NCBI GenBank assembly: GCA_947625605.1
Contig: CANQOY010000005.1
Span: 3,206-67,205 of the forward strand
Direction: 5' to 3'
Origin: an uncultured Clostridia bacterium
GTDB taxonomy: Bacteria > Bacillota > Clostridia > Christensenellales > Borkfalkiaceae
DNA: 64,000 nucleotides
Shown: in pieces, positions 1 through 64,000 of the stretch
Position numbering within the stretch: the stretch's first letter is position 1
Layout of the letters: every line of letters starts with the position of its first letter
The notes under the pieces: model-generated
What the model was told of the DNA's origin: nothing
What the model saw: the letters and a program-made list of their open reading frames with translations, nothing else
Databases searched by the model: none
Translations under genes and position numbers: made by a program

Positions 1-59
1 CCTGAGCTCCGTCGAAAGGTGACCACATTATAAAATAAGGTTATGTTTCGACTTCGCTC

Positions 60-260
60 AACATGACGATTGGAATGCCCACCACTCGGTTGCGATGACA
101 GGGGCAACCCCCACCCCTACCCCGCCCCCTTCAACGGGGGCAGGTAAGGGCACTGCACTGTTGAGCAAGAATTGCCCCGCTCCACCCTTCAAAGGGGGCG
201 CCAAGGGGCGGGGCGGACATTTTGCCGCGGAAAATGTTTCAACTTCCCCTATGCGGGGTA
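60..260. repeat. mosaic palindromic repeat cluster (reverse-oriented copy)
   Basis: 151-205 is the reverse complement of 39882-39935 (CTTGGCGCCCCCTTTGA(A/G)GG..GGAGCGG.GCAATTCT(T)GCTCAACAGTGCAGTG). CGATGACAGGGGCAACC at 93-109 resembles 57022-57036. Confidence 0.6.
108..129 (-). other. canonical G-quadruplex motif (G5-N1-G4-N2-G4-N1-G5 on the minus strand)
   Basis: The plus strand reads CCCCC-A-CCCC-TA-CCCC-G-CCCCC, inside the repeat cluster. Confidence 0.6.
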
Positions 261-369
261 TCATAGTGATTGTGAGGCGGAGAGGAAAATTTTTGCGGAC
301 AGCGCATTGACTTTTTCCGTCCTCCGTGCTACAATTTCAATGATATCGGAAAAAAGGAGTGAACCTATC

Positions 370-816
370 ATGATCGACTACACCTTAAAGGCGCTCACGG
401 CCGATGAGCTTTCCTTCAAAGTCAACCCCATCAAAGTGGCCCCCGACACCAAGTTCGAGATCAAGCCTTTCTTCTCCCGCCGCATCCAGTCGGCCAAGGA
501 GAACCCGAAGATCAACATCGTGATCCTCGAATGCAAGATCGAATCGACGGCGGAATCCCCCAAGCCCTTTAACCTCATCGCGCGCTTCGTAGGCGTGTTC
601 GAAGTCAACAACATGAACACCAACGAGGACCGCCGCATGTTCGCCATCAACGCGACGGAGACGATGTTCCCCTATCTGCGGGCCTCCGTCTCCAACCTCA
701 CGTCTGCGGCGCTCATCAATCCGCTCAACCTCCCCGTCGTCTCGGGCGCGACCCTCTTCCCCGACGACAGGCAGGAACAGTACACCATCAACTTCGACCC
801 CAAAACCGTAAACTGA
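370..816 (+). CDS. SecB-like export chaperone (148 aa)
   Basis: In frame with ORF 172..816. ATG 370 follows SD AAGGAG (354-359), and a TTGACT-17-TACAAT promoter lies at 307-335. The C-terminal half (NATETMFPYLRASVSNLTSAALINPLNLPVV) resembles the SecB family core. Terminator at 829-857. Confidence 0.6.
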   Translation: MIDYTLKALTADELSFKVNPIKVAPDTKFEIKPFFSRRIQSAKENPKINIVILECKIESTAESPKPFNLIARFVGVFEVNNMNTNEDRRMFAINATETMFPYLRASVSNLTSAALINPLNLPVVSGATLFPDDRQEQYTINFDPKTVN

Positions 817-828
817 GCCTTTCCCTTT

Positions 829-857
829 GCGCCCTCCTGCACGGAGGGCGCTTTTTT
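829..857 (+). terminator. intrinsic terminator after the SecB-like gene
   Basis: GCGCCCTCC-loop-GGAGGGCGC followed by TTTTTT. Confidence 0.8.
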
Positions 858-947
858 CGTATGGGGAAAATTTTTCCGATTGGTCTTGATTTTTGTCATG
901 GGATTTGTTACAATGGAATGCAACGCAAAAGAGGGGAGGAGCATTTC

Positions 948-2432
948 ATGGAAGATAACAACTTGCCCGAACGGGCGCCCGAGCCCGCACCGGACGGCAA
1001 AGCTGCGGCCAAAAAGGGCTTCCTCGGCCGCGTGGACACGTTCTTCGGCATCACGAAGAGCGGCTCGTCTTTCCGCACCGAGATCGTCGCCGGGCTGACG
1101 ACCTTTATGGCGATGGTGTACGTCCTCCTCGTCGTGCCGGACATGTACCCCGACAGCGTCTCGTTCGGCGCCGTGTATATCGCGACGGCGCTCGGCGCGA
1201 TCGCGGGCACCATGCTCATGGCCTTTCTCGCCAAGATGCCCCTCGCGCAGGCCTCGGGGCTCGGGGCGACCGCCTATGTGACGGGGACGCTCCTCGGCGG
1301 CTCGATGGGGCTCACCTACGCGAACGCCATGGTGTTCGTCCTCCTCGGCGGGGCGATCTTCGTCCTGCTCACGGCGACGGGCCTGAGGAAGAAGATCCTC
1401 GCCGCCATTCCCAAGGAAGTCAAGGTGACCGTCCCCGTCGGCATCGGCATGTTCATCGCCTTCATCGGGTTCAACAACGCGGGCGTTGTCAATCTTCACG
1501 AGGGGAGCATCGTCTTTGCCTCTTTCAACGTGCTCAACGAGGCCGTCACCTATCGGGGCGCGATCGGGGCGCTCGTCGCGCTGCTCGGCGCCGTCGCCAT
1601 CGCCGTCCTCGCGAAAAAGAACGTCCGCGGCGCCATCCTCTGGGGCATGCTGGGCTCCGCCGCCGTCTACTACGCCCTCATCGGCCTCGGCTGCGCATGG
1701 AACGCCTACGGTTGCAGGGAGGTGTTCACGGGCATCGCAAGCGGATTCGAGGACCCCTTCAAGGCCTTCGGCGCGTGGGGGAAGGAGGCCGCGGGGCAGC
1801 TCTTTATCCATGGTTTCGACTTCGGCGGCATCGGCGCGGGGCAGCTCGTCGTCGTCATCATCACGACCTCCCTCTCGCTGTGCATGCTCAACATGTTCGA
1901 TACCCTCGGCACCCTCTACGGGGCATGCTCGAAGGGCGGACTGCTCGATGAGAATGGCAACCCCGTGCGCGCGAACCAGTGCATGCTCGCAGACGCCATC
2001 GGGACGTGCGCGGGCGCCGTGTTCGGCGCGACGACCGTCACGACCTATGTCGAGTCCTCTTCGGGCGTCGCCGCGGGCGGACGGACGGGCTTCACCGCCC
2101 TGATCACGGGCGTATGCTTCCTCATCGCCACCTTCCTCTCCCCCATCGCCAAGCTCGTGCCCACGGCCGCGACCTCGGCCGCGCTCATCTGGGTGGGCGT
2201 GCTCATGATGTCCTCCGTCAAGGACATTGACTGGACGGACCCTGCGGCCGCGCTCCCCGCCTTCCTCACCATCGCGGTGATGGCGTTCGGCTACTCCATC
2301 TCGTACGGCATCGGCGTGGGCATCATCTCCTGCGTGCTCGTCAAGCTCTTTACGGGCAAGGTGAGGGAGATCTCCGTGGTGACATGGGTGATTGCGGCGC
2401 TCTTCGTTGCGATGTTCGTCCTGACGAACTGA
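948..2432 (+). CDS. NCS2-family purine (adenine/guanine/hypoxanthine) permease, AzgA/PbuG type
   Basis: ATG 948 follows GGGGAGGAG. The N-terminus FFGITKSGSSFRTEIVAGLTTFMAMVYVLLVVP and many hydrophobic segments are typical of NCS2 permeases. Confidence 0.85.
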   Translation: MEDNNLPERAPEPAPDGKAAAKKGFLGRVDTFFGITKSGSSFRTEIVAGLTTFMAMVYVLLVVPDMYPDSVSFGAVYIATALGAIAGTMLMAFLAKMPLAQASGLGATAYVTGTLLGGSMGLTYANAMVFVLLGGAIFVLLTATGLRKKILAAIPKEVKVTVPVGIGMFIAFIGFNNAGVVNLHEGSIVFASFNVLNEAVTYRGAIGALVALLGAVAIAVLAKKNVRGAILWGMLGSAAVYYALIGLGCAWNAYGCREVFTGIASGFEDPFKAFGAWGKEAAGQLFIHGFDFGGIGAGQLVVVIITTSLSLCMLNMFDTLGTLYGACSKGGLLDENGNPVRANQCMLADAIGTCAGAVFGATTVTTYVESSSGVAAGGRTGFTALITGVCFLIATFLSPIAKLVPTAATSAALIWVGVLMMSSVKDIDWTDPAAALPAFLTIAVMAFGYSISYGIGVGIISCVLVKLFTGKVREISVVTWVIAALFVAMFVLTN

Positions 2433-2450
2433 GGCATGAAAAAAACAGGA

Positions 2451-2478
2451 CCCCCTCCGCGGAGGGGGTTTTTGTTTT
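2451..2478. terminator. bidirectional terminator between the permease and hydrolase genes
   Basis: Palindrome CCCCCTCCGCGGAGGGGG flanked by an A-run and a T-run. Confidence 0.8.
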
Positions 2479-2530
2479 GCGGACTTCGGATGGGCGCCCT
2501 GTCATCCCGAGGGCGGGTGTTACCGCAGGG

Positions 2531-3430
2531 CTATGCGCGCGGGGCGGCGCGGACGATGTTTTCAAAGAAGGCAAGAAGGGTGCCCCATTTCTCCTCCCGC
2601 CCTTCCGCTTCATTGAGAAATTCATGGCGGGAATTCGGGAACAGGACGAGGGATACCTCGGACATGCCCCCCTTGCGCGTGTAAAAATCGTACAGTTTCC
2701 GCACGCCCTTGCCCATGTTTCCGACGGGGTCGTTCTCCCCCGAGACGAGGAGAAGAGGGAGGTCCTTTCTCAGCCCGGCAATGTATTTTTTCGTATAGAG
2801 GCTGCGGAGCCCCTTGAAGAAATCCCTGTAAAAACGGTTGGAGCAGGTGAACCCGGAGAGCGGATCGCCCGCATACTTCTCGTTGTTTTCGGGGTCGTTC
2901 GAGAGCCACTGCCCGTCCTCGAACTTCTTGGAATAGGCGCCGAAGGAGAGCTTCTCGATGAGGCGGGCAGGCGAACTCTCCCGCCCGAGATGGGAGACCA
3001 GCGAGCCTGCGTACACCTCGGCGTCCTTTTTATAGCTGCTCCCGCCGATGACGGCGCCGTCGATCTTCTCCGCATAGTCGGAGATGTAGCGCTGGGTCAA
3101 AAAGGAGCCGTAGGAAAACCCGAACAGGAAATACTTCAACCCGGGATATTTCGCCCTGTAACGATCGGTGATCTCCCCCTCGTCGCGCACCGTGTCCATG
3201 AACATGTCCCCCGCATGGTAGCCGAGAGAATCGGGGTCCGTGAGTCCGTGCCCGCGGTGGTCGTCAGCGACGACGACGTACCCATGTCCGTTGAGGAAGC
3301 GCGCAAATGCGTCGTAGCGCGCCGCGTGCTCCGTCATGCCGTGCACGATCTGCACGACCGCTTTGGGCTGTTCGGCCTCCGTCCATTCATGCACATAGAT
3401 CTCCGCCCCGTCAAACGATCTGAATTTCAT
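2531..3430 (-). CDS. alpha/beta hydrolase (lysophospholipase/monoacylglycerol-lipase-like)
   Basis: HG motif (VQIVHGMTEH), nucleophile elbow GFSYGS, about 300 aa. ATG 3430 with SD AAGGAGA. Confidence 0.8.
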   Translation of the reverse strand: MKFRSFDGAEIYVHEWTEAEQPKAVVQIVHGMTEHAARYDAFARFLNGHGYVVVADDHRGHGLTDPDSLGYHAGDMFMDTVRDEGEITDRYRAKYPGLKYFLFGFSYGSFLTQRYISDYAEKIDGAVIGGSSYKKDAEVYAGSLVSHLGRESSPARLIEKLSFGAYSKKFEDGQWLSNDPENNEKYAGDPLSGFTCSNRFYRDFFKGLRSLYTKKYIAGLRKDLPLLLVSGENDPVGNMGKGVRKLYDFYTRKGGMSEVSLVLFPNSRHEFLNEAEGREEKWGTLLAFFENIVRAAPRA

Positions 3431-3614
3431 GCCGTCTCCTTTTCCCCGCGCGGGCTCTTCCGCAGGCGGGATTTTTTTCCATTATAGCACATTCTTCCCG
3501 AAAATCAATCCCTCGGCGGGAATTTTCCGCCCTCTTTCCGAGGCGCGCCGCAAAAATTCCGCTTCCCGCCCAAAGTTCGTTGCGCTTTTCGCGGTTTTGT
3601 GGTATAATGAATGT

Positions 3615-4424
3615 ATGATCGTTTCGGATATGCACACACACTCCTCCTTTTCTTCGGACGGAAGAGCCTCACTCTCGGACATGGTAGCCGCGGCGAAGGC
3701 CATCGGCCTGCGTTGCTACGGCGTTACGGAGCACATCCACGGGGATGAGCCCTCCCTCGCGCAGTACGGGGAAACGGACGCCGCGGCCTATTTTGCCTGC
3801 GCGCGGGCGCTGCAAGAGCGGGAATGCGGCGAAAACTTTTCCTTCTTCGCGGGCGGGGAATACAACTATGCCCCCGATCCGCGCGCGCTCGACTACCTCG
3901 TCGCCCTCTCGGAAAAGTACCGCCCCGACTTCGTCGTAAACAGCGTGCACAACGTGGACGGCGCGAAGTGCTGCCATTTCTCCTATTTCGAGGGCAAGAG
4001 CAAACAGCGCGCGTACGGGCGCTATCTCGAAGAGGTGCGCCGCAGTCTCGACGCGCCCTATCCCTACGACATCGTGGGGCACCTCGGGTACGTCTCCCGC
4101 AGCGCTCCCTATGCGGACAAAAAGCTCCGCTACGACGAGTTTGCCGACCTCTTCGACGAGATCCTCCGCACGGTCATACGGCGGGGCGTGATCCTCGAAG
4201 TGAACACGGCTGCGAGCAATTCGGGGAGCGAGTTTCTGCCCGACGCAGACGTGCTCGCCCGCTACTTCGAGCTGGGCGGGCGCAAGATCTCTTTCGGATC
4301 GGACGCGCACTACCCCTCGCGCATCGGGGAGAAGCGGGAGCTCGTGTGCGAACAGCTCGCCGCGATCGGCTTTACGGAGATCACCGTCCCCAATCGGGGA
4401 ACGCATATTACGATCGGCCTCTGA
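3615..4424 (+). CDS. PHP-domain histidinol-phosphatase-family protein
   Basis: N-terminal DMHTHSSFSSDG metal-binding motif of PHP/HisJ-type phosphatases. ATG 3615 lies 6 nt after an extended -10 (TGgTATAAT, 3600-3608), a leaderless-type start. Confidence 0.75.
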   Translation: MIVSDMHTHSSFSSDGRASLSDMVAAAKAIGLRCYGVTEHIHGDEPSLAQYGETDAAAYFACARALQERECGENFSFFAGGEYNYAPDPRALDYLVALSEKYRPDFVVNSVHNVDGAKCCHFSYFEGKSKQRAYGRYLEEVRRSLDAPYPYDIVGHLGYVSRSAPYADKKLRYDEFADLFDEILRTVIRRGVILEVNTAASNSGSEFLPDADVLARYFELGGRKISFGSDAHYPSRIGEKRELVCEQLAAIGFTEITVPNRGTHITIGL

Positions 4425-4439
4425 GCCGATCTTTTTTTT
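4412..4439 (+). terminator. intrinsic terminator after the PHP gene
   Basis: GATCGGC-CTCTGA-GCCGATC followed by T8. The stop codon lies in the loop. Confidence 0.75.
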
Positions 4440-4493
4440 GCCGCTTTTTTCCTCCCTTCGCCGATTTTTTTTCGCAAAATTTTCCCCCTCCCC

Positions 4494-4550
4494 TTGACAA
4501 CGCCGAAACAGAATGATATAATAACATGCGTTATCAATAACACTTGTTAT
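4494..4550 (+). promoter_or_regulatory. TetR-operon promoter with two operator-like palindromes
   Basis: TTGACA 4494-4499, 17-nt spacer, TATAAT 4517-4522. Palindromes ATAACATGCGTTAT 4521-4534 and ATAACACTTGTTAT 4537-4550. Confidence 0.65.
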
Positions 4551-4564
4551 GAAAGGAGGTTCCT

Positions 4565-5122
4565 ATGCCCGCAAAAACGGTAGCGGATCGGGATCGCTTC
4601 CTGAAAGCCGCCATGAAGATCGTGAAAAAGAGGGGGATGGACGGCCTGAACATGCGCGCCGTCGCCAAGGAATGCGGCTGCTCCACCCAGCCGCTGTACC
4701 ACTGCTTCTCGGGCATGCCTGCCCTGAAAGAGGCCGTCGCCGCGCAGATCGTGCAGATCTATCAAGGGTTTCTGCGCGACGAGATCGCCTCGGGCGAGTT
4801 CCCCGAATACAAGGCCGTCGGCATGGGGTACATCCGCTTTGCGAAGGAGGAGCCGCAGCTGTTCAAGTATCTGTTCATGCGCGACAGACACGGCTCGGAT
4901 ACCATAGACGAGGACACGGGCTTCGAGGAAGAGGCGCTTCGCATCGCGCAAAAGACGGGCGTGGACGAACGCCGCGCCCGCGAACTCCACGCGCACATGT
5001 GGGTGTGGGTGCACGGGATCGCCGCCATGTACGCGACGGGCTACCTCAGTTGGGACCGCGAGACGGTGAGCCGCATGCTGACCGACGTGTTCCTCGGCGT
5101 AAAACAGCGTTTGGAGGAATAG
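4565..5122 (+). CDS. TetR/AcrR-family transcriptional regulator
   Basis: N-terminal HTH (LNMRAVAKECGCSTQPLYHCF). SD AAAGGAGG. First gene of a TetR-ABC transporter operon. Confidence 0.85.
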   Translation: MPAKTVADRDRFLKAAMKIVKKRGMDGLNMRAVAKECGCSTQPLYHCFSGMPALKEAVAAQIVQIYQGFLRDEIASGEFPEYKAVGMGYIRFAKEEPQLFKYLFMRDRHGSDTIDEDTGFEEEALRIAQKTGVDERRARELHAHMWVWVHGIAAMYATGYLSWDRETVSRMLTDVFLGVKQRLEE

Positions 5123-5125
5123 GGA

Positions 5126-6040
5126 ATGGGTATGATGATCGAGATCAAAGACCTCTGCAAATCCTATCAGGGCGTGAAGGCGGTGGACGGCCTCACCTTT
5201 TGCGTGCGCCGCGGCGAGCTCTTCGCCTTCCTCGGCGTAAACGGCGCGGGCAAGTCCACGACCATCAACATTCTCAGCGGGATCTTGCGGCGGGACGGCG
5301 GCACGGTGGAGGTGTGCGGCGAAAGCATCGACGACCGCCCCGCGTATGTCAAGCAGAAGCTCGGCGTCGTCTTTCAGAGCTCCGTGCTCGACAAGCGCCT
5401 GACCGTGCGCGACAACTTGAAGAGCCGCGCAGCGATGTACGGCATCTTCGGGGACGCGTTCAAAGGCAAGCTCAACGCGCTCTCCGCACGCTTCGGCCTC
5501 TCGGAGATCCTCGGCCGCCCCGTGGGGAAACTCTCGGGCGGGCAGAGGCGGCGCGTGGATGTGGCCCGCGCCCTGATCAACGACCCCGAACTTCTCATTC
5601 TCGACGAGCCCACCACGGGCCTCGACCCCAAGACCCGCCGCACGGTGTGGGAGGTGATCCAGACCTGCCGCAAAGAGCGCGGCCTGACCGTGCTCCTCAC
5701 CACCCACTACATGGAAGAGGCGGCCGTCGCGGACAACGTCCTCATCATCGACGGCGGCAAAAAGGTGGCGGAGGGCACCCCGCACGACCTCAAAACTGCG
5801 TATGCGGGCGACTTCATCCGCTTCTATACCCGCCTCGACGAGGCTGAGAACGCCCTCCGCGGCCTCGGCTGCCCCATGCGGCGGGAGCAGGGCTTTTTGG
5901 AGGCCGAACTCGCGAGCACCGCCGAGGTCGCCGCCATGATCCGCACGTTCCCCGAGATCTTCGAGGACTTCGAGGTCCTCAAAGGGAACATGGACAACGT
6001 CTTTCTGAAAGTCACGGGAAAGGATATCCGGGAGGGATAG
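5126..6040 (+). CDS. ABC transporter ATP-binding protein (ABC-2/DrrA type)
   Basis: Walker A GVNGAGKST, signature LSGGQRRR, Walker B LLILDEPT. SD GGAGG 8 nt upstream. Confidence 0.9.
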   Translation: MGMMIEIKDLCKSYQGVKAVDGLTFCVRRGELFAFLGVNGAGKSTTINILSGILRRDGGTVEVCGESIDDRPAYVKQKLGVVFQSSVLDKRLTVRDNLKSRAAMYGIFGDAFKGKLNALSARFGLSEILGRPVGKLSGGQRRRVDVARALINDPELLILDEPTTGLDPKTRRTVWEVIQTCRKERGLTVLLTTHYMEEAAVADNVLIIDGGKKVAEGTPHDLKTAYAGDFIRFYTRLDEAENALRGLGCPMRREQGFLEAELASTAEVAAMIRTFPEIFEDFEVLKGNMDNVFLKVTGKDIREG

Positions 6041-6041
6041 G

Positions 6042-7016
6042 ATGAACGAATTCGGAAAACTCTGCGCGCTCGTTTCGCGCAATATCAAGTGCTATTTCAA
6101 GGATAAATTCCTGTTCTTCGTCTCGCTGATCACCCCGATGATCCTCCTCGTCCTGTTCGCGACCTTCCTCCGCGGGGTGTACATGTCCTCCTTCGAGGGC
6201 ATCTTCCGCGCCGTCGGTTTCGAACTCGCCGACGCGCGCGTCGTCGAGGGGCTTGCGGGGAGCTGGCTGCTGTCCTCCATCCTCGCCGTCAGTTCGGTGA
6301 CGGTCGCCGTGTGCTCGAACGCCGTGATGGTCAACGACAAGATCGAGAATACCCTGACCGACTTTTGCGTCACGCCCGTCAAGCGCACGACGCTCTCCGC
6401 CGCGTACTTCATCGCGAACTTCACGGTGACGCTCATCGTCCTGCTCGCCGTGCTGGCCGTCGGCTTGGTCTACCTCGCCGCCGTCGGCTGGTGCCTCGCC
6501 TTCACGGACATCCTCGCGATCCTCGCGGACGTGATTTGCAGCGTGCTGTTCGGGACGCTGGCCGCCGCCGTGATCGGGAACTTCATCTCCACGCAGGGCG
6601 GGCTTTCGGCGGTCTCCACCCTCGTTTCCAGCCTGTACGGCTTCCTCTGCGGCGCGTACATGCCCCTCTCGCAGTTCGCCGACGGGCTGCGCAGCGTCAT
6701 CTGCTGTCTGCCGGGCACTTACAGCGTGGGCATCCTGCGCAACCACTTCATGACGCCCTATATCCAAAAACTGACCGGCCTCGGATTGCCAGAGGCCGGC
6801 GCAAAGGGGCTGATGGACAGCTTCGATTGTAATCTCACGTTCGGCGGAAAATTCGACAAGGTCGGCTATGTCGGCGGCACGCAGATCCCGCTCGGCGCCA
6901 TGTACGGCATCCTCCTGGGCGCCTGCGCGATCCTCTTCGCCGTCTACTTCGTGATCGTCGCCGTGAAAAACCGCGAGGGCGAACGCGCGGTGCGCAGGCC
7001 CAGACGGCCGGCATAG
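6042..7016 (+). CDS. ABC-2-type transporter permease
   Basis: Starts 1 nt after the ATPase stop. Multiple hydrophobic TM segments and operon context. Confidence 0.75.
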   Translation: MNEFGKLCALVSRNIKCYFKDKFLFFVSLITPMILLVLFATFLRGVYMSSFEGIFRAVGFELADARVVEGLAGSWLLSSILAVSSVTVAVCSNAVMVNDKIENTLTDFCVTPVKRTTLSAAYFIANFTVTLIVLLAVLAVGLVYLAAVGWCLAFTDILAILADVICSVLFGTLAAAVIGNFISTQGGLSAVSTLVSSLYGFLCGAYMPLSQFADGLRSVICCLPGTYSVGILRNHFMTPYIQKLTGLGLPEAGAKGLMDSFDCNLTFGGKFDKVGYVGGTQIPLGAMYGILLGACAILFAVYFVIVAVKNREGERAVRRPRRPA

Positions 7017-7048
7017 GAGCGCCGCCGCCCGCAGGGAGGCGGAACGGG

Positions 7049-7879
7049 TTACGGGAGGAGTTCGGAGAGCCTGTCCGCAAGGGAGGCGAACTGTTCGGGG
7101 GTGAGCGTCTCCCCCCGCGCGCCCTCGGGGACGCCCTCTTCCGCCAGCACCGCCCGCGCCTGTACGCGGGAGAGCCCGAAGGCCTGCATGAGGTTGTTTT
7201 CCAGCGTCTTTCTCCGCGAGACGAACGCCGCCCTGACCACCGCGCGGTATTTCGCGGGATCCTTGACGGGGAGCCTGTCCTCTTCAAAGAGGATGCGCAC
7301 GACGGCGGAATCCACGTTGGGGCGGGGGACGAACATCGTGCGCGGTACCTTGCGCGTGATCTCGCACGTTCCCCTGCGCGCGATGGCCGCCGTCACCGCG
7401 CCGTACGCGGGCGAACCCGCCTGTGCGGCGAAGCGTTCGGCGACTTCTTCCTGTACCATGACCGTGATCCCGCGGCAATTTTGCGCTTCTTCCACGAACC
7501 GCATGACGACGGGCGTCGTGATGTAATAGGGCAGGTTCGCGACGACGACATACTCCCCGAGCTCCTTTTCGAGCGCGGCAAGATCGCACCTGGAAAAGTC
7601 GCGGAAGACGATCTCCGCGTTCTCGCAGCCCGCGAGCGTCTCCGCCAAAACGGGCCTGAGCGTGCGGTCGATCTCGAAGGAGAGCACCCGCTTCGCCCGT
7701 TCGGCGAGCGCACGGGTGAGCGCGCCCGCGCCCGCCCCGATTTCGAGGACGACGGTATCCTCCCCCACGCCCGCATCGCTCACGATCGCGCGCAGGAGGT
7801 TGCCGTCCGTGAGGAAATTCTGCCCGTACTTCTTCTTGAAGCCGAAGCCGTGCCTCTGCAAGATCTCTCCGATTTCCAT
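7049..7879 (-). CDS. rsmA: 16S rRNA (adenine1518/1519-N6)-dimethyltransferase
   Basis: KKYGQNFL N-terminus, SAM motif VLEIGAGAGALT, NLPYYITTP. ATG 7879 with SD GAGGGGAAG. The 235 upstream codons of ORF 7049..8584 are Arg/Gly-rich read-through. Confidence 0.9.
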   Translation of the reverse strand: MEIGEILQRHGFGFKKKYGQNFLTDGNLLRAIVSDAGVGEDTVVLEIGAGAGALTRALAERAKRVLSFEIDRTLRPVLAETLAGCENAEIVFRDFSRCDLAALEKELGEYVVVANLPYYITTPVVMRFVEEAQNCRGITVMVQEEVAERFAAQAGSPAYGAVTAAIARRGTCEITRKVPRTMFVPRPNVDSAVVRILFEEDRLPVKDPAKYRAVVRAAFVSRRKTLENNLMQAFGLSRVQARAVLAEEGVPEGARGETLTPEQFASLADRLSELLP

Positions 7880-8049
7880 TCTTCCCCTCGCATGCGGGGC
7901 CCGTCCCCGCGCATACTGCGGAAAGGGATCCCCCACAAAAGATACAAAGGGCCGGAAGTTCGCTTTCGGCCCTTCGGCTGATTCCGAAGAGATTATACCA
8001 CCTTTTGCGGCGGTTGGCAAGCGGTTCGCGGCCCCGCCCTTTCCGGCCC

Positions 8050-8877
8050 TCACGCCCCCGCGGGGAGCAGGCTCTTCAAGGGCTCGAAATAGGCGCCGCG
8101 CCCGAGCCCCGCGAGAAATTCCTCCTCCGAAAGTTCGCCGAGAAATTCCTGCCCCTCGAACAACACGAGCGTGAGATATTTGTCCTCCCGCAGAAAGCGG
8201 ATGGCGTCCCTTGCGGGAACTTCTGCGGAGATGGCCACCCGCCGTTCCTCGACGCCGCGCGCGAACCGCTTCGGCGAGAAGGAGACGCGCGCATACGATC
8301 CGCCGCCCAGCGCCCCCGCGGCGAGAAAGCACGCAAAGGCGAGCGCCGACCACTGCGGCGAGGAGAAACAGCTCCACACAAAGAACCCCGCGATCGCGAG
8401 CGCGGTGAGATAGCTGACCGCGGCGCAGACCGCGCGGGCACGCCGCTTCCCGAAGCGCTCCAAGAGGAGGCGGAGCATGCGGCCGCCGTCCAGCGGATAG
8501 GCGGGGAGCAGGTTGACGAAGAAGAGCGAAAAGGATACGCTTGCCGCGAGTTCGGTGTAGGGGTACGTTTCGGGGTACATCCACCAGAGCGCGAGAAAGA
8601 AGATGCCCGTCGCAAAGTTGGCAAGAGGGCCCGCCGCGAGCACGGCGAGCTCCTGCTTTTTTCCGATCCCCGCAATGTCGCCCGAGATCATCGCCCCGTA
8701 GGGCATGAGCACGATCTTATCGAGAGAGTAGCCGAACCGCCGCGCGGCGTAGGCATGGGCGCATTCGTGCTCGATGGCGGCGAGGCATGCGGCGAGGAAG
8801 AGGAAGAGCGTCCCCGTAAACGCCGAGAGCACGCCCACCGCCAGAAAGAGCGGATGGATCCTGACTTTCCCCTTCAT
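8050..8877 (-). CDS. spoIVFB: M50 site-2 protease, SpoIVFB-like
   Basis: HExxH (IEHECAH) and NLLPAYPLDGG motifs, CBS-like C-terminus. ATG 8877 overlaps the upstream stop (TGATG). The track's 8886 start is a TTG. Confidence 0.75.
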   Translation of the reverse strand: MKGKVRIHPLFLAVGVLSAFTGTLFLFLAACLAAIEHECAHAYAARRFGYSLDKIVLMPYGAMISGDIAGIGKKQELAVLAAGPLANFATGIFFLALWWMYPETYPYTELAASVSFSLFFVNLLPAYPLDGGRMLRLLLERFGKRRARAVCAAVSYLTALAIAGFFVWSCFSSPQWSALAFACFLAAGALGGGSYARVSFSPKRFARGVEERRVAISAEVPARDAIRFLREDKYLTLVLFEGQEFLGELSEEEFLAGLGRGAYFEPLKSLLPAGA

Positions 8878-9599
8878 CAGCTCCAAGCAAGGCCGTTTTC
8901 TCCGAGGGAGTAGTTGGTGATCAGGCGGTCGTTGTCATAGAACATGACGCGCACGACGCCGTCCCCGTCCGTAAAGCCGAGGGGCGTGTTGGTGCGCACA
9001 GTCTCCCCCTCCGCGGCGTAGACGGTATCCAGCCCGCTGATGACGGTGGTGAAGGAATCGGAGTGACGGAGCAGGACGGAGTAGCCCTCCTCGGCGCTGC
9101 CCGTGACGCGCTCCAACGCTCCCGCGCACGGCGCATAGACGGAGCACTCCGCCGTGAAGGACATGACGCCCGTCTCGGACACGGTGATGTCCACATCGTC
9201 GAACCCGTTCACGACAGGGCTGAGGGCGAAGTCGTTGTATGTGCGCGTATCCGCCGTGGACGCGCCGCGGAAGAGCCCGCGCACAAAGGTGTTGATCGCG
9301 CTGTTCGGGATGAAGAGATTGGTGAAGAAGATCGCGGCGCACAGAACGACCACGGCAATGAGTTCGCCCACGAGGACGCGCTTCGCCCACGAGGGACGCG
9401 GCTTCTTCACGGCCTCGCGCTCGATGGTCGTGCTCTCGGCATAGGCGGGATCGCCCGTCTGCATGCGCTCGTTGACCTGCTCCACGAGCTGATCGGAGAG
9501 GGCCTCTTCCCTCCCCTTTTTTTTCTTTTCTTTGCGTTTGACGGTCACCGTTTCCACGGGGATTTCGAGCATCTCGGCGTAGCTCAGTTCATCGTTCAT
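8877..9599 (-). CDS. SpoIVFA-like membrane protein with degenerate LytM/M23 domain
   Basis: Lys/Glu-rich N-terminus, one TM, LytM-like C-terminus. Lies directly upstream of and overlapping the M50 protease, as in spoIVFA-spoIVFB. SD GAGGTGA. Confidence 0.6.
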   Translation of the reverse strand: MNDELSYAEMLEIPVETVTVKRKEKKKKGREEALSDQLVEQVNERMQTGDPAYAESTTIEREAVKKPRPSWAKRVLVGELIAVVVLCAAIFFTNLFIPNSAINTFVRGLFRGASTADTRTYNDFALSPVVNGFDDVDITVSETGVMSFTAECSVYAPCAGALERVTGSAEEGYSVLLRHSDSFTTVISGLDTVYAAEGETVRTNTPLGFTDGDGVVRVMFYDNDRLITNYSLGENGLAWS

Positions 9600-9797
9600 A
9601 CGTCACCTCTTGAAATGATTTTTCGCTTCGCCCGCGGATCGGCCTTCCCTCCTCGGGCAATCATAATGTATGCGGAAAATTCCGCCGATAGAAGAAAAAT
9701 TCCCTGTCGAATCGGCGGGAAAGAGAAAGATTTTTCATCGGAAAGAGGGAAACCGCGGGGGCCTTCCGCCGCGCCTTCGCGCAAAAGACGGAAATAT

Positions 9798-9826
9798 TTG
9801 ACATTCTCCCCGATTTGCCCTATACT
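9798..9826 (+). promoter_or_regulatory. sigma-70-type promoter of the cysteine desulfurase gene (leaderless)
   Basis: TTGACA 9798-9803, 17-nt spacer, TATACT 9821-9826, ATG at 9833. Confidence 0.65.
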
Positions 9827-9832
9827 GTAAGT

Positions 9833-10924
9833 ATGAACGTCTATCTCGATTACGCGGCGACCGCGCCGCTGCTCCCCGAAGTTTTCGAGGAAATGAAGCC
9901 GCTGCTTGCGGAACACTTCGGCAACCCGGACTCCGCGCACGCCTACGGGCGGAAGGCGGCGGCCTATCTTACGGACGCGCGCGACCGCATCGCGCGGGTG
10001 CTCGGCGTATCCCCCGCCGAGGTGTTTTTCACCGCGGGCGGGACGGAGGCGGACAACTGGGCCGTGCGCTGCCTCGGCGAGGGGGACCTGATCGTCTCCC
10101 CCATCGAACACGCGGCCGTTCTCTCCGCGGCGCAGCAGCGAGCAAGCAGGGTCTTTTCCTGCGGCGTCGGCTGGGACGGCGTCGTCACAAAGGCGCATTT
10201 GGGGCGTACCATGTCCGAGGGTGTGGGGTTAGTTGCGGTCATGGCCGTCAACAACGAGACGGGGTGCGTCCAACCCGTCCGCGAGCTCGCACGGGCCACC
10301 CATGCCTGCGGTGCGCTCTTCTTTTCGGACTGCGTACAGGCCGCCTGCACACAGGACCTCAAAGACATCGCGCGGGAGGCGGACGCGATTTCGCTCTCGG
10401 CGCACAAGCTCGGCGGACCCAAGGGCGTGGGGGCGCTCGTCGTCAAAAAGGGCGTACGCATCCGTCCGCTGCTCTTCGGGGGGGAACAGGAGCGCGGGCT
10501 GCGCGGGGGCACCGTCAACGTGGCGGGGGCCGTCGGCTTTGCAAAAGCGCTCGAACTCGCCGCAGAGCGCCGCGAAGCGTTCTGCCGCCATGCGGGCGCG
10601 CTTCGCGATCTGTTTGAACGCAAGATCCTCTCCGCGCTCGGGGAGGACGTCGAGACCGACGGGGAAAACCGCGCGCCCAACCTCTCGCATCTGACGTTCC
10701 GCAGGGGGAGCGCGGCGCTTTTGGACCGCCTCGACCTCCAAGGCGTTGCGGCCTCGGGCGGGGCGGCCTGCTCGGCGCACGCGGCCCTCCCCTCCCATGT
10801 GATGCTTGCGATGGGGCGCTCGGAGCGCGAGGCAGGGCAGGGGATCCGCTTCTCTTTCGGCCCCTCCACCACGGAAGAGGAAGTCCTCTTCGCCGCAGAC
10901 GCCGTCATCGGCTGCCTGCAATGA
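9833..10924 (+). CDS. cysteine desulfurase (class V aminotransferase, NifS/IscS-like)
   Basis: DYAATAP N-terminus, PLP-lysine motif SAHKLGGPKG, active-site loop SGGAACS. ATG 9833 lies 6 nt after TTGACA-17-TATACT (9798-9826), a leaderless-type start. Confidence 0.85.
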   Translation: MNVYLDYAATAPLLPEVFEEMKPLLAEHFGNPDSAHAYGRKAAAYLTDARDRIARVLGVSPAEVFFTAGGTEADNWAVRCLGEGDLIVSPIEHAAVLSAAQQRASRVFSCGVGWDGVVTKAHLGRTMSEGVGLVAVMAVNNETGCVQPVRELARATHACGALFFSDCVQAACTQDLKDIAREADAISLSAHKLGGPKGVGALVVKKGVRIRPLLFGGEQERGLRGGTVNVAGAVGFAKALELAAERREAFCRHAGALRDLFERKILSALGEDVETDGENRAPNLSHLTFRRGSAALLDRLDLQGVAASGGAACSAHAALPSHVMLAMGRSEREAGQGIRFSFGPSTTEEEVLFAADAVIGCLQ

Positions 10925-11008
10925 TCTTGCAAAATTTCGTTGATTTTTTCCCTTGTGCGTCACAAATGCAGGGTTTGAAACGTTTTATAGGCGTAAACTG
11001 CTTCCGCC

Positions 11009-11458
11009 ATGGCAAGAGATGAGATCGAGAACATCGTAGAGGCTTACGGCGATATGATCTATCGCCTCGCCCTGCACTATGTAAAGAGCGATTTCGACGC
11101 GGAGGACGTCGTTCAGGAAGTCCTCCTCTCTTTTTGCATGCGGAAGATCCCCGAGGACAGGCAGAAGGCGTGGCTTCTCCGCGTCACCGTCAACAAGAGT
11201 CTCGACCTCCTCCGCAAGCGCAGGCGGCAGGTCCCGCTCGAATGCGAGCCGCGGGAGGATCCGGCGGAGAAGATCTCCCTCTCCGAAGAGCTGGAAGCGC
11301 TCTCCCCCACCGACCGTGAACTCGTGTATCTGCACTTCTTCGAGGGCTATTCCTCCAAGGAGATCGCAAAACTCGTGCGGATGACCGACGCCGCCGTGCG
11401 CAAACGCCTCGAACGGGCGAGAAAAAAACTCAAAGGCATTTTGGAGACGCAATCATGA
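11009..11458 (+). CDS. ECF-type RNA polymerase sigma-70 factor
   Basis: Region 2 (DAEDVVQEVLL) and region 4 HTH (SSKEIAKLVRMTDAAVRKRLERARKKL). Confidence 0.85.
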   Translation: MARDEIENIVEAYGDMIYRLALHYVKSDFDAEDVVQEVLLSFCMRKIPEDRQKAWLLRVTVNKSLDLLRKRRRQVPLECEPREDPAEKISLSEELEALSPTDRELVYLHFFEGYSSKEIAKLVRMTDAAVRKRLERARKKLKGILETQS

Positions 11459-12294
11459 AATATCGGGAAGAAGTGGAAAAATTGTCGCTCGACGGCGCAC
11501 AGCGGGAGCGCATCGCCGCCGCCCTCAGGGAGCGGCGCGCGGCAGGGCGCGCCGAACAGGCCCGCGTCCGCAAGCGCGCGCTCGCAGCCGCCTCCCTCTC
11601 CGCGGCGCTCGCCCTCATCGTCGCAGCGCCCATCGGGATACGGTACGGCCTCAAAAGCGCGACCGCGAAAGATCAATCCGCAGGCGGGCCTTCCGTGGAG
11701 GACCCGAACGGAACCCAGACCCCGGGAGGGGAAAAAGATCCCGATTCGGGCAGCACCGGAACGGACCCCGAGCCGCCGGACGGAGAGATCACCCCGCCCG
11801 AACTGATCGAGGGCGTTGACGGGAGGATCGTCGATTGCAAGCCCATGTACGCGGCGGACGAGACGATTTTCATCCGTTACCGCGCCGTGGCGGGCACCCC
11901 GCTCACCGAAACGAAAGTGGAAAACGGCTTCTCCGTCGTCTCCTGCACGCTGATCTCTTCGGCCGAAAAGCGCCCGCGGACGGAATACACCTATCAAATC
12001 CAACTGAAAGCGGCGGAAGCGGGCGAACACCTCTCGGGCGGCGTGCGCTTCGAGACGGAGGATGGCAACCCCGCCGCCTGCATCCTCTACGGCTACCGCC
12101 CCGCGGAGGGCCCCCACGCGGACGGGACGATCTACACGAGCACGGTCTCGCAAGACGACGCATTCGGGGCCTATCTCCGCTTTTTGGTGGGGCTGGGAGA
12201 GATCACGGACGACGAGTATCACGATCGGCTCTCCGAATATTGGCGCGAGAGCGGCGCCGTGCGGGAAAAGATCGAAGTGATGCAGGCGCATTAA
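11455..12294 (+). CDS. putative anti-sigma factor / single-pass membrane protein
   Basis: ATGA overlap with the sigma gene, one TM (AAASLSAALALIVAAPIGI), extracytoplasmic C-domain. No zinc-binding anti-sigma motif seen. Confidence 0.5.
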   Translation: MKYREEVEKLSLDGAQRERIAAALRERRAAGRAEQARVRKRALAAASLSAALALIVAAPIGIRYGLKSATAKDQSAGGPSVEDPNGTQTPGGEKDPDSGSTGTDPEPPDGEITPPELIEGVDGRIVDCKPMYAADETIFIRYRAVAGTPLTETKVENGFSVVSCTLISSAEKRPRTEYTYQIQLKAAEAGEHLSGGVRFETEDGNPAACILYGYRPAEGPHADGTIYTSTVSQDDAFGAYLRFLVGLGEITDDEYHDRLSEYWRESGAVREKIEVMQAH

Positions 12295-12530
12295 AGGGGG
12301 AGACCGCTCTTGTCATTCCGAATGAAGAGCGCCACCCCTTCCGTCACTCGCGCTGCTCGTGCCACCCACCCCTCAATGGGTGGGCAAGGAAAGACCGATT
12401 CTCGGCGCACCCTTGAGGGGGAGCTCCGCCGCAGGCGGTGAGGGGGTGTCATCCCAAATGAAGAGTGCCACCCCTTCCGTCACTCGCGTTGCTCGTGCCA
12501 CCCACCCCTCAAGGGGTGGGCAAGGGAACC
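12293..12530. repeat. two tandem empty units of the arm-pair repeat
   Basis: Unit 1 is 12311-12390 (left arm truncated). Unit 2 is 12404-12527 and has the same arms as the DUF559 element joined by a 14-nt linker. Confidence 0.8.
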
Positions 12531-12580
12531 CCCATTTTTCCCGTCATTCTGCCCGCCTTGTGGCTCATCAGAACAAATCA

Positions 12581-12606
12581 GGCCTATCCATGTCCGCGGA
12601 TAGGCC
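12581..12606. terminator. hairpin terminator at the 3' end of the kinase gene
   Basis: GGCCTATCC-8 nt-GGATAGGCC with T-rich flanks on both strands. Confidence 0.6.
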
Positions 12607-12629
12607 CTCATTTTGCATTTTGTAGAGTG

Positions 12630-13370
12630 TTACGTCCAATCGCAGACGTTCACCCATTTGGCGAGGAATTCCTGTTCCTCGGGCTTCTTCTTCACCGACT
12701 GCGACGCCGCGACGATGGGCAGAATGCGCTGGACATACTGCACGGCCGTGTCCGTCTTGGCGCAGTAGAGTTTGAGGTATTTCTCCGCGAGCTCGTCTTT
12801 GCCTTGAAGTTTGAAGATGAGATAGGTCCGCGCCGCATCCGCCGAGCCGTTGCCCTGCGTAGCGTGCGACCAGTCGATGATGTAGGGCGTGCCGTCCTTG
12901 GTGATGACGACGTTGCTCGGCTGGAAGTCTCCGTGGCAGAGCTTCTTGTGGCGGGGAAGCCCGTCGAGGCGGACGTGCAGGTCGTAGCGGACGGTCGCGG
13001 GGAAGGCGCTCGCCGAGATCTTCGCGTGCATCTTGTCCCTGAGGTGTCCCAAGAGGGGCACCTTTTCCTTGCTCATGCGGATCTGCAAATCGACAAAGAA
13101 TTCGAGATATTCGTCCGTCTTTTCGGGATGCTTCTGCATGAGCTCTTCGAGCGTATCTCCCTCGATGAGCTCGCGGACGATCGACCACTTCCCGTCGATG
13201 ACGGACACGCTGAGGATCTTGGGCACGTTGAGCGAGGTCTCCTCCACGCGTGCCGAATTGAGGGCTTCGTTGAGAATGTCCGCCTTGGAGTAGGTCTCGT
13301 CAAAGGACTTGATGAGGCGGTTTCCGTCGCGGTACAGCTTCTTGCCGACGCTTTCGTGAATGAGTTTCAT
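12630..13370 (-). CDS. phosphotransferase-family kinase (APH/choline-kinase fold)
   Basis: Catalytic-loop motif HGDFQPSNVVI followed by IIDWSH. SD AGGAGGAAG. Confidence 0.75.
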   Translation of the reverse strand: MKLIHESVGKKLYRDGNRLIKSFDETYSKADILNEALNSARVEETSLNVPKILSVSVIDGKWSIVRELIEGDTLEELMQKHPEKTDEYLEFFVDLQIRMSKEKVPLLGHLRDKMHAKISASAFPATVRYDLHVRLDGLPRHKKLCHGDFQPSNVVITKDGTPYIIDWSHATQGNGSADAARTYLIFKLQGKDELAEKYLKLYCAKTDTAVQYVQRILPIVAASQSVKKKPEEQEFLAKWVNVCDWT

Positions 13371-13572
13371 GCTTCCTCCTGTTCGCGCGGGGCGCCCCGC
13401 GATCCTGTTCCCCGTTATTATATCCTAAAATCGTCCGCTCGACAATCCCTTTTGCGAAAATTCTTCCGCAGAATTTGCCCTTCTTTTGCCCCTTTTCCGC
13501 AAAAAACGGGGAAAAAGCGATCCCGCCCTGCGCGGACGGGACATGGTAGGCGCGGATGCGCGCTGCGGCGCG

Positions 13573-14451
13573 TCATGCGCCGAGGATGAGGCTGATGCAG
13601 CGGATGCGGCGGTCGAGTTCGGCAAGGCGCGCTCCGTCCGGCGTGGACGCGGCGTCCTCGTTTTCCCGCACGAGCTCGCGCGCGCACCAGAGCTTGCGCG
13701 CATAGACGATGAGGACGGCCAACACGCCTGCCGCGCACCCCGCAAACACGAGGGTGAAGATGAGCGGCAGATCGGTCCGCGTTCTCAAAAGGAAAGAGGA
13801 ACTCACGCCGCAGGCGATCGCACACAGCGCAAAGGCGACCAAAATGACGGCGAACCGCACCGCATAGTAGCGGAAATTCGCACGGAATGCCACGGCGCGC
13901 TCCCCCTGCTCTGCCGTATATTTCGCGCGCAGGGGCTCGGCTTCGGCGGAAAGTTTCTCGCGTTCGGCGCGCAGTCCCTCCCCCATGGCGGCAAGGAGGG
14001 GACGCCTTACGTCCTCCTCCGCGCGGGAAAATTCCTCCGCCACGCGCACGTCATAGAGCGGCTCCGCGTCCGTGAAGTTCTTGGTACGGGCGATCCAGAG
14101 CTTGGGGAGCACCCTGCCGCCGTCCACCTCATAGATGGCCGCCTGCTCGAACATGGGCTGCGCGGCGGCGTAATCCTCGCATGCGAGCAGACGCTCCCCC
14201 TCGGCGACGAGCCTCTCGTATTCGGCGCGCGCCTTTTCCTCCGCGCGGCGCCTCTCTTCGAGCTTTTCCCGAAGCCGTTCGGGAGGCAGGCCGGCAAATT
14301 CGTCCCCCAGCCCCTCGGGGATCTCGATGCAGATCTCCTCCTCTTCCTCCGCGGGAGCGTCCTCGCGGCCGTCGTCCTCCACGGCGTCCGTCTCTTCGCC
14401 CATCTTTTTGAGCTTGATCTGACGTTCCCTGTCGATGATCCTCTCTTCCAT
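13573..14451 (-). CDS. hypothetical membrane protein (acidic coiled-coil N-terminus, 3 C-terminal TM)
   Basis: ATG 14451 with SD AAGGAGA. Coding-like composition downstream only. The upstream part of ORF 13573..14880 is Arg/Gly-rich. Confidence 0.55.
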   Translation of the reverse strand: MEERIIDRERQIKLKKMGEETDAVEDDGREDAPAEEEEEICIEIPEGLGDEFAGLPPERLREKLEERRRAEEKARAEYERLVAEGERLLACEDYAAAQPMFEQAAIYEVDGGRVLPKLWIARTKNFTDAEPLYDVRVAEEFSRAEEDVRRPLLAAMGEGLRAEREKLSAEAEPLRAKYTAEQGERAVAFRANFRYYAVRFAVILVAFALCAIACGVSSSFLLRTRTDLPLIFTLVFAGCAAGVLAVLIVYARKLWCARELVRENEDAASTPDGARLAELDRRIRCISLILGA

Positions 14452-14486
14452 GCTTTCTCCTTTTGGTACGTTTTTTCGCCCGCGCG

Positions 14487-15401
14487 CTATGCCTGCTCCC
14501 CGTCCCCGAGCGAAAAGGGGCTCGCGACCGTGCGGGGGGCGCGCGGATCCGCGCTCCTCGTCACGAGCGTGCGGCACGGGCCGCGGTATCGGCTCTTTGC
14601 CCACTCGCAGAGCTCGCGCGATTCGAAGCAGGCGAACGCCGCGGCGCCCGATCCCGTCATGGAACTGCCGAGGGGCGAAAACCCCGCGGCCGCACTGCAA
14701 GCCTCCCGCACGGCGGGTTCGATTTCGCAGGCGGCGGGGTAGAGATCGTTGCCGAAGAGCCGCGCCGCCCAGCCCACGTTGCCGCCTTGCAGGGCGCGCG
14801 CCGCCTCCCCCGTGCGGTTCGAGCCCGTTCCCGCCATCTCGTCGAAGCGGGCGTAGCAGGCCTGCGTGGAGACGCGCCACTCGGGCAGAAACAGGAGGAA
14901 GTGCATAGGCACGAAGGGCAGGGGTTCCACCTGCTCCCCTCTGCCGCGAATGCGTGCAAGTCCCCCCGTAAGGAGGTAGCCCGCGTCACTGCCCAAACCG
15001 TCTGCAAGGGCCTTCATGGCGCCCATGTCCGTGACGTCATACAGCCTACCCATGCCCGCGATCACGCCCGCAATATCCGCGGACGAGCCACCCATGCCCG
15101 AGGCAAGGGGGATATTTTTGTAGATCGTGATATCCGCGCCGCGGGAGGAAAACGCCTGCACGAAGGCGTCGCCCGCGCGCTGTGCGTTGTTGTTTTCGGG
15201 AAAGATCTCCTCGCTCCCGAGCCCGCGCATCGTCACGCGGACGAGCCCGTCTTTCCGCCGCTTCAACACGATGCGGTCAAAGACGTCTACGGTGGTGACG
15301 AGGGAATCGAGCATGTGGTATCCGCCCTGCTTCCCCTTGATGTCGAGCGTGAGATTGAGCTTGGCGTACGCATTGATCCGAACCGTATTCACGGCTTTCA
15401 T
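14487..15401 (-). CDS. ispE: 4-diphosphocytidyl-2-C-methyl-D-erythritol kinase
   Basis: AYAKLNLTLDI N-terminus and GHMP-kinase motif PLASGMGGSSADIAG. Confidence 0.85.
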   Translation of the reverse strand: MKAVNTVRINAYAKLNLTLDIKGKQGGYHMLDSLVTTVDVFDRIVLKRRKDGLVRVTMRGLGSEEIFPENNNAQRAGDAFVQAFSSRGADITIYKNIPLASGMGGSSADIAGVIAGMGRLYDVTDMGAMKALADGLGSDAGYLLTGGLARIRGRGEQVEPLPFVPMHFLLFLPEWRVSTQACYARFDEMAGTGSNRTGEAARALQGGNVGWAARLFGNDLYPAACEIEPAVREACSAAAGFSPLGSSMTGSGAAAFACFESRELCEWAKSRYRGPCRTLVTRSADPRAPRTVASPFSLGDGEQA

Positions 15402-15480
15402 TTTAGCATGTTTTGCGCAGCTTTGCAAGGGATTTGAGGAAAAACCTTCCCCGCATGGGGGAAGGTTCGAAGTCATTGTA

Positions 15481-16962
15481 TCAACGCATCGCCGTTTTCT
15501 TTCGGTAGACGATGACGCGCTGCCCCTCGCGCACGGGGAATTCGATATCGGGATTGCTCGCCGAGACCTCCTCGGGCGACTTTTTCAGGCTCTTCGCGAG
15601 CTCCCAGAGCCCGTCGCCCGCGCGGGGGATATAGACGCTCACCGCGCTGTCGCTCTGCTGCAACGCCTCGCCCTCCTCCGCGCTCGAAACCAGCCGCGCC
15701 GTGACCGTCCGCTTCTCCTGTACCGTGATCTTCAAGGTGGCCTCCGCGTCGATCTCGCCCTCCTGCCGCTGCCGTGCCGACATGCCGCACACGAGCACCG
15801 AGATGTTCGCGTCCTGCGCGTCCAGCGGGACGGAGAAGGGAAGGCTGAGCTCTAACCCGCGGTGCGCGCCGTCCGAGCCGAGCACGAGCAAGGTAGCCAT
15901 GGCCACGCCCTCGACGCGTTTTCCGTCCTCGGCGGAGACGAGATTGGCCTCGGCGCGCTGCAACGTGACCGCCTGCAAGACGTCCGAGAAGGCGATCTCG
16001 GAGGAGAGCGCGCACTTGCCCGAAATGCGTTCGGTCACGCGGAACACGTCCCCCACGCCCCCGCTCTCCGCCGTCGAAAAGACGAGATCGGTCGCATGGG
16101 TCGGGGAGAAGGCGTCCGTTACGGCGTCCACCGCCGTCTCCTCATACACGCACCCCTCCGCCGCGAGGGAAAACTCCGCGATGATGGAGCACTTCCCCTT
16201 TTCCTCGTCCGTCTCCGCACGGATGGCGGTGTTGACGACGCTGACCCGCGCCTCCGCGCTGCACCCGAAGGAGGCCGCCTCGCAGGGCACGGCCATGGAG
16301 AAGGGCACGAGGCGCTCAAAGGAGACGAGGGCGCCGCTGTCCTTTAAGGCGAGTACGCACAGGTTGATCTCCCCCTCGATTTTGAGGGTGCCCGTCTCGC
16401 ACACGATCTCGCCGAGATTCACCGTTTCGGCGTGTTGGAGAATGTCGCCGAGCAGGTCGGTCTCGAACTCGTCCTCCGTCTCCGCCGCCCCCGAGACCAA
16501 GTGCGCGGTCAAGACCTTTACGGGTTCGCGGCGCATGATGAGATCGCCCCCGGAGAGGTACTCGAAAGTCTGTTCCCCGTACAGAGAAATGTCCGCGCCG
16601 AGGAGCGCCTGCACGTACACGCTCGCGCCCTCGCGCCTGACCGCAACGTTCTCCACGGAGACCGCCGCCCGCGCGGTGAGGGCGGGGAAGCAGAAGTCGT
16701 CCTTGCAGACGGAGGAGAACTCCACGCCCTTTTCCCCGCGGCAGACGCGCTTTTCCGCATCCTCATAGACGAGGGAAAAATGCGCCTTTCCGAAGTAGCG
16801 CACCTCGCCGTTTGCGACTTCCGCACCCGTCAGCACGGCGGCGCAGTGAACGGAGAGGACGGTCTCCACCTCGCCGCCGAAGCGGCATTCGACCGCCGTC
16901 TGGGCATTCAGTTCCTTCCTCTTTCCGTATCCGCGAAAGATTTGCGTCTCGGTTTTCATCAT
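15481..16962 (-). CDS. SPOCS/DUF3794-repeat protein with C-terminal LysM domain (spore-coat-assembly type)
   Basis: C-terminal LysM-like segment (VYIPRAGDGLWELAKSLKKSPEEVSASNP). Position between ispE and veg. ATG 16962 with SD GGGAG (the track start is a GTG 2 codons upstream). Confidence 0.65.
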   Translation of the reverse strand: MMKTETQIFRGYGKRKELNAQTAVECRFGGEVETVLSVHCAAVLTGAEVANGEVRYFGKAHFSLVYEDAEKRVCRGEKGVEFSSVCKDDFCFPALTARAAVSVENVAVRREGASVYVQALLGADISLYGEQTFEYLSGGDLIMRREPVKVLTAHLVSGAAETEDEFETDLLGDILQHAETVNLGEIVCETGTLKIEGEINLCVLALKDSGALVSFERLVPFSMAVPCEAASFGCSAEARVSVVNTAIRAETDEEKGKCSIIAEFSLAAEGCVYEETAVDAVTDAFSPTHATDLVFSTAESGGVGDVFRVTERISGKCALSSEIAFSDVLQAVTLQRAEANLVSAEDGKRVEGVAMATLLVLGSDGAHRGLELSLPFSVPLDAQDANISVLVCGMSARQRQEGEIDAEATLKITVQEKRTVTARLVSSAEEGEALQQSDSAVSVYIPRAGDGLWELAKSLKKSPEEVSASNPDIEFPVREGQRVIVYRKKTAMR

Positions 16963-17087
16963 AAACACACTCCCGATTTTTGGATTCCTTTCATCGTATG
17001 CGGGGAAACGGGAAATTATGCGGGGGAAAGCGCGGGAAGTTTTGTCGAAGCGCGGCGAGCGCGGGCGAAGGGGCGGGAGGTATAAAA

Positions 17088-17366
17088 ATGGAAGAAAGCG
17101 GCAACAATTCCGGCATGATCAAGCCCAAACATGACATTGCCCACATCAAGCAGACGATCGCGGATTCCTTTCAAAAGCAGGTCAACGTGACCGTCAATTT
17201 AGGCAGAAACAAGGTCGTCAAGTTCTGCGGGGAGCTCTCGGGGGTATACCCCGCCCTCTTCACCGTCCGCCCCAACGACAAGAACTTTTTGGGCAAGACG
17301 TCTTACTCCTATGCGGAAGTGCTCTGCGGGAGCGTAAAGGTCAAGCCCATCGATCAGGCAAAGTAA
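17088..17366 (+). CDS. veg: Veg protein
   Basis: IKQTIADSFQKQVNVTVNLGRNKVVKFCGELSGVYPALFTV matches the Veg family. SD GGGAGG. Confidence 0.85.
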   Translation: MEESGNNSGMIKPKHDIAHIKQTIADSFQKQVNVTVNLGRNKVVKFCGELSGVYPALFTVRPNDKNFLGKTSYSYAEVLCGSVKVKPIDQAK

Positions 17367-17370
17367 AAAA

Positions 17371-17399
17371 GGCGCCGCGGAAGAGAGTTCCGCGGCGCC
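17371..17399. terminator. bidirectional terminator between veg and gyrA
   Basis: GGCGCCGCGGA-loop-TCCGCGGCGCC with an upstream A-run and a downstream T-run. Confidence 0.8.
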
Positions 17400-17422
17400 T
17401 CGGCGTTTTTGCCGTTTTTCTG

Positions 17423-20035
17423 TTATTCCTGCGTTTTCGGAGGCTCATCCTCGGACATGGTGGCCTCGTTTTTGCTCTCCGCCTCATCGGGAGCACCCGC
17501 AAGTTCCTCGGGGGAGAGGTCTGCGGCGGTCTCTTCGGGAGCGGCGACCTCGGCCTCTTCGTCCTTCTCGGTGACGGCGACCGTCGCCACCGTGCCCTCG
17601 CGCACATTCATGAGACGCACCCCGCGGGAGGCCCTGCCGATGCGGGAGATGGCCTCGACGTGCATGCGGATGACGATGCCCGCGCTCGTCACGAGCATGG
17701 CGTCGTTCGTGTTGTCGGCCAGCTTCATGCACACGAGCGCGCCCGTCTTTTCGTTGAACGTGCCCGCCTTGATGCCCTTTGCCCCGCGCGCGGTGAGGCG
17801 GTATTCCGCGGGATCGGAGCGCTTGCCGTACCCCCTTTCGGTGACGGTGAGGATATCGTACCCCTCTTTGAGGACGAGCATGTCCACGACCGTGTCGCCC
17901 TCGGCGAGGTTGATGCCGCGCACGCCCATGGTGTCTCTGCCCATGGGGCGCACGTCCGTCTCATGGAAGCGGACGCACTTGCCGAAGCGCGAGGCAATGA
18001 CGATCTGGTCCTCGCCGCCCGCGAACTGCACCGAGATGAGCTCGTCGCCCTCCGTGATCTTGATGGCGATCTTTCCGTTCTTCATGATGCGCTCGAACTC
18101 GCTCGTCGCCGTCTTCTTGACGAGGCCGTTCTTCGTCGCCATGACGAGGTACCCCGTGCCGTTTTCCAGAACGGGCAAAAACGCTGCGATCTTCTCCCCC
18201 GCCGCCAGCTGGATGAGGTTGACCATCGCGCGGCCCCGCGCCTGCCTGTTGGCCTCGGGGATCATGTAGCCTTTGAGGGAATACACCTTGCCGAAGTTGG
18301 AGAAGAAGAGGATGTTGTGGTGCGTGGAACAGACGAACATCTGCTCGACGAAGTCCTCATCCTTGGGCTTGTGGCCCGTGATCCCCACGCCGCCGCGGTG
18401 CTGGGCCCTGTACTCCGCAAGCGGATAGCGCTTGACGTACCCGCCGTGCGTCATCGAAATGACGACGTCCTCCTCGTCGATGAGGTCTTCGTCTTCGATG
18501 TCGCCGTAATCCACGGAGACCTCCGTCCGCCGCTCGGAGGGATACTTCGCCTTGATGGCGATGAGGTCGTCGCGGATGATCTGCATCACGCGGCTCTCGT
18601 TGGCGAGAATGTCTTTGAGGTCCGCGATGGCCGCTTCGAGCGCTTCGAGTTCCTCCCTGAGCTTTTCCACTTCGAGAGAGGTGAGCCGCTGCAAGCGCAT
18701 TTCGAGGATGGCGTTGGCCTGCTTCTCGGAGAGTTCGAAGGAGGCGGTCAGCTTGTCGTTGGCGTCGTTCTTGTCCCGCGATTCCTTGATGATGCGGATG
18801 ACTTCGTCGATATTGGCGAGGGCGAGGACGAGCCCCGCGACGATGTGCGCGCGCTCCTCCGTCTTGCCGAGGTCGTACCGCGTGCGGCGGACGATGACTT
18901 CTTTCTGATGTTCGAGATAGTAGTAGAGGATGTCGCGGATGGTCAAATACCGCGGTTCGGTGCCGTTCTCGACGAGGGCGAGGAGGATGATGCCGTCCGA
19001 AACCTGCAAATTGGAGTGCTTGTAGAGGGTGTTCAGAACGACCTGCGCGTTTGCGTCCTTCTTGCATTCGATGACGATGCGCAGCCCCTCTCTGCCCGAT
19101 TCGTCGCGGATATCCGAGATACCTTCGATGCGTTTATCCTTGACCATGTCCGCGATCTGGATGATGAGTTGCGCCTTGTTGACCTGATAGGGGATCTCCG
19201 TGACGACGATGCGGGAGCGCGCGTTTGCGCCCGTGCCGTGCTCTTCGATCTCGCACTTGGAGCGGATGACGATGTTGCCCTGCCCCGTGCGGTACGCCTT
19301 GCGGATGCCGCTGCGGCCCATGATGACGCCCCCCGTGGGGAAGTCGGGCGCGGGAATGTACTCCATGAGTTCGTCTACGGTGATCTCGGGATTGTCGATC
19401 ATGGCGACCGTGCCGTCGATGACCTCGGCGAGGTTGTGGGGCGGGATATTCGTCGCCATGCCCACGGCGATGCCGTCCGACCCGTTGACGAGCAGGTTGG
19501 GGAAGCGGGCGGGGAGCACCGCAGGCTCCATCTCGATCCCGTCGAAGTTGGGGAAGAAATCCACCGTCTCCTTGTCGAGGTCGCGGAGCATTTCGGCGGC
19601 GAGCTTTGTGAGGCGCGCCTCGGTGTAACGCATGGCCGCGGGCGGATCTCCGTCCACCGAGCCGAAGTTGCCGTGGCCGTCTACGAGCGGGAAGTTGATG
19701 GAAAAGTCCTGCGCCAGACGGACGAGCGCGTCGTAGACCGAGCTGTCTCCGTGCGGATGGAACTTACCCATGACGTCGCCGACGATACGGGCGCACTTGC
19801 GGTAGGCCTTGTCGTTGTAGAGGCCCATCTCGTGCATGGCGTAGAGGATGCGCCGGTGGACGGGCTTCAAGCCGTCGCGCACGTCGGGGATGGCGCGGGA
19901 CTTGTTGACCGCCATCGCATAGGCGATGAAGGAACGCTTCAATTCGTCGTTGACCTCTACATCGAGGATCTTCGTCATTTCCAGCGTCTTTTTGAATTCT
20001 TCGGTGAGCTCGGGTGATGTTTCTCTCTTTGCCAT
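17423..20035 (-). CDS. gyrA: DNA gyrase subunit A
   Basis: 870 aa, active-site region [11 protein letters not shown]-terminal beta-pinwheel repeats and acidic tail. Confidence 0.97.
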
Positions 20036-20069
20036 ATCAATACTCCGAATTATTTTTTCTGAATGTCTC

Positions 20070-20540
20070 GGCGCCCCCTTGAGGGGGAGCTGTCTGCCCC
20101 GCAGACTGAGGGGGTGTTATTCCAATTCTAAATAATACAAGATCCTTTTCTTTACCTGTTCATAGTTGAATGCAACATCATAGTTCGATATCCTATAAAC
20201 AGAAATGCCGCGCTCTTTCAAAAAAGCATCGCGCCGAACATCGTATCGTTCCCCGTCCTCCTCAAAGTGCTGCGATCCGTCCAATTCAAGCGCAAGATTT
20301 TTTTGGGGACAATAGAAATCGACGACATAACAACCAAGCGCCTTTTGCCGCACGAACTTCACGGGAAGTTTGCGCAGAAATGTGTACCACAATTTCCGCT
20401 CTTCCTTTGTCATTGATTTTCGCAACGCTCGGGCGTTTTTGGTCAATTTCGGATTATATAAGTCGTTCATTTCTATGAGAACACCCCTTCCGTCGCGGCT
20501 TCGCCGCGCCACCCACCCCTCAAGGGGTGGGCAAGGGAGC
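20070..20540 (-). mobile_element. nested-palindrome repeat element carrying the DUF559 ORF (filled copy)
   Basis: Left arm 20070-20123 and right arm 20481-20540 match the adjacent arms at 12404-12527 and 39885-40104. The ORF occupies the junction. Confidence 0.5.
20117..20470 (-). CDS. DUF559 endonuclease-domain protein (Vsr-like fold), 117 aa
   Basis: NARALRKSMTKEERKLWYFLRK...VVDFYCPQKNLALELDGSQH...D..RD..L...G is the typical DUF559 pattern. The gene is visibly AT-richer than its flanks. ATG 20470. The stop lies inside the repeat arm. Confidence 0.8.
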   Translation of the reverse strand: MNDLYNPKLTKNARALRKSMTKEERKLWYTFLRKLPVKFVRQKALGCYVVDFYCPQKNLALELDGSQHFEEDGERYDVRRDAFLKERGISVYRISNYDVAFNYEQVKKRILYYLELE

Positions 20541-20561
20541 TTGATGTTCCGGCTCTCAAAA

Positions 20562-22475
20562 TCAGATATCCAGATCGGTCACCAGCGTGGCGTTCTCTTC
20601 GATGAACTGCCTGCGGAGGGCGGGGTTTTCTCCCATGAGCACGGAGAACATCTTGTCCGCCTCCACCGCGTCCTCCATCGACACCTTGATCAGCGTGCGC
20701 GTGGCAGGGTTCATCGTCGTGTCCCAGAGCTGTTCGGTGCTCATCTCGCCCAGACCCTTATAGCGCTGGTACTCCACCTTGTTGTTGTTCGCCGCGTCGA
20801 ACAGCGTCTTTTCCTCCTCGGAATAGAGGTACACGTCCTCCTTGCCCTTGACGCTCGCCTTATAGAGCGGCGGCTTGGCGGAATAGACATGCCCGTGCTC
20901 GATGAGCGGCCGCATGTAGCGGAAGAGGAAGGTGAGGAGCAGAATGCGGATGTGCGCGCCGTCCACATCGGCATCCGTCATGGAGATGATCCTGTCGTAG
21001 CGGAGCTTGCTCTCGTCGAAGTCGTCGAGGATCCCGCAGCCGAAGGCGGTGATCATCGCCTTGATCTCGGCGTTTTCGAGGGCGCGGTTGAGGCGCACCT
21101 TCTCCACGTTGAGGATCTTGCCGCGGAGGGGAAGAATGGCCTGAAAGCGCCTGTCTCTGCCCTGCTTCGCGGTGCCCCCTGCGGAGTCGCCCTCGACAAT
21201 GTAGATCTCGCACAGTTCGGGGCGCTTGTCCGAGCAGTCCGCAAGTTTCCCGGGGAGCGTCGTGGATTCGAGCACGCCCTTCCTGCGCGTGAGTTCGCGG
21301 GCGTTGCGGGCGGCGTCCCGCGCCTTCTGGGCCGTAATACAGCGCAAAACCAGCTCCCGCGCCTCGGAGGGATGCTCTTCGAGGTAGGTGCCGAACTTCT
21401 CCGCCACCGCCTTGGAAACGAATGGACGGATGAAGGAGTTGTTGAGTTTATCCTTGGTCTGCGATTCAAACTGCGCGTTTTCGAGTTTGACGGAGACCAC
21501 GGCCGTGATGCCCTCGCGCACGTCCTCGCCCGAGAGCTTGTCGCTCTCTTTGAGGATGTTCAGCTTCCTGCCCGCGTCGTTGATGACCTTGGTGAGGGCG
21601 AGTTTGAGGCCCTCGACGTGCGTCCCGCCGTCGATGGTGTTCACGTTGTTGGCATACGAGTAGATGACCTCGTTGTAGCTGTCGTTGTATTGCAGGGCGA
21701 TCTCGCAGACGGTGGTATCCTCCTGCGCCTCGAAGTACAGGGGCACCGAGAAGAGCTGCTCCTGCCCGCGGTTGAGCTCCTCCACGAGTTCGCGGATGCC
21801 GCCCTCGTAGAAGAAGCAATCCGACCTCTCATGGCCCTCGCGCCTGTCGGTGAGCGTAATGGTGAGGCCCTTGTTGAGGAAGGCGAGCTCTTTGAGGCGG
21901 ATTTTGAGCGTCTCATAGCGGAACACGATGGTCTCGAAGATCTCCGCGTCGGGATAGAACGTGACCTTGGTGCCCGTGGCAGAAGTGTCTCCGACGATCT
22001 GCAACGCCCTCTGCGGCACGCCGCGGTTGTAGACCTGTTTGTAGACGTGGCCGTTCTGGTAGACCTCGACTTCGAGCCACTCCGAGAGCGCGTTGACCGC
22101 CTTCACGCCCACGCCGTGCAGACCCGAGGAGACCTTGTAGCCGGAATCTCCGCCGAACTTGCCGCCCGCGTTGACCTTGGTAAAGACGACTTCCACCGTC
22201 GAGATGCCCTCCTTGGGGTGGATCTCGGTGGGGATCCCGCGGCCGTTATCCACGACGGTGCAGGAGCCGTCTGCGTTGACGGTGACGTCCACGCGGTCGC
22301 AGTAGCCCGCGAGCGCTTCGTCGATGGAGTTGTCAACGACCTCGTTGACGAGGTGATGGAGCCCCTTCTCGTCCGTGGAACTGATATACATCCCCGGGCG
22401 CTTGCGGATGTGTTCCAACCCGTCGAGGACCTGAATTTGTTCCGCACCGTATGCTGCTTCTACTTTTTCCGGCAT
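20562..22475 (-). CDS. gyrB: DNA gyrase subunit B
   Basis: GHKL ATPase motif GLHHLVNEVVDNSIDEA, TOPRIM EIYIVEGDSAGG, PLRGKILNVEK. ATG 22475 with SD GGAAGGAGC. Confidence 0.97.
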   Translation of the reverse strand: MPEKVEAAYGAEQIQVLDGLEHIRKRPGMYISSTDEKGLHHLVNEVVDNSIDEALAGYCDRVDVTVNADGSCTVVDNGRGIPTEIHPKEGISTVEVVFTKVNAGGKFGGDSGYKVSSGLHGVGVKAVNALSEWLEVEVYQNGHVYKQVYNRGVPQRALQIVGDTSATGTKVTFYPDAEIFETIVFRYETLKIRLKELAFLNKGLTITLTDRREGHERSDCFFYEGGIRELVEELNRGQEQLFSVPLYFEAQEDTTVCEIALQYNDSYNEVIYSYANNVNTIDGGTHVEGLKLALTKVINDAGRKLNILKESDKLSGEDVREGITAVVSVKLENAQFESQTKDKLNNSFIRPFVSKAVAEKFGTYLEEHPSEARELVLRCITAQKARDAARNARELTRRKGVLESTTLPGKLADCSDKRPELCEIYIVEGDSAGGTAKQGRDRRFQAILPLRGKILNVEKVRLNRALENAEIKAMITAFGCGILDDFDESKLRYDRIISMTDADVDGAHIRILLLTFLFRYMRPLIEHGHVYSAKPPLYKASVKGKEDVYLYSEEEKTLFDAANNNKVEYQRYKGLGEMSTEQLWDTTMNPATRTLIKVSMEDAVEADKMFSVLMGENPALRRQFIEENATLVTDLDI

Positions 22476-22730
22476 ATCCTTGCTCCTTCCGAAGCGCACT
22501 CCTGCGCTCCGAACATAATTAACGATATAGTATTATATATACTAAATGCGCACGCGCACGCGCGCGAGACAAAATTATTATAGCACGAAAATTGCGCGTT
22601 GTAAACCCCCTGCGGAAACTTTTTCCTACAAAAAGATGAAAAAATGGGGCTCCCGCCCATAAATCGGGCGGGAGCCCCCACCGAAAAACCGCCTGCATGG
22701 CGGGATCTGCCGATACAAATTCCGGCGGCG

Positions 22731-23666
22731 CTACGCGCGGAAGATCTCCCCGGCGAGCGCGGCGACCTCGTCCGTCGTCTCCGCGGCGAAGAGCTGCGTC
22801 TTCCACCTGTTCGCGCCGGGACGGCCCTTGATGTAAAACGCCGCCATCTTGCGCATGTGGACGCAGGCGAACCGCTCGCCGTAGAGTGCCCTTGTCTCTT
22901 CGAGCTGGCGCGCAAACAGCGCCCCGAGGGGCGGCGCCGCGCGGCCCGTGAGGTCGGCGAAGATCGTGGGGCGGTAGAGGGCGGCGCGGGCGATCATCAC
23001 GCCGTCCGCACCCGTCCGCTCGAACATCTCCCGCACGTCCCTCTCGTTCCAGAGATCGCCGTTGGCGATGAGCGGGATCTTCACCGCAGCCTTGGCCGCC
23101 GCGATCTCGGCATGGTCGCAGGGGCCCGCGTAGATCTTGTCCCGCGTCCTGCCGTGAACGGTGACCATGGCCGCGCCCGCTCCCTCGCACATCCTCGCAA
23201 ATTCGGCCGTGACCTTGTGCGCCGCGTCCACGCCCGTCCGAAATTTCACCGAGATGCGCTTGCCGCTCTTGACGCACGCCGCCACGATCTTTTCCGCAAG
23301 GGGGAGGTTTTCGAGCAGCGCGCTCCCCTCGCCGTTGCGCGTCACTTTGGGCATGGGGCAGCCCATGTTCAGGTCGATGAGGTCGAAAGGCGCAAGCGCC
23401 TCGCTCTCGCAGGCCTCCCGCATGATCTCGGGGTCGCTGCCGAAGATCTGCGCCGCCTTGGGCGCCTCCTCCCCGCAAAGGAGCAGGGACTTCGTCTCCG
23501 CGTTCTTGTAGTGGAGCCCCTTTGCGCTCACCATCTCGGTGAACGTGAGCCCCGCGCCCAAATCTCGGCACATGGTGCGGAACGGAAGATTGGTGTAGCC
23601 CGCAAGCGGCGCGAGAAAGACGTTGTTCGGGCATACCATGCCCGCGATATTGAGCTCGTGGATCAC
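22731..23666 (-). CDS. dusB: tRNA-dihydrouridine synthase
   Basis: FLAPLAGYTNLPFR and DLNMGCP motifs. GTG start overlaps the yabN stop (GTGA). Confidence 0.85.
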   Translation of the reverse strand: MIHELNIAGMVCPNNVFLAPLAGYTNLPFRTMCRDLGAGLTFTEMVSAKGLHYKNAETKSLLLCGEEAPKAAQIFGSDPEIMREACESEALAPFDLIDLNMGCPMPKVTRNGEGSALLENLPLAEKIVAACVKSGKRISVKFRTGVDAAHKVTAEFARMCEGAGAAMVTVHGRTRDKIYAGPCDHAEIAAAKAAVKIPLIANGDLWNERDVREMFERTGADGVMIARAALYRPTIFADLTGRAAPPLGALFARQLEETRALYGERFACVHMRKMAAFYIKGRPGANRWKTQLFAAETTDEVAALAGEIFRA

Positions 23667-25054
23667 GCTTTGGCCCTTTCGTAGTACGCGAGTTTCTCCG
23701 CTTCGGAGAGCGCGTTCACGTCCTTGCCGTCCGCCCGCACGAGGGCTTCGTAGGCGGTGTAGCGCGCCTGCATCTTCTTCACCGTATCGAGGAGCGCCTC
23801 CTCGCAGTCCGCCCCGACCGCTCTGCCGAGTTCGACGGCGCAGAACAGGACGTCGCCGAGCTCCTCCGAAATGTGCGCCTTGTCGCCCGAGGCGAGGGCC
23901 TCTTTGAGCTCCGCGTACTCCTCGCGGAACTTCTTCTCGAAGTTCTCAACCGTGGCCGCGTCCCAGCCGCCCTTCTGCATGCGCCTTGCGATCTTCTGCG
24001 CCCTCAGCAGGGCGGGAAAGCACGTGGGAACGTCGTTCACCGCGTCCGAATAGGTCTCCTGCCCTTTCTCTTTCATCTTGTTCTTTTCCCAGACGGAGAG
24101 GGCGCCGTCCGCGCTTGCGGCCCTGTCTTTCCCAAAGACATGGGTATGCCGCGTGATGAGTTTTTCACAGACAGCGGTAACCATGTCCGAGACGGTGAAG
24201 CCGCCGCGCTCCTCCTCGATGAGGGCGTGGAAAGCCGCCTGCATGAGGACGTCCCCCGTCTCTTCGAGCATCCGCGCGGGGTCCTGCCTGTCGATCGCGT
24301 CAACGAGCTCGTACGCCTCCTCGATGCAGTTGATGCGGATGGATTCGTGCGTCTGCGCCCTGTCCCACGGGCAGCCGTCCGGGGCGCGCAGCCGCTTCAA
24401 GATCGCGATGAAGTCCTCGAAATCGTACTTCTTCCTTTCGAGAAGGGGGCGCTCGGGGATGACGAGCGCGCAGTCGGCGCCGTATTTCCTGCGGTCAGCC
24501 TCATAGAGAGAGATGGTCTCGCACTCGTCGCCGTGGATGTAGTAGGCGGGCGCCTCGTCGCCGTACCTCTCGGTGAGCAGCAGCTTGACGTCGCCGCGGA
24601 AGGCGGGCGTGATATCGTACACGACGAGGGGAAGGGCGAGCTTCTTCTCCGCGAGATCGAAGGCGGAGACGGCCGTGTATCCCCCGAAGAGCTTCGCCTT
24701 CGCCGCGAACGCCGCGCCCTTGGAGTTGCCGTCGATGACGGTCACCCCCCTCCCTTCGAGCAGAATGCGGGCGGCCGTGTCCTCTAAAACGCTGCCGTCC
24801 ACGCAGTAGCAGACGCGCTTGTCCTTTGCGTGCGAGCGGATCTCGCGTGCGATATTCTTTGCGAGCGTATCGTAATTGCGGCTCCTGCGGTAGAGCGCGT
24901 CAAAGGTGAAATAGGGAATGCCCTCTTCATCCAGCGTCTCCGCCGAGGGCAGACCGCTTGTGCGCACGCAGACTTCGTCCGCTTCCCTGAGGGCTCTGAG
25001 CCCCTTGAGGGAGAGATCCCCCTTTTCCGTTCCCAAACTCACAATGGTTATCAT
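23663..25054 (-). CDS. YabN-type fusion: tetrapyrrole-methylase-like N-domain + MazG NTP pyrophosphohydrolase
   Basis: ITIVSLG N-terminus. Tandem MazG motifs (EEAYELVDAI, EELGDVLF). SD GGGAGA. Synteny spoVT-yabM-yabN as in Bacillus. Confidence 0.85.
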   Translation of the reverse strand: MITIVSLGTEKGDLSLKGLRALREADEVCVRTSGLPSAETLDEEGIPYFTFDALYRRSRNYDTLAKNIAREIRSHAKDKRVCYCVDGSVLEDTAARILLEGRGVTVIDGNSKGAAFAAKAKLFGGYTAVSAFDLAEKKLALPLVVYDITPAFRGDVKLLLTERYGDEAPAYYIHGDECETISLYEADRRKYGADCALVIPERPLLERKKYDFEDFIAILKRLRAPDGCPWDRAQTHESIRINCIEEAYELVDAIDRQDPARMLEETGDVLMQAAFHALIEEERGGFTVSDMVTAVCEKLITRHTHVFGKDRAASADGALSVWEKNKMKEKGQETYSDAVNDVPTCFPALLRAQKIARRMQKGGWDAATVENFEKKFREEYAELKEALASGDKAHISEELGDVLFCAVELGRAVGADCEEALLDTVKKMQARYTAYEALVRADGKDVNALSEAEKLAYYERAKA

Positions 25055-26366
25055 ATGCTTTCTCCCTTTTGGACTTTTTTACAGTATATAACAAATCCAG
25101 AGAAAAAGCAATCAAATAACAGGCATTTGAAGCAATTGCCGCGCCGTCGATGCCGAAGGCGGGAGATGAGATGAGGACGTATTGCAGGGAAAACTTCACG
25201 GCCACAGCGAACAGCATGGAGAGCGCCGCGTGTTTTGCCCTACCCATGCCTGCGAGACAGGCCGCCAAAGTGTCCGTTCCCGCAAGCGTCATCGCCGAAA
25301 CGGCGGAGAGGCGGATGAGGCGCACGAGGGTGGCGGCGTCATTTGCGGAGAGGGAGGAATAGAGCAGGGAGACGATGGGTCCGGCCAAGACGAACAGCCC
25401 GACGGCGCAGGGCAGCGAGAGGAGCAGGGTGAGCCCCAAAGAAAAGAGCGCGCGCCGCTTGCCCTCCTCCTCATCCCCCTGTGCGCACGCGCGGGCAACG
25501 AGGGGGACGGAGGCGGCGGCAAACCCGTAGCAGACGGTTGCTGGCAGACTGACGAGGGCGACCGCCCCGCCCGTAAAGAGCCCGTACAGGGAGACGGCCC
25601 GCGCCGAGTAGTTTGAGAGCAGGCGCACGATCATGACGGAATCCACCGTCTGCGAGAGCGGCAGGAGTGCGGAAGAGGCCATGACGGGAATGGCGGCGGA
25701 GAGGATCTCCGTCCCGCGGACGCGGCGGCAGCGCACCGTCCGCGCGCGCGGCTCGCGGCGGTAGCGAAGCAGCAGAAAGAGCATGGCCGCGGCCTCCGAC
25801 GCGGTGACCGCAAGCAGGGTGCATGCAACCGCGAGGGCGGGGGCATGTCTGAACCTATACGCCAAAATCAGCCCCGCGCCCGCCTTGACGACCTGTTCGA
25901 TGACCTCGGATACGGCCGTGGGCGCCATGTTGTTTTTTCCCTGAAAATACCCCCTCAAAACCGCGATGAGGGCGACGAGAAAGACGGAGGGAGACAGGGC
26001 AATGTAGCAGAGAAACAGCTTTCCGTCCCCTTGCAGGGCCGCCATGTGCGGCGCGAAGAGGCACATGAGGAGCGTCCCCGCCGCCCCGATGAGGGCAAAG
26101 AGTTTGAGCGCCGTCTTTACCGTCGTCCCGTCCTCCGCGCCCCGCACGGTCTCGCGCGCGATCATGCGGGAAAACGCCGACGGGATCCCCGCCGACGAGA
26201 ATGTCAGGAGCACGCAGAAGAGCGGATAGGACATCTGGTACAGCCCCATGCCGTACCCGCCCAAGAGGTCCATGAGCGGAATGCGGTACAGCGCGCCGAT
26301 CCCCTTTGCGATCAGCCCGCCCGCCGTGAGCAGCACAACGCTTTTGAGGAAGGTGGAGTGTTTCAT
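24927..26366 (-). CDS. MOP-superfamily flippase (SpoVB/YabM-like polysaccharide/lipid II exporter)
   Basis: N-terminus LLTAGGLIAKGIGALYRIPL, about 12-14 TM segments. The 3' 128 nt overlap yabN. Confidence 0.75.
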   Translation of the reverse strand: MKHSTFLKSVVLLTAGGLIAKGIGALYRIPLMDLLGGYGMGLYQMSYPLFCVLLTFSSAGIPSAFSRMIARETVRGAEDGTTVKTALKLFALIGAAGTLLMCLFAPHMAALQGDGKLFLCYIALSPSVFLVALIAVLRGYFQGKNNMAPTAVSEVIEQVVKAGAGLILAYRFRHAPALAVACTLLAVTASEAAAMLFLLLRYRREPRARTVRCRRVRGTEILSAAIPVMASSALLPLSQTVDSVMIVRLLSNYSARAVSLYGLFTGGAVALVSLPATVCYGFAAASVPLVARACAQGDEEEGKRRALFSLGLTLLLSLPCAVGLFVLAGPIVSLLYSSLSANDAATLVRLIRLSAVSAMTLAGTDTLAACLAGMGRAKHAALSMLFAVAVKFSLQYVLISSPAFGIDGAAIASNACYLIAFSLDLLYTVKKSKREKAYDNHCEFGNGKGGSLPQGAQSPQGSGRSLRAHKRSALGGDAG

Positions 26367-26423
26367 TATGTACGGCCGAAAGGGCGGCGGGCTTCCCCCG
26401 CCCCTCCGGACGCCGCCCGCCGC

Positions 26424-26969
26424 TCACTCGAATTGGTTGGCGATGATGTCCGCCGTCAGCCTTGCCAGCTTGACGGCATTGCTCTCCATGAGCGCGCCCT
26501 CCTCCGAGGAGAGCAGCACGACCGACCCGAGGCAGTCTCCGTTCGAGACGATGGGCACCATGATCTGGGCGGTGAACTTATTTTCGTCGTCTACCGTGAC
26601 GGGATAGATCTCCCCGCCCTCCGATCTCGAAGCGGCATAGCTCCTCCTCGACGTCATGATCTCCGTGAGCCGCTCGGAGACCGTCTTGCCGACCAGCCCT
26701 TTCTTCCCCGTGCCGTACGCCGCGAGCACGACGTCGTTATCCGTGATCAGCGCGAGATGGCCGCTCTGCTCGTTGAGGGACTTTGCCGTCCCCTCGGCGA
26801 ACCGCTCCACCGAGGCGATGGGCGAGTACTTTTTGAGCATGAGCTCGTCGCGGTCTGTGAAGAGTTCGAGAGGATCTCCCTCGCGGATCCTGAGCGTCCG
26901 TCTGATCTCCTTCGGGATGACCACCCTCCCCAGCTCGTCGATCCGCCTCACGATTCCCGTTGCTTTCAT
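26424..26969 (-). CDS. spoVT: stage V sporulation protein T (AbrB-family regulator)
   Basis: Swapped-hairpin N-terminus TGIVRRIDELGRVVIPKEIRRTLRIREGDPLE plus GAF-like C-domain. ATG 26969 with SD GGAGG. Confidence 0.85.
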   Translation of the reverse strand: MKATGIVRRIDELGRVVIPKEIRRTLRIREGDPLELFTDRDELMLKKYSPIASVERFAEGTAKSLNEQSGHLALITDNDVVLAAYGTGKKGLVGKTVSERLTEIMTSRRSYAASRSEGGEIYPVTVDDENKFTAQIMVPIVSNGDCLGSVVLLSSEEGALMESNAVKLARLTADIIANQFE

Positions 26970-27103
26970 AAAAAAACCTCCGTATATCTTCATTATGCGG
27001 AGGTTGAGAATTATTATGCGAAGCGATGTCCCCGATGGGGAAAGACGGGCTATGCGGCCACCATGTCCGCGATCTTGGGCTCGGAAACGCGGCGAAGCGC
27101 AAC

Positions 27104-29917
27104 CTATAACACCTTTCGGAGCCATTGGCCCGTGTACGAATTTTCGACGCGGGCGACCTCCTCGGGGGAGCCGGTCGCGACGATCTCGCCGCCGCCGTCG
27201 CCGCCCTCGGGGCCGAGGTCGATGAGGTGGTCGGCGATCTTCACCACGTCGAGATTGTGCTCGATGACGACCACCGTGTTCCCGCCCTCGCGCAGGCGGA
27301 GGAGGATCTTGACGAGCTTGTCCACGTCGTAGCTGTGCAGGCCGGTCGTGGGCTCGTCGAGAATGTAGAACGTCTTGCCCGTGGAGCGCTTGGCGAGCTC
27401 CGTGGCGAGCTTGACGCGCTGCGCCTCGCCGCCCGAGAGGGTCGTGGAGCTCTGGCCGAGCTTGATATACCCGAGCCCGACCTCGTTCAGGGTGGCGATC
27501 TTATTGTAGATGGAGAGGTGGTTTTTGAAAAATTCGCAGGCCTCCTCCACCGTCATGTCGAGCACGTCCGCAATGCTTTTGCCCTTGTAGCGGACTTCGA
27601 GCGTCTCGCGGTTGTAGCGCTTCCCCCCGCACACCTCGCAGGGGACGAACACGTCGGGCAAGAAGTGCATCTCGATCTTCATGATGCCGTCGCCCTGACA
27701 GTTCTCGCACCGTCCGCCCGCGACATTGAAGGAGAAGCGGCCCGATTTGAACCCCATCGCCTTCGCGTCTGCCGTGGCGGCGAACAGCTCGCGGATGGCG
27801 GAGAACACGCCCGTGTAGGTGGCGGGGTTGGAGCGGGGCGTCCGCCCGATGGGCGACTGGTCGATGGCGATCACCTTGTCGAAGTACTCGATCCCCTCGT
27901 GCGAATCGCTCTTGCCCGTGGGCAGGCGCGCTCCGTTGAGTTCGTTGGCGAGGATGGGGTATAAGATCTCGTTGACAAGGGAGGACTTCCCCGAGCCGCT
28001 CACCCCCGTGACGCAGGTCACGAGCCCGACGGGAATGGCGACGTCGATGCCTTTCAGATTGTTTTGGCGGCACCCATGTACGCGGAAGAACCTTCCGTCA
28101 GGCGCTTTGCGGACGGCGGGCACTTCGATCTTCCGCCGCCCCGCGAGGTAGTCTCCCGTGATGGAGCGGGGCTCGTTCATGATGTCCTCCAAGCTCCCGC
28201 AGGCGACGACCTCCCCGCCGTGCACGCCCGCCTTCGGGCCGATATCCACAATGTAGTCGGCCGCGCGCATGGTGTCTTCGTCGTGCTCGACGACGAGGAG
28301 CGTATTGCCCAAATCGCGCAGCCCTTTCAGGGAATTCAACAGCTTTTCGTTGTCCCGCTGGTGCAGCCCGATGGAGGGCTCATCGAGAATGTAGAGGACG
28401 CCCGTGAGGGCGGAGCCGATCTGCGTGGCGAGGCGGATGCGCTGGCTCTCCCCGCCCGAGAGCGTGGCCGCGTTGCGCGAGAGGGTGAGATAGTCGAGCC
28501 CCACTCCCACGAGGAAGTCGATCCTCGCGCGGATCTCTTTGAGGATGACGTCCGCAATGGCGTGCTGGGTGCGGGTGAGTTCGAGCTCCCCGAGGAAGCG
28601 GCGGAGCGCGACGACGGGCATCTCGCAGACCTCCGCGATGTTCTTCCCCCCTACCGTGACCGCGAGCGCCTCGCGTTTTAGGCGCTTTCCGTGGCAGTCG
28701 GGGCAGTCGCTCGTGCGCATGTACCGCTCGATGTCCCACTTTACGCTGATCGACGAGGTCTGCTCGTAGCGGCGCTGCAAATTGCAGACGAATCCCTCCC
28801 ATGCGGCCTGATAGGTGGAGTGCATCGTGCGGGTGCTGTACTCCATGCGGATCTTCTCGCCGCCGTTCCCGTACATGAGAAGATCGAAAGTCTCCTTGGG
28901 CAGATCCTTGACGGGAACGTCCAAAGAGAAGCCGTAGCGGCGGGAGAGCGCGGCGAGGTAGGTCTGCGTGACGGAGGACGAATCGAGATTCCAGCCGCTG
29001 ATGCGGATCGCGCCCTCGCGGAGGGTCTTGGTGCGGTCGGGGCAGATGAGGTCGGCATCCACCTTCTGGGTGAACCCGAGGCCCGAGCAGGTCGGGCATG
29101 CCCCCCAGACCGTGTTGAAGGAGAAGAGGCGGGGCTCGATCTCCTCGATGGAGATGCCGCAGTCCGGGCAGGCGTAGCGGGAGGAATAGAGCGTCTCCTC
29201 CCCACCCATGTCTATGATGACAAGCCCGTCTGCAAGTTTTAAGGCCGTTTCGAGCGACTCCGTGAGGCGCTTTAACACGCTCTCTTTCACGACGAGCCGA
29301 TCGATGACGACGGAGATATTGTGCTTGACGTTCTTTTCGAGGGAGATCTCCTCTTGGAGGTCGTACACGATGCCGTCGATCTTGACGCGCGCATATCCGC
29401 TCTTGCGGTATCCCGCGAGTTCCTTTTTGTACTCCCCTTTCTTGCCGCGGATGACGGGCGCGGTGACGAGGATCTTGCTCCCCTCGGGGAGCTCCATCAC
29501 CTTGTCCGCGATCTCGTCCACCGTCTGGCGGCGGATCTCCCTGCCGCAATTCGGGCAGTGCGGCGTGCCCGCGCGCGCGAAGAGGAGGCGGAGATAGTCA
29601 TAGATCTCCGTCACCGTCCCCACCGTGGAGCGCGGGTTGTGCGACGTCGTCTTTTGGTCGATGGAGATCGCGGGGGAGAGCCCATCGATGGACTCGACGT
29701 TGGGCTTTTCCATCATGCCGAGGAATTGCCTCGCGTACGAGGAAAGGCTCTCCATGTACCGCCTCTGCCCCTCGGCGAAGATGGTATCGAAGGCAAGGGT
29801 GGACTTCCCGCTGCCCGAGAGCCCCGTGAGCACGGTGAGCGAATTGCGCGGGATGTGCACGTCGATGTTTTTGAGGTTGTTCTCTTTCGCGCCTTTTACA
29901 TAGATCTCTTCTTTCAT
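27104..29917 (-). CDS. uvrA: excinuclease ABC subunit A
   Basis: Two ABC modules ([18 protein letters not shown]) and CxxC zinc modules. Start placed at [18 protein letters not shown] (29917) by family N-terminus. An alternative ATG lies at 29950. Confidence 0.93.
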
Positions 29918-30007
29918 TTTGGGCCTGTATGACCGTCCTTTCTCGGACATGGTATGCTTGAATGATGTGATAATTGGATTTTTTTCTTCCCCAAAAGGGG
30001 AACGCGC

Positions 30008-30598
30008 TCAGCCGTTGAGGAGGGCGAGGATGTGCCGTACCGCCACGTCGATCTGCTTCCAATTCGCGCCGCCGTAGCGGATCTCGCGGGCGCGGGCGAC
30101 GTTGTGCCGGCCCACGGCGAGCACCGCGCGCACGCCCAGCTTCTGTGCCCCGAGGCAGGCGGTGAGATCGTCGTCCACGAGGATGGGGATCCCATGCTCG
30201 GCGCAGTATTTGCCCTTTTCCGCGAACGGGACGCGCGCGACGATCTCGTCGTAGGGGATGCGGCGCTTTTCCAGCCAATCGCGGGCGACCTTCTCGGGGT
30301 TGACGAACCACTCCTCCTCGCGCGAGGTGAGGATGACGACCTCATGCCCCTCCGCTCTCCATCCTTCCAACGTTTCCCGCGCCCACTTGCGGGCCTCGGC
30401 GTCCGTAAAGGCGGTGATCCCGCCCTCGCGGATGAATTCGAGGACGTCGCCGAGCTGCCAATCATATGTCTCGACAAACTTGTTCGTGTTCTCGTTGACG
30501 AGGCGGAAGGGCAGGTTTTTGCGGCGGATATACTCGCCGGCCCGCCCCACGCGGTCCACAATATTCAACGTGTCGTCGATATCCACAGCGATTTTCAT
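30008..30598 (-). CDS. HAD-superfamily 5'(3')-deoxyribonucleotidase-like hydrolase
   Basis: DxDxT motif at the N-terminus (MKIAVDIDDT), later ILVDDD. SD GAGGTG. Sits between uvrB and uvrA. Confidence 0.6.
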   Translation of the reverse strand: MKIAVDIDDTLNIVDRVGRAGEYIRRKNLPFRLVNENTNKFVETYDWQLGDVLEFIREGGITAFTDAEARKWARETLEGWRAEGHEVVILTSREEEWFVNPEKVARDWLEKRRIPYDEIVARVPFAEKGKYCAEHGIPILVDDDLTACLGAQKLGVRAVLAVGRHNVARAREIRYGGANWKQIDVAVRHILALLNG

Positions 30599-30645
30599 TC
30601 GTTTCACCTCGGTTGCATGCGGCGGGACGGGACCCCGCGGCACGG

Positions 30646-32607
30646 CTATTTTCTCATCCGCTTTCTCAGCTCGTTGATCGTCTCGCGGATCTCGATCGCC
30701 TTCTCGTAGTCGAGCGCGTTGGCGGCGACGCGCATGAGCGTTTTGAGCCGCTCGATCTCTTCCGGAATGTCTTTCACGGCGATCTCGGACGTCTTTTTCG
30801 CCTTGCCCGTGATGGCGAGCGTGGAGACGATCTCCTTGACGATGGTCTTGGGCACGATGCCGTGCGCCTCGTTATAGGCCTGCTGCTTCGCCCTCCTCCG
30901 CTCTGTCTCGCCGATGGCGCGCTGCATGCTGCCCGTCATGGTATCCGCGTACATGATGACCCTGCCCTCCGCGTTGCGCGCCGCGCGGCCGATGGTCTGC
31001 ACCAGCGCCGTCTCGCTGCGGAGGAAGCCCTCCTTGTCCGCGTCGAGGATGGCGACGAGCTTGACCTCGGGAAGATCGAGCCCCTCCCGCAGGAGATTGA
31101 TGCCGCAGAGGACGTCAAACTCCCCGCTCCTGAGGCCGTTGACGATGTCGATGCGTTCGAGGGTGTCGATGTCGGAGTGCATGTAGCGCACCTTGACGCC
31201 CGCCTCCTTCAAATAGTCCGTGAGGGACTCCGCCATGCGCTTGGTGAGCGTCGTGACGAGCACGCGTCCCCCACCCATGACCACGGTCTTAACCTCGGAA
31301 AGCAGGTCGTCGATCTGCCCTTTCGTCGGCTTTACCGTGACGGGGGGATCGAGCAGGCCCGTCGGGCGGATGAGCTGCTCGACGACGTTCCCCGCCTGTT
31401 CGAGCTCGTAGGGCGCGGGCGTCGCGGAGACGCAGATGAGCTGCGGGACGCGCTCGTCAAACTCCTCGAACGTGAGCGGGCGGTTGTCGTATGCGGACTG
31501 CATGCGGAAGCCGTACTCCACGAGGTTGACTTTCCGCGAGCGGTCGCCGTTGTACATGGCGCGGATCTGCGGGATGGTCATATGGCTCTCGTCGATAAAG
31601 ACGAGGAAGTTTTCGGGGAAATAGTCGAGGAGAGTGAAGGAGGGCTGCCCCGGGCTCCTGCCGTCGAAGTAGCGGGAGTAGTTCTCGATGCCCGAACAGT
31701 ACCCGATCTCGCGCATCATTTCGAGGTCGTGCTCCGTGCGCTGGCGGAGGCGCTGGGCTTCGAGCAGCTTGCCCGCCTGCTCAAACGCCTTGACCTCCCC
31801 ATCGAGGTCCTCCGCGATCATGGCGAGCGCCGCTTCGAGCTTCTCGCTGCCCACGGCATAGTGGCTCGCGGGGAACACGACGGCGTGCTTCAACGTGGAG
31901 ACGATCTTCCCCGTGACGACGTCCTCCTCGCAAATGCGGTCGATCTCGTCGCCGAAGAATTCCACCCGGAGCGCCACCTCGGAATTGGAGGCGGGAAAGA
32001 TCTCCACGACGTCGCCGCGCACGCGGAAGGTGGAGCGCTTGAAGTCCATATCGTTGCGGGAATATTGGATCTCCACGAGCCGCGCGAGCAGTTCGTTCCG
32101 CTCCATCTGCTGGCCGGGGCGCAGGGACACGCCGAGGCGGAAGAACTCCTCGGGGGCACCCAAGCCGTAGATACAGCTCACGGAAGAGACGACGATGACG
32201 TCGTCCCGCTCGCCGAGCGAGCATGTCGCGGCGTTGCGGAGCTTGTCGATCTCGTCGTTGACGGACATGTCCTTCTCGATATAGGTATCGGTGGAGGGGA
32301 TATAGCTCTCGGGCTGATAGTAGTCGTAATAGGAGACGAAGTACTCCACGCGGTTCTCGGGGAAGAACTCGCGGAACTCGTTGCAGAGCTGGGCGGCGAG
32401 CGTCTTGTTGTGCGCGATGACGAGGGCGGGGCGGCCGACATTTTTGATGATGTTCGCCATGGTGAACGTCTTGCCGCTCCCCGTCACGCCGACGAGCACC
32501 TGCGTGCGGATGCCGTCTAACACGCCCTCCGTCAGCTTCTGGATGGCCTCGGGCTGGTCCCCCGTGGGGGCAAAGGGCGCATGCAGTTTGAATTCGAAAT
32601 GCTCCAT
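30646..32607 (-). CDS. uvrB: excinuclease ABC subunit B
   Basis: GDQPEAI, Walker [14 protein letters not shown] box, C-terminal UVR motif ([18 protein letters not shown]). Confidence 0.97.
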
Positions 32608-32641
32608 GGTAAATTGCGGCCCGCGCGCCCGCGCGCGGGAA

Positions 32642-33010
32642 TCAAGAGAGGATGAGTTTCAACAGCAGGCCGATCGTCGCGGAGAGGAGCCCGCACACGG
32701 CGGCAAAGAGCAGCTTCAATACGAGAGTGCGCCTGCGCTGGATATCCGAACGGCGGAAGGCGAGCCCCGCCTCCCGCATGTGGACGCAGTATGTTTTCTC
32801 GCCCTTGCGGTCGGAAAAAACGAGCTCGAAGTAGCCGTCAATTTCAAGAGAATGCAGGATGCGTTCGAGCTTTTCTTCGTCGAATTTGAATTTTTCGGGG
32901 AGGAGCGCGAGGATCTCGTAGGGATACGCCAGAAAGCGTTCCTTGCCCTGCGAGAGCGTAAAGACGGCACCCATGACCGCGTTCTCCCGTTTGGAAAGTC
33001 GCTCGTCCAT
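32642..33010 (-). CDS. small membrane-anchored protein (helical N-domain + C-terminal TM), paralogue pair member
   Basis: ATG 33010 lies 1 nt after the upstream stop. C-terminal [24 protein letters not shown]. Same architecture as 33012..33371. Confidence 0.5.
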
Positions 33011-33011
33011 G

Positions 33012-33371
33012 CTACACCAGAAGGGATAGGAGCAGGACGGCCGCCCCCGACAGCGCGCCGCCGAGAAAGGCGCCGAGCGCGGCGTAGAGCAAGCTCTCGC
33101 GGTTGCGCTTCTTCGCGTCGAGCCGTTCGCGCTCTACCCGTTCCGCATAGCTTCTCCCCGCGGGGAGAAGGCGGAGGCAAAATGCGCCGCCCTCAGCGTA
33201 GCGGACGTCGATGAGCCGCTTTTCTTCGAGCAGCGCAAGAGAGCGTGTGAGTTCTTCCCCCGTGAGGGGAAGGCGGGGAGCCAGCTCCCCCTCCTCCACA
33301 ATTTTATAGCCGCCGCCCACAATGAGCGCGCTCAGCGCGGAGAGCAGCTGCGCAGATGCTTCGTCCAACAT
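33012..33371 (-). CDS. small membrane-anchored protein (helical N-domain + C-terminal TM), paralogue pair member
   Basis: ATG start. C-terminal TM LLYAALGAFLGGALSGAAVLLLSLLV. Weak similarity to the neighbour (LEEKRLIDVRYAEGGAFCLRLLPAG vs [28 protein letters not shown]). Confidence 0.5.
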   Translation of the reverse strand: MLDEASAQLLSALSALIVGGGYKIVEEGELAPRLPLTGEELTRSLALLEEKRLIDVRYAEGGAFCLRLLPAGRSYAERVERERLDAKKRNRESLLYAALGAFLGGALSGAAVLLLSLLV

Positions 33372-33425
33372 ACCCTATGGAAAAAGTATGCGGGAATCAG
33401 CGCAAATTCATACCACCCGGCGCCG

Positions 33426-34478
33426 TCAAAGGAGTTTGAGGAAGGGATTCGCCGTATAGAGGATCCTCGTGAAGGACGAGGAGGTGATCCATGCCTCTAC
33501 CCGCCTTGCAATGTCGGCGATAGTGCGGAGGATCTCATCCGCCCCCTCCGCCGTGAGCTGCTCGGCAAGCGAGGTGCTTTCGAGATCGTGCGCCAGCCAC
33601 CACACCCCGACGTTCAGGGCGCAGAGGAAGAGGACCGCGACCGCGAAGAGGATGACGGCGAGCAGGAGCCCGTCCACAATCCCGAACCCGCGGATATAGC
33701 GGATGCGCCGCACGAGCTTGTGCAGGAAGAAGCAGAGCACGGTGAGGATGGTAAATACGATGGCGAAGAGGATGAAGCCCGCGATGCCGAAGCCCGCGCA
33801 GTTCGCCACGATGGGATCGGACTTCTTGAAGGCGCCCGCAAAGAGTTCGCCGAACGCACGGAAGAAGGGCACGCGCCAGAGGAGGAACACGGTCAGCACG
33901 ATCGTGCCGACGGCAAAGGCGAACATGAGGAGGATGATGAAGCCCCTCCCGAAGCCGACGCGGTACCCCACCTGCACGAGGCAGGCGAGCACGGCGATGA
34001 CGAAGAAGTCGAGCGCGTGCTTTCCAACGACCCCCCAGACGCCCGATTCAAAGACGGGCGAGAGCGATCCGCCGAGCGAGGGGATGCAGTTCTCGATCAG
34101 GGAGAGCGCAAGCCCGCCCGCCGCCAACAGGATGACCGCATAGCCCATGAGCGCCGTGAGCGCGCCGAGGATGCGGTCGATCGCCCGCCACGCCGTGTGC
34201 GCGGGACGGAGCTTCGCGTGCATCAGGTAGCGGAGGACCCCGCCGATGCCGAGGATCACCCCCGTCCCGCCCAAGAAGATCAGCGAGGCGAGCGCGAAGT
34301 GCGTGTCGGCATTCATGGTCTCGGGGAGCTTATCGCACAGCAGGACGAAGAGGAAGATGAGCGGGATCTGCCAGGGGATCCATCCCATCTGCGAAAATTT
34401 ACGGAACACACCATAGAGCAGGGATGCGACTCCGCAGACGCATGCGAGTACGATGATGATAATGGTGGTGGTTGTCAT
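33426..34478 (-). CDS. polytopic integral membrane protein, unknown function
   Basis: ATG 34478 with SD GGAGGG. About 8-10 hydrophobic segments. Confidence 0.6.
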   Translation of the reverse strand: MTTTTIIIIVLACVCGVASLLYGVFRKFSQMGWIPWQIPLIFLFVLLCDKLPETMNADTHFALASLIFLGGTGVILGIGGVLRYLMHAKLRPAHTAWRAIDRILGALTALMGYAVILLAAGGLALSLIENCIPSLGGSLSPVFESGVWGVVGKHALDFFVIAVLACLVQVGYRVGFGRGFIILLMFAFAVGTIVLTVFLLWRVPFFRAFGELFAGAFKKSDPIVANCAGFGIAGFILFAIVFTILTVLCFFLHKLVRRIRYIRGFGIVDGLLLAVILFAVAVLFLCALNVGVWWLAHDLESTSLAEQLTAEGADEILRTIADIARRVEAWITSSSFTRILYTANPFLKLL

Positions 34479-34539
34479 AGATTCCCTCCGATTTGATATT
34501 GGAAATGCTGCCGCGGACATGGTGCCCGCGCATGCGGTG

Positions 34540-36165
34540 TTACTTGTTGAAGTTGTCCTTCAAGGACACGATCTCCGAGAGGACGAGCTTCCCCCCTTCG
34601 GCGCACTTTTTGTAGTACCCCGTGCGCATGAGCTGGAAGGCCGTCCCGTCCTCCGCCTCGAAAAGCGCGGGCTCCGCCTTTGCGGAAAAGATGTGCTCGC
34701 TTTCGAGGTTGATCCGCTCCGAGAAGTCTTGCCCCGCGTAATCGGCGTCGCGGAGAAGGTGGTCGTACTGCCTGAGTTCCGCGTCCGCGCACGTCTCGGC
34801 GTTCACCCAATGGAGGACGCCTTTCGCCTTGATGCCGCTCGTATCCGCGCCGCTGCGGCTCTCGGGGAAGTAGGTGCACTTGACCTCGACGACCTCGCCG
34901 TTTGCATCCGTGACGGCCTCGTCCGCGCGCACGATGTAGGCGCTTTTGAGGCGGGCGCAGCCGCCGATTTTGAGGCGGTGATACTTCGGCGGGGGATCGA
35001 GGGAGAAGTCCGACCGTTCAATGAAGAGCGTCTTGCCGAATCTGATCTTCCGCGTTTTCGCCGAGGGATCGAGCTGGTTGATCTCGAAGTCCACCTCTTC
35101 CTCGCCCTCGTAGTTGGTGATCGTGAGTTTGATGGGATCGACCACGGCCATGGCGCGGGGAGCGCGCAGGTTGAGCCAGTCGCGCACGACGGCCTCGAAG
35201 TAGCCGATCTCACACTCCGAATTCGCCTTGGTAACGCCCGCGCGGGCGCAGAAGTCGAGAATGGCGCCGGCGGGGATCCCGCGGTTCCGAAGGCCTGCCA
35301 GCGTGGGCATCCTCGGATCGTCCCACCCGTGCACGGAGCCCTCCTCGACGAGCTTTTTGAGGTAGCGCTTGCTCATGACGAGGTTGGTGAGGTTGAGGCG
35401 CGCAAATTCGATCTGCCTCGGCTTGGGCGAGAACCCGAGCTCGACGCCCACCCAGTCGTAGAGCGGGCGGTGATCCTCAAATTCGAGGGTGCACAGAGAG
35501 TGCGTCACCCCTTGAAGATAGTCGCAGATCGGGTGCGCATAGTCGTACATGGGGTAGATGCACCACTTGTCCCCCGTGCGGTGATGGGTCTCGTGCAGGA
35601 TCCGGTAGATGACGGGATCGCGCAGGTTGATGTTGGGAGAGGCCATGTCGATCTTCGCCCGCAGGCACTTCTCGCCGTCGCGGTATTTGCCCGCCCGCAT
35701 CTCGCGGAAGAGGCGGAGGTTCTCCTCGGGCGTCCTGTTCCTGTAAGGGCTCTCGACGCCCGGCTCGGTGAGGGTGCCCCGCGTCTCGCGGATCTCGTCG
35801 GCGGAGAGGTCGCACACGAACGCCTTGCCCTCGCGGATGAGCCGCTCCGCATAGTCGTAGATGACGTCGAAGAAGTCGGAGGCATACACCTCTTTCTCCC
35901 ACTTGTACCCCAGCCACTCGATGTCGCGGCGGATGGCGTCCACAAACTCCGTCTTTTCCTTGGAGGGGTTGGTGTCGTCAAAGAAGAGGTTGCACGTTCC
36001 GCCGTATTTCAGGGCGGTGCCGAAGTTGACGTACATGCTCTTGGCATGCCCGATGTGAAGATACCCGTTGGGTTCGGGCGGGAAGCGCGTACGGATCGCG
36101 CTCACCTTCCCGCTCGCCAGATCTTCGTCGATGAATTGCTGAATGAAATTTTCCGCATCTGCCAT
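34540..36165 (-). CDS. glnS: glutamine--tRNA ligase
   Basis: HIGH region PEPNGYLHIGHAKS, KMSKS-type LVMSKR, 541 aa GlnRS-like layout. Confidence 0.95.
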   Translation of the reverse strand: MADAENFIQQFIDEDLASGKVSAIRTRFPPEPNGYLHIGHAKSMYVNFGTALKYGGTCNLFFDDTNPSKEKTEFVDAIRRDIEWLGYKWEKEVYASDFFDVIYDYAERLIREGKAFVCDLSADEIRETRGTLTEPGVESPYRNRTPEENLRLFREMRAGKYRDGEKCLRAKIDMASPNINLRDPVIYRILHETHHRTGDKWCIYPMYDYAHPICDYLQGVTHSLCTLEFEDHRPLYDWVGVELGFSPKPRQIEFARLNLTNLVMSKRYLKKLVEEGSVHGWDDPRMPTLAGLRNRGIPAGAILDFCARAGVTKANSECEIGYFEAVVRDWLNLRAPRAMAVVDPIKLTITNYEGEEEVDFEINQLDPSAKTRKIRFGKTLFIERSDFSLDPPPKYHRLKIGGCARLKSAYIVRADEAVTDANGEVVEVKCTYFPESRSGADTSGIKAKGVLHWVNAETCADAELRQYDHLLRDADYAGQDFSERINLESEHIFSAKAEPALFEAEDGTAFQLMRTGYYKKCAEGGKLVLSEIVSLKDNFNK

Positions 36166-36326
36166 GGTGAATACCCCGCAAGAGGCGCCGCCCGCCGCCC
36201 CCTGCGCGGGAGTTTGGGCAAAAAAAAGCGTCTTTTTATACTATACCGCATTGATTATAACATATTCTTTCGGAAAATGATACTTTTTCGAGGGTATTTT
36301 TTAGAAAATCTGTTATAATAGTATTT

Positions 36327-37163
36327 ATGGAGCAAGTTCTTTTACAATTTTTTGAAGGAATCCGCTCTCCGGCGCTCACCGTCGTGTTCGGGATCTTCTC
36401 CGCGCTGGGCGAAGGGCTGATCGTCGCGGGGGCGGTGATCCTCGTGTATTGGCTCGCGGGGCAGGCGGGAGAACAGATCCTCTTTACCCTGCTCTCCTCC
36501 GCGGCGGCGAACAGCCTCGTCAAGTGCGTCGTGCAGCGGCCCCGCCCCTATGCGGCGGGCGCCACGGAGCAGCTCCCCTCCTTCTTCGGGAAGGAATACG
36601 GGGACGCGCTCTCCTTCCCGAGCGGGCACACGCAGGCCTCCGCCTCCGCCCTGCTCGCGGGCGCGATGCGCGTCAGGCGCGCGTGGATGTGGATCCTCTC
36701 CCTCCTCCTCATCGCGCTCATCGCCTGTTCGCGCCTGTACTTCGGCGTTCACTGGCCGACCGACCTGTTGGGCGGCTTCCTCTTCGGCCTCGCATTTGCG
36801 CTTTTCTGGCAGCTCATCTTCGGACATGCCTACCGCCTACGCTTTCATTTCCTTGCGGGAATGGCCGTCGTGGCCGTCTCCGTCATGCTCTTTTTTCCCG
36901 AAGAGGACTTCGTGGAAACGGCGGCTCTGCTCGCGGGCGGCGCGGTGTTTCTCCCCCTCTGCTCCCTCCTCCGCTGCCCCCTGCCCGCACGGTTTGCGCG
37001 GCGGCTGTGGCGGATCCCCATCGGGCTTTTGTGCACGGGCACGGTGTTTGCGCTGTGCATGCTCCTCCCCGCGGGGCCCGCTTGTTCTTTCCTGAAACGC
37101 TTCCTCCTCATCGGCGCGGCGACGTTCCTCGCCAACCTCTTGTTCAAACTTTTCAAAATATAA
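36327..37163 (+). CDS. PAP2-family phosphatase
   Basis: Motifs VKCVVQRPRP, PSGH, SRLYFGVHWPTD. ATG lies 7 nt after extended -10 TGtTATAAT (36311-36319), a leaderless-type start. Confidence 0.8.
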   Translation: MEQVLLQFFEGIRSPALTVVFGIFSALGEGLIVAGAVILVYWLAGQAGEQILFTLLSSAAANSLVKCVVQRPRPYAAGATEQLPSFFGKEYGDALSFPSGHTQASASALLAGAMRVRRAWMWILSLLLIALIACSRLYFGVHWPTDLLGGFLFGLAFALFWQLIFGHAYRLRFHFLAGMAVVAVSVMLFFPEEDFVETAALLAGGAVFLPLCSLLRCPLPARFARRLWRIPIGLLCTGTVFALCMLLPAGPACSFLKRFLLIGAATFLANLLFKLFKI

Positions 37164-37182
37164 AATATAAAGGAGAATTGCC

Positions 37183-38214
37183 GTGAAAATCGCATTTTTC
37201 GACGCAAAAGAGTACGACATCCCCGCCTTCGAGCGCTTCGGCAAGGAGCGCGGGATCGCATTCAAATACTTCGACACCAAACTCAACGAGGACACCGTCG
37301 GGCTCGCCGCGGGATCGGACGGGGTCTGCGTCTTTGTCAACGACACGGTGAACGCCGCCGTCGTGGACAAGCTGTACGCCTGCGGGGTGCGCATCGTCGC
37401 GCTGCGGTGCGCGGGATACAACAATGTGGACCTCTCCGCCTGCTTCGGAAAACTGCACGTCGTGCATGTGCCCGCTTACTCCCCTTACGCGGTCGCCGAG
37501 CATACCATGGCCTTACTCCTGACCTCGATCAGGCGCATCCACAAGGCGTACAACCGCACGAAAGACTTCAACTTTTCCCTGAGCGGGCTCACGGGATTCG
37601 ACCTGCACGGCAAGACGGTCGGCGTCATCGGGACGGGCAGGATCGGGCGCGTCTTTATCGACATCTGCCGCGGCTTCGGCATGCGCGTCATCGCCTATGA
37701 CAAGTACCCCGCGGAGGGGATCGGCGCCGAGTATACGTCCCTCGACGAACTGTTCGCAAGGAGCGACATCATCTCCCTCCATTGCCCACTGACCGAGGAG
37801 ACGCACCACCTCATCGGCCGCGAGGCGCTGGGCAAGGTGAAGAAGGGCGTCGTCATCCTCAACACGTCGCGCGGCGCGCTCATCGACGCCGAGGCGCTCC
37901 TCGACGGCATCAAGCGGCGCATCGTGGGCGCGGCCTGCCTCGACGTCTATGAGGAGGAGTCCGACGTGTTCTTCCGCGACTTCTCGGGGCATATCGTGGA
38001 GGACGACGTGCTCGCGCGGCTCATCACCATGCCCAACGTCATCGTCACCTCCCATCAGGCCTTCCTCACGGAGGAGGCGCTCGGCAGCATCGCGGAGACG
38101 ACCGTGCAGAGCCTCGCCGCCTTTGCGGCGGACGAGCCTCTGGAACACGAACTCTGCTACGGGTGCGGGGAGACGGAGCGGTGCAGAAAGGCGCGCAAGG
38201 CGCGGTGCTTTTGA
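37183..38214 (+). CDS. D-isomer-specific 2-hydroxyacid (D-lactate) dehydrogenase
   Basis: NAD-binding GVIGTGRIGR. LdhA-like N-terminus MKIAFFD. GTG start 7 nt after AAGGAGA. Confidence 0.9.
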   Translation: MKIAFFDAKEYDIPAFERFGKERGIAFKYFDTKLNEDTVGLAAGSDGVCVFVNDTVNAAVVDKLYACGVRIVALRCAGYNNVDLSACFGKLHVVHVPAYSPYAVAEHTMALLLTSIRRIHKAYNRTKDFNFSLSGLTGFDLHGKTVGVIGTGRIGRVFIDICRGFGMRVIAYDKYPAEGIGAEYTSLDELFARSDIISLHCPLTEETHHLIGREALGKVKKGVVILNTSRGALIDAEALLDGIKRRIVGAACLDVYEEESDVFFRDFSGHIVEDDVLARLITMPNVIVTSHQAFLTEEALGSIAETTVQSLAAFAADEPLEHELCYGCGETERCRKARKARCF

Positions 38215-38348
38215 GGAATGCGGCATGCCGGGCGGGCGGATCCTCCGTCCGCCTTTCTCATGCCCTCTTTTTGCATAAAAAGTTTGGAATCGCTTGACGA
38301 TTCTCACACAATTCTATATAATAGACAAAAAACGTTTCGAGGCAAACT

Positions 38349-39725
38349 ATGACGACGAATGCGGTCACGATGGAAAAGCTCGTTGCGCTCTGCAAGGCGC
38401 GCGGCATTATCTTTCCCGGAAGCGAGATCTACGGCGGCATGGGCAACACGTGGGACTACGGGCCCGTCGGCGTGGAGATCAAGAACAATATCAAGCGCGC
38501 ATGGTGGAAGCGCTTCGTCACCGAGAGCGAAAACTCCTACGGCGTAGACGCGGCCATCCTCATGAATTCGCGCGTGTGGGAGGCGAGCGGGCACACGACC
38601 TCGTTCTCCGACCCGAAGATGGACTGCAAGTCCTGCAAGACGCGCCACCGCGCAGACAATCTCATCGAAAATTTCAGCAAGGGGACGGTGGATCCCGATA
38701 CCATGTCCAACGATGAGATGGAAAAATACATCGAAGAGCACCATGTGAAGTGCCCCGTCTGCGGGAACTTCAACTGGACGAATATCCGCACGTTCAACCT
38801 CATGTTCGAGACGTCGCGCGGGGTCACGGACGAGAGCCAGAACAAGATCTACCTCCGCCCCGAGACGGCGCAGGGCGAGTTCGTCAACTTCCTCAACGTG
38901 CAGAGAACGACGCGCGCCAAGGTGCCTTTCGGCATCGCGCAGATCGGCAAGGCCTTCCGCAACGAGATCACGCCCGGGAACTTCATCTTCCGCACCATCG
39001 AGTTCGAGCAGATGGAGCACCAATGGTTCTGCAAGGCGGGCACGGATGAGGATTACTATCGCCAATTCAAGCAGAAGGCGCTCACGTTCCTGCTCGACCT
39101 CGGCTTCAAGGAGGAGCACCTGCGCTTCCATGACCACGAGAAGCTCGCCCACTACGCCAAAGAGGCGTGCGATATCCAATACCTCTACCCCATGGGCTGG
39201 CAGGAGCTCAACGGCATCCACAACCGCACGGATTACGACCTCACGCGCCATCAGGAATACTCGGGCAAGACGCTCACCTATGTGGACCCCGTAAACAGCG
39301 AACGGTTCATCCCCTATGTCATCGAATACTCCATCGGCGCAGACCGCCTCATGCTGGCGGTGCTCTCGGAGGCGTACGAAGAGGAGGAGCTCGAAGGCGG
39401 CGACGTGCGTAACGTCATGCACTTCCACCCCGCGCTCGCGGCGTACAAGGCGGCCGTGCTGCCCCTGCAAAAGAACCTCGCCCCGCACGCAAGGGAGCTG
39501 CTCGCCAAGCTCAAAAAGCACTTCTCCGTCTCTTACGACGAAGCGGGCTCCATCGGCAAGCGGTACAGAAGGCAGGACGAGATCGGGACGCCGTTCTGCG
39601 TGACGGTGGACTTCGATACGCTTGAAAACGGCACGGTGACGGTGCGCGATCGCGATACCATGTCCCAGATCCGCCTCTCGGAAAACGAACTCATCGACTT
39701 CCTTCGGGAGAAGTGCGCCTTCTGA
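38349..39725 (+). CDS. glyQS: glycine--tRNA ligase (alpha2 GlyQS type)
   Basis: GSEIYGGMGNTWDYGPVGVEIKNNIK N-terminus, 458 aa. Promoter TTGACG-17-TATAAT at 38294-38322. Confidence 0.95.
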   Translation: MTTNAVTMEKLVALCKARGIIFPGSEIYGGMGNTWDYGPVGVEIKNNIKRAWWKRFVTESENSYGVDAAILMNSRVWEASGHTTSFSDPKMDCKSCKTRHRADNLIENFSKGTVDPDTMSNDEMEKYIEEHHVKCPVCGNFNWTNIRTFNLMFETSRGVTDESQNKIYLRPETAQGEFVNFLNVQRTTRAKVPFGIAQIGKAFRNEITPGNFIFRTIEFEQMEHQWFCKAGTDEDYYRQFKQKALTFLLDLGFKEEHLRFHDHEKLAHYAKEACDIQYLYPMGWQELNGIHNRTDYDLTRHQEYSGKTLTYVDPVNSERFIPYVIEYSIGADRLMLAVLSEAYEEEELEGGDVRNVMHFHPALAAYKAAVLPLQKNLAPHARELLAKLKKHFSVSYDEAGSIGKRYRRQDEIGTPFCVTVDFDTLENGTVTVRDRDTMSQIRLSENELIDFLREKCAF

Positions 39726-39746
39726 ATTTCCCCCAAATAAAAGGCC

Positions 39747-39774
39747 GCCGCCCGTGCTGAGAAGCACGGGCGGC
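39747..39774 (+). terminator. hairpin after glyQS
   Basis: GCCGCCCGTGCT-GAGA-AGCACGGGCGGC. Near-identical hairpin at 40238-40263. Confidence 0.6.
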
Positions 39775-39884
39775 TTGATTGTCTGAACGAAAACCACGGT
39801 CGTCGCGTGGTTCAAAAGAGGCTTTGCCGATGAACAGAAAAACAATAAAGATAAGTAGTGCAATGAGCGGGATGAATATTTCTT

Positions 39885-40219
39885 GGCGCCCCCTTTGAGG
39901 GAGGAGCGGTGCAATTCTGCTCAACAGTGCAGTGCACTGTGAGCTGCACCGCGACAGGAGGCGTGGCCTCGCCGACGGTGTTGCGGCGGTCCCTGCCGCC
40001 CAACCGGGTCGAGGCAAAGCCGAGACTGAGGGGGTGTCATTCCCACACCCCTTCCGTCACTCGCGTTGCTCGTGCCACCCACCCCTCAAGGGGTGGGCAA
40101 GGGGAGTCCGCGTCTCTCCGGTCGTTCCGCCCCGCTCGCTTTGTCTACGCTGTCATTCCGAGGGGCTTTGCCCCGAGAGATTCCCCTTAAACGAAGTCCG
40201 TCATCGACCAAGGGGATAC
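39885..40219. repeat. empty arm-pair repeat with 118-nt insert, followed by a TGTCATTCCG-type module
   Basis: Left arm 39885-39907, 118-nt insert, CTGAGGGGGTGTCATTCC 40026-40043, right arm 40044-40104, TGTCATTCCG...CCCCTTAAACGAAGTCCGTCATCGACCAAGGGGATAC 40151-40219. Confidence 0.8.
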
Positions 40220-40237
40220 TTGCCCGAAAATGGAATA

Positions 40238-40275
40238 CCGCCCGTGCGAAGAAGCACGGGCGGCGTGATTTTTTC
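40238..40275. terminator. hairpin + T-run at the 3' end of the isochorismatase-family gene
   Basis: CCGCCCGTGC-GAAGAA-GCACGGGCGG followed by GTGATTTTTT. Confidence 0.6.
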
Positions 40276-40289
40276 CGAAATTTCTATGC

Positions 40290-40961
40290 TCAGTTAATGC
40301 GGATCTTGTGGCGCTTTTTGGAGACGTTCAGAACGACGTACTCCGCTTCCGTGGGGAGCTCTTCCCCCTCGCCGCAGGCGGCGCAGTCCCCGCCGCAGCA
40401 GCCCGCGCATCTCTCAAATTGATCCAAGATCTCGGACACGGTATAGGCCTCCGCGCCGTAGACCTCTTTGAGATACTTGATCCCGTACAGATAATCCTCC
40501 TCGGTGAAGGAGTCCGTCGCGTCCGTTGCGACCACGACGTGATAGCCGAGCTGGAAGGCGTCGGCCGCCGTATGGCGCACGCACATGTGGGCGTGAAGGC
40601 CCGTCATGATCACCGTGTTGACGCCGAGCTCGCGCAGCAAGAGGTCGAGATCGGTGTGGAAGAACCCGCTGTATCTGCGCTTCGGCACGACGTAATCCTT
40701 TTCGCACAGCCCGAGTTCGGGAATGACTTCCGCGCCGTGCGTGCCCGCGATGGCGTGCTCGCCCCAGACTTCGAACTCGCGGTCGATCCCTTTGAGATGG
40801 GCGTCGTTGCAGAAGATGACGGGCACCCCCGCCTTGCGCGCGCCGTCGAGAAGTTCCGCCGTTTTGGGAACGATGGCGAGGCCTCTGTCGCACTTCAAGG
40901 CGCCCGTAACAAAGTCGTTGAGCATATCCACGACGAGGATCGCCGCATGATTGGTTTCCAT
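40290..40961 (-). CDS. isochorismatase-family cysteine hydrolase (nicotinamidase-like) with Cys-rich C-terminal extension
   Basis: AILVVDMLNDF, KRRYSGF and TGLHAHMCVRHTA (catalytic Cys) motifs. Extra tail CAGCCGGDCAACGEGEE. SD GGAGGG. Confidence 0.8.
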   Translation of the reverse strand: METNHAAILVVDMLNDFVTGALKCDRGLAIVPKTAELLDGARKAGVPVIFCNDAHLKGIDREFEVWGEHAIAGTHGAEVIPELGLCEKDYVVPKRRYSGFFHTDLDLLLRELGVNTVIMTGLHAHMCVRHTAADAFQLGYHVVVATDATDSFTEEDYLYGIKYLKEVYGAEAYTVSEILDQFERCAGCCGGDCAACGEGEELPTEAEYVVLNVSKKRHKIRIN

Positions 40962-41055
40962 AATCTACCCTCCGGATTTTTTTCTTTATTTTACGTCAAC
41001 CGCGGCGGAAAGTCAAGGGGATCGCCCCTCTTCCCCGCACGCACGGCCGCGTTTT

Positions 41056-41982
41056 TTACTCCATTTCGTGCAGCTTCACGAGGAGAAACTGCTCAAAGTA
41101 CGGCATCCACCAATTCCGATAGCCCGCGCGTTTGGGATGGATGGCGTCGCTCCTGCACCATGTGTAGTACTCGTCCGTGACGGCGGCGTTAAAGCTCTCG
41201 TCATGGAAGAGGTCGATGACGTCCACGGGATAGGAAAGCGCCTGCCACTTCTCGCAGACGGCGAGCACTTCGTCCACGAGGGCCGCATAGTTGGTGCCGG
41301 ACGGATTGCCGTTTGCCCGCACGCCCGTGCCCGTGTCCCCGAACCATGCCCCCGAATAGAAGTAGACGGGGATGTGCCACGTCTCCCAGACGTAGGCGAT
41401 GATGTATTCCACGCCGCCGAGCGTCGTCTTGCGGTCGAAATCGTTGAGATAGTTGTGATCCCAGCCCGCGTCCGAGATGGCGCCCCTGTATTGCAGGCGG
41501 TTGGCGACGGCATCGTTTGTGGAGATCTGGCAGATGAAGAAGTCGGGCTGCTCGTCCTTGCTGAACACCGTGCTGTTGACCAGACGGCGCGTGTAGGAGC
41601 GCGCCCCGCTGTCCCCGTTTCCGCCGTCGTCGAAGATGGTCGTGCCCGACACGGCCTCCTTCTTGCAGATGCAGCCCGTCTTGGCGGCGAGAAAGTCCGC
41701 CATGCTCTCCTGCATGGAGGCGGAGCCGTAGGTGACGGAGGAGCCGAGCCAATAGATGAGCTTCCCTTCGAGGGGATGGCCCTCCACGCGCTCGTAGGAG
41801 GCTGCGGAGAACTGCGCGCCGTTGGGGTCCGCGCCGTCCGCAAAGTCAGACGCCGAGACGGTATATTCCACCTCGGGCGGCGTATAGGGGGGCTCGTCGG
41901 GTTTTTGGGCGCAGGCGGAGAGCCCGACTGCGGCGATGGCGGCAACCGTGCCGAAGAGTGCAAGGCGCATCAGATCTTTCAT
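41056..41982 (-). CDS. SGNH/GDSL-like hydrolase lipoprotein
   Basis: Signal peptide plus lipobox GLSAC. GSSVTYG block near the N-terminus and DAIHP near the C-terminus. Strong SD. Confidence 0.65.
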   Translation of the reverse strand: MKDLMRLALFGTVAAIAAVGLSACAQKPDEPPYTPPEVEYTVSASDFADGADPNGAQFSAASYERVEGHPLEGKLIYWLGSSVTYGSASMQESMADFLAAKTGCICKKEAVSGTTIFDDGGNGDSGARSYTRRLVNSTVFSKDEQPDFFICQISTNDAVANRLQYRGAISDAGWDHNYLNDFDRKTTLGGVEYIIAYVWETWHIPVYFYSGAWFGDTGTGVRANGNPSGTNYAALVDEVLAVCEKWQALSYPVDVIDLFHDESFNAAVTDEYYTWCRSDAIHPKRAGYRNWWMPYFEQFLLVKLHEME

Positions 41983-42087
41983 AGTCCTCTTTCTCCCTCT
42001 TGTTTGGTCTTATTATACGGCGCCCCGCGCGCGTTGTCAAGCGCGGAGAAAAAAATAAAACGGGCGTTTTGCCCGTTTTATCCGATG

Positions 42088-42846
42088 TCAGAGAATTGCC
42101 GCTTCGGAGAAGCCCAGCCAACCGGTGAGGACGTTCCATCCGCCGAAGGCAAAGAGCCAGATGCAGCAGGCAACGTAGGCCAGGAGAACGATGATGCCGA
42201 TGACGAGGCCCGCAATGGCGGCGCCACGGCGGCTGTCTCTCCTCAAACCGACGATGCTGACGATGATGCCCGCAATCGAGAGGGGCGGGAGCAGGATGGA
42301 GAGCAGGGAGAGGACGAGGCCGACGATCCCGTAGCGGACGCCGACGAGCGTCTCATACACCACAGGATCCTTGATCTCGGGCTCGGGACGCTTGCGCGCC
42401 GCGATGGCCTTCGGAGTCTCCTCGGGCACTTCGACGGGCCGACCGTCGGGGCCGATGGGCGGGAGCACGATGGGCGCTCCGGGGATCAAGGGCGTGCCCC
42501 ACGGCGTGAGCGGGATCTTGTTATCCTGCTTCTCGCCGCAGAACGGGCAGAATTTTTCGTCGCTGTAAATCTTCTCGCCGCACTTCTTGCAGGTCACCTT
42601 GACGGGCGCGCCGCAATTCGGGCAGTACTGTTCGTCGCGATAGATTTTGGTATGGCACTTCGTGCACTTTCTGTACAGGGTCTCTCCGCAGTGGGGACAG
42701 AACTCCTGATCCTTCGCCACGATCTCTCCGCAATAGCGGCAGGTGTTCAATGCCGGCCTTCTGTTGAGGACCTCGCCGGTGTAGGGATCGAACTTTGCGC
42801 CCTCGGGGATCTCTCTTTCGCCTTCGTTGATTCTATTTCTTGCCAT
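42088..42846 (-). CDS. multi-zinc-ribbon membrane protein
   Basis: Four CxxC...CxxC zinc-ribbon units (CRYCG..CPHCG, CTKCH..CPNCG, CKKCG..CPFCG), then a Pro-rich linker and 2-3 TM segments. SD GGAGGAA. Confidence 0.7.
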   Translation of the reverse strand: MARNRINEGEREIPEGAKFDPYTGEVLNRRPALNTCRYCGEIVAKDQEFCPHCGETLYRKCTKCHTKIYRDEQYCPNCGAPVKVTCKKCGEKIYSDEKFCPFCGEKQDNKIPLTPWGTPLIPGAPIVLPPIGPDGRPVEVPEETPKAIAARKRPEPEIKDPVVYETLVGVRYGIVGLVLSLLSILLPPLSIAGIIVSIVGLRRDSRRGAAIAGLVIGIIVLLAYVACCIWLFAFGGWNVLTGWLGFSEAAIL

Positions 42847-42998
42847 GGTTTTCCTCCGCTTACGGATACGATACTCTTCCGTATTATATTAAGCAATAAT
42901 AGAATACTACATGTTTCCGAACTTGTCAACCATATTTTCAAAAATTATATGAAAATAAATATATTTTTTGGGCATACACACCCGCCGCGGCGACGGTT

Positions 42999-43688
42999 TC
43001 AGGGCTGTGTGGCGCCTCCCGGGGGCATGGCATAGAGGTTGAATTCTCCGTCGAGATCGAAATTTTCGCTCTCGTCGAAGGCGGCAAGTTTGGAAATAGA
43101 GACCTCGTATGCGGTCATGGTTACCGCTTCCGTCTCCGAGAGGCGCTTTGTATACTCGCGGCTCTGGATCCTGCCCGAGAGGGCGACGCGGTCCCCCACT
43201 TTGAGATTTTGCACGAAGCGGGCGTTCCTGCCCCACGCGATGCAGGGGATGTAATCCGACTTGTTGTACGCGCGGTTGACGGCGAGGAGCAGGTCGGCGA
43301 TCTCGCGGTTGAAGGGCGTCGTGCGGTAGACGGGCGGCTTGCAGATATACCCCGAGAGCACGATGCCGTTGGGGTTTTTGCCCTCCCCGGGCTCTACGAG
43401 TTCGCGCACGAACACGGTGAGCATGAGGCGGGACTTGCCCCCTTCGAGCTTGTTGTAACTGCGGAACTGCCCCACCGCGGAGAGCATGCTCCCTTCCTTT
43501 AAGTCGTTCCCGCGGATGAGCCGTTCGGAGATGGTGACGGGCAGGATATCCGCCTGCCCCGAGAGCCGCATGACCTTGACGAAGAACTCATAGAATCCCT
43601 CACCGTACACTTCGTGTGAAAAAACCGCTTCGGACACGATCTCGCCGTAAATATAGACCTTGTTGTTCCTTTCCGCGCTGTATTCCAT
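42999..43688 (-). CDS. SSB-like protein with two tandem OB-fold halves
   Basis: NKVYIYGEIVSEAVFSHEVYGEGFY...LPVTISERL (first half) and GIVLSGYICKPPVYRTTPFNREIADLLLAVNR...IPCIAWGRNA (second half) resemble clostridial SSB-family proteins. ATG 43688 with GGAGG. Confidence 0.6.
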   Translation of the reverse strand: MEYSAERNNKVYIYGEIVSEAVFSHEVYGEGFYEFFVKVMRLSGQADILPVTISERLIRGNDLKEGSMLSAVGQFRSYNKLEGGKSRLMLTVFVRELVEPGEGKNPNGIVLSGYICKPPVYRTTPFNREIADLLLAVNRAYNKSDYIPCIAWGRNARFVQNLKVGDRVALSGRIQSREYTKRLSETEAVTMTAYEVSISKLAAFDESENFDLDGEFNLYAMPPGGATQP

Positions 43689-43730
43689 ATTATAAAGTAC
43701 CTCCACGTATTTCCGTATGAATGTGCGATC

Positions 43731-44501
43731 CTACGCCGTGCCCTTGGGGATCTGTCTCCCCGTCACGTCGATGGTGTAGTTCTCGCGGTAGATGAGTTCC
43801 CCGATGGGAACAAATTCGAAGCCGTTCGCGCGCAGGGTGGCGATCACGATGGGAAGCGCCTCCGCCGTGTGCAGGCCGTTGTTGTGCATGAGGATGATCG
43901 ACCCGCTCCTTACGCGCTCCACGATGCGGGCGGCGATATCGGACGCGGAGAGGTTCTTCCAGTCGAGGGAGTCCACGTCCCACTGGATGGGATAGTACCC
44001 CATGGCGCCCGCCGTGTCGATGAGCAGGTCATCGTAGTCGCCGTAGGGCGGACGGAAGAGCTCCACGGGCTTGCCCGTGACGGCGGTGATGGCGGCGGAG
44101 GAAGTTTCGAGTTCGCTCTCGATCTCGGGCCCCGAGAGGCGGGACATGTACGAGTGCGTGGCGCTGTGCGTGCCGACTTCGTGACCCATGTCCGAGATCT
44201 TTTTGAGATATTCCGGGTACTTCTCCGCCCAGAACTGCACGGTGAAGAAGGTCACGCGCACCTTTTCCGCTTGGAGACATTCGAGGATGGCGTCCGTGTG
44301 ATCCACGCCCCACGCGCAGTCGAACGAGAGCGCCACCTTGTTGTCATCCCGCTCTACGCTGTAAATGGGGAGGGAGCGCGAGCCGCTCCAATAGACCTCC
44401 GCGGCCCCCGCCGCATGCGCGGTGAGGGCGGACGCGCCGAGAAGGAGGGCGAGCCCCGCCGCGAGCGCAACCGATTTGAGCCGAATGGTGAGAAATCGCA
44501 T
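43731..44501 (-). CDS. polysaccharide deacetylase (NodB family, PdaA/PdaB-like), secreted
   Basis: Signal peptide. NodB-type motifs SFDCAWG, GTHSATHSY, RPPYG, LMHN. Confidence 0.85.
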   Translation of the reverse strand: MRFLTIRLKSVALAAGLALLLGASALTAHAAGAAEVYWSGSRSLPIYSVERDDNKVALSFDCAWGVDHTDAILECLQAEKVRVTFFTVQFWAEKYPEYLKKISDMGHEVGTHSATHSYMSRLSGPEIESELETSSAAITAVTGKPVELFRPPYGDYDDLLIDTAGAMGYYPIQWDVDSLDWKNLSASDIAARIVERVRSGSIILMHNNGLHTAEALPIVIATLRANGFEFVPIGELIYRENYTIDVTGRQIPKGTA

Positions 44502-44666
44502 TCAATACCTGTATCCTATCATTTTTTCGCGCGCGAGGAAGCAAACTTTTTGTCGGGTTTGGGGTTTTTGTGTAGAAAATCTTCCGTCCCGCGCTACCAT
44601 ACTCTATTCGGCGCAGAGGGGAAATATGAATAAAAAGCCTCCCAAACGGGAGGCAAAAATTTTTGT

Positions 44667-45407
44667 TTACGGTGCGGGCGGCAGCCCGAAAGGATGCTTG
44701 TTTTCCACGCTCGTGAACGTAAACGCATATACCGTGTCCGCACCCGCACGCTTCAAAGCGTCTGCGAGCTCGGAGACCGTCGCGCCCGTGGTGAGCGTGT
44801 CGTCCACGATGAGGATGCGCTTTCCCTTGACTTCCTTGCGCGCGGTGATGTGGAAACATCGTTCGAGATTCTTCTCCCGTTCGAGGCGGCCGAGGAACTT
44901 CTGCGCGGCCGTCTCCCGCTGTTTGATTGCGCAGTCGAGAAACTGCTTTCCGCTGCGCCGCGCGAGCTCCTCCGCGAGCAGGCGGGATTGGTTATACCCG
45001 CGCTTTTTCTCCGCCTTGGGCGTCATGGGGACAAACGTGACCGCCTCGGCCTCGGCGAACTCTCTCTGCAAAATCGGCACCGACAACGCGGACATGGTAC
45101 GGTACAAATACCTCGCGCCCCGCTTGAACCGCACGACGAGCCGCGCCGCTTCCCCCTCGTGGACAAACGCCGAGCGGGCCTTTTCGACGCCGAGGGGCTT
45201 CTGCTTGCATTCAAGGCATGTGCCGGGTTCCTTGACCCGCCGCCCGCAGAAAGGGCAGACCGTGCCGTCGTTCCACGGGAGGCGCCGCATGCAGGGCGCG
45301 CAGACGCGCTCGCCCGCAAAGACCTCGCGGCCGCACACGTCGCAGGTGAAGTTGTGCGCGTCGTCGTAGCGATCGAGGATCCCGCGCAAAAAGGCAAGCC
45401 CTTTCAT
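44667..45407 (-). CDS. comFC: ComF-family phosphoribosyltransferase-like protein
   Basis: N-terminal double CxxC zinc fingers and PRT motif ILIVDDTLTTGAT. Confidence 0.85.
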   Translation of the reverse strand: MKGLAFLRGILDRYDDAHNFTCDVCGREVFAGERVCAPCMRRLPWNDGTVCPFCGRRVKEPGTCLECKQKPLGVEKARSAFVHEGEAARLVVRFKRGARYLYRTMSALSVPILQREFAEAEAVTFVPMTPKAEKKRGYNQSRLLAEELARRSGKQFLDCAIKQRETAAQKFLGRLEREKNLERCFHITARKEVKGKRILIVDDTLTTGATVSELADALKRAGADTVYAFTFTSVENKHPFGLPPAP

Positions 45408-45447
45408 CTCTCCTCCGCAGGGCGGACGGCTTCGGCCGTCTCCGAAA

Positions 45448-45470
45448 AAACCGCGGAAAACCGCGGTTTT
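45448..45470 (-). terminator. terminator after the acidic zinc-ribbon gene
   Basis: The minus strand reads AAACCGCGG-TTTT-CCGCGGTTT followed by T's. Confidence 0.65.
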
Positions 45471-45480
45471 GCTTTACGGA

Positions 45481-45969
45481 TCAGAAATCCTCTCCGTCGT
45501 CGTCATCCTCGTCATCGTCGTCGCCCGCGAGGGTGTAGATCTCGTCCCCCGTGACGTAGTCGAGGTCCTCCTCCTCTTCGGGTTCGAATTCCTCCTCGGG
45601 TTCCTCCTCGGGCTCGTCGAACTCTTCATCGAAGGCCTCGTCGATCTCCCCGATCTGGGAGTCGAGATCGGCGTCCGTATCGTCGTCGAGATACTCCCGC
45701 CACTCGTCATCATCCTCCTCGGGGACGGGTTCCTCGGCGTAATCCATCTTTCTCTTGCATTCCTCGCACATCGCTTCGCCGGGGCGCATCATGTTTTCGC
45801 CGCAGACGGGGCAGAGCTCGGTCGCAAGCTCGGCTTCGTCCTCTTCGTCGATCTCATCCATATCGCTGGGGATCCCCTTCATCTCTTTGAGGCAGACGTC
45901 GCAGTACTTCTGCTTCTCGGCGTCGATGTAATTGAGCTCGCAGCGCGGGCACTTGATATAGCGTACCAT
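45481..45969 (-). CDS. small zinc-ribbon protein with extremely acidic C-terminal tail
   Basis: CPRC..CDVC and CPVC..CEEC pairs, then about 90 aa dominated by D/E. ATG with SD GGAGGAAAA. Terminator at 45448-45470. Confidence 0.6.
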   Translation of the reverse strand: MVRYIKCPRCELNYIDAEKQKYCDVCLKEMKGIPSDMDEIDEEDEAELATELCPVCGENMMRPGEAMCEECKRKMDYAEEPVPEEDDDEWREYLDDDTDADLDSQIGEIDEAFDEEFDEPEEEPEEEFEPEEEEDLDYVTGDEIYTLAGDDDDEDDDDGEDF

Positions 45970-46140
45970 TTTTTCCTCCGAAACGCCCTTGTGGTAGGCT
46001 AATAAATTATATTTGTATTTATTTTTTTTGTAAACTGTTTTTTTATGCGTTTCGCAAAAAACTTTCGGAAATGTAAAAAAATTTTGCCCCGCGGGGCATG
46101 TGGTATTTCATTTTCGGGTATAGCCCTCCTTGGCTGCCCC

Positions 46141-46368
46141 TGTCATACCGAGTCTGCGTAGCAGACGAGTGTATCCCCTTGGTCGATGAACGGACTTCGT
46201 TTAAGGGGATTCTCTCCTCCCTCGCAAGCTCGGTCGTACTTTGCCCTTGCGGGCTCGTGCCGCCCTTCGACAACGAAAAGAACGTGCGGGCGGGGCGGAA
46301 TGACAGCGTGAGAAAAAGTGGGCGGGGCGGAATGACAGCGTAGACAGGGCAGGTCAAGGGGCGCCAAG
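46141..46368. repeat. full-length TGTCATACCG...CGGAATGACA unit plus partial copies
   Basis: The 46141-46305 unit has inverted termini. A partial duplicate ends at 46337. The reverse-oriented GGCGCCCCTTGACC motif ends at 46368. Confidence 0.8.
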
Positions 46369-46395
46369 AAAACGTGGCTTTCGTTTAGACAAAAC

Positions 46396-46422
46396 GCTCC
46401 CCCCGCGGGAAGCGGGGGGAGC
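46396..46422 (-). terminator. terminator after the lipoprotein gene
   Basis: GCTCCCCCCGC-loop-GCGGGGGGAGC. The minus strand is followed by GTTTTGTC. Confidence 0.7.
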
Positions 46423-46430
46423 GGAATGGA

Positions 46431-48872
46431 TCATTCATTAGGGGTATCCGGCGTCTCGGGAGCGGGTTCCTCGGGAGCAGGTTCTTCGGGAGCGGGTTCC
46501 TCGGGAACGGGTTCTTCGGGAGCGGGTTCCTCGGGAGCAGGTTCTTCGGGAACAGGCTCTTCGGGAACGGGTTCTTCGGGAGCGGGTTCCTCGGGAGCGG
46601 GCTCTTCCGTGAGTTCCTCCTCGGGCGTGGGCTCGGGATCGACGGCATAGACGTCGATGTCCCTATCGTCCGTGGTGTCAACGTGCATGCGCTTCTCCTT
46701 GGGCGCCTTCTGCGCGTTCTGCCGCTTCTTGTGGAAGAAGTGGAGGACGAGGAGCCCTGCAAGACCGACCACCAGCACGCTTCCGATGACGATGAGTGCG
46801 ATCGCCCACGCGGGCAGGTGCGTCTCCTCCTCTTCGGGCGGGGTGTAGCGGGTGAGGAACGTGGACCGCCAATAGTCGTCCCATGCCTCGTTGTCCGCGT
46901 CGTCCCACGTACCGATCTTCGTGACGAAGAAGGACTGCGTTCTGAACGAGGCGTCTCCCTCCTTGAAGTCGGTCTCTTCGAAGAGCTTCACCTCGTCGTA
47001 GGTGTATCCTTTCCCCTCGACGTATGCCGCAAAGGCCTCGCGGTCCTTTTCTTCATAGGGATTTTCGAGATCGGCGTCCTCCTTGATGGCGTCCTCATAT
47101 TCGCGCACGTTCTCGTTGACCAGATCCGCGTTGCCCGTGTAGAAGTAGCACTCGATGGCTTCGGCGAGGATGTCGTTGACGTCCGACCGGATGCGGCTGA
47201 GAAGCGCCTCGTCCCGGTCGGAGACGATATCCACGATCTCATCGTACAGATCGTTGCGCGCGGCGAGCTCGACGTTGTCCATGAGGCCATTCTCGTCTTT
47301 GAGGTTGATCGTGCTCACATAGTTGAAGGAGTTGCCGCCGTACGTCTTGCCGTCCGCAAAGAAGAGGACGTTGTCGACGATCTCGACGTCGTACCAACCG
47401 CTCGTATGCACCGCTTCGAGAATGCGCACGGGGACATAGTAATCGTTGTGATCCTCGGGATGCGTGAGGTTGCTGTAATCGTCCTTTCCGGTCCCGAGCT
47501 TATCGGTGACCCCGTTGTACACCGCGCGGTTGATGGAGGAACCGCCCGAGACGGAATTTGCATAATACAGATAGTGGTAGCCTTCCGCATCCGACTCGTT
47601 GTCGATGCCGATGATCTTGGGCGAGCTGGCCGTGCGGACGATCGTGGTCTCTGCGCCGTCTTCCACGTCAACGCGGATGAGGTTGGAGCCGTCCGCATAG
47701 ATGTAGTGGTGCTTGCCGCCCTCCCGATAGAAGAAGGCGTCGGTCACCGAGGAGGAAGCCGCGTCGGAAGCGATGACGTCGAACGATTCGGCCTCGCTGT
47801 CGTTTGCGGCGATGGTATCCCAGCCGGAGGCAAGGTCGGTCTCTTCGAGGAAGTAGAGCGTGCCGCTCGCGCCGACGACGCCGGGAGGCGCCGAAACGGG
47901 CTTACGGGTGAAGTAAAGGCCGCCGTTGTCGTACGTCTTTAAGCTGTAAATGTAGCCGACGGGATCTCCGGGCACCGTCTCGCTGTGATTGAATTGGCTG
48001 TAATTGTCGCGGAAGTCGTTCGCCCCGACGCCGTCGAGCACGAGCTCCCCGAAGTTGTGATAGGGCTCTTCCCCGTCGTTGTTCTCGTCCAGCCACGCCT
48101 GATCCCATTCGTAGTCGTAGGGAGCCTCCGTGGCGTCCGCGCGGACGCGGTAGATCTGGTTATAGGAGAGGTCTGCGCCGTAGTCGCTGTCCGGACGCAC
48201 CCGCACGCCCATCGTGTAGTACAAATAGGGCTCTCCCTTTTCGGAGGCGTGGAACTGATATTCCGAGGCCTCGCGCACGAGCAGAACGTCCTCCCCCGTC
48301 TCCGTGTTAAAGGAGTGGATGTCGAAAGCGGACGACCCCTCCACATAGAGCACATACACCACGCCGTTCTCCTCCACGAAGCGGTACGGCGTCGTATTCG
48401 TTTCGAGGCGGAAGTGGTGGCGGATGTCCGTCCCGTCGAGCTTGGCGCTCTTGAAGTCCAGCCAGCTGTTTTCCACCACGCCCGAGGTGTTGCGCACGTT
48501 GGTGGGCGTTGCGAAGTACACCCTGCCGCCATAGACGAAGATGCCCGCCTCGTGATCGCCTGCGACCATCAGGGAGGGGATGACCGTCTCGGCGCTGTTG
48601 ACGCCCGCTTCGACGTCCGCCTTGCGGATGCGCTGCAACGCACCCTTGACGGGAGCCCCGTAGGCGTTGTCCGCATCGCTGGTCTCAACGCCGTTGATGA
48701 AGTAGTAATAATCCCCCACGCCGACGACAAAGCCGCCGTTGGACTCCGCCGCCCCTTCGGGAATGCCGGCAGGCGTCTTGAAATCGCTGCCGCACGCCGC
48801 GATGGAGACGATCCCGAGGGAAAGCGTCGCGGCAGTCGCCAAAGCCAAAATTTTCTTTGTAGATTTACGCAT
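46431..48872 (-). CDS. large surface lipoprotein with C-terminal TM anchor and PEEPx-repeat tail
   Basis: Lipobox SIAAC after the signal peptide, long beta-rich ectodomain, TM WAIALIVIGSVLVVGLAGLLVL, tail (PEEPA/PEEPV)x10. SD GGAAGGA. Confidence 0.7.
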   Translation of the reverse strand: MRKSTKKILALATAATLSLGIVSIAACGSDFKTPAGIPEGAAESNGGFVVGVGDYYYFINGVETSDADNAYGAPVKGALQRIRKADVEAGVNSAETVIPSLMVAGDHEAGIFVYGGRVYFATPTNVRNTSGVVENSWLDFKSAKLDGTDIRHHFRLETNTTPYRFVEENGVVYVLYVEGSSAFDIHSFNTETGEDVLLVREASEYQFHASEKGEPYLYYTMGVRVRPDSDYGADLSYNQIYRVRADATEAPYDYEWDQAWLDENNDGEEPYHNFGELVLDGVGANDFRDNYSQFNHSETVPGDPVGYIYSLKTYDNGGLYFTRKPVSAPPGVVGASGTLYFLEETDLASGWDTIAANDSEAESFDVIASDAASSSVTDAFFYREGGKHHYIYADGSNLIRVDVEDGAETTIVRTASSPKIIGIDNESDAEGYHYLYYANSVSGGSSINRAVYNGVTDKLGTGKDDYSNLTHPEDHNDYYVPVRILEAVHTSGWYDVEIVDNVLFFADGKTYGGNSFNYVSTINLKDENGLMDNVELAARNDLYDEIVDIVSDRDEALLSRIRSDVNDILAEAIECYFYTGNADLVNENVREYEDAIKEDADLENPYEEKDREAFAAYVEGKGYTYDEVKLFEETDFKEGDASFRTQSFFVTKIGTWDDADNEAWDDYWRSTFLTRYTPPEEEETHLPAWAIALIVIGSVLVVGLAGLLVLHFFHKKRQNAQKAPKEKRMHVDTTDDRDIDVYAVDPEPTPEEELTEEPAPEEPAPEEPVPEEPVPEEPAPEEPAPEEPVPEEPAPEEPAPEEPAPETPDTPNE
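46455..46615 (-). repeat. in-frame 15-nt tandem repeat encoding (PEEPA/PEEPV)n
   Basis: Alternating GGGAGCGGGTTCCTC / GGGAGCAGGTTCTTC units inside the 3' end of the lipoprotein gene. Confidence 0.85.
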
Positions 48873-49065
48873 ATGAGATATCCTTCCGTAATTCGGAAAT
48901 TTGTTCTACCGATACATCTTCCATTATAAACTAAATTAGGGCTTTTGGCAATCAAAAACCCGCAAAACTTGCACTTTTCTTTGAGAAATTTTGTGTATGT
49001 TCTGTGGAACGGGGATGATTTTGCGGCGATCCGCAACGAATCAGCCCGAAAAGGGAGGTAGGATC

Positions 49066-49326
49066 ATGGAAAAATTCGGCATCTTCGAGCTCTTGGACGC
49101 ACTCGCCGCGCTCACGCCGCCCGCCCGGGAGGACGGACCGCCCGAAGCGGAGGAGCCCGCCGCAGAGACGCAGCCCGCCCCCGCGGAGAAGCGCACGCCC
49201 GACGCAGCGTTCGCACCGCCCTCTTACGGCGAAGGCGGGGCCGCGCCCGCAAACCTCTCGCAGGGGTCCGCCTACGGGGCCTTCCTCGCGCGCCACGAGA
49301 AGGCGAAAGAGCGGGCGAAAAAATAG
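49066..49326 (+). CDS. hypothetical low-complexity protein (86 aa)
   Basis: ATG 49066 lies 7 nt after AAGGGAGG. Ala/Pro/Glu-rich. Followed by the bidirectional terminator at 49364-49391. Confidence 0.45.
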   Translation: MEKFGIFELLDALAALTPPAREDGPPEAEEPAAETQPAPAEKRTPDAAFAPPSYGEGGAAPANLSQGSAYGAFLARHEKAKERAKK

Positions 49327-49363
49327 GCCGAACGCGCATGCCGTGTCCGCGGCGCCCGCCGAA

Positions 49364-49391
49364 AAAACCGACCCTTTTGGGGGTCGGTTTT
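49364..49391. terminator. bidirectional terminator between the 49066 ORF and rpsI
   Basis: AAAACCGACCC-TTTTGG-GGGTCGGTTTT. Confidence 0.8.
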
Positions 49392-49396
49392 GCATG

Positions 49397-49807
49397 TCAT
49401 CTCTTCGAGAACTGAGGAGCACGGCGCGCCTTTTTGAGGCCGTACTTCTTTCTCTCCTTGACGCGGGGATCTCTCGTAAGGAATCCCGCTTTTTTCAGGG
49501 CGGGACGCGTTTCGGGCTCCGCTTCGAGAAGCGCTCTCGCAATGCCGAGACGGATGGCCCCGGCCTGCCCCGTATATCCACCGCCGATGACGTTCACGAA
49601 GATATCGTACTTGCCTTCGGCTTTGACTTCAACGAGAGGCTGCTTGACGACGTACTGCGTCGTGCCCTGCGGGAAATAGTCCTCCAACGGACGGTCGTTG
49701 ATGACGATGCCGCCGTTTCCGCCGGGAATGAGGCGAACGCGCGCAATGGCCTTCTTCCTCCTACCCGTGCCCCAGAACTGCAACTTTTTCTTAATCGCCT
49801 TAGCCAT
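49397..49807 (-). CDS. rpsI: 30S ribosomal protein S9
   Basis: [19 protein letters not shown] and C-terminal [12 protein letters not shown]. Confidence 0.97.
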
Positions 49808-49821
49808 AAATCGTCCTCACC

Positions 49822-50253
49822 TTAAAATAATTTCAGCGTCTCGGGCTTTTGTGCCGCATGGTTGTGCTCCGCGCCCTTGTACACTCTCAGCTTCTTGATC
49901 ATGGCCCTGCCGAGAGAGTTCTTGGGGAGCATGCCGCGCACGGCTTCGTACACCGCGAGGTCGCTCCGTTCGGCCATCATCTTGCTGTAAGGGATCTCTT
50001 TCAGCCCGCTGATATAGCCGGTATGATAGCGGTAAAACTTGGTTTCGAGCTTCTTGCCCGTGAGAAGAACTTTATCGCTGTTGATGATGATGACAAAGTC
50101 ACCCGTATCCACGTTGGGGGTGAAAGTAGGCTTGTTCTTGCCGCGCAAAATCGCAGCCGCCTTGGAAGCCAGCCTCCCGAGGGGAAGGCCGTCTGCGTCG
50201 ATGACGTACCACTTTCTTTCCACCGTTTGCGGCGTTGCCATGTAGGTTTTCAT
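49822..50253 (-). CDS. rplM: 50S ribosomal protein L13
   Basis: [18 protein letters not shown]...[17 protein letters not shown]. Confidence 0.97.
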
Positions 50254-50336
50254 ATCCGTGCTCCTTGTATTCGATCGGCAGCTTGTTCCGTCGGCCGACC
50301 CGCCGAAACGGCAGCGTCTGCGCCGACTACCCCTTT

Positions 50337-50365
50337 ATTATAGGGCCTCGGGGGAGTTCCGTCAA
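50337..50365 (-). promoter_or_regulatory. rplM-rpsI promoter
   Basis: The minus strand reads TTGACG (50365-50360), 17-nt spacer, TATAAT (50342-50337). It leaves a GC-rich 5'UTR of about 80 nt. Confidence 0.55.
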
Positions 50366-50500
50366 GCTGTTTTGACTTTGGATTTTAAGATTTTTTCGTT
50401 TTTCGGGAATTATTTTATTTTTATTCACGAATTTGCTTTCGGGTGAAAAAAGCGGTTTCGGGGCCCGCAAGCGCGTCCGTCCCGCGCGCACGGACGGGGA

Positions 50501-51052
50501 CTATACCTTTTTTATAATTACGGCAGGATTTCCCGCGGCGACGCAGCCCGGCGGAATGTCTCGGGTGACCACGGAACCCCCTCCAATCACGCTGCCGTCT
50601 CCGATCGTGACCCCGGGCATGATCTTGGCGCCGCCGCCGATCCACACGCCGTTTCCCACCGTGATGGGCCGCGCGTACTCCCTGCCGCTCATGCGGACCG
50701 CGGGATCGACGGGGTGCGTCCCCGCATAAAATCCGCACTGCGGACCGATGAGAACGTTGTCACCAAAGGTGATCTTGTTGCAGTCGAGAAACACGCAGTC
50801 GCGGTTGCAGAAGAAGTTGTCCCCGACCGTCGTGTTGAAGCCGTAATCGAACCAAACGTGCGGCTCGATCGAGACATGCTCCCCTCTTCCGCCGAGAAGC
50901 GCGGAGAGGATCTCCTGACGGCGGGCCTCCTCGTCGCCCGGCGTGCGGTTGTATTCCTCGCACAGCCTGCGGGCGCGCGCGTACAAAGTTCTGAGTTCGG
51001 GATCGGAACTGTCGTAGAGTTCCCCCGCGAGCATCTTCTCTCGTTCCGTCAT
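50501..51052 (-). CDS. maltose/galactoside O-acetyltransferase (hexapeptide-repeat)
   Basis: Mac-type N-terminus MLAGELYDSSDPEL and left-handed beta-helix repeats (ITVGNGVWIGGGAKIMPGVTIGDGSVIGGGSVV). ATG 51052 with SD AAAGGGGGAA. Confidence 0.85.
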   Translation of the reverse strand: MTEREKMLAGELYDSSDPELRTLYARARRLCEEYNRTPGDEEARRQEILSALLGGRGEHVSIEPHVWFDYGFNTTVGDNFFCNRDCVFLDCNKITFGDNVLIGPQCGFYAGTHPVDPAVRMSGREYARPITVGNGVWIGGGAKIMPGVTIGDGSVIGGGSVVTRDIPPGCVAAGNPAVIIKKV

Positions 51053-51057
51053 GGTTC

Positions 51058-51836
51058 CCCCTTTCGCGCTGCGCGACCCAATTCGCCACGCCACGCACGC
51101 TTCCTGTCTTTGAGAACATACAAACTTCGCGGGCGACACGGCTTTGAGATGCACACTCTAACCCCTCGCAAATTTCTTTGCCCTCTTTCCTGTCCCCGCA
51201 GGGGGATTCTTTCTTGAAAGAAATTTGCGAAAGCTCAAAAATTTCCTTGCGCGAGCAGGGTCTCCCTGCGCTGCGCGACCCAATTTGCCACGCCATGCAC
51301 GCTTCCTGTCTTTGAGGTCATGCAGGCTCGCGGGCGACATGGCTTTGAGATGATATATCCTAACCCCTCGCAAATTTCTTTGCCCTCTTTCCTGCCCCGC
51401 AGGGAGCTCTTTCATGAAAGAAATTTGCGAAAGCTAAAAAATTTCTTGCGCGAGCAGGGTCCCCCTGCGCTGCGCGACCCAATTCGCCACGCCACGCACG
51501 CTTCCTGTCTTTGAGAACATGTATGCTCCGCGGGCGACATGGCTTTGAGTTGCGCACTCTAACCCCTCGCAAATTTCTTTGCCACTATTTTTGCCCCGCA
51601 GGGGGATTCTTTCTTGAAAGAAATTTGCGAAAGCTCAAAAATTTCCTTGCGCGAGCAGGGTTCCCCTGCGCTGCGCGACCCCATTTGCCACGCCACCGCA
51701 GGCTTCTTGTCTTTGAGAACATGTAGGCTCCGCGGGCGACACGGCTTTGAGATGATGAAACTTAACCCCTCGCAAATTTCTTTGCCCTCTTTCCTGCCCC
51801 GCAGGGAGCTCTTTCATGAAAGAAATTTGCGAAAAA
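51058..51836. repeat. tandem array, 3.8 copies of a ~200-bp unit in A-B-A-B order
   Basis: The anchor GCGCTGCGCGACCC recurs at 51066, 51268, 51467 and 51668 (spacings 202/199/201). Each unit has a 13-bp inverted repeat CGCAAATTTCTTT/AAAGAAATTTGCG. Confidence 0.9.
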
Positions 51837-51841
51837 ACTTT

Positions 51842-53650
51842 TTATTCCAAAACCGCCTTGATCCTTCTCACGCCCGCCGAGGAGGACTGTTCCTTGACGA
51901 TCCTGAACTTCCCGAGAACGCCCGTCCTTTGGACATGGGGGCCTCCGCACATCTCCTTGGAGAAATCTCCGATGGAATACGTGCGCACGGTCTCGCCGTA
52001 TTTCGAGTCGAACACGCCGACGAAGTGCTCCGCGCGCGCCTGTTCGAGGCTCATCTCCCTGCACACGACGGGGATGTCCTCCGCGATCTTCTCGTTGACG
52101 AGCGCCTCCACCGCAGCGATCTCCTCGGCTGTCATGGCGCGGTCGAAATTGAAGTCGAAGCGCATGCGTTCGTCCGTGATATTGCTGCCCTTCTGGTTGC
52201 AGTCGGGCGAGAGAACGGCTTTGAGCGCGGCGTTGAGGAGGTGGGTCGCGGTGTGGTACTTTGTGGCCTGCTCGGAGTGGCTTTCAAGGCCGCCCTTCGC
52301 CTCCCCTTTCTGGATGACGCGGCTCTTCTCCTGATGCTCCCGGAAGGCCGCGTCGAACCCTACCGTGTCCACGGTGAGGCCCCTCTCTGCGGCAAGTTCC
52401 TCGGTCAGTTCGAGAGGGAAACCGTAGGTATCGTACAGGCGGAAGGCCTGCTTGCCGCCGATGACCGTCTCGGGGACGTACGCGGGGTCGCTTTTGCCCA
52501 TGAACTCGTTCTTGCGTGCAATGCCCGCAAGGCACTTCTCGAATTCTTTCATCCCCGTGGCGAGGGTCGCCTCGAAGCGCTCGGCCTCTTTGCCCATCTC
52601 TTCGAGGATGTATCCCTCTTTCTCCCCGAGCAGGGGATAGGAATCGCTGTACACTTCGCGGATGAAGATCTTCGCGACTTCGAGCATGGCGTCCGACCCG
52701 ACGCCGAGCTGGCGGCAGTAGCGGATCGCCCTGCGCATGATGCGGCGGAGGATGTAGCCCGCTCCCACGTTGGAGGGCAAAATGCCGTTGACGTCGCCGA
52801 TGAGCATGAGCGCAGTACGGGTGTGATCCGCAATAATGCGCATTGCACGCTGCGCCTCGCCGCCTTCCGCGTATACCATGCCCGAGATCTCCTCCAATTT
52901 TCGGATGGCTCCCGCGAAGAGATCGGTCTCATAGCCGTCCGTGAGGCCGTTCAGAAAGAGGAGCATTCTGTCGAACCCGAACCCCGTATCCACGTTCTTG
53001 TTTTGCAGGGGCTCGTAGCCGCTCTCCGTCTTTTTGTACTGCATATAGACGTCGTTGCCGATCTCGACATAGTCGTCCGGAAACTTGGGGTCGTCGAGAT
53101 TGCGGATGGGATAGAACCACTCGTTGTCGGGCCCGCAGGGCGTTCCCACGGTGCCTTCGAGCTCCCACCAGTTGTCCTCCTTGGGGAGGTAGAACACGTG
53201 CTCCGGCCGAATGCCGAGCGCGATGACGAGCTGCGCCGTCTCCTCGTCGCGGGGAGCGGCGGCGTTGCCCGCAAAGACGGTGGTGCACAGCTTGTCCTTG
53301 TCGAGACCGAACACGTCTGTGAGCAGTTCGAACGTCCACGCCGTCTTTTCCTTTTTGAAGTAGTCCCCGAGCGACCAGTTCCCCATCATCTCGAAAAAGG
53401 TGAAATGCGAGCTGTCTCCCACGGAGTCGATATCCACCGTACGCACGCACCCCTGAATGTTTGTGAGGCGCCTCCCTTGGGCATGGGGTGCCCCGAGGAG
53501 GTACGGCATGAGCGGCTGCATGCCCGCGACGTTGAACATGACGCCCGTCGAGCCGTCGCCGATGAGGGACACGGCGCCGATATCGACATGCCCCTTGGAC
53601 TTGTAGAAGTCAAGCCATTTTTGTCTGAGTTCCTTGGATGTGATCTTCAT
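51842..53650 (-). CDS. alaS: alanine--tRNA ligase, compact 602-aa form (no C-Ala domain)
   Basis: Class II AlaRS core (FFEMMGNWSLGDYFK, IIADHTRTALMLI, GAGYILRRIMRRA) and editing core with HTATH and CGGPH. Ends at VRRIKAVLE. Confidence 0.9.
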   Translation of the reverse strand: MKITSKELRQKWLDFYKSKGHVDIGAVSLIGDGSTGVMFNVAGMQPLMPYLLGAPHAQGRRLTNIQGCVRTVDIDSVGDSSHFTFFEMMGNWSLGDYFKKEKTAWTFELLTDVFGLDKDKLCTTVFAGNAAAPRDEETAQLVIALGIRPEHVFYLPKEDNWWELEGTVGTPCGPDNEWFYPIRNLDDPKFPDDYVEIGNDVYMQYKKTESGYEPLQNKNVDTGFGFDRMLLFLNGLTDGYETDLFAGAIRKLEEISGMVYAEGGEAQRAMRIIADHTRTALMLIGDVNGILPSNVGAGYILRRIMRRAIRYCRQLGVGSDAMLEVAKIFIREVYSDSYPLLGEKEGYILEEMGKEAERFEATLATGMKEFEKCLAGIARKNEFMGKSDPAYVPETVIGGKQAFRLYDTYGFPLELTEELAAERGLTVDTVGFDAAFREHQEKSRVIQKGEAKGGLESHSEQATKYHTATHLLNAALKAVLSPDCNQKGSNITDERMRFDFNFDRAMTAEEIAAVEALVNEKIAEDIPVVCREMSLEQARAEHFVGVFDSKYGETVRTYSIGDFSKEMCGGPHVQRTGVLGKFRIVKEQSSSAGVRRIKAVLE

Positions 53651-53704
53651 GATAACCTCGTTTTATTGTTCCCCGCCCGCCGGAGCGCGGGCCGCGGGCG
53701 CTCT

Positions 53705-55090
53705 TTATATTTTGCTCAACGTGTAACTGTCTTTGGAGTCCTTCACGGCGTAGCCGAGCTCCTTCAACTTCTCCCGCAGCTCGTCCGACTTCGCCCAGTC
53801 CCTGTTCCTGCGGGCTTCGAGACGCGCCTGCGCGATCTCCCTGACCTCGGCGGGCGCCTCGTCCTCTGCGGCGTACCGCGCGAGGTACTCCGCCGCGTCC
53901 TTCCCGAAGAGCCCCAGGAGCGAATACGTCCTGCGGATCTGATTGGTGATGCGGCGCGCCTTCGGGTCGCCTGCGGCGAGCAGTTTCGCCGCCTCCCGGA
54001 AGTAGCCGAAGAGGTTGGCCACGGCGAGAGAGGTGTTGAAATCGTCGGACATGGCCGCGTCAAATTCGGCGTCGATCTCGGGCATGCCCCCCTCCTCCGC
54101 GGGGAAAGCCGCCTCGATCTTCGCGATGAGGGTGTAGAACCGCACGAGGTGCGCCTCTGCATCCGGGAAGAGGTTGTCCGTGATGTTGAGGTCGGCGCGG
54201 TAGTTGCCGGAGAGGAGCGCAAGTTTGAGCGCCTCGTCCGAATAGCGGGCCAACACGTCCTCCATGAGGATCACGTTCCCGAGCGATTTGGACATCTTCT
54301 GCCCGTTGACCTTGATGAGCCCGTTGTGGATCCAATAGTTCGCGAATTTCTTGCCCGTGAGGGCCTCCGACTGGGCGATCTCGTTCTCGTGGTGCGGGAA
54401 GATGAGGTCGCGGCCGCCGCCGTGGATGTCGATCCTGTCCCCGAACGCGGCGTGGTTCATGGCAGAGCACTCGATATGCCAGCCCGGCCGACCCTTTCCC
54501 CACGGGGAATCCCAGCAGATCTCGCCGGGTTTGGCCGCCTTCCAGAGGGCGAAGTCGTACGCGCTCCGCTTGTTCTCATCGTTTTCGACGCGGACGCCGT
54601 CGAGCATGTCCTCCTTGTCCCGCCCCGAGAGCTGCCCGTACGCGGGGAAGGAATCGACGTCGAAATACACGTCTCCGTTGCCTCCCTCGTAGGCATGCCC
54701 CCCACGGATGAGCTCTTCGATAAAGGAAATGATGACGCCGATATGGTCGGTCGCTTTGAGCCAGAGGGTGGGTTCGTCGATGTGCGCCTTCGCCATGACG
54801 GCGTCGATCTTTTCGATCATCTTTCTCGCGTACTCATCGGCGGGGACGCCGACCTCCTTGGATTTGGCGATGATCTTGTCGTCAACGTCGGTATAGTTGC
54901 GGGCATAGACGACGCGATACCCCTGCTTTTCGAGAAACTTGCGGAACACGTCATAGACGAGGGCCTGAAACCCGTGCCCAATATGCGCCTCTCCGGATAC
55001 CGTGATCCCGCAGGCGTACATCTTGACCTTCCCCTCTTCAATGGGGACGAAATCTTCCTTTCTTCGCGTAAGTGAGTTGTAGATCTTCAT
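53705..55090 (-). CDS. cysS: cysteine--tRNA ligase
   Basis: YACGITVSGEAHIGHG (HIGH) and KMSKSLGN motifs, 461 aa. Confidence 0.95.
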   Translation of the reverse strand: MKIYNSLTRRKEDFVPIEEGKVKMYACGITVSGEAHIGHGFQALVYDVFRKFLEKQGYRVVYARNYTDVDDKIIAKSKEVGVPADEYARKMIEKIDAVMAKAHIDEPTLWLKATDHIGVIISFIEELIRGGHAYEGGNGDVYFDVDSFPAYGQLSGRDKEDMLDGVRVENDENKRSAYDFALWKAAKPGEICWDSPWGKGRPGWHIECSAMNHAAFGDRIDIHGGGRDLIFPHHENEIAQSEALTGKKFANYWIHNGLIKVNGQKMSKSLGNVILMEDVLARYSDEALKLALLSGNYRADLNITDNLFPDAEAHLVRFYTLIAKIEAAFPAEEGGMPEIDAEFDAAMSDDFNTSLAVANLFGYFREAAKLLAAGDPKARRITNQIRRTYSLLGLFGKDAAEYLARYAAEDEAPAEVREIAQARLEARRNRDWAKSDELREKLKELGYAVKDSKDSYTLSKI

Positions 55091-55159
55091 AGTTGCCTCT
55101 CAAAAAATCTTCCCACGCAGCCGCGTTGACCAAAAATGTTGGCACCATGTCCGCGTTCT

Positions 55160-55678
55160 CTACCTGATTTTCACCACTCTCGCGGGGATCCCCACTACGG
55201 TGGCATAGGGAGGGACCTCTTCGAGAACGACGGCGCCCGCGCCGATCTTCGCGCCCTCGCCCACGGTGAATCCGCCCAGCACCTTGGCACCGCAGGAGAG
55301 GATGGCCCCGCGCTTTACGGTGGGGTGCCGCTTCCCCGTCTCCTTGCCCGTTCCGCCCAGCGTCACGCCCTGATAGATGACGACGTCCGTCTCCACCTCG
55401 GCCGTTTCCCCGATGACGACGCCCGCGCCGTGGTCGATGAACACGCCGGGCGCGATCTTTGCGGCTGGATGGATCTCGATGCCCGTCCTGCGGGCCGTCC
55501 TCTGGGAGAGAAGGCGCGCCAGAAACTTCATGCCGTGCCGCCAGAAAAATGCCGCCCGACGGTGGCCGATGAGCGCGCGCACCCCGGGATAGAGGAGGAG
55601 AACTTCGAGTCTGTTTCTTGCGGCGGGATCGTTTCGCATGGCGGCGTCGAGATCCGCCCGCAGCTTGCGGAAAAACAT
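55160..55678 (-). CDS. cysE: serine O-acetyltransferase
   Basis: DPAARNRLEVLLLYPG, hexapeptide repeats, GVVIGETAEV. Start taken at MFFRKL (55678). The in-frame ATG at 55714 is an alternative. Confidence 0.82.
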   Translation of the reverse strand: MFFRKLRADLDAAMRNDPAARNRLEVLLLYPGVRALIGHRRAAFFWRHGMKFLARLLSQRTARRTGIEIHPAAKIAPGVFIDHGAGVVIGETAEVETDVVIYQGVTLGGTGKETGKRHPTVKRGAILSCGAKVLGGFTVGEGAKIGAGAVVLEEVPPYATVVGIPARVVKIR

Positions 55679-56006
55679 ACCATATTGTATGCTCCCGAAG
55701 GCCGTTTCCGCCATCTCCGCCGCGGGCAGCCCCGCTCTTCGGCTTCTTTCTCGCTTATTTTACCATTCCCGCTGAAAAAAGGCAATCGTTTTTATGCGCG
55801 CGGGAAAAATTCGGGCGCCCTTTCCGCCGGACGGCGGCTTTCGGCAGACAAAATGAAAAAATTGTTCATTTATCAACCGCATGCCCCTTTCTCACAAACT
55901 TTTTTGCGACTTTTGAAGAATTTTCGGAAAATGATTCAAAAAACGCTTGCATTTTGTATCAAGGTATGTTAGAATCTTACAAAAAGTATGAAAATGGAGG
56001 GAAACC

Positions 56007-56765
56007 ATGAAACGCGACCGCATCGAAGAAATCGCCGAACTTTTGGATAAGCGCGGCAAACTCACCCTCGACCAGCTTGACGGCTACTTCCCCAACGTCT
56101 CGCAGATGACGCTCCGCCGCGACCTCTTCCAGCTCGAACAGGAGGGCAGGATCATCCGCGTGAGGGGCGGCGCCATGTCCGTGAAGGAGGTCCAGAAAGT
56201 CTCGGGCGAACCCTACACCAAGAAGACCGCCATCCATACGGATGAGAAGATCAAGATCGCCCAAAAGGCCGCGCGCCTCATCGACGAAAACAGCTCCATC
56301 TTTGTGGACGGGGGCACCACGGCCATGTACCTCGCGAAGGAGATGCCCGACATCAACGTGCACGTCTTTACGAACGGGCTCGCCGTGGCCATCGAACTCG
56401 CCCAGAAGAAGAACGTCCATCTGACCGTGCTCGGCGGGCAGGTCCTCAAAGACAATCTCTCCACCGCTTCCCCCGTGGCCAAGGCGTACTTCGACAACAC
56501 GAACTTCGAGCTCGCCATCATCTCGGCTGCCGCATTCACGCCGGAGAACGGCTTCTCCTGCGCTTCGCAGATCGAGGCGGACCTGCTCAAAGTCACGCGC
56601 AAAAAAGCAAAGGCCATGTACATGATGCTCGACAGCTCCAAGATCGGCAAGATCATGCCCTACACGTTCGCGCGCCTCGAAGACATCGACGTGCTCATCA
56701 CGGACGACAATTTCCCCGCCGACCTCAAAGAACAATTCACTTCGCGCAACATCGTCGTTATGTGA
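56007..56765 (+). CDS. DeoR/GlpR-family transcriptional regulator
   Basis: N-terminal wHTH (VSQMTLRRDLFQLEQEGRIIRVRGGA) plus sugar-phosphate-binding C-domain. Promoter TTGCAT-17-TAGAAT at 55947-55975. Terminator at 56778-56808. Confidence 0.85.
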   Translation: MKRDRIEEIAELLDKRGKLTLDQLDGYFPNVSQMTLRRDLFQLEQEGRIIRVRGGAMSVKEVQKVSGEPYTKKTAIHTDEKIKIAQKAARLIDENSSIFVDGGTTAMYLAKEMPDINVHVFTNGLAVAIELAQKKNVHLTVLGGQVLKDNLSTASPVAKAYFDNTNFELAIISAAAFTPENGFSCASQIEADLLKVTRKKAKAMYMMLDSSKIGKIMPYTFARLEDIDVLITDDNFPADLKEQFTSRNIVVM

Positions 56766-56777
56766 AAACAGACCCTC

Positions 56778-56808
56778 ATCCCCCGACATGGTCGGGGGAT
56801 TTTTGTTT
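56778..56808 (+). terminator. intrinsic terminator after the DeoR gene
   Basis: ATCCCCCGAC-ATG-GTCGGGGGAT followed by TTTTGTTTTG. Confidence 0.85.
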
Positions 56809-56810
56809 TG

Positions 56811-57028
56811 GTTCCCCTTTTGACCCTGCCCGTCCCACGCTGTCATTCCGCCCCACCCGCACCGTCTCTCCTGTCATTCCGCCCCGCCCGCACGTTCTTT
56901 TCGTTGTCCAAGGGCGGCACGAGCCCGTAAGGGCGAAGTAAGGGCAACGCCCCGAGAGAATCCCCTTAAACGAAGTCCGTCATCGACCAGGGGGATACAC
57001 TCGCCCGTTCCACGGACTCGGTATGACA
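56811..57028. repeat. TGTCATTCCG...CGGTATGACA unit (reverse complement of the 46141 unit) plus partial copy
   Basis: 56872-57028 aligns with the reverse complement of 46141-46305. An extra TGTCATTCCG fragment lies at 56841-56871. Confidence 0.8.
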
Positions 57029-57049
57029 GGGCAACCGATTCGGGTTATG

Positions 57050-57091
57050 CCATAAAACGAAAAGTCCGCCCGCGGACATGTCCGCGGGCGG
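57050..57091 (-). terminator. terminator after the 57115..57945 gene
   Basis: CCGCCCGCGGA-CATG-TCCGCGGGCGG. The minus strand is followed by CTTTTCGTTTT. Confidence 0.7.
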
Positions 57092-57114
57092 CGCATGATA
57101 CGGAAAATTTTTAA

Positions 57115-57945
57115 TCAAACCTCAAAGATGCCGTCCCGACCCTTGCTGCCGTTGTGCACATAGTAGGCGGCAAAGTCCGCCGTCCAATATTTCAGATTGA
57201 GGACGAAAGCAGACCGCTCGGACGGGGATGCGACCACGGGAAAAAGATTATCGGTCGCCTTGTAGAGCGGAAGATGGGGACGGTAGGCCATGATACAGCT
57301 CACATAGACCTCCCTGCCGCCTGTCACTGCGTCGCTCAGCCGTCTGTTGGTAAAAAATGCGCTCTCATTGCTCAAAAAGTTGCCCTCTTTCCCCTTGTAG
57401 AGACGTTCGGCAATGCATTTGAGTTCGAGCGGATCGCCGTCGAAATACGCGTCGGGGCTATATAAGATCACGGCGGGAACGGGGAGCATGTCGATCCGTT
57501 GATTCTGATAGAGGGTTCGGTTCGCCTGCACGATACAGCCCCAAACCACTTTTCCGCCGCTGAGGACGCCGAAGTCGGACACGCAGGCCGAACCCGCAAA
57601 CGGACGGATAAAGAATTGGTTGGAAGCGGGGTTCTTCTCCGCCGTAAAGGCCTCGCGCATGGCAGCGATCTCTTCCGCAAAATCGGAAATGTCCGTCTTG
57701 GGAAGAGTAGAATACTTTTGAAATCTCTCTTTGAGTTCCCGATCTGGACGGGTAGAAATGAAATACCCCACGGGCAAAAGCACAACGGCGACCACGGCCA
57801 TTGCAAGACCCGACCAAAGCAGGGCGGGAATTTCCTGATCGTCGGAAGTTTTCAGTCCGAAATAGGCGATGAGGAGCCCGGCCGCAACCGCGAGCAGCCC
57901 TCCGCCGATGAGGTACATGCAAAGACCGAGTTTTCTGTTTTTCAT
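57115..57945 (-). CDS. hypothetical membrane protein (2 N-terminal TM + uncharacterised C-domain)
   Basis: ATG 57945 with SD GGAGGA. G+C lower than the surroundings. Divergent from the XRE gene. Confidence 0.55.
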   Translation of the reverse strand: MKNRKLGLCMYLIGGGLLAVAAGLLIAYFGLKTSDDQEIPALLWSGLAMAVVAVVLLPVGYFISTRPDRELKERFQKYSTLPKTDISDFAEEIAAMREAFTAEKNPASNQFFIRPFAGSACVSDFGVLSGGKVVWGCIVQANRTLYQNQRIDMLPVPAVILYSPDAYFDGDPLELKCIAERLYKGKEGNFLSNESAFFTNRRLSDAVTGGREVYVSCIMAYRPHLPLYKATDNLFPVVASPSERSAFVLNLKYWTADFAAYYVHNGSKGRDGIFEV

Positions 57946-58120
57946 ATCATTCCTCCGATATTGCTTACCAATATTTATAACACTTTTGTCCCCGCCTGTC
58001 AAGCCCCCGATCAGACCGAAAATGGACGGGGCTCTCTGCGCGGCGGATCGGCCTCAGACGGTTTCCACAATAGGAACAATAACCTTGTTGGGCTCCCAAT
58101 GCGTTTTGGATTTATAGTAT

Positions 58121-58185
58121 AACTCAATTGAGTTGATTTGTCAATTGTTTTGAGTTGTTAAATTAACTCAATTTCGTTATACAAT
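58121..58185 (+). promoter_or_regulatory. XRE-gene control region with repeated AACTCAA/TTGAGTT half-sites
   Basis: Palindrome AACTCAATTGAGTT 58121-58134. TTGAGTT-N8-AACTCAA 58150-58171. TACAAT 58180-58185. Confidence 0.55.
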
Positions 58186-58210
58186 GGCTGAGGTAAAACA
58201 AGGGGGCAAA

Positions 58211-58513
58211 ATGGATATTTTGAAACGGATCGATGATCTTCGCAAGCAGCGCGGCTGGTCGATCAACAATCTTGCAATGGAAGCGATGCTGACCCAATCT
58301 ACGCTGAACAACCTCTATTCTCGCGGCTCTGAACCCAAACTTTCCACTCTTCGGGCCATATGCTCCGCTTTTGGAATCAGCCTTGCGGAATTCTTTTCCG
58401 AAGATACCGCGTCGTGTAAGACGGAGAATGTGCATGAAGCGCTTTTGCAGCGCGTTGACGCTTTGTCGCCGGCTCAACAGAGTACGCTTCTTGCCTTCCT
58501 CAAAACGATTTGA
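58211..58513 (+). CDS. XRE-family HTH transcriptional regulator
   Basis: LRKQRGWSINNLAMEAMLTQSTLNNLYSRGSEPKLSTLRAICSAFGISLAEFF is a Cro/C1-type HTH. ATG 58211 lies 5 nt after AGGGGG. Low G+C. Confidence 0.8.
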   Translation: MDILKRIDDLRKQRGWSINNLAMEAMLTQSTLNNLYSRGSEPKLSTLRAICSAFGISLAEFFSEDTASCKTENVHEALLQRVDALSPAQQSTLLAFLKTI

Positions 58514-58591
58514 GCTGAGGATTCGCAGCAACAAATGATTTGATCCGCGAAAAAAGAGCGCAGACGATGCTGCGCTCTTTTTCGCTTTCGT

Positions 58592-60358
58592 TTATTTTTC
58601 GCAGTTCTTTTTGAGGGTTTCCAGACTCTCCCGAAGTTCCGCGGGCAGCCGGTCGCCGAACTGCTCATAATAGCCCTCGATCTCGTCCGCCTCCTTTCTC
58701 CAACGCGCCTTATCCACATAGAGGATGCTTTCGAGCGTCTCGCGGGTGCAATCCGCGCCTTCTAGGTCGATGTCTTTCGCATAGGGCACATAGCCGATCG
58801 CCGTCTCTTCGGCGTCCGCCTCGCCCGCGCAGCGCTTCAAGATCCAGTCGAGCACGCGCATGTTGTCGCCGAAGCCGGGCCAGAGAAACTCGCCGTTCGG
58901 GCCCTGACGGAACCAGTTCACGTTGAAGATCTTGGGCGGATTCTTGATTTTTTTGCCCATCTCGATCCAGTGCCCGAAGTAGTCCGCCATGTGATATCCG
59001 CAGAACGGCTTCATCGCCATGGGGTCGTGACGGAGCACGCCGACGGCACCCGTGGCCGCGGCCGTCGTTTCCGAACTCATGATCGAGCCCACAAACACGC
59101 CGTGATCCCAATCCCGCGACTGGTAGACGAGCGGGGTGGTCGTCGCCCTTCTGCCGCCGAAGATGATGGCGTCGAGCGGCACGCCCTCCTTGGAATGGAA
59201 CGCGGGCGAGAGGCAGGGGCAGTTCTCGGCGGGCGCCGTAAAGCGGGAATTGGGATGCGCCGCCTTCACGCCGCTCGCGGGCGTCCAGTCGTTGCCGAGC
59301 CAATCGATAAGCCTTTCGGGCGGCTGTTTGGTCAGCCCCTCCCACCAGACCGTGTTGTCGGCGGGGTCGATGGCGACGTTGGTGAAGATCGTCCCCTTGC
59401 GCGTTGCGGCGAGCGCGTTGGGATTGGACTTTTCGTTCGTCCCGGGAGCGACGCCGAAGAAGCCGTTCTCGGGGTTGATCGCCCAGAGCCTGCCGTCCTT
59501 GCCCACGCGGATCCACGCGATATCGTCCCCCACGCATTCCACTTTATAGCCCGCTTTGAGGTACTTCTCGGGCGGGATGAGCATGGCGAGGTTGGTCTTG
59601 CCGCATGCGGAGGGGAAGGCGGCGGCGAGATAGTGCTTTTCGCCGTTCGGATAGGTCACGCCCAAAATCAGCATGTGTTCGGCCATCCAGCCCTCGTTCT
59701 TGCCGAGGTAGGAGGCGATGCGCAGGGCAAAGCACTTCTTGCCGAGCAGCACGTTGCCGCCGTAGGCGGAATTGACGGAGATGATGGTGTCATCCTCGGG
59801 GAAGTGCATGATGTAGCGCTTCTCGGGATCGACGTCGCACTTGCAGTGGAAGCCCTTGATGAAGTCTCCGTTCTCTCCGAGATAGTCGTAGCACTCCACC
59901 CCGACGCGCGTCATGATGGCCATGTTGAGGACGACGTAAATGGAATCCGTGACCTCGATGCCGATCTTCGAGAAGGGGGACCCGACGATGCCCATGGAAT
60001 AGGGGATCACGTACATGGTACGGCCCTTCATCTTCCCGCGGGCGATCTCGCGGCAGAGCGCATACGCCTTTTCGGGATCCATCCAATAGTTGATGGGACC
60101 TGCGTCCTCTTTGTTTTTGCAGCAGATAAAGGTGCGGTCCTCCACGCGCGCAACGTCGTTCTGCGCCGTGCGGTGATAGTAGCAGCCGGGGAGTTTTTCC
60201 TCGTTGAGTTTAATCATCTCCCCTGTCTTGACGGCCTCTTCCCTGAGCGCTTCGAGCTGCGCCTCGCTGCCGTCGATCCAGACGATCTTGTCCGGGCAGG
60301 CGAGCTCTGCGCTCTCCCGAACGAAGTCGAGGACCTTTTTGTTGTTGGTAAGCGGCAT
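58592..60358 (-). CDS. phosphoenolpyruvate carboxykinase (GTP-dependent)
   Basis: 588 aa. Kinase-1a loop FPSACGKTNLAM and GSAYGGNVLLGKKCFALRIAS, typical of GTP-type PEPCK. ATG 60358 with AGGAGG. Confidence 0.93.
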   Translation of the reverse strand: MPLTNNKKVLDFVRESAELACPDKIVWIDGSEAQLEALREEAVKTGEMIKLNEEKLPGCYYHRTAQNDVARVEDRTFICCKNKEDAGPINYWMDPEKAYALCREIARGKMKGRTMYVIPYSMGIVGSPFSKIGIEVTDSIYVVLNMAIMTRVGVECYDYLGENGDFIKGFHCKCDVDPEKRYIMHFPEDDTIISVNSAYGGNVLLGKKCFALRIASYLGKNEGWMAEHMLILGVTYPNGEKHYLAAAFPSACGKTNLAMLIPPEKYLKAGYKVECVGDDIAWIRVGKDGRLWAINPENGFFGVAPGTNEKSNPNALAATRKGTIFTNVAIDPADNTVWWEGLTKQPPERLIDWLGNDWTPASGVKAAHPNSRFTAPAENCPCLSPAFHSKEGVPLDAIIFGGRRATTTPLVYQSRDWDHGVFVGSIMSSETTAAATGAVGVLRHDPMAMKPFCGYHMADYFGHWIEMGKKIKNPPKIFNVNWFRQGPNGEFLWPGFGDNMRVLDWILKRCAGEADAEETAIGYVPYAKDIDLEGADCTRETLESILYVDKARWRKEADEIEGYYEQFGDRLPAELRESLETLKKNCEK

Positions 60359-60508
60359 GTATAACCTCCTGAAATTTACACCGTGGAGGCGGAAGGCACC
60401 CTCCCGCCCCATTTTATTATACCACGGTTTTCCCCTTTTGTAAACAAAACTCCGTGCAATTTTCACACGGAGTCCGAGAACTTCTTTCTACGAGGATCGA
60501 TCTTCTTG

Positions 60509-61435
60509 CTAACTCTCTTTTACCGACACATACTCGCCCGAATCGGCGGACTGAAAGACGACCCAGAACCCCTCCTCCTCGGTGAAGTGCGAGGCGGGGA
60601 CGAAGCTCGCGTGTTCTCTCATCTCTTCGGGCGGATCGCCGTGCGCCTCGACGGCCACGCAGAGGAATTGGGGCACCCCATGTCCGTAGATGACCCCCAA
60701 AAGAGCTCCCTCGGCGCGCACCCATTCCGAGTAGGGAAAGACGGCTTTCAGCCTCTCGTCCTTGGGGAATTTGCGGAACGCCTCTTCCAGCCTTTCGCGA
60801 TTGGCGCGGTAGTATGTAAGAGATCCGCGCGGGTCGAGATACGGAGGCTCCGCATCCGCGCGAGCGTCCGCCCCGTGCGCGTCCTCTTCCGCTTCTCCTG
60901 CGCTTGCAGGCACAGCGTCGCCATCCTCATCCGGCGCATGTTGGTAGTAGTCCGATCGGGCAATGGCCTCGTCGTCATACCCTCCCGCATTGGGCGCGCG
61001 AAAGGAGGGAGCGGGCTCCTCCATCGCCTCCTTTTGATGCATGGGTGCCTCCGATTTCTTCTTTGCGGTGCGCGTCATGGCATCGAGAAGGACGCCGTAC
61101 TCGGGCGGCGCCAGCCCGCAGCTCCCGTAGGCGATGGGCTCGGGGTCCCCTTTCAGAAAGACGAGCAGCGCCGCGAACCCGCCCTTGACGGAGGGGCTGT
61201 CCGCAACGTGCAGCGCCTCGCCTCCCCGCAGTTCGAGGACGAACGTCTTGCCCTCCGCCCAGACCGCGAGGGCGTACCTCCCCTCCCGGACGGGCGCGAT
61301 CCCGAGGATGCGGGGCGTGATCGTGAGTTCGCTCCCCAGCCGCTCCGCATAGACGGCGCCCGAGAGCGTGCCTCCGTCCGCGGAAAATCCCTTTTTGAGT
61401 TGTTTCAGAACGCAGACGCGTTTTTCATACGACAT
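60509..61435 (-). CDS. hypothetical protein (308 aa) with acidic central linker
   Basis: ATG 61435 with SD AAGGAGAA. Coding-like composition. No family recognised. Confidence 0.55.
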   Translation of the reverse strand: MSYEKRVCVLKQLKKGFSADGGTLSGAVYAERLGSELTITPRILGIAPVREGRYALAVWAEGKTFVLELRGGEALHVADSPSVKGGFAALLVFLKGDPEPIAYGSCGLAPPEYGVLLDAMTRTAKKKSEAPMHQKEAMEEPAPSFRAPNAGGYDDEAIARSDYYQHAPDEDGDAVPASAGEAEEDAHGADARADAEPPYLDPRGSLTYYRANRERLEEAFRKFPKDERLKAVFPYSEWVRAEGALLGVIYGHGVPQFLCVAVEAHGDPPEEMREHASFVPASHFTEEEGFWVVFQSADSGEYVSVKES

Positions 61436-61581
61436 GATCCGATTCTCCTTGTCTCCCATTGTAGCAGAGCGCAAGGGGCGAACCTTGCCGAAGTTGGGCG
61501 AATGATGGAAAATTACAGAATAAACGCCGCTCTCTCAAAAGCGGCGCGAGGATGCGGACATGGTACCGGGGTAAGGTGTCC

Positions 61582-61809
61582 TGTCATACCGAGCACGCAG
61601 AGCGGGCGAGTGTATCCCCTTGGTCGTTGACGGACTTCGTTTCCCTGTCATACCGCCCCGCCCGCACGTTCTTATCGTTGTCCAAGGGCGGCACGAGCCC
61701 GCAAGGGCGAAGTATTCCGCGAAGCGGACGAGTGTATCCCCTTGGTCGATAACGGACTTCGTATCAGGGGATTCTCTCCTCCCTCGCAAGCTCGGTCGTC
61801 GGAATGACA
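61582..61809. repeat. rearranged/nested copy of the TGTCAT(A/T)CCG unit
   Basis: Termini at 61582-61591 and 61800-61809. The CGAGTGTATCCCCTTGGTCG block occurs twice (61607, 61729) around an inverted CCCCGCCCGCACG...GAAGTA block (61646-61714). Confidence 0.75.
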
Positions 61810-61828
61810 AGAGGATCGTGCGGCAGCT

Positions 61829-62284
61829 TCAAAGGGGAGAGGGGAAGAGCACTACCTTTTTCCCGAGCTCCCGCGCATAGCGCACGGTGTAGGCCGTGCC
61901 GCCCGTCTTTCGCGTACAGTAGGCAAAGACGAGGTCGGCCCGCTCCGCCATATAGCGGTTGCGCGCGAGAAAACAGCCCGCGTAGTACGAGGCGGCAAGC
62001 ACCTCTCTTTCATCGCACAGGGCGAGCAGGGAGCGGTATCTCTCCCGCTCGCCGCGGGGGAAGCTCCTCTCTTGTCCCTCGTGCGGAATACAGGCCTGAA
62101 TGCGGACATGGTACCGCCTTTTGAGGTCTATGAGGCATTCGAGCGCGAGCAGATCGAACCCGCGGGCCATGCCGCAGCAGAAGGTGGTGCAGCCCTCGCG
62201 GATGAGCGCTTCGAGCGCGTCGTACAGCGCGCTGCGGTCAAATCCTTCCGGCAGTTCCCTGTGCCCCGTGAGGGCGCACGTCAT
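61829..62284 (-). CDS. DUF1273 / SLOG-fold protein (YpsA-like)
   Basis: CALTGHRELP N-terminus, CCGMARGFDLLALE, GGTAYTVRYA. Starts 8 nt after the rsmG stop. Confidence 0.75.
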   Translation of the reverse strand: MTCALTGHRELPEGFDRSALYDALEALIREGCTTFCCGMARGFDLLALECLIDLKRRYHVRIQACIPHEGQERSFPRGERERYRSLLALCDEREVLAASYYAGCFLARNRYMAERADLVFAYCTRKTGGTAYTVRYARELGKKVVLFPSPL

Positions 62285-62292
62285 CCCCTCGC

Positions 62293-62991
62293 TCACAGCG
62301 GTTTCCTCCGCTCCGCGCCGTTCCCGCGCGGATACTGCGGCGGCGTCCGCTTCACCTTGGGCACGGCGACCAGACACCGTGCGCCGAACCCCTCCCAGAG
62401 CGCATAGCGGATGACCTCCGCCTCGCCGCCTCCCAGAAGCGAAATTGCGCGGCTTGCGATGTCCGTCTCGGGCATGCCCCCCTTGTATGCGATGAATTGC
62501 CCTCCCGTACGGACCAGCGGCATGCAGTATTCCGCCAGCGTATCGAGGCGGGCGACCGCCCTCGCGCAGCAGACATCGAACTTCTCGCGGTAGCGCGGAT
62601 CCCTGCCGACGTCCTCGGCGCGGGCGTTCACGACCTCCGCGCGCAGGCCGAGTTCTCGTATGACGACCCCGAGAAATTCGCACTTCTTGCCTGTGCTCTC
62701 GATGAGGGTAAAGGAGAGATCCGGCCGCGCGATCATGAGCGGGACGGAGGGAAATCCGCCGCCCGATCCCACCTCGGCCGCCCTCGCGCCCTCGGGGAGG
62801 AGGAACTCGCCCGCGAGCGAATCGTAAAAGTGTTTGAAGCGGATCTCCCGCTCCTCCGTGACGGAGGTAAGGTTGAAGCGCGCGTTATAGGCGGTGAGGA
62901 GGGCCGCAAAGGCTGCAAAGCGGTCTGCATTCTCCTCATACAGGGCGCGGCAACGCCCGAAATCGGGGGCTTTTTCTTTCATAGACCCCAT
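62293..62991 (-). CDS. rsmG: 16S rRNA (guanine527-N7)-methyltransferase
   Basis: NLTSVTEEREIRFKHFYDS and SAM motif EVGSGGGFPSVPL. ATG 62991 (alternative 62982). The upstream part of ORF 62293..63345 is non-coding. Confidence 0.88.
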   Translation of the reverse strand: MGSMKEKAPDFGRCRALYEENADRFAAFAALLTAYNARFNLTSVTEEREIRFKHFYDSLAGEFLLPEGARAAEVGSGGGFPSVPLMIARPDLSFTLIESTGKKCEFLGVVIRELGLRAEVVNARAEDVGRDPRYREKFDVCCARAVARLDTLAEYCMPLVRTGGQFIAYKGGMPETDIASRAISLLGGGEAEVIRYALWEGFGARCLVAVPKVKRTPPQYPRGNGAERRKPL

Positions 62992-63359
62992 TATATCACA
63001 CTTCGCGCGGGATTTCAACTTTATCCACCGCCTGTCGAAAAAAAGGATAACTTCTTCCACACGGTGGAACACTCTGTGGATGACGCGGCGGCCCTCTCTC
63101 CCCTTGCGGCGGCGGGCGGGAACGCCGTGCTCCCGTCGGGTGGAAAAGCCCCGTTTGCAAACAGGTTGTCCACTCCGCTCCCGACAGGAAAATTCCCAAA
63201 GGTTTTTGCGAAAAAGCGGAAAAAGACTTGAAATTTTTGCCGTTTTCCGATATAATAGACGCATACCCGGCGGAGCGGGGATGCTTGTCCACATTTCCAC
63301 CGCCTCTATTATTACTATTATAAGTAATTTATATAATCTAATCATCAGGAGGGAACACG
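62992..63359. promoter_or_regulatory. putative oriC / dnaN control region: DnaA-box cluster + AT-rich tract
   Basis: TTATCCACC 63021-63029, TCATCCACA (reverse) 63075-63083, TTGTCCACA 63285-63293, weaker TTGTCCACT 63166-63174 and TCTTCCACA 63053-63061. AT-rich tract 63306-63345. Promoter TTGAAA-17-TATAAT at 63228-63256. Confidence 0.55.
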
Positions 63360-64000
63360 ATGAAATTCGTCTGCGACGGCCTCACCCTTTCCGAGGCGGT
63401 CATGAAGGTCTCAAAGGCCTGTGCGGTCCGCACCACGGCGCCCATTATGGAATGTATGAAGCTGACGGCGGAGCGGGAGGAGGTCCGCCTTCTCGCGACG
63501 GACGGCGAACTCTCCATCCAAAAGGTCATCAAGGCGGAAGTGCTGGAAGAGGGGGAGATCTGCGTCCCCGGCAAGCTGTTTGCCGACTTCACTTCCAAGC
63601 TCCTCGGGGAGGAGATCGCGCTCTCCACATCGGAGAAGGGCATGGAGATCAAATACCGCGATTCCGTCTCCTATATGCAGACGCTCTCGGCGGAGGAGTT
63701 CCCCGCGATCAACCTCGACATCGGGGAAAATTCTTTCGTCATGAAGAGCGGCGGATTCAAGAAGCTTGTCGCGCAGACGACGTTCTGCTGCGCGCAGGAC
63801 GATTCCCGCCCCGTTCTCAAAGGATGCAGGCTGGAATTCGGTTCCGAGCTCGAAGCGGTCGCGCTCGACGGCTACCGCCTCGCCCTGACGCACGCGGAGA
63901 TCCTCGCCAAGAGCGGCGAGAACGCCATCATCTGCCCCGCGCGCACGCTGAACGAGATCGCCAGAATGCTCCCCGACGGCGACGGAGAGGTCACCCTCTA
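63360..64000 (+). CDS. dnaN: DNA polymerase III beta sliding clamp (5' partial, runs off window)
   Basis: ATG 63360 after CAGGAGGGA. MKFVCDGLTLSEAVMKVSKAC...LLATDGELSI...PVLKGCRLE...VALDGYRLA is a typical DnaN N-domain. Open to the window end. Confidence 0.9.
   Translation, partial: MKFVCDGLTLSEAVMKVSKACAVRTTAPIMECMKLTAEREEVRLLATDGELSIQKVIKAEVLEEGEICVPGKLFADFTSKLLGEEIALSTSEKGMEIKYRDSVSYMQTLSAEEFPAINLDIGENSFVMKSGGFKKLVAQTTFCCAQDDSRPVLKGCRLEFGSELEAVALDGYRLALTHAEILAKSGENAIICPARTLNEIARMLPDGDGEVTL

Follow-up and report, generated by a model that had tools for sequence, protein, structure and literature searches.

The genes rsmG and dnaN lie back to back in the genome of an uncultured clostridial bacterium and are separated by a non-coding gap of 377 bp (62983-63359) that holds an array of DnaA boxes, two promoter-like sites and, directly upstream of dnaN, a box pair followed by DnaA-trios and A+T-rich DNA. 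Positions refer to the window, the 64,000-nucleotide stretch of DNA that was analysed (G000:C5:3206-67205), which comes from a 37-contig MAG of 1.43 Mb with ~60% G+C and 97% completeness; positions on whole contigs carry the contig name. Judged by the DnaN protein, the nearest relatives are uncultured gut Clostridia named Candidatus Gallimonas, which NCBI places as Clostridia incertae sedis, and the farther ones are Candidatus Borkfalkia. The identities of rsmG, dnaN, rnpA, yidC, jag, dnaA, recF and mnmG were confirmed with Pfam, and dnaN is followed on the same strand by rpmH, rnpA, yidC and jag. A preliminary description of the window had picked out this intergenic span and begun it at 62992; the locus stands, while the boundary moves to 62983, since the rsmG start codon occupies 62980-62982. 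A search of the gap for structured RNAs gave no Rfam match at E <= 1. From left to right, the features are as follows:

62293..62982, minus strand: rsmG (16S rRNA m7G methyltransferase GidB), 229 aa, Pfam PF02527 GidB, E=1e-44; left border of the gap
62990..63018, minus strand: promoter-like site for rsmG, TTGAAA, 17-nt spacer and TATAAT with TG extension, 11/12 consensus; abuts the first DnaA box
63021..63029, plus strand: DnaA box TTATCCACC (8/9); the aligned position in relatives reads TTATCAAC or TTTTCCAC
63053..63083, both strands: DnaA-box triplet, TCTTCCACA (plus, 63053-61), TGTTCCACC (minus, 63064-72, 6/9) and TCATCCACA (minus, 63075-83, 8/9)
63139..63147, minus strand: DnaA box TTTTCCACC (7/9); TGTGGAAA or TGTGGACAA recurs at the aligned position in relatives
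63166..63174, plus strand: DnaA box TTGTCCACT (7/9); (C/T)TGTCCAC is kept in the alignment of relatives
63228..63256, plus strand: promoter-like site for dnaN, TTGAAA, 17-nt spacer and TATAAT, 11/12 consensus; upstream of the unwinding module
63285..63302, plus strand: tandem DnaA-box pair, TTGTCCACA (8/9, 63285-63293) directly followed by the weaker (A)TTTCCACC
63300..63305, no strand assigned: G+C-rich spacer CCGCCT between box pair and trios; upstream box to first trio, 12 nt
63306..63320, minus strand: five DnaA-trios, top strand CTA TTA TTA CTA TTA, lower strand 3'-GAT AAT AAT GAT AAT-5'
63321..63345, no strand assigned: A+T-rich tract, presumed DNA-unwinding element; A+T content 87.5% over 63306-63345, trios included
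63347..63352, plus strand: Shine-Dalgarno AGGAGG of dnaN, as read from the letters; GGAGG before ATG is kept in relatives
63360..64000, plus strand, continuing past the window end to C5:67662: dnaN (DNA polymerase III beta clamp), 365 aa, Pfam PF00712, PF02767 and PF02768; right border of the gap

The clustering of DnaA boxes within the gap exceeds chance. All five boxes of the preliminary description are present where it had put them, three with eight of nine matches (63021-63029, 63075-63083 and 63285-63293) and two with seven of nine (63053-63061, TCTTCCACA, and 63166-63174, TTGTCCACT), and two further 7/9 sites lie on the minus strand at 63033 and 63139. Boxes with at most two mismatches number 7 in 380 bp of gap against 0.71 expected. 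For the relaxed core TnnTCCAC the count is again 7, against 0.27 expected, and this density is the highest in the genome, where the runner-up window holds 4; a box cluster above the genome background is one of the features that searches of the Ori-Finder or DoriC type look for. Boxes with at most one mismatch occur 168 times in the 1.43 Mb, and only two 400-bp windows of the assembly contain three of them, namely the gap and C23:2059-2395. None of the boxes in the gap is a perfect TTATCCACA; such boxes were found at window position 58710 and, as a pair, at C23:2372-2395. The C23 site, in which the two perfect boxes are inverted, was considered as a second origin and set aside: it has neither trios nor an A+T tract, and a search of the 60 other family genomes did not recover its palindrome.

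The part of the gap that adjoins dnaN is organized as an unwinding module. From 63285 it reads TTGTCCACA TTTCCACC GCCT CTA TTA TTA CTA TTA TAAGTAATTTATATAATCTAATCAT. The rule by which Pelliciari 2021 searched for such a module, the basal unwinding system (BUS), requires three or more NAN trios at 0-16 bp from a box that has two mismatches at most (PMC8287927); spacers peak at 10-13 bp, and a better box upstream is the most frequent arrangement without being obligatory (PMC8287927), while a GC cluster forms part of the definition as applied to C. difficile (PMC7561715). The upstream box TTGTCCACA has one mismatch and lies 12 nt from the first trio. The second box of the pair, scored as ATTTCCACC (6/9), is farther from the consensus than the upstream one, as in a BUS pair, and the minimum of three consecutive 3'-NAN-5' trios (consensus 3'-GAT-5') is exceeded with five. 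CCGCCT precedes the trios, and the A+T-rich DNA of 63306-63345 completes the module on the other side. Taken together, the core of the gap agrees with the BUS definition in every sequence criterion. The A/T tract itself had already been reported for 63306-63345 and is borne out, with A or T at 35 of its 40 positions; only 22 regions in the genome are equally A+T-rich over 40 bp. A stricter BUS rule, with at least four [C/T]TA trios, returns one match in the entire assembly on both strands (2.86 Mb), which is the gap module; relaxing the rule to at least three trios adds a single, unconvincing match inside C15. The case for an origin is strongest in two features that the preliminary description lacked, the tandem box pair and the DnaA-trios.

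The two promoter-like sites share the gap with this array. The ATTATA(T/G)CACA element of the rsmG site is kept in most aligned relatives, and the dnaN site, CTTGAAATTTT...TATAATA, in 19/19 of them. Since the dnaN site (63228-63256) lies upstream of the module, we infer that the dnaN transcript would read through the unwinding element; DnaA at the box pair could, by the same layout, also throttle dnaN expression.

The orientation of the genes changes at the gap. When all 37 contigs were scanned for split points, the strongest divergent switch of gene strand in any contig interior fell at C5:66550 (window position 63345), in a genome in which ~80% of the coding bases lie on the majority strand of their contig. 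Leftward of the gap, the preliminary description had counted 41 of 57 genes as minus-strand; this holds approximately, as crude ORF picking gives 38 minus-strand ORFs among 58 on the left and 11 plus-strand ORFs among 14 on the right. The gyrB- and gyrA-type genes are, as had been said, distant from the gap, at C5:21.8-25.0 kb on the minus strand, ~41-44 kb leftward. GC skew on C5 itself runs from -0.014 to the left of the gap to +0.002 to the right, a sign change in the right direction, but a weak one, and C5 reaches its cumulative minimum 6 kb beyond the gap on the right, at 72.8 kb. Because the skew is too weak and the contig too short, gene-strand bias and relatives with long contigs were used instead.

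In these relatives the skew switch falls on the homologous gap. G032, of the same genus, has a 192-kb contig with its cumulative minimum at 178,357, inside the rsmG/dnaN gap (177,967-178,447) and ~40 bp past the trio run; in 10-kb bins, its skew is negative from 0 to 180 kb except at 60-70 kb (+0.020) and positive in the final two bins. Its dnaA is found at 34.7-36.1 kb, 143 kb from the origin gap. G025, of the same family, has a 1.93-Mb contig, which was sampled in 20-kb stretches. Between 0 and 980 kb every one of them shows negative skew and mostly minus-strand genes. From 980 kb to 1.92 Mb the skew is positive in every stretch, and the genes are mostly on the plus strand save in the stretch at 1,215-1,235 kb that contains dnaA. 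The switch occurs at dnaN (~980.4 kb), and dnaA is at 1,226 kb, 246 kb away. In both genomes the dnaA regions keep the skew sign of their surroundings. The GC-skew test, run on relatives in this way, places the sign change at the homologous rsmG/dnaN gap and not at dnaA. The switch between leading and lagging strand that Ori-Finder or DoriC-type searches look for is seen in gene strand here and in GC skew in G032 and G025, with the skew of the contig itself being weak, and the gap is flanked by the origin-indicator genes dnaN and rsmG, dnaA not being adjacent.

Sites for chromosome partitioning lie close by. Only two parS-like sites (at most two mismatches to TGTTTCACGTGAAACA) exist in the assembly, at C5:72748 and C5:72789, and the pair is located 6.2 kb to the right of the gap, upstream of parA-parB; G032 carries the same pair 7 kb from dnaN. 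The proximity of parS is independent support for an origin at the gap.

Both the gene order and the module are conserved among relatives. The order rsmG on the minus strand followed by dnaN, rpmH, rnpA, yidC and jag on the plus strand was followed through independent assemblies of 80 related species (Candidatus Gallimonas, Borkfalkia): rsmG(-), dnaN(+)-rnpA-yidC-jag is present in 80/80 related loci, with rpmH between dnaN and rnpA, and dnaA is within the 6-kb flanks in none. What had been called a rearranged origin region is real: an artefact of assembly would not turn up with one gene order in 80 independent assemblies. Rather than being peculiar to this genome, the arrangement is fixed throughout the family. 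A strict box-plus-trio module upstream of dnaN is found in 66/79 relatives, with a spacer of 12 nt in 58 of those 66. The remaining 13 of 79 fail the strict trio pattern, and by eye most of them have variant trios such as CTATTGCTATTA; in L065 a trio-like run lies farther upstream, and in L062 and L067 no box was found in the 420 nt searched. In a position profile of 67/80 loci, TTGTCCACA-WWTCCAC and a G+C-rich spacer lead into a repeat with a period of 3 nt, in which T-A is nearly invariant and the first place is C or T only. This periodicity reaches the fifth trio, which was not part of the criteria that selected the profile sequences, and the A+T-rich stretch after the trios is also present in relatives. 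When 19 close relatives are aligned, the boxes, the module and the two promoter-like sites are conserved and the sequence between them is variable; the triplet pattern TTTCCACA..GTGGAA....GTGGA is kept in at least 80% of the 19.

The initiator gene has a setting of its own. The preliminary description had noted that dnaA and recF are missing from the neighbourhood, and both are indeed located on contig C6, where a single dnaA (C6:11671-13014, encoding a 447-aa DnaA) stands in the arrangement recF(-), dnaA-mnmG(+), a block that is kept in G032 and G025. A search of the dnaA locus found no unwinding module and, out to 300 bp, no box closer to the consensus than two mismatches, so the competing origin with a stronger box cluster that dnaA might have harboured was not seen. 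The locus was rejected as an origin on two grounds: the 153-bp recF/dnaA and 16-bp dnaA/mnmG spacers contain no box with fewer than two mismatches and no trios, and in G032 and G025 the skew keeps its sign there. In the 37-contig MAG, dnaA and the gap are on separate contigs, and the figures for the distance between them come from relatives. Both genes were located in 59 family genomes, and in none of these does dnaA adjoin dnaN; in the 11 with both genes on one contig they are 11.6-246 kb apart, with dnaA on either replichore and in 11/11 oriented toward the origin, head-on to replication.

Beyond the family, in the wider order, ~45 of the 75 sampled genomes keep dnaA and dnaN adjacent (including the closed genomes G064, G068, G090, G104 and G118) and about 30 have the two genes split. 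The canonical genomes of the same order have a box pair and a trio-like run within the dnaA-dnaN spacer, and for this reason the gap module is best read as the ancestral oriC2, retained beside dnaN. The comparison shows that the module of box pair, trios and A+T-rich DNA travels with dnaN, not with dnaA, when the firmicute origin region breaks up. No single inversion was found that turns the canonical firmicute order into the present one; rearrangements that are now fixed family-wide would have relocated dnaA and further genes of the origin region.

The 377-bp rsmG/dnaN gap is, with high probability, the chromosomal oriC of this Candidatus Gallimonas-like bacterium, a single continuous origin with a firmicute BUS core. 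That an origin should lie here although dnaA is not adjacent, as the preliminary description had suggested, finds support in the box cluster, the sole strict BUS match, the strand switch and the GC skew of relatives. By analogy with characterized origins, DnaA would be expected to bind, unwind and fire at the gap, and a mechanism can be modelled on B. subtilis incC and C. difficile oriC2. DnaA, produced from its gene on another contig, would occupy the array of ~8 DnaA boxes. The box pair TTGTCCACA plus TTTCCACC (63285-63302) would position an ATP-DnaA filament on the lower-strand trios (63306-63320), and this filament would stretch the lower strand and open the adjoining A+T-rich tract at 63321-63345. 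Helicase loading would come next, with forks departing both ways, and the left-hand boxes of the gap would serve as accessory sites.

Of the other ways to read the locus, the one that survives best treats the gap as the unwinding half of a split origin, joined through DnaA-mediated looping to a distant second cluster that would be the counterpart of oriC1/incAB, for example the conserved box pair by parS. Both halves are needed in B. subtilis in vivo and for melting of the C. difficile origin in vitro (PMC7561715 for C. difficile), and parS has beside it two 8/9 boxes (C5:72691-72723), which are kept in G032. Against this reading, six more boxes of the gap lie to the left of the module (63021-63174), are conserved and could act as accessory sites in cis; the C23 cluster, for its part, is not conserved in 60 family genomes. 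A split origin is, on balance, unlikely.

Still less probable, to a degree that we consider it very unlikely, is that replication starts elsewhere and that the gap serves only to control rsmG and dnaN or to titrate DnaA, be it as a divergent promoter region under DnaA regulation or as a secondary cluster of boxes comparable to the B. subtilis DBCs. Two strong promoter-like sites, each beside DnaA boxes, would suit such a role, box clusters are known at sites other than the origin, and the GC skew of the contig itself is not decisive. A secondary cluster would be a box array that lacks an unwinding module and lies off the skew switch, whereas the gap has trios and an A+T tract at the switch. 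To our knowledge, no published account of the B. subtilis DBCs includes the fixed BUS geometry of box pair, GC spacer, DnaA-trios and A+T tract, and in this genome the full geometry occurs once, at the gap. The gene-strand switch here and the sign changes of GC skew in G032 and G025 coincide with the gap, and a comparable conserved cluster is found at no other locus, dnaA included. The boxes on C23 and those next to parS fit the description of a secondary cluster better than the gap does. Finally, a mis-assembly or binning chimera that hides a canonical dnaA-dnaN order has almost no chance of being right: the genome is a 37-contig MAG, but the junction and the order downstream of it are found in 80 species, each assembled independently (samples from rabbit, chicken, sheep, mouse and other sources), and lie inside the 192-kb and 1.93-Mb contigs of relatives, and dnaA has conserved neighbours of its own in recF and mnmG.

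With the gap taken as a continuous oriC, the consequences are in the first place practical ones. The origin position becomes fixed for the Gallimonas/Borkfalkia family, a large and uncultured group among the Clostridia of animal guts; a literature search on origins of Borkfalkia or Gallimonas returned nothing. Knowing the position helps to choose where genome records start and to analyse replichores, and it aids peak-to-trough estimates of growth rate from metagenomes; tools that assume an origin at dnaA would be off by up to ~250 kb in the Gallimonas/Borkfalkia family. A more far-reaching proposal, which we put forward tentatively and consider possible rather than probable, is that the Borkfalkiaceae have turned a firmicute origin monopartite and uncoupled it fully from the initiator gene, with dnaN having its own promoter that fires through the unwinding element. 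Were this the case, linkage in cis of dnaA and oriC1 to the unwinding region would be dispensable in Firmicutes, and initiator dosage and autoregulation would be wired differently, with no boxes at the dnaA promoter and DnaA gating dnaN instead.

In comparison with known systems, the gap does not reveal a new mechanism; it is an origin of known type in a gene context that is unusual for Firmicutes and fixed across the family. Its closest counterpart is the incC BUS of B. subtilis oriC (DnaA-box#6/#7, trios and A+T region; Richardson 2016, 2019; Pelliciari 2021; PMC6669920, PMC8287927), which is likewise positioned directly upstream of dnaN and likewise consists of a tandem pair whose upstream box is the better one, then a G+C spacer, at least three trios (3'-[G/A]AT-5') and A+T-rich DNA, the 12 nt of the gap falling within the published peak of 10-13 nt. 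In B. subtilis, however, dnaA and dnaN flank the module, which acts together with incAB, a second box region upstream of dnaA, whereas the left neighbour in the gap is rsmG, dnaA is on another contig, the origin is seemingly continuous and the dnaN promoter is upstream of the module. C. difficile, which belongs to the same class Clostridia, has in its oriC2 in the dnaA-dnaN spacer a trio run, 5'-CACCTACTACTATTACTACTATGA-3' (CAC CTA CTA CTA TTA CTA CTA), of the same form and on the same strand (PMC7561715). In both organisms boxes come before the trios, the unwinding element after them and then dnaN (PMC7561715). Unlike the bacterium studied here, C. difficile keeps the order rnpA-rpmH-dnaA-dnaN and requires both oriC1 and oriC2 for melting in vitro (PMC7561715); at the gap, rpmH and rnpA come after dnaN on the same strand, and the module has neither dnaA nor oriC1 beside it. 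Of the bipartite firmicute layout, the gap retains the unwinding half (oriC2/incC) directly upstream of dnaN, but not dnaA between two box clusters with divergent rpmH.

Origins without a linked dnaA have precedents outside the Firmicutes. In cyanobacteria like Synechococcus elongatus PCC 7942, oriC lies at the GC-skew shift point by dnaN, with dnaA unlinked and boxes of the TTTTCCACA/TTGTCCACA type (PMC3531139, PMC7198777). That case is in another phylum and has been mapped experimentally, whereas the origin at the gap is predicted from sequence. The likeness is one of gene context and not of descent, the rearrangements being independent. The oriC of E. coli, too, is unlinked from dnaA, as the gap is. 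It lies between gidA (mnmG) and mioC and near gidB (rsmG), so that a gid-family gene is a neighbour in both, and it uses IHF and DnaA-oligomerisation regions. While the E. coli origin has departed from the box-plus-trio blueprint (EMBO J 2019), the BUS is intact in the gap.

Only two parS-like sites were found assembly-wide in the studied metagenome-assembled genome (MAG; G000), TGTTTCACGTGAAACA, which is perfect, and AGTTTCATGTGAAACA, and both lie 6.2 kb to the right of the predicted origin in the rsmG–dnaN gap, beyond the window. They are accompanied by DnaA boxes that match the 9-nt consensus with a single mismatch:

G000:C5:72691-72804, parS pair with two 8/9 DnaA boxes beside it, CTATCCACA (plus strand) and TTGTCCACA (minus strand)

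The parS sites and boxes occupy the spacer upstream of a gene encoding 694 aa, which is followed by parA-parB, and the same layout of boxes plus parS is also found in a same-genus relative (G032, C7:185330-185445). At its own rsmG–dnaN locus (G032:C7:178330-178447), this relative has an insertion of about 100 bp that separates the dnaN start from the A+T-rich tract and includes an inverted repeat, GGGAAAAACCCTTCCC...GGGATGAAGTGAAATCCC; the distance from the origin module (box pair, DnaA-trios and A+T tract) to the ATG is about 130 nt there vs about 55 nt otherwise.

Perfect DnaA boxes also occur away from the predicted origin. The sole one in the window, TTATCCACA (window 58710-58718), is situated 4.3 kb to the left of the origin, within the 3′-terminal part of the PEPCK ORF (58592-60466, minus strand). 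Two more form a palindrome on another contig:

G000:C23:2372-2395, two perfect DnaA boxes, TTATCCACAttgcacTGTGGATAA

A third box (8/9) lies 300 bp upstream, with a DUF4250 gene on one side of the boxes and, on the other, a small ORF preceding greA-lysS. Neither trios nor an A+T tract were found at this site, and a search of 60 other family genomes did not find the palindrome. A role restricted to this species, in titrating DnaA or in regulation, is possible.

The dnaA gene itself resides in a recF(-)|dnaA(+)-mnmG(+) block (G000:C6:10432-14893) that is kept across the Borkfalkiaceae. Together with two ORFs downstream, dnaA and mnmG make up a four-gene plus-strand island (11.7-16.5 kb) on contig C6, where the minus strand carries 83% of coding bases. 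In all 11 family genomes with dnaA and dnaN on one contig, the dnaA gene is oriented toward the origin, head-on to replication, on either replichore. This count comes from related genomes rather than independent samples, and origin-symmetric inversions leave the orientation unchanged.

Separation of dnaA from dnaN extends to many families of the wider order, Christensenellales (genomes G079, G095, G072, G100, G132 and others). Convergent dnaA-> <-dnaN pairs with 1.5-2.3 kb between the genes occur in G079 and G095, other separations span 8-147 kb, and canonical and split genomes coexist in some families (G131 vs G100 in family f41). Overall, the origin region appears unusually rearrangement-prone in this order.

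In the studied MAG, rpmH is located beyond the window, between dnaN and rnpA:

G000:C5:67731-67865, same strand as dnaN, rpmH (44 aa)

This placement is the reverse of the usual divergent site upstream of dnaA.
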